Shown: piece after piece, positions 1 through 26,549 of the stretch | Layout of the letters: each line of letters starts with the position of its first letter | How positions within the stretch are numbered: the stretch's first letter is position 1 | Source of the DNA: a virus | Lineage: Duplodnaviria > Heunggongvirae > Uroviricota > Caudoviricetes | Reading direction: 5' to 3' (one strand) | Virus record (IMG/VR): IMGVR_UViG_3300032286_000505 | Span: 64,001 to 90,549 of that record | Length of the DNA: 26,549 nt | Translations under genes and position numbers: made by a program | Notes under the pieces: generated by a model | What the model saw: only the letters and a program-made list of their open reading frames with translations | What the model was told of the DNA's origin: nothing | The model's database searches: none

Positions 1-174
1 ATCTTTGAAAGATTTAGTCTTAATCATATTCCTGTATATTTTATTGTCAATATGCTGCACTATCACAAAGGGTCGACTACTATGAAATCGATTCTTAAAG
101 ATGATGCAGTTTCAAGACATGAACGAGAACGATTGATCTATGAATCAATTCGTCCTAGCTTGTTCAAACGTTAA
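1..174 (+). CDS. 3' end of a protein-coding gene (partial, function unknown)
   Basis: Open frame 1 from the window edge to TAA at 172-174 (IFERFSLNHIPVY...RPSLFKR*). Confidence 0.6.
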   Translation: MFERFSLNHIPVYFIVNMLHYHKGSTTMKSILKDDAVSRHERERLIYESIRPSLFKR

Positions 175-176
175 TT

Positions 177-252
177 GCCTCTATAGCTCAGTTGGTAGAG
201 CACCGCCTTGATAAGGCGTAGGTCCCTGGTTCGAGTCCAGGTGGCGGCACCA
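177..252 (+). tRNA. tRNA-Ile(GAT)
   Basis: Cloverleaf GCCTCTA/TGGCGGC, D arm GCTC/GAGC, loop TT-GAT-AA, T loop TTCGAGT, encoded CCA. Confidence 0.95.
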
Positions 253-259
253 AATCAAT

Positions 260-335
260 AGTTGAGTAGCATAGCGGCTAATGCGCCACCTTCATACGGT
301 GTTTATCGTGGGTTCGAGTCCCACCTCAACTACCA
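260..335 (+). tRNA. tRNA with CAT anticodon (elongator Met or lysidine-type Ile2; not initiator)
   Basis: AGTTGAG/CTCAACT acceptor, loop TT-CAT-AC, CCA; lacks the initiator 1:72 mismatch and the three G-C pairs in the anticodon stem. Confidence 0.9.
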
Positions 336-354
336 AACAATTAAACTTCTTAGG

Positions 355-426
355 TGTGGCCATGTTGTAATGGTAGCAACCTAGACTGTGACTCTGGTAG
401 TTCGGGTTCGAGCCCCGATGGTCACC
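355..426 (+). tRNA. tRNA-His(GTG); T at -1, C73, no encoded CCA
   Basis: GTGGCCA/TGGTCAC acceptor (356-362/419-425), loop CT-GTG-AC, T arm TCGGG-TTCGAGC-CCCGA; followed by CCT instead of CCA. Confidence 0.9.
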
Positions 427-440
427 CCTAAGAAGTTTAT

Positions 441-518
441 GCCCCTTTAGCCCAATTGGTATGAGGCGTCTCTCTCAAAAGGAGAATCGTGTCGGTTCGA
501 ATCCGACAGGGGGTACCA
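441..518 (+). tRNA. tRNA-Leu(CAA), short variable loop
   Basis: GCCCCTT/AGGGGGT, loop CT-CAA-AA, 5-nt variable region ATCGT, A73, CCA. Confidence 0.9.
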
Positions 519-524
519 TATATT

Positions 525-609
525 GCCTTTGTGGGGGAATTGGTAGACCCGCAGCGTTGAGGTCGCTGTGCCGAAAGGCGTGCTGGTTCGAGTCCAGTCA
601 AAGGCACCA
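525..609 (+). tRNA. tRNA-Leu(GAG), class II
   Basis: GCCTTTG/CAAAGGC, loop TT-GAG-GT, long variable arm GCC-GAAA-GGC, A73, CCA. Confidence 0.95.
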
Positions 610-617
610 AATTAAAT

Positions 618-695
618 GCGGTGGTAGCGCAATAGGTAGGAGGCAACAGACTTAAAATCTGTACAGTACGGGTTCGAATCCCGTTCACCGCACCA
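618..695 (+). tRNA. tRNA-Leu(TAA), short variable loop
   Basis: GCGGTGG/TCACCGC, loop CT-TAA-AA, variable ACAGT, A73, CCA. Confidence 0.9.
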
Positions 696-705
696 AACAA
701 TTTAT

Positions 706-783
706 GCCCTTGTAGCCCAATTGGTAGCAGGCAGTGGCCTTAGAAGTCATACAGTGTCGGTTCGAATCCGACCAAGGGTACCA
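706..783 (+). tRNA. tRNA-Leu(TAG), short variable loop
   Basis: GCCCTTG/CAAGGGT, loop CT-TAG-AA, variable ACAGT, A73, CCA. Confidence 0.9.
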
Positions 784-790
784 AGTCAAT

Positions 791-907
791 GCCGCTGTCG
801 TCTAATGGTTAGGACACTTATAAAAGTGACTCTGCAAGAGTACGTTCAGCAATTTAAAATTCCATTCGAAGGAAGTGATGGAGGTTCGAATCCTTCCAGC
901 GGCACCA
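791..907 (+). ncRNA. tRNA-like RNA (TCG anticodon loop) carrying a 42-nt insertion with the CAGCAA helix motif in permuted order (motif copy 1)
   Basis: Acceptor GCCGCTG/CAGCGGC-A-CCA, D and T arms intact. Deleting 818-859 (or 820-861) gives a 75-nt cloverleaf with stem CTTCC/GGAAG. Insert contains GTGACTCT-GCA-AGAGTAC-GTT-CAGCAA. Confidence 0.8.
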
Positions 908-912
908 AATAT

Positions 913-988
913 AGTTCCTTAGCTCAGTTGGTAGAGCAACACCTCGACACGGTGAAGGTCACAAGTTCAAACCTTGTAGGAACTACCA
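913..988 (+). tRNA. tRNA-Val(GAC)
   Basis: AGTTCCT/AGGAACT, loop TC-GAC-AC (C at position 33), T loop TTCAAAC, CCA. Confidence 0.88.
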
Positions 989-1010
989 TACTTAGAATGT
1001 AAATAGAAAT

Positions 1011-2426
1011 ATGATTATAGATTGCTTTACATTTTACAACGAACTAGACATGCTAGAGTGCCGGCTAGAGTACCTTTACGACAAAGTAGACAAGTTTGTT
1101 CTGGTAGAATCTACCATTACTCATAGCGGTAATCCTAAGCCTATGTACTTTGCTGAAAATAAAGAAAGATATAACAGGTACTTGGATAAGATTATCTATA
1201 TTCCTGTACACATCGATGCTAACAAATATGACTGGGCACATGATCAGGCCAAAGGATTTAGCAATGCCAGTTGGCAAGTAGAGAATTGTCAACGTAATGC
1301 TATCTTAAATGGTCTAAAAGATGTACCAAACACCGCTGTTGTTATGATCAGCGACCTTGACGAAATTCCAAATAGGGACGCAATACCGAGAGCAATAAGA
1401 ATGTTGGAACAAAGACTGGCAGTTTCTTTAGAAACTCGTCAGTTCTATTACAATCTTGGTCAGTGTCTAGTTGAACCTTGGCCCGCAACTGTAGTGGTTA
1501 AGAAACAGATTTTAAATCATGCTAGTCCTCAACAGCTAAGAGATACTAAGAATGGAAATGTGTTGATTAAAAAAGGTGGATGGCATCTAACCTACTTCGG
1601 TAATGTGGATGCTATACGAAATAAGATAATGAATTTTGCCCACCAAGAATATAACAACGAAGCATTTACTGATCCTAGTTATATCGAACAGCGTGTCCAG
1701 AATGGAAAAGAGCTTTACGGTAGACAATTTCCTATGGTAAGAGTAACTCCTAGAGAGTTTCCAGAAAATTTTCTAAATTGTTTTGATAGATATTTAAACA
1801 ACCTTAGAAAATTGAATTTTATCCAAATAGGTGCGGGAGCCGGAGACTTAGATCCTCGTATGGATAACAGAGATGGTTTTACAGAGTATGTAAAAAGATT
1901 AGACAAAAATGCCATTAATAAAATAATACTAGTTGAGCCTAATCCTATTAATATTCCTAATTTAAAAAAGTGCTGGGAAGATTATCCGCAAGCAGAAATT
2001 TATAATATAGGAATTTGTCCTACTTATAGTAATGAAAGATCTATTAAGTTTTATTATACCGATAAGGATGCCCCTCATTATCAAGTGTTTAGTATGGATC
2101 CAGAGCACGTAACTAAACATTATCCTGGAGAAAAACTAAACAGTGTTATTGTAAACTGTGTAACTTTGCAAGAATTAATACATCAGACGATCGAAGAAGA
2201 TAATATTGAATTATTAGCACTAGATATAGAAGGTATCGATGCCGACATTATCCTAGATACTGATTGGAAAAATATAAACTGTAATTTACTATCTTTTGAA
2301 AAGATTCATCTAGGTGATAAAAAAGTTGACGTGGCAAGATTACTATTAGATTCTAAATATTATTTTGTAGGACCTGGTCTTGATCATAATGGCTACGACT
2401 GTATGTATCAAAAAATCTCGCTATAG
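1011..2426 (+). CDS. Glycosyltransferase family 17 (GnT-III-like) fused to a C-terminal FkbM-type methyltransferase
   Basis: N-term IIDCFTFYNELDMLECRL...ISDLDEIP...GWHLTYFG typical of GT17; C-term FIQIGAGAGD...LVEPNP...LLALDIEG typical of FkbM. Confidence 0.8.
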   Translation: MIIDCFTFYNELDMLECRLEYLYDKVDKFVLVESTITHSGNPKPMYFAENKERYNRYLDKIIYIPVHIDANKYDWAHDQAKGFSNASWQVENCQRNAILNGLKDVPNTAVVMISDLDEIPNRDAIPRAIRMLEQRLAVSLETRQFYYNLGQCLVEPWPATVVVKKQILNHASPQQLRDTKNGNVLIKKGGWHLTYFGNVDAIRNKIMNFAHQEYNNEAFTDPSYIEQRVQNGKELYGRQFPMVRVTPREFPENFLNCFDRYLNNLRKLNFIQIGAGAGDLDPRMDNRDGFTEYVKRLDKNAINKIILVEPNPINIPNLKKCWEDYPQAEIYNIGICPTYSNERSIKFYYTDKDAPHYQVFSMDPEHVTKHYPGEKLNSVIVNCVTLQELIHQTIEEDNIELLALDIEGIDADIILDTDWKNINCNLLSFEKIHLGDKKVDVARLLLDSKYYFVGPGLDHNGYDCMYQKISL

Positions 2427-2491
2427 TTCAATGGATAGAATAGGACACTCCTAACGTCTAGATCCAAGTTCGATTCTTGGTAGCGGGTCCA
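2417..2491 (+). tRNA. tRNA-Arg(CCT)
   Basis: CTCGCTA/TAGCGGG, loop CT-CCT-AA, CCA; first 10 nt overlap the upstream CDS. Confidence 0.9.
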
Positions 2492-2510
2492 AAAATATCT
2501 TAAAAAGATG

Positions 2511-2539
2511 TTGACAAGGTAGCAAAAGTTTGCTATAAT
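2511..2539 (+). promoter_or_regulatory. sigma70-type promoter with spacer palindrome
   Basis: TTGACA-17nt-TATAAT; TAGCAAA/TTTGCTA inverted repeat at 2520-2535. Confidence 0.85.
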
Positions 2540-2658
2540 AAACACATGTTAAGAAATTAACGTCAGAAAAGTTGTTCGCTGTAAAGAAAACACTTCTGCT
2601 ATCCTTGGAAATACGTGGTAACGACTATAATCCACGAGCATAGGACCGATAGTCAATT

Positions 2659-2670
2659 TGTTCTTTAAAA
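2659..2670 (+). promoter_or_regulatory. boxA-like antitermination element
   Basis: TGTTCTTTAAAA resembles rrn boxA (TGCTCTTTAACA); located in the leader of a stable-RNA operon. Confidence 0.6.
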
Positions 2671-2690
2671 ATTTTAATGTATAAAGCAAG

Positions 2691-2803
2691 TCTTTATACA
2701 CATACACACAAAGGCGTGGGCCACGCTGATGTAGCGGATTACAGCCTTGGCATTGTCCGAGGTAGGCAGGTTCGATCCCTGTGCGTGTGTAGTTGTATAA
2801 AGA
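2691..2803 (+). ncRNA. tRNA-like structured RNA of unknown class
   Basis: Terminal stem TCTTTATACA/TGTATAAAGA plus TACACAC/GTGTGTA; internal hairpins GCGTG/CACGC, TGTA/TACA, CCTTGG/CCGAGG; T arm GCAGG-TTCGATC-CCTGT; no CCA, no canonical anticodon loop. Confidence 0.6.
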
Positions 2804-2806
2804 TTC

Positions 2807-2881
2807 GGTCTCATAGTATATCGGTTAGTATAATGGCCTGTCACGCCGTAGGGACGAGTTCGATTCTCGTTGAGACCGCCA
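2807..2881 (+). tRNA. tRNA-Asp(GTC)
   Basis: GGTCTCA/TGAGACC, loop CT-GTC-AC, G73, CCA. Confidence 0.95.
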
Positions 2882-2889
2882 AATTTAGA

Positions 2890-2977
2890 GGAGCATTGGC
2901 CGACCGGTTAAGGCAGCAGTTTGCTAAACTGTCGTTCAGAAATGGGCGAGTAGGTTCGATTCCTACATGCTCCGCCA
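2890..2977 (+). tRNA. tRNA-Ser(GCT)
   Basis: GGAGCAT/ATGCTCC, loop TT-GCT-AA, long variable arm, G73, CCA. Confidence 0.95.
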
Positions 2978-3002
2978 ATAATTAATTTGAACTCTCAAGA
3001 TG

Positions 3003-3010
3003 TATAAATA
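3003..3010 (+). promoter_or_regulatory. T4-type late promoter motif
   Basis: TATAAATA 20 nt upstream of the HNH start, followed by a GGAGG RBS. Confidence 0.55.
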
Positions 3011-3029
3011 AATACATCGGAGGTTCGAA

Positions 3030-3542
3030 ATGAAAATATGTCCAAAGTGTAATACAGAGCACGAAAAATCTGGAAAATACTGTTGTAGAAGTTGTGCTAA
3101 TAGCAGATCTTTTACAGCAGAATCAAAAGAAAAAAAGCGCAACAAAACATTGGCATTTTGGTCTCAGTTTGATGATGCTGGAAGAAAAGAGCACCATAAA
3201 AAGAAAATGGCGTTGTATGATTTTGACGAACATCAAAGGCGAGTACAAGAAGCAAATAGAAAACGAGAATGGAGTAAACCTTACGAAGAAATGAGTCATT
3301 CATCGGTTCGTAAAAGATTACTACATGAACGAAATCACACTTGCGAAGAATGCGGAACAGGCAGTGAATATAACGGTAAGCCGTTAAGTTTAGAACTAGA
3401 CCACATTGATGGAAACAATAAAAATAACAAGATTGAAAATTTAAGAATACTTTGTCCAAATTGTCACTCACAAACTCCAACGCACAGATCAAAGAATATT
3501 AAATATAAAAGATTGTTAGTAGAAAAGAATATTGGCATATAG
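3030..3542 (+). CDS. Free-standing HNH homing endonuclease with N-terminal Cys cluster
   Basis: CEECG...LELDHIDGNNKNNKIENLRILCPNCH HNH motif; N-term CPKC...CCRSC; sits between tRNA genes. Confidence 0.9.
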   Translation: MKICPKCNTEHEKSGKYCCRSCANSRSFTAESKEKKRNKTLAFWSQFDDAGRKEHHKKKMALYDFDEHQRRVQEANRKREWSKPYEEMSHSSVRKRLLHERNHTCEECGTGSEYNGKPLSLELDHIDGNNKNNKIENLRILCPNCHSQTPTHRSKNIKYKRLLVEKNIGI

Positions 3543-3608
3543 CTCAGTTGGTAGAGCAATCGGCTGTTAACCGATCGGTCCCTGGTTCGAGCCCAGGTTT
3601 GCCAGCCA
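3533..3608 (+). tRNA. tRNA-Asn(GTT)
   Basis: TGGCATA/TTTGCCA, loop CT-GTT-AA, G73, CCA; first 10 nt overlap the HNH CDS. Confidence 0.93.
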
Positions 3609-3613
3609 AACAC

Positions 3614-3637
3614 TCCTCATCCCACGCTGGGGAGCCA
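3614..3637 (+). pseudogene. Microhelix-like tRNA remnant ending in G-CCA
   Basis: TCCTCA-TCCCACGC-TGGGGA-G-CCA: a 6-bp acceptor-like stem with discriminator and CCA, no arms. Confidence 0.45.
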
Positions 3638-3643
3638 AAACAT

Positions 3644-3728
3644 GCGGGTGTGGCGAAATTGGTAGACGCACCAGATTTAGGTTCTGGCGCCGCAAGGCGT
3701 GTCGGTTCGAGTCCGACCTTCCGCACCA
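3644..3728 (+). tRNA. tRNA-Leu(TAG), class II (second TAG isodecoder)
   Basis: GCGGGTG/CTTCCGC, loop TT-TAG-GT, variable arm CGCC-GCAA-GGCG, A73, CCA. Confidence 0.95.
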
Positions 3729-3744
3729 AATTAAATGAGTAATT

Positions 3745-5115
3745 ATGATTATAGATTGTTTCACGTTTTTTAATGAGTTAGACATCCTAGAGGGACGATT
3801 AGAATATCTCTACGATCAAGTAGACTATTTTGTCATTGTAGAAGGGAATATTACTCATACAGGTAAACCAAAACCTTTGAATTTTCTAAATAATATTTCT
3901 AGATATAAACCTTATCTAGATAAGATCATGTACTTTCCCTGGACATGTGATACAACTAATATGAAGTTTGATCGACCCAAAACAGTTGATTACGGTTCTT
4001 CAAATTGGCAGTTAGAAAACAAACAAAGAAATCATATTTCGGAAGCCTTGAAGTTTTTTGATCATGAAGATATTTGTTTGATCGGAGACGTTGATGAGAT
4101 TCCTAGCAAGCGAGCACTTTACGAGATTAAGAATCTGTTAAAGTTCAATGCTGCGGTAGTTATAGAACAAGAAATGTTTGCCTATAATCTAAATCAAAAA
4201 CAGTTTAGGCCCTGGGCAGGTACAGTGGCTACAAAAGTAGGCATTGCATTATCTCAGACTCCACAGATCATTAGAGATAAGCGTTGGGGAGAAATGCACA
4301 TAGTTAGAGAATCTGGCTGGCATTTGACCTATTGGGGTGGCATAGAAAAAGTACAAGAAAAGATTACTAACTTTGCACATCAAGAATTAGTTGATGACAA
4401 TATCAGTAGTTTAAGTTATATTAAATCTCGTGTCGATACTGGACAAGATTTGTTTGGTAGGAACTTGCCTTATCATAAAGCAGATCCTTACAAAGAGCCT
4501 GTAGATTTTTTACGTGCATTTGGCAGGTATGTCGGAATTCATGTTGACCCTAAACTGATCGCACCTTATGCAGATACTGTAGAAGGTTGGTTTGGTCTTG
4601 ATGATATGAGTTTCTATACTTTTGCCTACGATCAATTGCCTAGCAATTGTCACATTGTAGAAATTGGTTCTTGGAAAGGACGTAGCTCAAGCCATATGGC
4701 TGTTATGATAGCCAATGGTAATAAACAGATCAAGTTTGATTGTGTTGACACTTGGGAAGGTAGCGAAGAGCACCAAGCCAATGCAAAGTTTGAAGACCAA
4801 GACGTTTTAAATAACTCTTTGTATAATACGTTCCTAAAGAATATGGAACCTGTTAAGGGGTATTTTGCGCCCATTCGAGCTACTAGTTTAGGTGCTGCCG
4901 AGCTATATGCAGACGCTAGCCTAGATTTTATTTTTATCGATGCAGCCCACGACTATGATAATGTTCGAGCAGACATTATAGCATGGGCTCCAAAGTTAAA
5001 ACCCGGGGGAATGTTGTCGGGACACGACTATCCATTTCCTGATGTAGAACGTGCAGTAACAGAATTAATAGGTCCAGTTAACGTAATCGGACGTTGCTGG
5101 TACATAAGGAAATAA
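3745..5115 (+). CDS. Glycosyltransferase family 17 fused to a class I SAM methyltransferase (Methyltransf_24-like)
   Basis: GT17 N-term MIIDCFTFFNELDILEGRL...GDVDEIP...GWHLTYWG; C-term VEIGSWKGRSS, DFIFIDAAHDY, GGMLSGHDY. Confidence 0.82.
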   Translation: MIIDCFTFFNELDILEGRLEYLYDQVDYFVIVEGNITHTGKPKPLNFLNNISRYKPYLDKIMYFPWTCDTTNMKFDRPKTVDYGSSNWQLENKQRNHISEALKFFDHEDICLIGDVDEIPSKRALYEIKNLLKFNAAVVIEQEMFAYNLNQKQFRPWAGTVATKVGIALSQTPQIIRDKRWGEMHIVRESGWHLTYWGGIEKVQEKITNFAHQELVDDNISSLSYIKSRVDTGQDLFGRNLPYHKADPYKEPVDFLRAFGRYVGIHVDPKLIAPYADTVEGWFGLDDMSFYTFAYDQLPSNCHIVEIGSWKGRSSSHMAVMIANGNKQIKFDCVDTWEGSEEHQANAKFEDQDVLNNSLYNTFLKNMEPVKGYFAPIRATSLGAAELYADASLDFIFIDAAHDYDNVRADIIAWAPKLKPGGMLSGHDYPFPDVERAVTELIGPVNVIGRCWYIRK

Positions 5116-5116
5116 A

Positions 5117-5338
5117 ATGATTAAGAGTCAGTACACAAATAAACCTCTTGACACAGAAAAATGTGTAGAGAACGTTGGTAACAGATTTGATCTTGTTCTG
5201 ATCGCCAGTGCTCGCGCTCGCGAATTACGACGTGGTCACCAAAAGATGGTAAGTACAGTAAATAGCATACCTATTACAGCTCTTCGTGAAGTTGAAGAAG
5301 GTTACGTGGGTAGAGAGTACTTGAAAAAGGTTCGTTAA
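5117..5338 (+). CDS. rpoZ: RNA polymerase omega subunit homolog
   Basis: 73 aa; NRFDLVLIASARARELRRG...ITALREVEEG matches the omega family pattern. Confidence 0.88.
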   Translation: MIKSQYTNKPLDTEKCVENVGNRFDLVLIASARARELRRGHQKMVSTVNSIPITALREVEEGYVGREYLKKVR

Positions 5339-5339
5339 A

Positions 5340-5510
5340 ATGTCAAAAGGTTCACGTCCAAGACCATATAGTGTTAGTTTAAAAGAATTTGGCAACAACT
5401 ATGATGCCATCTTTCGCAAACCTAGCCCAAAAGAAGTAGAGGACAAGGCTGCTGAAGATGAAGCATTCAAACGTGTCGAAGAAGAAATAAAGCGTAAGCA
5501 GGAAAAATAA
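5340..5510 (+). CDS. Small hypothetical protein (56 aa), not in ORF track
   Basis: ATG 1 nt after rpoZ stop; MSKGSRPRPYSVSLKEFGNNYDAIFRK...KQEK*. Confidence 0.7.
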   Translation: MSKGSRPRPYSVSLKEFGNNYDAIFRKPSPKEVEDKAAEDEAFKRVEEEIKRKQEK

Positions 5511-5512
5511 TT

Positions 5513-5588
5513 GGGGGATTAGCTCATCTGGGAGAGCGGCAGCTTTGCAAGCTGTAGGTGATCGGTTCGAGTCCGATATCCTCCACCA
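5513..5588 (+). tRNA. tRNA-Ala(TGC)
   Basis: GGGGGAT/ATCCTCC with G3:U70, loop TT-TGC-AA, CCA. Confidence 0.96.
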
Positions 5589-5605
5589 ATAATCAAGAGA
5601 ATAAT

Positions 5606-5770
5606 ATGAGTAACACAGAGAAAAAAGAATATCCTTTAACGCCCTGCGGTTGCGGCCGTAGTCCTACTGGATTTTGTTGCGGTTGGCATAATCTCAACGA
5701 AGACGAATTCCGTGAGTCGTTGGCAAAATATGATGCAGGATTGCTTGACAATCCTAGAGAAAACAAGTAA
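5606..5770 (+). CDS. Small CDGSH-like iron-sulfur protein (54 aa)
   Basis: CGCGRSPTGFCCGWH resembles C-x-C-x2-S-x3-P-x-C-D-G-S-H; start moved to 5606 because 5558 lies inside tRNA-Ala. Confidence 0.6.
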   Translation: MSNTEKKEYPLTPCGCGRSPTGFCCGWHNLNEDEFRESLAKYDAGLLDNPRENK

Positions 5771-5773
5771 AAT
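5745..5773 (+). promoter_or_regulatory. sigma70-type promoter inside the CDS 3' end
   Basis: TTGACA-17nt-TAAAAT directly upstream of tRNA-Thr. Confidence 0.65.
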
Positions 5774-5781
5774 ATATACAC

Positions 5782-5855
5782 GCCCTATTAGTATAATGGT
5801 ATTACACCTGTTTTGTAATCAGGTTACGGCAGTTCGATTCTGTCATGGGGCACCA
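5782..5855 (+). tRNA. tRNA-Thr(TGT)
   Basis: GCCCTAT/ATGGGGC, loop TT-TGT-AA, CCA. Confidence 0.93.
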
Positions 5856-5860
5856 GTTTT

Positions 5861-5919
5861 AGGTTAATTACAGCTATACACAATGGCGACTGCTAGGTCA
5901 CTAAACTAGTATTAACCTG
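5861..5919 (+). ncRNA. Helix-CAGCWA motif RNA, minimal copy (copy 2)
   Basis: AGGTTAA(5861-67)-TTA-CAGCTA ... A-TTAACCT(5912-18)-G; internal GACTGCTAG. Confidence 0.7.
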
Positions 5920-5920
5920 T

Positions 5921-6217
5921 CGAACCCGGTTTACTGTTTTACGTTATATAAACAGCGTCCCTGAAACGATAGAACAGGGGGTACACTAGGACCTGACCTT
6001 ACAGTCCCTGTTGGGGGATCCTGAAAACTGCCTAGGGTGAGGAACGCTAACCTTTACCAGAAGAAGAAATACGTGGACAGAGTAACCGCTCAGTTTAGGG
6101 CCTATGTGGTGTAGGTAGCTAGACACTTTAATTAAATACATTTAGCCTAGATGTAATTTAGGTTGTAAGGACTACACACCACCGTTGAGAAAAGTGTTGA
6201 ATGTGTTTAATTAAAGT
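5921..6217 (+). ncRNA. Unidentified structured non-coding region (one or two RNAs)
   Basis: No credible ORF; stems CTGTTT/AAACAG, CCCTG/CAGGG, CTAGG/CCTAG, and an 18-bp stem 6125-6142/6200-6217 enclosing AGCCTAGAT/ATTTAGGTT. Confidence 0.5.
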
Positions 6218-6219
6218 AT

Positions 6220-6293
6220 GCGGGGTTAGTTTAGTGGTAAAACGAGATCCTTCCAAGTTCAAGTCGCGAGTTCGATTCTCGCACCCCGCTCCA
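6220..6293 (+). tRNA. tRNA-Gly(TCC)
   Basis: GCGGGGT/ACCCCGC, U73, loop CT-TCC-AA, CCA; anticodon stem has two mismatches. Confidence 0.9.
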
Positions 6294-6300
6294 AGTTTTT

Positions 6301-6376
6301 GCCTGGTTGCGCAGAGAGGTTATGCATCTCCTTTACACGGAGAACGATGTCAGTTCGAGTCTGACACCAGGTACCA
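6301..6376 (+). tRNA. tRNA-Val(TAC)
   Basis: GCCTGGT/ACCAGGT, loop TT-TAC-AC, CCA. Confidence 0.95.
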
Positions 6377-6383
6377 GTTTATT

Positions 6384-6462
6384 CGGAGTGTAGCTTAGTT
6401 TGGCTTAAAGCGCCTGCTTTGGGAGCAGGAGATCGTGAGTTCGAATCCCACCGTTCCGACCA
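6384..6462 (+). tRNA. tRNA-Pro(TGG)
   Basis: CGGAGTG/CGTTCCG, loop TT-TGG-GA, CCA. Confidence 0.95.
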
Positions 6463-6480
6463 AAAATAAAAGACATTGTT

Positions 6481-7179
6481 ATGCAACTATCAAATTATGA
6501 AGAAAGTAAAATTGTACTAAATGGCAATTGGCTTACTGAACCAACATCTAGATTGCAAATTGCCTGGTTCAATGCAATAGCAATGAATCATAAATTGCCC
6601 GATACCATTAGATTCATGGAGGGCATGAGTGGTAAAAAATATCGCAATCTTATCAATAATCTAGTTGGTGCTACACCTGATGCAAGATATTTAGAAGTAG
6701 GTAGTTGGGCAGGAAGCACAGCCTGTTCTGCAATTTATGGTAATACAGTTACTGCAACATGTATTGATAATTGGTCAGAGTTTGGTGGTCCTAAACATGC
6801 ATTTTTATCAAATGTAGGTTCTCATTTAACGGATAAAGTCAATTTTACTTTTATTGAAAAAGATTTTAGACAAGTAGATTATAAAAACATCGGAAAATAC
6901 AATATCTATATGTTTGACGGTCCTCACAGTGAACAAGACCAATTTGACGGTATTGTTATTGCTCAACCAGCATTAGATGATATTTTTACATTAATTGTAG
7001 ATGATTGGAATTTTCCTCAAGTAAGAACTGGAACAGTTAATGCCATTAAACAGCTGGGATTAAATATAATCGCAGACATTGACATAAAGAGTCGTTTAGA
7101 TAATCAGCATCCTAGTGTTGCAGGACCTCAAAGTGATTGGCACAACGGTTATTATATAGCGGTAGTTAGCAAACGATAA
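6481..7179 (+). CDS. Class I SAM-dependent methyltransferase (Methyltransf_24-like)
   Basis: YLEVGSWAGST, CIDNW, IYMFDGPH, LIVDDWN motifs. Confidence 0.8.
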   Translation: MQLSNYEESKIVLNGNWLTEPTSRLQIAWFNAIAMNHKLPDTIRFMEGMSGKKYRNLINNLVGATPDARYLEVGSWAGSTACSAIYGNTVTATCIDNWSEFGGPKHAFLSNVGSHLTDKVNFTFIEKDFRQVDYKNIGKYNIYMFDGPHSEQDQFDGIVIAQPALDDIFTLIVDDWNFPQVRTGTVNAIKQLGLNIIADIDIKSRLDNQHPSVAGPQSDWHNGYYIAVVSKR

Positions 7180-7237
7180 ATATAACATCACCATGGCACA
7201 CGGTGTATAATAGGATAAGTAGTGTGGCAAAGAATAT

Positions 7238-7311
7238 AGCGGGTAGGGTGGTCACCACACCGGTCTCATAAGCCAGGTGCATCGGCAGTTCGAATCTGTC
7301 ACCCGCATCCA
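7238..7311 (+). tRNA. Non-canonical tRNA with CAT anticodon (reduced D arm, extended anticodon stem)
   Basis: AGCGGGT/ACCCGCA (1:72 mismatch), tiny D arm, CACC-GGT-CTCATAA-GCC-A-GGTG, T arm GGCAG/CTGTC, T73, CCA. Confidence 0.7.
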
Positions 7312-7316
7312 AACAT

Positions 7317-7339
7317 GCCAGCGAGACTTGGAAGTCAGA
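7317..7339 (+). pseudogene. 5' fragment of a disrupted tRNA (acceptor 5' strand + short D arm)
   Basis: GCCAGCG-A-GACT-TGGA-AGTC; GCCAGCG is complementary to CGCTGGT at 8092-8098. Confidence 0.7.
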
Positions 7340-7940
7340 CTCGTTTCCATCCGCTCTTAGCGTATGCAGGTACTTGATTTGATTTGACAGTTTTAAGCAT
7401 ACTATCTTTAATTAATACAACATCTTTATAAGATTTGGATTTTTTAGGCTTGCGTAGAGTTTTGCCCGAAGCATAGTTTGCAGCTCGTTTTAGGGCGCCG
7501 GCTTTGCCTCTAGCAGATTGCTCTTCCGAAGATAGTTTATTAAACAATTGAGCATCTTTGTATGCCGAAACACTCCATAGTTGCTTCATTGCTTTAGAAA
7601 TAGATTCTCTACGTTGTAGTTCTGCTGTGGGGTTCTTAGAACATAAGCGAGGAGACGAAACTGCTTGGTTTAATACCATTGGATTAGTTACCGCTTTTAT
7701 ACGAGATAAAACTCTTGTTTCGTGTAATCTTGCTTCCTCGTAAGATTGAAACTTTTGTCTTACTTTGAATTTAAAGTTTTCGATTGGTTCTGCTTGAAGC
7801 ATTTGCTTTACAAGTTTAGAAGAAGAAAAATATGTTGTTCCAATATCAATTGTTGTTGATTTACGAACACCATAATAGATTTTGTTAGTTGGTAGGTGTT
7901 GAATTGAATAAGTATATGCGTTCATATACATATTTATCAT
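7335..7940 (-). CDS. GIY-YIG (Seg-like) homing endonuclease
   Basis: YTY...KIYYGVR (GIY-YIG variant), YFSSS, conserved E and N downstream; real start probably 7931 or 7925; stop codon supplied by the tRNA fragment. Confidence 0.78.
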   Translation of the reverse strand: MINMYMNAYTYSIQHLPTNKIYYGVRKSTTIDIGTTYFSSSKLVKQMLQAEPIENFKFKVRQKFQSYEEARLHETRVLSRIKAVTNPMVLNQAVSSPRLCSKNPTAELQRRESISKAMKQLWSVSAYKDAQLFNKLSSEEQSARGKAGALKRAANYASGKTLRKPKKSKSYKDVVLIKDSMLKTVKSNQVPAYAKSGWKRV

Positions 7941-7966
7941 CTACTGCTAAAATGTTTATAATATGT

Positions 7967-8057
7967 ACCTCTGTAGTTTAATGGTAAAACAGCGGATTTA
8001 TATCCCGTAGCAACAGATAATTGGTTAATGTGGGTTCGACTCCCGCCGGAGGTACCA
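7967..8057 (+). tRNA. tRNA with TAT anticodon (nominally Ile) and long variable arm
   Basis: ACCTCTG/CGGAGGT, loop TT-TAT-AT, 21-nt variable region AGCAACAGATAATTGGTTAAT, A73, CCA. Confidence 0.82.
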
Positions 8058-8058
8058 A

Positions 8059-8102
8059 TAGATAATATCAGTGAGAGGGTTCGATCCCCTCCGCTGGTAC
8101 CA
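8059..8102 (+). pseudogene. 3' fragment of the disrupted tRNA (variable remnant, T arm, acceptor 3' strand, ACCA)
   Basis: GAGGG-TTCGATC-CCCTC-CGCTGGT-A-CCA; pairs with 7317-7323. Confidence 0.72.
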
Positions 8103-8107
8103 TTTTT

Positions 8108-8223
8108 AGGATACATGCAGCAACGTCATTTATGACATGTTGGTTCGATTCCAACTCCACGCTTTTGCGTAGATCGCTCAATGGTAGAGCAATGGCTTAC
8201 ACGCCATCGAAAAAGGTATCCTG
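8108..8223 (+). ncRNA. Helix-CAGCAA motif RNA enclosing a circularly permuted tRNA-like domain (copy 3)
   Basis: AGGATAC-ATG-CAGCAA; hairpin GTCA/TGAC; T arm GTTGG-TTCGATT-CCAAC; acceptor TCCACGC-TTTT-GCGTAGA; D arm GCTC-AATGGTA-GAGC; hairpin ATGGC/GCCAT; GTATCCT-G. Confidence 0.85.
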
Positions 8224-8229
8224 TTTTAT

Positions 8230-8345
8230 TTTGTTATTCCGGACGCTCCGCAAGGAGAGGTGGTATCGAGCAGAGCGGCAACGTAGTTGTTATCGCGTCG
8301 TGAGGTTGTAGAACAATAAACTGACAAAATCTACAATATAACAAA
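8230..8345 (+). ncRNA. Unidentified multibranch structured RNA
   Basis: Outer stem TTTGTTAT/ATAACAAA, CTCC-GCAA-GGAG GNRA hairpin, TTGTAGA/TCTACAA stem. Confidence 0.5.
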
Positions 8346-8359
8346 TGGTTTGACCTCTT

Positions 8360-8478
8360 AGGTTCTTTTCAGCAATCTTATTAAAATCTTTCTGTAAAAA
8401 AGACGGGCCAGGTTCGAATCCTGGGCACTGCTTGGTCAGCGGTGTTGGTGTAGTGGTAGCACAAAAAATGAGAACCTG
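8360..8478 (+). ncRNA. Helix-CAGCAA motif RNA enclosing a complete circularly permuted tRNA with GTA anticodon loop (copy 4)
   Basis: AGGTTCT-TTT-CAGCAA; anticodon arm TCTTT-CTGTAAA-AAAGA; T arm CCAGG-TTCGAAT-CCTGG; acceptor GCACTGC...GCGGTGT closed by a loop; D arm GTGT-AGTGGTA-GCAC; AGAACCT-G. Confidence 0.88.
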
Positions 8479-8504
8479 TTATATCGGTAGATAAATAAAA
8501 ACAT

Positions 8505-8578
8505 GCGGGTATGATGTAAAGGTAACCTGATTGCTTGCCAAGCAATACATCCGAGTTCGATTCTCGGTACCCGCTCCA
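8505..8578 (+). tRNA. tRNA-Gly(GCC)
   Basis: GCGGGTA/TACCCGC, U73, loop TT-GCC-AA, CCA. Confidence 0.95.
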
Positions 8579-8581
8579 AAT

Positions 8582-8732
8582 AGGCCGGACCTGTATCCAT
8601 ATTCCGGCTCCGCTGACGCGAAAACAGGATGGGCTGCGCTCACGGGGTTTGATGGTTTCCTGACACAACAATAACTATCACTAATAACAAGGCCTTGCCC
8701 AATGGAACATAGTTCTACGGTGAGGTTTTCTC
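8582..8732 (+). ncRNA. Structured RNA, candidate manA RNA motif
   Basis: GCCGGA/TCCGGC stem with loop CCTG complementary to CAGG(8625-28); GATGGTT/AACTATC stem; AGGCC/GGCCT closure; tRNA-adjacent. Family call is from recollection, not a search. Confidence 0.5.
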
Positions 8733-8761
8733 TTGACTGACACACAGAAAGAAAGTATAAT
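8733..8761 (+). promoter_or_regulatory. sigma70-type promoter
   Basis: TTGACT-17nt-TATAAT. Confidence 0.75.
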
Positions 8762-8767
8762 TGATAC

Positions 8768-9019
8768 ATGTATAAAGTAATAGGAAAAGAAGAAACATTC
8801 AAAGTTCTTACTCTAACAGAAGCAATGAACGTTGCCAAGAGTATGAATGAATTTGTAAGAATCGTAGGTTCGGACTTTGAAGTATGTGGCATGTTTGGTG
8901 TAGACTCTATCAAGGACGGAGTGTGTCCAGATGGTGTTGCCTACGATTGGAACAAAGCATCGCGTATAGGCGGTATGAAAAGAGAAAGAAATGTCATCGA
9001 AGATTCAACTCGAACATAG
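8768..9019 (+). CDS. Hypothetical protein
   Basis: ORF directly after a promoter, co-oriented. Confidence 0.75.
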   Translation: MYKVIGKEETFKVLTLTEAMNVAKSMNEFVRIVGSDFEVCGMFGVDSIKDGVCPDGVAYDWNKASRIGGMKRERNVIEDSTRT

Positions 9020-9251
9020 AGATAAATTAGGACGACTACTAGCAGTAGGCGATGCAGTTTGTTATCCTAGCCATAACAGCCTAGAACTAGGTACAGTAAA
9101 GAAACTTAATCCCAAAATGGTTAAAGTTCATGAAGCAGGAAGGGCCAGCAGTAAATGGTATACTGGCAGTAACAAGTATCCTAGCGATCTTGTTAAAGTT
9201 GACGGACCTGAGGTTACTATGTATCTTTTGAGGATGAATACTTCTGCCTAG
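8991..9251 (+). CDS. Hypothetical protein (possibly SH3/KOW-like beta fold)
   Basis: DKLGRLLAVGDAV...GTVKKLNPKMVKV pattern; overlaps the previous gene end. Confidence 0.7.
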   Translation: MSSKIQLEHRDKLGRLLAVGDAVCYPSHNSLELGTVKKLNPKMVKVHEAGRASSKWYTGSNKYPSDLVKVDGPEVTMYLLRMNTSA

Positions 9252-9438
9252 CCCGTTCTAATCTAACTTTTAGTTCTTCTGCAACTGCCCAATCAGTAGT
9301 CGCTAATCTAGCTAACCAACCTACTATTAGGCCTTTTTGAGCTGCCAATGTTTCTCCCTTTGTGGGATATTCGTAGTAGTTCAACAGCTCAAATAGATCG
9401 TCGGCTTTTTGTTGTTTGCGAGTCTTCTGATTGGACAT
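9217..9438 (-). CDS. Hypothetical protein on the reverse strand
   Basis: Fills the gap between + genes; TAAATA motif on the minus strand at 9444-9449 just upstream of ATG. Confidence 0.6.
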   Translation of the reverse strand: MSNQKTRKQQKADDLFELLNYYEYPTKGETLAAQKGLIVGWLARLATTDWAVAEELKVRLERARQKYSSSKDT

Positions 9439-9454
9439 ACTATTATTTACTGGC

Positions 9455-9483
9455 TTGACAAAATGGTAAAGTGATACTATAAT
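9455..9483 (+). promoter_or_regulatory. sigma70-type promoter
   Basis: TTGACA-17nt-TATAAT. Confidence 0.8.
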
Positions 9484-9508
9484 TGTATATAAAATGTAGG
9501 AGAATAGA

Positions 9509-9976
9509 ATGCCATGGATTGAAAACGTTGCCGCTGATGATATCCCAAAGAGGTTCCATCACGAAGCAGGTGAGAATAGTATGCTGATCAGCATTGTTGA
9601 TCCAGCAAGCTGGCGCCCTACTCCTGCACACAAGTTCAAAGAAATTCACAATTTTGAATTTCTAGACGTAGAAGCCAAGGACGAAGTATTAGAAGAAGCA
9701 ATGAAGTGCAGCCAAGAACAGGCCAACGAGCTTGTTCGACTGCTACAACATGCACTGGCTAACAGAATGAACGTTGTTGTTCATTGCTATGCAGGCATCT
9801 GCCGTAGTGGTGCTGTATGTGAAGTTGGAGTCATGCTGGGATTTGAAGATACCGGACGATTCCGTAGTCCAAACTTATTGGTCAAGCATCGTATGATGCG
9901 GGCTTTGGGTTGGACGTATGATGAAGATGAAAAGCCAAACATTGACGATTGGCGAACTTTTAGGAGTGTAGATTAA
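9509..9976 (+). CDS. Cys-based (CX5R) tyrosine/dual-specificity phosphatase-like protein
   Basis: VVVHCYAGICRSGAV active-site loop. Confidence 0.85.
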   Translation: MPWIENVAADDIPKRFHHEAGENSMLISIVDPASWRPTPAHKFKEIHNFEFLDVEAKDEVLEEAMKCSQEQANELVRLLQHALANRMNVVVHCYAGICRSGAVCEVGVMLGFEDTGRFRSPNLLVKHRMMRALGWTYDEDEKPNIDDWRTFRSVD

Positions 9977-10458
9977 TGCCGAAATGCTATCAATTGATCG
10001 GAGTGCCTGGTTCAGGCAAAAGTACCTGGGTAGCTGAACAAGATTGGGCAATAACCTGTTCTTGTATTAGCACAGACAAGTGGGTTGAAATCTATGCTAA
10101 GGAAGTGGGCCGAACTTACTCCGAAGTGTTTACAGATTTTATGCCCACTGCTGTAGATCTTATGGCCAAGGAAGTTGTTGTAGCTCGTGAATTAGGTCGT
10201 GATATTATTTGGGATCAAACTTCTACTTCGATTAAAAGCCGCAATAGGAAGTTCAACATGTTGCCAGACTACGAGCACATTGCTGTGGTGTTTAAGACAC
10301 CCGAGTACACAGAACTCATGCGTCGATTGGCCAGCCGGCCGGGCAAAGATATTCCAGATCATGTGATTGCCAGCATGATTGAAGGATTCCAAATGCCTAC
10401 AGAGGAAGAAGGTTTTGCACAAGTTTGGTTCGTCAATAACTGTTTTCCTTTGAGGTAA
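9976..10458 (+). CDS. P-loop kinase (AAA_33 / polynucleotide kinase-like)
   Basis: LIGVPGSGKSTW Walker A; IIWDQT; RLASR lid. Confidence 0.82.
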   Translation: MPKCYQLIGVPGSGKSTWVAEQDWAITCSCISTDKWVEIYAKEVGRTYSEVFTDFMPTAVDLMAKEVVVARELGRDIIWDQTSTSIKSRNRKFNMLPDYEHIAVVFKTPEYTELMRRLASRPGKDIPDHVIASMIEGFQMPTEEEGFAQVWFVNNCFPLR

Positions 10459-10463
10459 TTACC

Positions 10464-10488
10464 GCCCTGCTTGACAGGGCTTTCTTTT
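10464..10488 (+). terminator. Intrinsic terminator overlapping the next -35 box
   Basis: GCCCTG-CTTGA-CAGGGC-TTTCTTTT. Confidence 0.6.
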
Positions 10489-10499
10489 GATGTTATAAT
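10471..10499 (+). promoter_or_regulatory. sigma70-type promoter (extended -10)
   Basis: TTGACA-17nt-TATAAT with TG upstream. Confidence 0.8.
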
Positions 10500-10527
10500 A
10501 TATGCTTACACAGCAAAAGGATATAAA

Positions 10528-10701
10528 ATGGCCGGCAAAGCAAAATCAATCTACCTCACAGTTCTGCCCAAGGGTAAACATATGAGCGTGTTCAAGAAGG
10601 TCTTCTTCGAAGCCAAATCTTATAATGAATACGTCAAGACTGAAGAATTTAAAACTAAATGGCCTGCTGAACTATATGATATTGTAAAAGAGACATACTA
10701 A
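10528..10701 (+). CDS. Hypothetical protein (57 aa)
   Basis: AAAGGA RBS then ATG at 10528; the track start at 10471 is the -35 box. Confidence 0.72.
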   Translation: MAGKAKSIYLTVLPKGKHMSVFKKVFFEAKSYNEYVKTEEFKTKWPAELYDIVKETY

Positions 10702-11252
10702 TGAGAACATGGATAACCAGTGATTTACATTTTGGGCACACGAACATAATGAAGTTCTGCCCACAGTCACGTGCGCGGTTTCGCAATGACGTGAACTACA
10801 TGAACGAGCAAATGGTTGCAGAATGGAACTCATTTGTGCAACCGGAAGACCTTGTTTACATCTTAGGTGACGTTGCGTTCCTGCCAGCCCAAAAGGCTAC
10901 GGAATATATGCGCCGTTGTAATGGTCGTAAGATCCTAGTGCAAGGTAACCACGACCGCAAGTTGTTGAACGATCCTAGCTTCCGTTCGTGCTTCGAAGAA
11001 ATTCATCACTATTTGGATATAAATTATAACGGTCACAAGATTGTTATGTTACACTACCCAATCGCAGAATGGGACCAAATGCACCGCGGCGCACTACATT
11101 TTCACGGACACTTACACGGTGGTACTAGTGGAATGGAAGCCTTCCGTTGCCGCGATATGGGCATGGATGCTACAGGAATGATTGTTGTAGAAATGGAAAG
11201 AGCCATTTCAGACGCATTAACGGGCAAGATTAAAGGTCATCATACTGGTTGA
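10701..11252 (+). CDS. Calcineurin-like metallophosphoesterase
   Basis: SDLHFGH, LGDV, GNHD, HYP, HGHLH motifs. Confidence 0.9.
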   Translation: MRTWITSDLHFGHTNIMKFCPQSRARFRNDVNYMNEQMVAEWNSFVQPEDLVYILGDVAFLPAQKATEYMRRCNGRKILVQGNHDRKLLNDPSFRSCFEEIHHYLDINYNGHKIVMLHYPIAEWDQMHRGALHFHGHLHGGTSGMEAFRCRDMGMDATGMIVVEMERAISDALTGKIKGHHTG

Positions 11253-11277
11253 CAGCATGGTAAAACCATGCTATAAT
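11249..11277 (+). promoter_or_regulatory. sigma70-type promoter with spacer palindrome
   Basis: TTGACA-17nt-TATAAT; AGCATGG-TAAAA-CCATGCT. Confidence 0.85.
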
Positions 11278-11303
11278 ATACACTTACTAACAAGGAGAGT
11301 AGC

Positions 11304-11840
11304 ATGAAAGATTTTACAATGGACCAAAGTGGGATGGATATTGTGCGTAAGGCACAGGTCTATGCCATGGCTGCTCACGCCGCAGTTGGACAGAAGCGTA
11401 AGTATACCGGTGAGCCCTACATTGTTCACCCTGCCGAAGTTGCCAAGATCGTAGCCAGTGTTCCAGGTGCTACACCTGACATGGTTGCGGCTGCTTGGTT
11501 GCATGATGTTGTGGAAGACACTGGTTGCACATTTACTGACATCCATATGGCGTTCGGTATCGACATTGCTACTTTGGTTGGATGGTTGACTGACGTGTCT
11601 AAGCCCGAAGATGGCAATCGTGCTCATCGTAAGGCCATGGACCGTGAGCATACTGCGGCGGCCCCTGCTGAAGCACAGACCATCAAGTTGGCTGATTTGA
11701 TCTCCAACAGCCGTAGCATCATGGCACACGATCCTGCTTTCGCTAGGACTTACTTAGAAGAAAAGCGTTTGATGTTAGCTGTAATGACTCGTGGTGATGC
11801 AGGTTTGCACGCCGAAGCTAGCCGGTTCGTGGGTGTATGA
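11304..11840 (+). CDS. HD-domain hydrolase, RelA/SpoT hydrolase (Mesh1/SAH)-like
   Basis: AHAAVGQKRKYTGEPYIVHP...AWLHDVVEDT...IKLADLISN. Confidence 0.85.
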   Translation: MKDFTMDQSGMDIVRKAQVYAMAAHAAVGQKRKYTGEPYIVHPAEVAKIVASVPGATPDMVAAAWLHDVVEDTGCTFTDIHMAFGIDIATLVGWLTDVSKPEDGNRAHRKAMDREHTAAAPAEAQTIKLADLISNSRSIMAHDPAFARTYLEEKRLMLAVMTRGDAGLHAEASRFVGV

Positions 11841-12130
11841 TTGATTTAGACGTTAATAGTTTTTATCCGCATACTCCTATGAACTGGTTTACTAAACGAC
11901 CCCGTAGTTTAGAACTGCGGGTTCGAGAAGAACTTGCTCCTCAGAAATACACTGTGTATTATTCCGGTGGTGATTGGTGGGAAGACAAGGACGAAATGAC
12001 TGCATGGTGCTCGAAACAGTTTGGACACAGAAACGAAGGATATAACAATCCACGCTGGAGTCCGGGACCTTTCGAGTTCTGTTTTAAAAATCAAAAGGAC
12101 GCCGTGTTCTTTATTTTAAAGTGGGGTTAA
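11837..12130 (+). CDS. Hypothetical protein
   Basis: ATGA coupling to the upstream gene; C-term AVFFILKWG. Confidence 0.72.
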   Translation: MIDLDVNSFYPHTPMNWFTKRPRSLELRVREELAPQKYTVYYSGGDWWEDKDEMTAWCSKQFGHRNEGYNNPRWSPGPFEFCFKNQKDAVFFILKWG

Positions 12131-12131
12131 A

Positions 12132-12347
12132 ATGAACGAACGAATTGATCAACTGATGGTTAAGGCCGGAGCATACTTTGGTGGCGATGGTGTTGTTTAT
12201 GACAACTTTGATCCCAAAAAGTTCGCCGAGTTGATTGTTAAAAAATGTATGGATGTTGCCAAATATCACACACCTGACACAGAAGAATGTGAATATACAT
12301 GGTTGGTCCATGACAAGATTAAGAAACATTTCGGAGTTGAAGAATGA
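12132..12347 (+). CDS. Hypothetical protein
   Basis: Tightly packed co-oriented ORF (MNERI...KKHFGVEE). Confidence 0.75.
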   Translation: MNERIDQLMVKAGAYFGGDGVVYDNFDPKKFAELIVKKCMDVAKYHTPDTEECEYTWLVHDKIKKHFGVEE

Positions 12348-12547
12348 CAGATTTAGAAAAACTTGAAGCACGAATTGAAGCAGTTGATACAGCCATTGCC
12401 AGTGTAAAAATGGCTCTGGGTGTGGATCGTAAATTGGGACATGATAAACATCCCAATGGTCACTACACTAAGGCGTTGGCAGAACTTATGACTATCCAGT
12501 CAAGTTTGAACGCATTACGAATTCGACTGATTGCAGTAGGTAGATGA
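12344..12547 (+). CDS. Hypothetical protein (coiled-coil-like)
   Basis: ATGA overlap with the previous gene. Confidence 0.7.
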   Translation: MTDLEKLEARIEAVDTAIASVKMALGVDRKLGHDKHPNGHYTKALAELMTIQSSLNALRIRLIAVGR

Positions 12548-12548
12548 T

Positions 12549-12668
12549 ATGAATACCTACATCACAAACAAATACGATTCAATCCGACTGCCCAATGAAC
12601 CGGGCATGTTGGAATGGTTGTTAGTAAATTATCCACATTCTGGATATTACATTGTGGAGGCTGTATGA
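12549..12668 (+). CDS. Small hypothetical protein (39 aa), not in ORF track
   Basis: MNTYITNKYDSIRLPNEPGMLEWLLVNYPHSGYYIVEAV*, fills the gap with coupled start/stop. Confidence 0.6.
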   Translation: MNTYITNKYDSIRLPNEPGMLEWLLVNYPHSGYYIVEAV

Positions 12669-12850
12669 TAGATGAAAGCCATTTGCCTGTAGCAGAACAG
12701 AGTCTTGTTTTCCGTTTGCGAAAAAGAGCCGAAATACGCAGGCAGATTCCCGGACGTAAAAGCGTCCAAGAAGGTGCACGAGATCGTATTGCCGACCTAT
12801 TGGAAGAAGCCGCAAATGAAATCGAACATTTACAAAATAATTTAAAATAA
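12665..12850 (+). CDS. Hypothetical protein (61 aa)
   Basis: ATGA-coupled start at 12665 (MIDESHLP...DLLEEAANEIE). Confidence 0.7.
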   Translation: MIDESHLPVAEQSLVFRLRKRAEIRRQIPGRKSVQEGARDRIADLLEEAANEIEHLQNNLK

Positions 12851-12853
12851 GTG

Positions 12854-12882
12854 TTGACAAGAAGCGTAAAGTACGCTATAAT
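12854..12882 (+). promoter_or_regulatory. sigma70-type promoter of the DUF2828 operon, with spacer palindrome
   Basis: TTGACA-17nt-TATAAT; AGCGT-AAAGT-ACGCT. Confidence 0.85.
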
Positions 12883-12917
12883 TAATGCTTAGAAAGAAAC
12901 AAAACATATTTGTTTTT

Positions 12918-26549: not shown

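What the first reader, a model, noticed from the sequence alone, without database searches (positions are those of the whole stretch)
791..907. tRNA with a 42-nt insertion that is the exact circular permutation of the 8360 RNA
Seen: normal 5'/3' ends with CCA, but between the D arm and the anticodon arm lies A-rich linker, 3' helix strand, GCA loop, 5' helix strand, GTT-CAGCAA, TTTAAAA. Removing 818-859 restores a perfect CTTCC/GGAAG stem with loop AT-TCG-AA (75 nt); TT is duplicated at the junctions. Both this RNA and copy 4 have TTAAAAT just before the anticodon arm. The same module thus sits at nearly the same tRNA position in both topologies, which argues for selection on the 3D arrangement. 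It is too short for a group I/II intron, and I see no clear bulge-helix-bulge. A canonical Arg(TCG) gene exists at 17789, so the spliced product would be redundant.
Basis: partly seen in the sequence, partly recalled or inferred. Interest (0 to 1): 0.82.

Follow-up and report, generated by a model that had tools for sequence, protein, structure and literature searches.

The report
tRNA-shaped phage RNA with Ro60-type handle
A giant phage encodes a complete, CCA-ending tRNA whose anticodon stem is interrupted by a conserved 42-base hairpin arm, the same "handle" carried by the small RNAs beside the phage's Ro60-like protein gene, so it is most likely a tRNA-shaped partner RNA of that protein and neither a broken nor an ordinary tRNA.

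Summary
Window 791-907 is a 117-nt cloverleaf (Rfam tRNA 47 bits) with 42 nt (818-859) inside the 5' strand of the anticodon stem. The insert is an A-rich linker, a bulged 7-bp hairpin and GTT-CAGCAA. It has the same parts in the same circular order as the open-ended helix-NTN-CAGCAA RNAs of this phage, including the permuted tRNA-like RNA at 8360.

It is neither chance nor decay. A covariance model separates at least 33 distinct such genes (42 viral loci) from plain tRNAs. Two cultured phages carry them right beside the gene of the associated protein. The hairpin changes sequence but keeps pairing. The three bases before the insert covary with the 3' end of the anticodon stem.

The open form of the module flanks 72 of 80 DUF2828 genes. 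A model of that protein matches only Ro60/TROVE structures. All complete genomes that carry the tRNA form also carry DUF2828 and RtcB.

Best reading (0.6): an unspliced, tRNA-topology Y-like RNA, that is, a tRNA mimic with a Ro60-type handle. Splicing is not excluded: there is no BHB motif and no splicing endonuclease, but no RNA data could be obtained.

I found no published description. This scan reached the same reading earlier on other genomes.

The parts
791..797 (+). acceptor stem, 5' strand (GCCGCTG)
   Evidence: Pairs with 897-903. All 7 acceptor pairs hold in 25-26 family members, and 6 of them show double changes.
800..815 (+). D arm (GTCT / AATGGTTA / GGAC) with the elbow GG
   Evidence: Rfam tRNA alignment. 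D-stem pairs are 100% kept in the family.
817..819 (+). outer part of the anticodon stem, 5' strand (CTT), upstream of the insert
   Evidence: Pairs with AAG 873-875. In the family it covaries as CTT/AAG, CGT/ACG, ACT/AGT and CAG/CTG.
820..825 (+). A-rich linker (ATAAAA) leading into the hairpin
   Evidence: An A-rich stretch of 6-9 nt sits at this place in all members. Open units have the same A-rich stretch before their 3' helix strand.
826..843 (+). handle hairpin: GT-[G828 bulge]-ACTCT, loop GCA, AGAGT-AC
   Evidence: The helix is kept through compensatory changes: ATCCT/AGGAT (L005 and most members), AATCT/AGATT (L157), CATTCT/AGAATG (BUCT-ZZ01), CAAACT/AGTTTG (S13).
844..852 (+). NTN-CAGCAA motif (GTT CAGCAA)
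   Evidence: CAGCAA is invariant in alignment A1. The same motif follows the 5' helix strand of ten open units in this genome.
853..861 (+). T/A-rich linker (TTTAAAATT), with TT 860-861 able to compete with TT 818-819 for A873-A874
   Evidence: Variable in length (7-13 nt) and sequence among relatives. The alternative 4-bp hairpin 860-863/871-874 is favoured by nearest-neighbour energies.
862..872 (+). inner anticodon stem CC/GG and 7-nt loop ATTCGAA (anticodon TCG 866-868)
   Evidence: The loop frame A-T-NNN-A-A is shared by most members, while the triplet differs.
873..875 (+). outer anticodon stem, 3' strand (AAG)
   Evidence: Partner of 817-819.
880..896 (+). T arm (GGAGG / TTCGAAT / CCTTC)
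   Evidence: Rfam alignment. Covariation in the family.
897..907 (+). acceptor 3' strand CAGCGGC, discriminator A904, encoded CCA
   Evidence: Most family members end in CCA; four of 33 end in CAA.
8360..8477 (+). open, circularly permuted counterpart: helix AGGTTCT/AGAACCT, TTT-CAGCAA, anticodon arm (GTA), T arm, closed acceptor, D arm
8108..8222 (+). second open unit with a permuted tRNA-like body
   Evidence: Full-length but sub-threshold match to Rfam YrlA (31.8 bits, gathering score 69).
12918..12969 (+). small open unit 25 nt upstream of the DUF2828 gene
   Evidence: Its best Rfam match is Dicty_Class_I_RNA at 20.6 bits, below threshold.
12995..14386 (+). DUF2828 + DUF7788 protein (463 aa), Ro60/TROVE-like fold: the presumed binding partner
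   Evidence: Pfam. The AlphaFold model (pLDDT 78.5) has its top 13 PDB matches all in Ro60/TROVE.
14398..14813 (+). two further open units (14398-14561, 14571-14813) just downstream of the DUF2828 gene
   Evidence: The same arrangement is seen in relatives L006-L022.
17789..17863 (+). plain tRNA-Arg(TCG), which makes the anticodon of 791 redundant
   Evidence: Its body is unrelated to that of 791.

Best explanation
Window 791-907 is a stable, unspliced, tRNA-topology member of the phage's helix-NTN-CAGCAA RNA family, which I read as the Y-RNA-like partners of its Ro60-like DUF2828 protein.

How it is made (inferred): it is transcribed within the tRNA array. Because it keeps a full acceptor stem, D/T elbow and CCA, it would be cut out like a tRNA by RNase P and 3' trimming.

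How it folds: the 42-nt insert folds as a side arm, a bulged 7-bp hairpin next to the unpaired CAGCAA and A-rich strands. The arm leaves the 5' strand of the anticodon stem between positions 29 and 30. The three base pairs above it (CTT/AAG) keep the tRNA core continuous.

What it does (inferred): the arm is the docking site for the Ro60-like ring. The tRNA body is the effector module, a mimic of a particular tRNA. It could tether the protein to tRNA-recognising factors or present a decoy anticodon arm, probably in the conflict over tRNA cleavage and repair. RtcB is present in the complete genomes.

Shown here: the structure, its conservation and covariation, the linkage of the module to DUF2828, and the Ro60-like fold.

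Inferred: binding, absence of splicing, and the biological role.
For: 1. Same module in open and closed form in one genome. There are ten open units, with helix, NTN-CAGCWA, and an A-rich strand before the 3' helix strand. The closed unit in 791 has the same order of parts.
2. Conservation. Model R1 gives 97-130 bits to 25 insert-bearing genes and under 56 bits to plain tRNAs. A pattern scan found 42 viral loci and 33 distinct sequences.
3. Structure. On the family alignment 97.1% of cells are paired and 18 pairs show double changes; 0 of 500 shuffles reach this. The handle helix is rewritten in different lineages.
4. Split anticodon stem. The upstream trinucleotide pairs 3/3 in 17 of 26 members, against 7 of 26 for the downstream alternative. 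Pair 27-43 occurs as CG 15, UA 6, AU 4, GC 1.
5. Link to DUF2828. 72 of 80 DUF2828 loci carry open units on the gene strand (156 units against 8 on the other strand). Closed units lie within 200-700 nt of the gene in Synechococcus phage BUCT-ZZ01, Cronobacter phage S13 and record G026. 25 of 41 records with a closed unit hold DUF2828, including 3 of 3 complete genomes.
6. Fold. The DUF2828 model matches Ro60/TROVE over its whole length: 9kop, 9l5y, 2nvo, 1yvp, with E from 2e-8 to 2e-3.
7. Not needed for decoding. The anticodon is redundant with a plain tRNA here and in most loci checked. Some members have 8-nt loops. Near-identical bodies carry different triplets, for example GTC against TCT with 3 other changes in 118. 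The permuted relatives have no free acceptor end at all.
8. Precedent. YrlA Y RNAs carry tRNA-like domains next to Ro60 genes in bacteria and phages (PMC4201824). A phage Ro60 binds phage Y-like RNAs (PMC12135203).
Against:
- In this window the RNA lies 12 kb from the DUF2828 gene.
- Nearest-neighbour energies favour a local 4-bp anticodon hairpin (-28.8 kcal/mol) over the split-stem three-way junction (-23.9).
- The covariation of the upstream trinucleotide is equally what a spliced tRNA would need.
- Deleting the insert gives a flawless cloverleaf.
- The encoded CCA and the canonical U33/A37 loop frame would also fit a working tRNA.
- The excess of anticodon change is only modestly significant in independent sister pairs (6/37 against 88/1297, p = 0.04).
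- Matches to the YrlA and Class I RNA models are below their thresholds.
Confidence: 0.6

Rival explanations
1. The 42 nt are a new kind of protein-dependent tRNA intron. The helix/CAGCAA module marks the cut sites, an unknown endonuclease removes 818-859 (or 820-861), and a ligase such as RtcB joins the halves to give a 75-nt tRNA-Arg(TCG). The permuted 8360 RNA would be matured by the same cut-and-join. This would parallel the way one motif serves intron-containing, split and permuted tRNA genes in archaea and red algae.
For: - Deletion restores a perfect 5-bp stem and 7-nt loop.
- The upstream trinucleotide always complements the 3' strand.
- The same module occurs in closed and permuted tRNA bodies.
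- RtcB is present in 3 of 3 complete related genomes.
- CCA is encoded.
Against: - There is no bulge-helix-bulge. The 4 nt after any 3-nt bulge following 817-819 (AAAA/AAAG) cannot pair with the first 4 nt of the 3' exon (TTCC).
- No tRNA-splicing endonuclease domain is found in 5 related, mostly complete genomes.
- Most copies of the module are stand-alone 50-60-nt RNAs that enclose no tRNA. That fits a protein handle, not a splice signal.
- The product would be redundant.
- Several members would give 8-nt loops.
- 8108 would not give a tRNA with a 7-nt loop.
Confidence: 0.12
2. It is a working, aminoacylated tRNA that keeps the arm, much as class II tRNAs keep a long variable arm. The arm recruits the Ro60-like protein to protect, mark or regulate this tRNA, for example by shielding its anticodon arm from host anticodon nucleases until release.
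For: - The cloverleaf is intact, CCA is encoded, and the loop frame has U33 and A37.
- It sits in the tRNA operon, 7 nt after one tRNA and 5 nt before the next.
- RefSeq already lists the S13 copies as tRNA genes.
Against: - An arm of about 40 nt emerging from the middle of the anticodon stem, with a 52-kDa protein bound, should clash with the ribosomal decoding site. This is inference from known ribosome-tRNA structures.
- Bodies do not track anticodons. The same body carries Asp, Arg, Ser, Thr, Asn or Ile triplets, and Ser triplets occur without a long variable arm.
- Some members have 8-nt loops.
- The D loop of 791 lacks A20, which tRNA-Arg of E. coli uses as an identity element (own knowledge; sequence).
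- The permuted relatives cannot be charged.
Confidence: 0.13
3. The hairpin loop is cut by whatever activity makes the AAG... start and ...CUGU end of the open units. This would give a two-piece RNA (a split tRNA) held together by the handle helix and the acceptor stem.
For: The closed hairpin reads like a fused end and start...CCTG-NN-AAGG... in relatives and CTG-C-AAG here. Class I RNAs of Dictyostelium, which share the motif, start with AAG and end with CUGU (PMC7919456).
Against: The loop is a stable GNNA-type tetraloop in most members, with free middle letters. That is more typical of a structural cap than of a cleavage site. There are no data on the RNA ends.
Confidence: 0.05
4. It is a decaying tRNA pseudogene hit by an insertion, with no function.
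For: ARAGORN does not call it, and it is redundant with 17789.
Against: It is conserved in at least 33 distinct sequences from phages whose DUF2828 proteins are only 45-60% identical. Compensatory changes occur in every stem, including the insert's own helix. The motif is invariant.
Confidence: 0.02

Closest known systems
YrlA-type Y RNAs of bacteria and phages, bound by Rsr/Ro60 (Rfam RF02553; Chen et al. 2014, PMC4201824; Thermus phage phiLo Yrl1/Yrl2 with phage Ro60, PMC12135203)
   Same: A small non-coding RNA that combines a protein-binding helix beside an internal loop with a tRNA-like D/T elbow and acceptor module. It is encoded near a Ro60-fold protein gene. RtcB is in the same genomes. 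The neighbouring open unit 8108-8222 aligns end to end with the YrlA model.
   Different: - Here the RNA ends are at the acceptor stem (with CCA) and the protein-binding helix is capped by a loop. That is the reverse topology of YrlA.
- A complete anticodon arm is kept.
- The conserved loop motif is NUN-CAGCAA, not the CGAA-type motif.
- The protein belongs to DUF2828, not to Pfam TROVE (no TROVE hit).
- Scores against RF02553 are far below the gathering score (17.6 and 31.8 bits against 69).
Class I RNAs of dictyostelid social amoebae (Rfam RF01414; PMC7919456)
   Same: A short stem joining the 5' and 3' ends, followed at once by ...UACAGCAAU, with a start at AAG and an end at CUG(U). The Rfam consensus is GaUcuC-CUUACAGCAAU...GagAuC-UG. 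It is the best Rfam match of the open unit 12919-12970. DUF2828 is described by Pfam as a family of eukaryotes and viruses (own knowledge).
   Different: The match is sub-threshold (20.6 bits against 41.5). Class I RNAs are 42-65 nt, carry no tRNA body, are known only from Dictyostelia, and have an RRM protein (Rnp1A/CIBP) as their known binder. The 791 RNA holds the module as an internal capped hairpin.
Intron-containing, split and permuted tRNA genes that use the bulge-helix-bulge motif (Archaea; Nanoarchaeum; the red alga Cyanidioschyzon)
   Same: One RNA motif appears both as an insertion inside a tRNA gene and at the joined ends of a circularly permuted tRNA gene. Insertion positions in the anticodon stem, such as 29/30, are known for archaeal non-canonical introns (own knowledge).
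   Different: No BHB can be drawn. No splicing endonuclease is found in related genomes. The host is bacterial. Most copies of the motif are stand-alone small RNAs.
Phage T4 stable RNAs species 1 and 2 (rnaC, rnaD) in the T4 tRNA cluster
   Same: Stable, tRNA-sized or larger RNAs of unknown function, encoded inside a phage tRNA operon, with a tRNA-like 3' part (annotation and sequence).
   Different: They carry no helix-NTN-CAGCAA module. R1 scores only the T-arm region of rnaC at 20.7 bits.
Class II tRNAs (Leu, Ser, bacterial Tyr) with a long variable arm
   Same: A tRNA with an extra helical arm protruding from the core. RefSeq annotates one S13 copy as a 121-nt tRNA-Ser, presumably for this reason.
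   Different: The arm leaves from the 5' strand of the anticodon stem (29/30), not from positions 44-48, and carries a conserved sequence motif shared with non-tRNA RNAs.

Membership tests
tRNA (Rfam RF00005) | Score at or above the curated gathering score (29 bits) over the whole model | tested here: met
   47.1 bits over model positions 1-71, at 791-904.
tRNA (Rfam RF00005) | Contiguous 5-bp anticodon stem with a 7-nt loop | tested here: not met
   The 5' strand is interrupted by 42 nt between 819 and 862. ARAGORN makes no call.
tRNA (Rfam RF00005) | Aminoacylation and decoding | not testable with these tools
   No RNA or biochemical data are available. The anticodon is redundant with 17789.
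YrlA / Y RNA (Rfam RF02553) | Score at or above the gathering score (69 bits) | tested here: not met
   Only 17.6 bits, on 876-937 (the T arm). The neighbouring 8108-8225 scores 31.8 bits.
YrlA / Y RNA (Rfam RF02553) | 5' and 3' ends pair to form the Ro60-binding stem | tested here: not met
   In 791 the ends form the acceptor stem. The candidate binding stem is a capped hairpin at 826-843.
YrlA / Y RNA (Rfam RF02553) | tRNA-like domain with a D/T elbow | tested here: met
   D-loop GG, T-loop TTCGAAT and a covarying acceptor stem.
YrlA / Y RNA (Rfam RF02553) | Encoded beside a Ro60-family gene | tested here: inconclusive
   It lies 12 kb from the DUF2828 gene in this window. It is adjacent in BUCT-ZZ01, S13 and G026. 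The protein has the Ro60 fold but gives no Pfam TROVE hit.
YrlA / Y RNA (Rfam RF02553) | Bound by the Ro60-family protein | not testable with these tools
   Needs EMSA or RIP experiments.
Dictyostelium Class I RNA (Rfam RF01414) | Short terminal stem plus adjacent CUUACAGCAA-type motif, ends AAG...CUGU, score at or above 41.5 bits | tested here: not met
   The open unit 12919-12970 scores 20.6 bits over the full model length. 791 holds the stem and motif only as an internal hairpin.
Archaeal/eukaryal BHB tRNA intron | hBHBh' motif: two 3-nt bulges on opposite strands separated by a 4-bp helix at the two junctions | tested here: not met
   Reading: the intron letters after the 5' junction (ATAAAAG) cannot pair with the first exon letters after the 3' junction (TTCC).
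Archaeal/eukaryal BHB tRNA intron | tRNA-splicing endonuclease available | tested here: not met
   PF01974 is absent from 5 related records, 3 of them complete, while the controls ring in 4 archaea. A host enzyme is not expected in bacteria (own knowledge).
Group I / group II intron | Catalytic core (P3-P9, or domains I-VI), more than about 200 nt | tested here: not met
   The insert is 42 nt. No intron family appears in the Rfam scan at E up to 1.
Phage helix-NTN-CAGCWA RNA family linked to DUF2828 (defined in this scan, not published) | 7-bp helix, NTN, CAGCWA on one strand and an A-rich stretch on the other, same strand as and near a DUF2828 gene | tested here: met
   All elements are present in permuted order. 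The family is linked to DUF2828 in 72 of 80 loci.

The most novel reading that the evidence does not exclude
The helix-CAGCAA module is a processing signal and not merely a protein handle. Together with the Ro60-like protein and RtcB it would direct a cut-and-rejoin reaction. That reaction would remove the arm from insert-bearing tRNA genes and re-circularise permuted ones. This would be a bacterial-virus counterpart of archaeal bulge-helix-bulge splicing, which would let the phage keep tRNA genes in forms that host nucleases or host gene-finding defences do not recognise.

A second, milder novel reading is that the RNAs are exchangeable-anticodon decoys that trap host anticodon nucleases on a Ro60-like ring.
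Probability: 0.1. Interest if true: 0.92.

Novelty: new variant of a known kind. Interest (0 to 1): 0.7.

Why it matters
Ro60 and its Y RNAs are conserved from bacteria to humans, yet what the tRNA-like part of bacterial Y RNAs does is still unknown.

- **New form.** This RNA shows that the same two modules, a protein handle and a tRNA body, have also been assembled in the natural tRNA topology. It has a free CCA end and a complete anticodon arm whose triplet differs between close relatives. That points to mimicry of particular tRNAs, and so to the phage-host conflict over tRNA cleavage and repair.
- **Wider link.** It ties a large, uncharacterised protein family to a defined RNA motif. DUF2828 is annotated only as 'RNA-binding protein' in 711 cultured phage records, among them Felix O1-like, Listeria P100-like, Campylobacter and KVP40-like phages. 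The motif also marks the unexplained Class I RNAs of social amoebae.
- **Testable now.** The form occurs in cultured phages (Cronobacter phage S13, Synechococcus phage BUCT-ZZ01), so the question can be tested directly.
- **Annotation.** Such genes are now missed or listed as 'tRNA-OTHER' or over-long 'tRNA-Ser'.

Tried and rejected
- **Exact-pattern scan with the Arg anticodon arm:** one true ortholog (L005) and two chance hits. A looser version added only chance hits.
- **blastn of the region against cultured phages:** found only neighbouring ordinary tRNAs. A typical family member found BUCT-ZZ01.
- **Sequence search of the DUF2828 protein against PDB chains:** nothing significant. Only the fold comparison showed the Ro60 likeness.
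- **RNA repair genes in the contig:** RtcB, Rnl2-type ligase and Pfam TROVE were not found in the 90-kb contig, which is only 26% of the genome.
- **Pairing between the two linkers of the insert:** looked for by eye and with RNAalifold. There is no consistent helix.
- **RNAalifold and single-sequence folding:** neither recovers the anticodon arm. Thermodynamics alone cannot decide between the split stem and the local hairpin.
- **T4 rnaC/rnaD:** examined as possible relatives. They have no module.
- **Insertion-less orthologs of the same tRNA body:** searched among all loci held. None was found, but the loci were mostly fetched through the insert itself, so this says little.
- **Orphan 3' half at 8062-8103:** tested as half of a split tRNA. 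No matching 5' strand exists outside coding DNA.
- **Literature:** searches for DUF2828, phage tRNA introns and phage Ro60/Y RNA found no description of this RNA form.
Full report
**What is there.** Window 791-907 lies in a tRNA array of a 90.5-kb IMG/VR contig. CheckV rates the contig 26% complete, so the phage is a jumbo phage. The contig carries 45 ARAGORN tRNA calls.

The stretch begins 7 nt after the CCA of a tRNA-Leu and ends 5 nt before a tRNA-Val. It has these tRNA parts:
- a 7-bp acceptor stem (791-797/897-903), discriminator A and an encoded CCA;
- a D arm with GG and a T arm with TTCGAAT.

Between N26 (A816) and the anticodon hairpin it reads CTT, ATAAAAGT, a hairpin (GT-G-ACTCT, loop GCA, AGAGT-AC), GTT-CAGCAA and TTTAAAA. 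The anticodon part follows as TTCC-ATTCGAA-GGAAG.

Rfam's tRNA model scores it 47.1 bits by skipping 53 nt. ARAGORN does not call it. Deleting 818-859 gives a 75-nt cloverleaf with anticodon TCG. A plain tRNA-Arg(TCG) with an unrelated body is at 17789.

**The insert is a rotated copy of a family module.** The contig holds ten open units on the + strand. Each has a 7-bp helix (AGGWTnn), NTN, CAGCWA, a variable payload, an A-rich stretch, the complementary strand and then G-T.
- Six of the ten are in the window: 5861, 8108, 8360, 12918, 14398 and 14571.
- Two have circularly permuted tRNA-like payloads. 8108-8225 aligns end to end with Rfam YrlA at 31.8 bits, below threshold.
- 8360 carries a complete anticodon arm (GTA), T arm, closed acceptor stem and D arm.

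In 791 the order of parts around the circle is the same. The difference is that the handle helix is capped by a loop and the acceptor stem is open.

The permutation concerns architecture, not letters. The entry point also differs slightly. In 8360 the module joins at 26/27. In 791 it joins 3 nt inside the anticodon stem. In 8108 it joins after an anticodon-like hairpin.

**Conservation and structure.** An exact-pattern scan found an ortholog (L005) with the same Arg(TCG) body. Its hairpin is ATCCT/AGGAT instead of ACTCT/AGAGT. That is two compensatory pair changes, and the bulged G is kept.

A scan for the capped module found many tRNA-like genes with the same insert. A covariance model built on 22 of them (A1, R1) gave these scores:
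- 97-130 bits for 25 such genes;
- under 56 bits for several hundred ordinary tRNAs in the same loci.

A stricter pattern that also demands a T loop gave 42 viral loci, and I collected 33 distinct full-length sequences.

On the model alignment, 97.1% of cells pair and 18 of 28 pairs show changes on both sides. No shuffle of 500 and no slid register comes near this. This alignment was fitted to the model, which favours the structure. The columns concerned are ungapped next to the D stem and in the hairpin.

In more distant phages the handle helix is rewritten while T-CAGCA/CTGCA stays:
- AATCT/AGATT in L157;
- CATTCT/AGAATG in Synechococcus phage BUCT-ZZ01;
- CAAACT/AGTTTG in Cronobacter phage S13.

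This rules out a decaying pseudogene.

**The anticodon stem is split.** The three letters after N26 covary with the last three letters of the 3' strand of the anticodon stem, as CTT/AAG, CGT/ACG, ACT/AGT and CAG/CTG. Pair 27-43 occurs as CG 15, UA 6, AU 4 and GC 1.

The upstream trinucleotide pairs 3/3 in 17 of 26 members. The letters just before the inner CC pair 3/3 in only 7. A second group has G-TTA upstream (for example L138, L145, L186) and carries the whole 5-bp stem downstream of the insert.

So in most members the top of the anticodon stem stays attached to the D stem, and the arm emerges between 29 and 30. This would keep the tRNA core intact. It is also exactly what a spliced tRNA would need, so the covariation cannot separate the two readings. 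Nearest-neighbour energies favour the local 4-bp hairpin in the window's RNA (-28.8 against -23.9 kcal/mol). Such energies are poor at multi-branch junctions and ignore bound protein.

**Link to the Ro60-like protein.** Window 12995-14386 encodes a DUF2828 + DUF7788 protein. One open unit lies 25 nt upstream of it and two lie just downstream.
- Neighbourhood: among 80 viral loci fetched through this protein (54-95% identity), 72 carry open units on the gene strand. That is 156 units against 8 on the other strand, mostly abutting the gene.
- Fold: an AlphaFold model built on 22 homologs (pLDDT 78.5) has Ro60/TROVE proteins as its 13 best PDB matches, aligned over the full length. They include the Ro60 of Thermus phage phiLo and Deinococcus Rsr (E from 2e-8 to 2e-3, TM 0.5-0.58). 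Only bare vWA domains follow.
- Co-occurrence: of 41 records with the tRNA-topology form, 25 also encode the protein, although most are fragments of under 15% completeness. All three complete genomes (369-425 kb) do.
- Adjacency in cultured phages and records: two capped copies follow the gene within 200-400 nt in BUCT-ZZ01. Two follow within 500-700 nt in S13, where RefSeq lists them as a 121-nt 'tRNA-Ser' and a 'tRNA-OTHER'. In record G026 the copy ends 72 nt before the gene.
- Spread: homologs of the protein occur in 711 cultured phage records, often annotated 'RNA-binding protein' or 'Ro-like RNA binding protein'.

**Is it a decoder?** Several things argue that decoding is not the point.
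- The triplet is redundant with a plain tRNA here and in most loci where enough sequence is held.
- 9 of 26 members align with an 8-nt loop; two of these (L138, L144) can instead be drawn with a 5-bp stem and a 7-nt loop.
- Ser triplets occur on bodies without a long variable arm.
- Near-identical bodies carry different triplets: L108 GTC against L207 TCT, with 3 other differences in 118; L223 GTT against L225 GAT; L186 TGA against L219 TGT.

In 11 non-overlapping sister pairs the triplet changes at 0.16 per site against 0.068 elsewhere (one-sided Fisher p = 0.04). That is suggestive, not strong. The permuted relatives in the same genome have no free acceptor end, so charging cannot be essential to the family.

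**Is it an intron?**
- At 42 nt it is far too small for a group I or II intron, and Rfam finds none.
- No bulge-helix-bulge can be drawn. The letters after the 5' junction cannot pair with the first letters of the 3' exon.
- Five related records, three of them complete, have no tRNA-splicing endonuclease domain, while the archaeal controls ring.
- RtcB is present in all three complete genomes. This fits RNA repair as in the bacterial rsr-yrlA-rtcBA context (PMC7790460, PMC4201824), but it would also serve a splicing pathway.
- Most copies of the module are 50-60-nt stand-alone RNAs that enclose no tRNA. That is hard to reconcile with a splice signal.

Splicing is therefore unlikely but not excluded.

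**Comparison with what is known.** The closest described system is the Ro60/Y RNA particle, specifically YrlA. YrlA is a Y RNA with a tRNA-like domain, encoded beside Ro60 genes in over 250 bacteria and phages (PMC4201824). A phage Ro60 has been shown to bind phage Y-like RNAs (PMC12135203). [quoted passage not shown]

The present RNA works like that kind but fails membership on three defining points:
- its ends are not in the binding stem;
- its score is far below threshold;
- its motif and protein family differ.

The module itself resembles the Class I RNAs of social amoebae. Rfam's consensus for these is GaUcuC-CUUACAGCAAU...GagAuC-UG, and it is the best, sub-threshold match of the open unit at 12919. 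Those RNAs start with AAG and end with CUGU (PMC7919456). The capped hairpins of the relatives read ...CCTG-NN-AAGG..., that is, an end fused to a start.

T4's stable RNAs rnaC and rnaD are a conceptual parallel but lack the module. I found no paper describing a tRNA-topology Y-like RNA or an RNA partner for DUF2828.

Earlier reports of this scan on other genomes (e1-5340904, e1-5340916, e1-1836563) reached the same reading. I saw them only after my own analysis.

**Verdict.** The RNA is best explained as an unspliced, tRNA-shaped Y-like RNA, a tRNA mimic carrying the docking arm for the phage's Ro60-like protein (confidence 0.6). The rivals are a new protein-dependent intron (0.12), a working tRNA with a handle (0.13), a two-piece RNA (0.05) and a relic (0.02). 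It is a new variant of a known kind. It can be tested directly in two cultured phages.

Noticed in passing
window 8062-8103: An orphan tRNA 3' half (T arm GAGGG/TTCGATC/CCCTC, 3' acceptor strand, ACCA) lies between tRNA-Ile(TAT) and the 8108 unit. No complementary 5' acceptor strand exists in the window outside coding DNA.
   Followed up: partly
window 441-518, 618-695, 706-783: Three 78-nt tRNA-Leu genes (CAA, TAA, TAG) have short variable regions and enlarged D loops. They sit beside class II Leu genes (525-609, 3644-3728).
   Followed up: no
window 7967-8057: tRNA-Ile(TAT) of 91 nt has an 18-nt unpaired-looking variable region that begins GCAACAG (Rfam alignment).
   Followed up: no
L117, L121, L127, L128, L132, L136, L156, L161, L168, L169, L198, L208 (contigs labelled GVMAG, giant-virus MAGs): Head-to-tail arrays (period 65-76 nt) of open units read ...AGTATCCTG-TAT-AGGATACATCCAGCAA... 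The same RNA module therefore occurs in tandem in contigs binned as giant viruses of eukaryotes. This may bridge the phage RNAs and the Dictyostelium Class I RNAs.
   Followed up: no
L233 3395-3518 and 3525-3640 (Cronobacter phage S13, NC_028773): RefSeq annotates the two capped-module RNAs as 'tRNA-Ser' (121 nt) and 'tRNA-OTHER' (113 nt). Annotation pipelines are mislabelling this RNA class.
   Followed up: yes
L230 1050-1410 and 2995-3241 (Synechococcus phage BUCT-ZZ01, ON615601): Three open units lie upstream and two capped tRNA-topology units lie downstream of the DUF2828 gene. None is annotated. The capped ones use the motif variant CTGCAA.
   Followed up: yes
G003, G014, G032 (complete 369-425 kb records holding L113, L163, L220): Each complete jumbo genome holds exactly one capped tRNA-topology unit at E<=1e-10, one DUF2828 gene and one RtcB gene. 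The three are not adjacent to each other.
   Followed up: partly
G000:C1:11523-11872 (same contig, outside the window): ARAGORN reports a permuted tmRNA-like gene with tag peptide ANDEAFLMAA.
   Followed up: no
L134 6156-6270, L157 2376-2502, L188 265-357, L220 6976-7106: These are aberrant relatives of the capped form. One lacks a D arm, one has an AT-rich stretch in place of an anticodon arm, one is reduced to acceptor plus module, and one has an extra hairpin before the module.
   Followed up: no
window 1011-2426 and 3745-5115: Two paralogous glycosyltransferase-17 + methyltransferase fusion genes are embedded in the tRNA array, with HNH (3030-3542) and GIY-YIG (7335-7940, - strand) endonuclease genes between tRNA blocks.
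   Followed up: no

What the first reader, a model, noticed from the sequence alone, without database searches (positions are those of the whole stretch)
8360..8478. Complete circularly permuted tRNA (GTA loop) in a phage, closed by the CAGCAA helix
Seen: the order is anticodon arm (8387-8403), short variable, T arm (8408-8424), acceptor 3' strand (8425-8431), a short loop, acceptor 5' strand (8439-8445), D arm (8448-8462). Joining A8463 to T8387 and opening the acceptor loop gives a flawless cloverleaf. The body is not bacterial Tyr-like (short variable loop, T at 73). Established: permuted tRNA genes are known in Cyanidioschyzon and Thermofilum, matured via circular intermediates, and YrlA RNAs are permuted tRNA mimics. 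Inference: this is either a tRNA mimic or decoy for anticodon nucleases, or a precursor that is cut, ligated and reopened. No ordinary tRNA-Tyr occurs in this window.
Basis: partly seen in the sequence, partly recalled or inferred. Interest (0 to 1): 0.85.

Follow-up and report, generated by a model that had tools for sequence, protein, structure and literature searches.

The report
Phage tRNA mimic on Ro60-like handle
This is a real, widely conserved phage RNA that contains every part of a tRNA in rearranged order, with its amino-acid-accepting end capped, and it most likely serves as a tRNA look-alike partner of a neighbouring Ro60-like protein rather than as a working tRNA.

Summary
At 8387-8463 the order is anticodon arm, T arm, capped acceptor stem, D arm; rejoining 8463 to 8387 gives a cloverleaf that ARAGORN calls tRNA-Tyr(GTA).

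It is not a one-off. A covariance model finds 71 full-length copies in viral contigs. All five helices covary: 97% of cells are paired and 23 of 28 pairs change on both sides.

The tRNA body sits on a "handle": a 7-bp closing helix, UUCAGCAAY and an A-rich strand. The same handle carries bare anticodon hairpins in about 60-nt RNAs. It also sits as a 26/27 insert in ordinary tRNAs, here at 791-904.

Handle RNAs flank a DUF2828 gene at 12995-14386, whose model matches Ro60 structures over its full length.

Several points argue against a working tRNA:
- no CCA is encoded, whereas 44 of 45 tRNAs in this contig have it;
- the capping loop is conserved and pairs with an upstream leader (a covarying pseudoknot);
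- the anticodon changes within identical bodies;
- an ordinary tRNA-Tyr lies just upstream of the window.

Best reading: a YrlA-like tRNA mimic with a different handle and partner protein. I found no description in Rfam or the papers searched. This scan has noted the family before on other DNA.

The parts
8351..8355 (+). Leader strand (TGACC) that pairs with the acceptor-capping loop GGTCA at 8434-8438, forming a pseudoknot
   Evidence: Loop and leader change together across relatives: TTGGTC with GACCA, GTGGTA with TACCA, GATAGGT with ACCTA, GATGGGA with TCCCA, TTCAT with ATGAA, TTTGGTCA with TGACCAAA. Mean longest complement is 3.96 nt, against 3.13 (sd 0.16) for shuffled partners.
8360..8366 (+). 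Handle: 5' strand of the 7-bp closing helix (AGGTTCT)
   Evidence: Pairs with 8471-8477. 6 of 7 pairs show changes on both sides in 68 distinct relatives, and 98.9% of cells are paired.
8367..8386 (+). 5' joiner carrying the invariant motif TTCAGCAAT (8368-8376) and an A/T-rich run
   Evidence: Columns T25-A32 are invariant in 47 aligned relatives. The same motif is found in mini RNAs and in the 26/27 insert of tRNA 791-904.
8387..8403 (+). Anticodon-like arm: 5-bp stem and 7-nt loop CTGTAAA (GTA at 8394-8396)
   Evidence: All 5 stem pairs covary. The loop triplet varies among relatives while C32, U33, A37 and A38 are kept.
8404..8407 (+). Short variable region (CGGG); its last base is position 48 of the Levitt pair
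   Evidence: Positions 15 and 48 co-vary: A-U 39, G-G 19, G-C 3, A-A 6, G-A 1. U48 occurs only with A15.
8408..8424 (+). T arm (CCAGG TTCGAAT CCTGG)
   Evidence: 100% of cells are paired and 3 of 5 pairs covary.
8425..8445 (+). Acceptor stem closed into a hairpin: 3' strand 8425-8431, capping loop TTGGTCA 8432-8438, 5' strand 8439-8445. No CCA.
   Evidence: All 7 pairs covary. The loop TTGGTC is conserved. 44 of 45 ordinary tRNAs of the contig encode CCA.
8446..8463 (+). U8, G9, D arm (GTGT AGTGGTA GCAC) and A26
   Evidence: U8-A14 is kept in 68 of 68 relatives. D-stem cells are 100% paired.
8464..8470 (+). A-rich 3' joiner (AAAAATG)
   Evidence: Conserved as AAAAA(A/T)G in relatives. The same strand is present in mini RNAs and in the insert of tRNA 791-904.
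8471..8481 (+). Handle: 3' strand of the closing helix (AGAACCT, 8471-8477) followed by conserved GTTA
   Evidence: GTTA also forms the hairpin loop of the unpermuted insert form in relatives.
12995..14386 (+). Gene of the probable protein partner: DUF2828 + DUF7788, Ro60-like ring plus vWA domain
   Evidence: Pfam. The AF2 model (pLDDT 76.6) has Ro60/TROVE structures as its top 13 PDB matches over full length, E 3e-8 to 7e-5. Mini handle RNAs lie at 12918-12969 and 14398-14561.

Best explanation
The stretch 8351-8481 (+) encodes a structured non-coding RNA that is transcribed with the tRNA array. It has two modules.

The first is a 'handle': a 7-bp closing helix, the single-stranded motif UUCAGCAAY on the 5' side, and an A-rich strand on the 3' side.

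The second is a complete tRNA body opened between positions 26 and 27. Its acceptor end is closed by a conserved loop that is locked to an upstream leader by a pseudoknot. As encoded it cannot accept an amino acid, but it displays a tRNA elbow and a canonical anticodon loop.

By analogy with Y RNAs of the YrlA type, the handle is most likely the binding site of the phage's Ro60-like (DUF2828) ring protein. The tRNA-shaped module would then bring tRNA-recognising proteins to that particle. Candidates are host anticodon nucleases, which it would soak up as a decoy, or the neighbouring end-healing enzymes.

Shown here: the fold, its conservation and covariation, the shared handle family, the capped end, and the genomic linkage to the Ro60-like gene.

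Inferred: protein binding at the handle, and the decoy or adaptor role.
For: Structure:
- The MFE fold gives all five helices.
- In 68 distinct relatives 97.3% of cells are paired, 23 of 28 pairs change on both sides, and slid controls reach only 38-50%.
- G-U pairs are common, which fits an RNA of the + strand.
- tRNA tertiary signature is kept: U8-A14 in 68 of 68, and the 15:48 pair co-varies.

Evidence against aminoacylation:
- no CCA is encoded, against 44 of 45 ordinary tRNAs;
- the capping loop is conserved and covaries with the leader;
- the 1-72 position is unpaired in 18 of 68 relatives.

No coherent tRNA identity:
- identical acceptor hairpins carry ACG/GCG/GGA, GAA/GTA/TGA, or GAA/GTA;
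- the variable region is short and position 73 is U;
- an ordinary tRNA-Tyr is present nearby.

Handle family:
- the same handle carries bare anticodon-like hairpins in about 60-nt RNAs, with loops CUUUUAA x15, CUUCUAA x9 and others;
- it also sits in a 26/27 insert of tRNAs.

Protein link:
- the DUF2828 model matches Ro60 over full length;
- handle RNAs flank the gene here and in the cultured Synechococcus phage BUCT-ZZ01;
- a DUF2828 homologue lies in 31 of 118 short loci and in 5 of 5 large carrier genomes.

YrlA has the same module order (V hairpin, T arm, closed acceptor, D arm) and lies beside Ro60 genes in bacteria and phages (PMC4201824).
Against: - No binding or expression experiment exists. 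RNA-library contigs only show presence in genomic order, and they may contain DNA.
- The handle motif is not the GNCGAAN0-1G / CGAA motif of known Y RNAs. No Rfam family matches. The protein does not hit Pfam TROVE.
- The gene lies 4.5 kb from the Ro60-like gene, and in many genomes the two are further apart.
- The anticodon loop is more canonical than a mimic strictly needs.
- An unpermuted sibling with CCA exists (791-904).
- The same phage carries a true permuted tmRNA gene. Both points keep a maturation pathway conceivable.
- Folding energy is not exceptional (z = -0.97).
- There is no control for how often large phages without this RNA carry DUF2828.
Confidence: 0.62

Rival explanations
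1. It is a true permuted tRNA gene. The transcript is cut at the acceptor loop by RNase P and a 3' nuclease, and CCA is added. It then either stays as a two-piece tRNA held by the acceptor and handle helices, as in two-piece tmRNA, or is cut at 26/27, ligated through a circular intermediate and reopened. The product would decode UAY codons.
For: - The rejoined sequence is a perfect cloverleaf with U33 and A37, and tertiary pairs are kept.
- The sibling tRNA 791-904 has the same handle at 26/27, normal ends and CCA.
- The same contig holds a genuine permuted tmRNA gene: RF01850 at 121 bits and RF04321 at 104 bits.
- Kinase and phosphoesterase genes that could heal RNA ends lie 1-3 kb downstream and co-occur with the element.
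- YrlA is an RNase P substrate in vitro (PMC4201824).
Against: - No CCA is encoded, against 44 of 45 ordinary tRNAs.
- The capping loop is conserved and pseudoknotted.
- There is no bulge-helix-bulge. The 26/27 ends lie 7 and 20 nt from the helix.
- The anticodon changes within identical bodies, including Ser and Tyr anticodons on a body without a long variable arm.
- An ordinary tRNA-Tyr is present.
- Handle RNAs without any acceptor stem are the commonest members.
- RtcB is absent from 5 of 5 carrier genomes, and PF09414 ligase is absent from a complete 364-kb one.
Confidence: 0.15
2. It is a stand-alone decoy or processing element that does not depend on the Ro60-like protein. In this reading the handle is a folding clamp or an RNase entry site that releases units from the tRNA-array transcript, and the tRNA mimic acts alone, for example by titrating an anticodon nuclease or a tRNA-modifying enzyme.
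For: - Conserved flanks (TTTTA before the helix, GTTA after it) look like processing signals.
- Elements occur in tandem inside tRNA arrays.
- Many loci show no DUF2828 gene within about 5 kb.
- The displayed loops (Lys UUU, Arg UCU, Asn GUU, Tyr GUA, Met CAU) are types known as anticodon-nuclease targets. That last point rests on my own knowledge and was not tested.
Against: - Handle RNAs directly flank the Ro60-like gene in two distant phages.
- 5 of 5 large carrier genomes encode the protein.
- The invariant single-stranded CAGCAA next to a terminal stem is the layout of a Ro60 site on Y RNAs (PMC4201824).
Confidence: 0.15
3. It is a non-functional remnant of two adjacent tRNA genes: a tandem duplication that lost its outer halves.
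For: Spacers of 7-10 nt between neighbouring tRNAs in this array resemble the 7-nt loop.
Against: - There are 68 distinct copies with compensatory changes in every helix.
- The break is at exactly the same place, 26/27, in all of them.
- The flanks are conserved, and the family spreads across very different phages.
Confidence: 0.02

Closest known systems
YrlA-type bacterial and phage Y RNAs bound by Ro60/Rsr (Chen et al. 2014, PMC4201824)
   Same: - The terminal stem is formed by the 5' and 3' ends, with a conserved single-stranded motif on the 5' side.
- The internal order is hairpin, T arm, closed acceptor stem, D arm.
- tRNA tertiary pairs are kept, including 15:48 covariation.
- The gene lies on the same strand near a Ro60-type ring protein gene.
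- Several different RNAs occur per locus.
   Different: - The motif is UUCAGCAAY, not GNCGAAN0-1G, and there is no Rfam match.
- The partner is a DUF2828/DUF7788 protein that resembles Ro60 by fold only.
- The hairpin before the T arm is a full anticodon arm, so the whole cloverleaf is present.
- The acceptor cap is pseudoknotted to a leader.
- The same handle also carries bare anticodon hairpins and is inserted into real tRNAs.
Circularly permuted tRNA genes of Cyanidioschyzon merolae and Thermofilum pendens
   Same: The 3' half precedes the 5' half. A short linker joins the two acceptor strands. Rejoining gives a perfect cloverleaf.
   Different: - There is no bulge-helix-bulge at the break, and the break at 26/27 sits on a conserved handle.
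- No CCA is encoded and the linker is conserved and base-paired.
- The host is bacterial and lacks the splicing endonuclease.
- The anticodon is unstable among close relatives.
Two-piece (permuted) tmRNA, present in this same phage contig
   Same: The permuted tRNA-like domain has the T arm and acceptor 3' strand upstream of the acceptor 5' strand.
   Different: tmRNA has a tag reading frame and pseudoknots, and its intervening segment is excised. Here there is no coding part, but there is a full anticodon arm.
Phage-encoded tRNAs that resist or replace tRNAs cut by host nucleases (T5, mycobacteriophages), and T4 Pnkp/Rnl1 repair
   Same: All lie in phage tRNA arrays and concern anticodon loops. 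End-healing enzyme genes lie nearby.
   Different: Those are chargeable tRNAs or repair enzymes. This RNA has a blocked acceptor end and would act by mimicry.

Membership tests
Canonical tRNA (Rfam RF00005 / ARAGORN) | Contiguous cloverleaf in the gene order acceptor, D, anticodon, T, acceptor | tested here: not met
   No call at 8360-8478 by ARAGORN or Rfam, even at E <= 10. Only the rejoined sequence is called tRNA-Tyr.
Canonical tRNA (Rfam RF00005 / ARAGORN) | Free acceptor end with CCA, encoded in this phage's tRNAs | tested here: not met
   The acceptor is closed by TTGGTCA with no CCA. 44 of 45 ordinary tRNAs of the contig encode CCA.
Circularly permuted tRNA gene (C. merolae / Thermofilum type) | 3' half upstream of 5' half, with acceptor strands joined by a short linker | tested here: met
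Circularly permuted tRNA gene (C. merolae / Thermofilum type) | Bulge-helix-bulge motif formed by leader and trailer at the junction | tested here: not met
   By reading the sequence, the helix is 7 bp, and the 26 and 27 ends lie 7 nt and 20 nt from it, in conserved single strands.
Circularly permuted tRNA gene (C. merolae / Thermofilum type) | Circular intermediate or junction-bearing mature tRNA | tested here: inconclusive
   RNA-library contigs show only the genomic order and no 8463-to-8387 joint. Contigs cannot show rare or small forms.
Circularly permuted tRNA gene (C. merolae / Thermofilum type) | RNA ligase available for rejoining | tested here: inconclusive
   RtcB is found in 0 of 5 carrier genomes, and PF09414 in 3 of 5. 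Host enzymes were not examined.
YrlA-type Y RNA | Terminal stem, then hairpin, T arm, closed acceptor stem, D arm | tested here: met
   compared with the description in PMC4201824.
YrlA-type Y RNA | GNCGAAN0-1G (CGAA) motif near the 5' end | tested here: not met
   The invariant motif here is TTCAGCAAY.
YrlA-type Y RNA | Match to the curated RNA family model | tested here: not met
   cmscan of 8250-8600 against all 4227 Rfam families at E <= 10 gives no Y RNA or YrlA match.
YrlA-type Y RNA | tRNA-like tertiary pairs with 15:48 covariation | tested here: met
   A15-U48 39, G15-G48 19, G15-C48 3; U8-A14 in 68 of 68.
YrlA-type Y RNA | Encoded beside a Ro60 (TROVE) gene on the same strand | tested here: inconclusive
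   There is no Pfam TROVE hit in the contig. A DUF2828 protein with a Ro60 fold lies 4.5 kb downstream on the same strand, and other handle RNAs abut it.
YrlA-type Y RNA | Bound by the Ro60 protein | not testable with these tools
   Needs a pull-down or EMSA.

The most novel reading that the evidence does not exclude
Phages of several lineages carry a programmable RNA display system. One protein-binding handle presents interchangeable tRNA parts: bare anticodon loops, elbows, or, as here, a whole capped tRNA. Together with a Ro60-like ring and end-healing enzymes, these parts would intercept or repair the damage done by host anticodon nucleases. The anticodon triplet of each decoy would evolve to track the defence it neutralises. 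This would be a new class of RNA-based anti-defence particle. It would also give DUF2828 proteins, which occur in bacteria and eukaryotes too, their first RNA partners.
Probability: 0.3. Interest if true: 0.9.

Novelty: new variant of a known kind. Interest (0 to 1): 0.72.

Why it matters
tRNA mimicry by Y RNAs is known from a few bacteria and phages, but what the mimic is for remains open. This family is large and diverse, and it carries a complete anticodon arm whose triplet changes quickly. That points directly at the anticodon as the working part.

The family is linked to an uncharacterised Ro60-like protein family and to RNA end-healing genes. It also occurs in a cultured phage-host pair, BUCT-ZZ01 on Synechococcus elongatus PCC 7942, so the question can be tested at the bench.

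It also matters for annotation. tRNA finders miss these genes, and a reader could mistake them for permuted or broken tRNAs.

Tried and rejected
- A megablast search of 8100-8700 against 50,697 phage records found nothing. Only the sensitive blastn mode found BUCT-ZZ01.
- Rfam at E <= 10 gave only chance-level hits. One was an 18.6-bit match to Dictyostelium Class I RNA, well under its 41.5-bit threshold.
- Pfam TROVE, RtcB, T4 Rnl1 and PF09414 were sought in the window's own contig and none was found. The contig is only about 26% of the genome, and the Rnl1 search rang in no control genome, so this says little.
- The seed pattern was scanned in bacterial and archaeal genomes. It gave 119 hits. 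Of the 80 loci searched with model R1, none matched, so I treated these hits as chance and used them as a negative control.
- Public RNA runs held only small shares and were available only as contigs. They cover the element in genomic order in relatives and show no 26/27 joint. They cannot show ends, strand, abundance or rare forms.
- I considered a K-turn reading of the handle and a self-cleaving ribozyme (hammerhead, twister, pistol, hatchet). Neither the sequence signatures nor Rfam support them.
- I considered a reading as an attP or tRNA-fragment recombination site. The strand-specific G-U pairs and the covariation argue for an RNA.
- A minus-strand ORF at 8381-8671 (96 aa, TTG start) runs antisense through tRNA-Gly. 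I treated it as spurious.

Full report
**The observation.** In order it holds:
- an anticodon-type hairpin at 8387-8403, with a 5-bp stem and loop CTGTAAA;
- a 4-nt variable region;
- a canonical T arm at 8408-8424;
- the acceptor 3' strand at 8425-8431;
- a 7-nt loop;
- the acceptor 5' strand at 8439-8445;
- U8 and G9, then a D arm at 8448-8462, then A26 at 8463.

When 8439-8463 is placed in front of 8387-8432, ARAGORN calls tRNA-Tyr(gta) with a regular cloverleaf. In genomic order, neither ARAGORN nor Rfam reports anything there. The whole unit is clamped by AGGTTCT (8360-8366) pairing with AGAACCT (8471-8477). The minimum-energy fold of 8348-8482 gives all five helices, although its energy is not unusual (z = -0.97).

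**It is a family, not an accident.** A sensitive search found an unannotated homologue inside the tRNA array of the cultured Synechococcus phage BUCT-ZZ01, with compensatory changes in the acceptor, D and closing helices.

A scan of viral contigs with a pattern from the conserved motif and the T loop returned more than 118 loci. Most hold the same architecture.

I built covariance model R1 from 47 copies. It finds 71 full-length matches at E <= 1e-13 in 0.70 Mb of these loci. It finds none at E <= 1e-5 in 0.59 Mb of bacterial and archaeal loci that share the seed pattern, which serves as a negative control.

On the 68 distinct copies:
- 97.3% of cells form standard pairs;
- 23 of 28 pairs show changes on both sides;
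- slid controls reach only 38-50% pairing.

This alignment was fitted to the model, so the figures lean towards the structure. The independent MAFFT alignment shows the same helices. Frequent G-U pairs place the RNA on the + strand, like the tRNA array.

**The tRNA shape is under selection, but the acceptor end is not free.**
- U8-A14 is kept in all 68 copies.
- The 15:48 pair co-varies: A-U 39, G-G 19, G-C 3. U48 occurs only with A15.
- This is the same argument Chen et al. used for YrlA (PMC4201824). The counts are not corrected for relatedness.

Against a working acceptor end:
- The loop that closes the acceptor stem is conserved (TTGGTC) and carries no CCA, while 44 of 45 ordinary tRNA genes of this contig encode CCA.
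- The loop is complementary to a leader 3-4 nt upstream of the closing helix. Here that is TGACC 8351-8355 with GGTCA 8434-8438.
- Loop and leader change together in relatives: GTGGTA/TACCA, GATAGGT/ACCTA, GATGGGA/TCCCA, TTCAT/ATGAA, TTTGGTCA/TGACCAAA.

I read this as a pseudoknot that caps the acceptor end.

**The 'anticodon' does not behave like a decoding anticodon.** C32, U33, A37 and A38 are kept, but the triplet varies. GTA is commonest; GGA, GAA, GCA, GCG, ACG, ATG, TAG, TGA and GCT also occur.

Copies with identical acceptor hairpins carry ACG/GCG/GGA, or GAA/GTA/TGA, or GAA/GTA. A body with a 4-nt variable region cannot follow the bacterial rules for Tyr or Ser; that is established knowledge, not tested here. 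An ordinary tRNA-Tyr with a long variable arm, A73 and CCA lies just before the window.

**The handle is the common denominator.** The closing helix, UUCAGCAAY and the A-rich strand also occur in three other settings:
- About 60-nt RNAs whose only cargo is a hairpin. It is often a canonical anticodon loop: CUUUUAA 15 times, CUUCUAA 9 times, plus CUGUUAA, CUCAUAA and others.
- A second, less regular permuted tRNA-like RNA at about 8108-8222.
- Inserts between positions 26 and 27 of otherwise normal tRNAs with CCA. Here this is 791-904, which Rfam scores as tRNA at 47 bits with a 53-nt insertion, and it also occurs in many relatives.

The permuted RNA and the insert-bearing tRNA are therefore circular permutations of one architecture: a tRNA with an extra arm at 26/27.

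**The likely protein partner.** The ORF at 12995-14386 is a DUF2828 + DUF7788 protein. Its AlphaFold model (pLDDT 76.6) has Ro60/TROVE structures as its 13 best PDB matches, over full length. These include Thermus phage phiLo Ro60, Xenopus Ro60 with RNA, and Deinococcus Rsr (E 3e-8 to 7e-5, TM about 0.55).

Linkage between this gene and the handle RNAs:
- Mini handle RNAs lie 26 nt before and 12 nt after this gene.
- In BUCT-ZZ01 the homologous gene (UTS52122.1, annotated hypothetical) has three handle RNAs upstream and two insert-type tRNAs downstream.
- A homologue lies in 31 of 118 short loci.
- It is also present in 5 of 5 large genomes that carry the permuted RNA, 3 of them complete.

A phosphatase, an AAA_33 kinase, a calcineurin-like phosphoesterase and an HD protein lie at 9509-11840, with a second calcineurin-like phosphoesterase at 14903-15661. 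The first four of these gene types recur in the related loci.

**Comparison with the known.** YrlA RNAs have the same order (hairpin, T arm, closed acceptor, D arm, closed by the ends). They lie beside Ro60 genes in 254 bacteria and 22 phages (PMC4201824). Phage Ro60 with Y-like RNAs has been studied structurally (PMC12135203).

The present RNA differs in several ways:
- its motif is UUCAGCAAY, not GNCGAA/CGAA;
- its protein family is different;
- it has a complete anticodon arm;
- it has the pseudoknot cap;
- its handle is used modularly.

It matches no Rfam family, and I found no description in the papers searched.

**The splicing or two-piece tRNA model.** It cannot be excluded. The same contig has a true permuted tmRNA gene. 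However, this model lacks a bulge-helix-bulge, CCA, a consistent ligase, a stable identity, and any junction read (a weak test).

**Verdict.** This is a real, conserved, tRNA-mimicking non-coding RNA, best filed as a new variant of the Y RNA / YrlA kind. The partner protein and the function are inferred, not shown. Other agents of this scan reached a similar reading of the handle family on other genomes. I verified the Ro60-like fold and the linkage myself.

Noticed in passing
contig 11502-11849 (outside the window; locus L245:303-650): The phage carries a circularly permuted (two-piece) tmRNA gene. It matches Rfam beta_tmRNA at 121 bits and tmRNA_permuted at 104 bits, both above threshold. 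ARAGORN gives the tag ANDEAFLMAA.
   Followed up: partly
window 791-904: A tRNA with normal ends and CCA (anticodon loop ATTCGAA, TCG) carries an insert of about 42 nt between positions 26 and 27. The insert is the same handle, closed by a loop. ARAGORN misses it; Rfam scores it 47 bits with a 53-nt insertion.
   Followed up: partly
window 8108-8222: A second handle RNA (AGGATAC/GTATCCT, GCAGCAAC). It holds a T arm, a closed acceptor, a D arm, and then a hairpin with a 6-nt loop. R1 scores it 37.7 bits.
   Followed up: partly
window 12918-12969, 14398-14561, 5861-5918; contig 57812-57872, 62016-62075, 62164-62218: Further handle RNAs with small or large cargo, all on the + strand. Two abut the Ro60-like gene. 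The 162-nt one at 14398-14561 has an unexplained, larger cargo.
   Followed up: partly
window 9509-11840 and 14903-15661: A run of genes for a DSP-type phosphatase, an AAA_33 kinase, two calcineurin-like phosphoesterases and an HD protein. It is a possible RNA end-healing set. Homologues of the first four (9509-11840) recur near the RNA in related contigs.
   Followed up: partly
window 8361-8423: A weak Rfam match to Dictyostelium Class I RNA (RF01414, 18.6 bits, E 0.6, threshold 41.5). Its signature is also a terminal stem followed by ...ACAGCAA. It may be chance.
   Followed up: no
L125 (BUCT-ZZ01 ON615601.1 111141-111623 and 113028-113385): Both unannotated intergenic regions around the DUF2828 gene of a cultured cyanophage are full of handle RNAs and insert-type tRNAs (motif variant TTCTGCAAT).
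   Followed up: partly
window 8231-8358: An RNA-library contig of a relative joins 8231 to 8358 with GACCA in between. That relative therefore has the two handle RNAs in direct tandem, without the 126-nt spacer.
   Followed up: no
window 356-428 and 7967-8057: tRNA-His is the only ordinary tRNA of the contig without an encoded CCA. tRNA-Ile(TAT) is unusually long at 91 nt.
   Followed up: no
window 3030-3542: An HNH endonuclease ORF sits inside the tRNA array.
   Followed up: no
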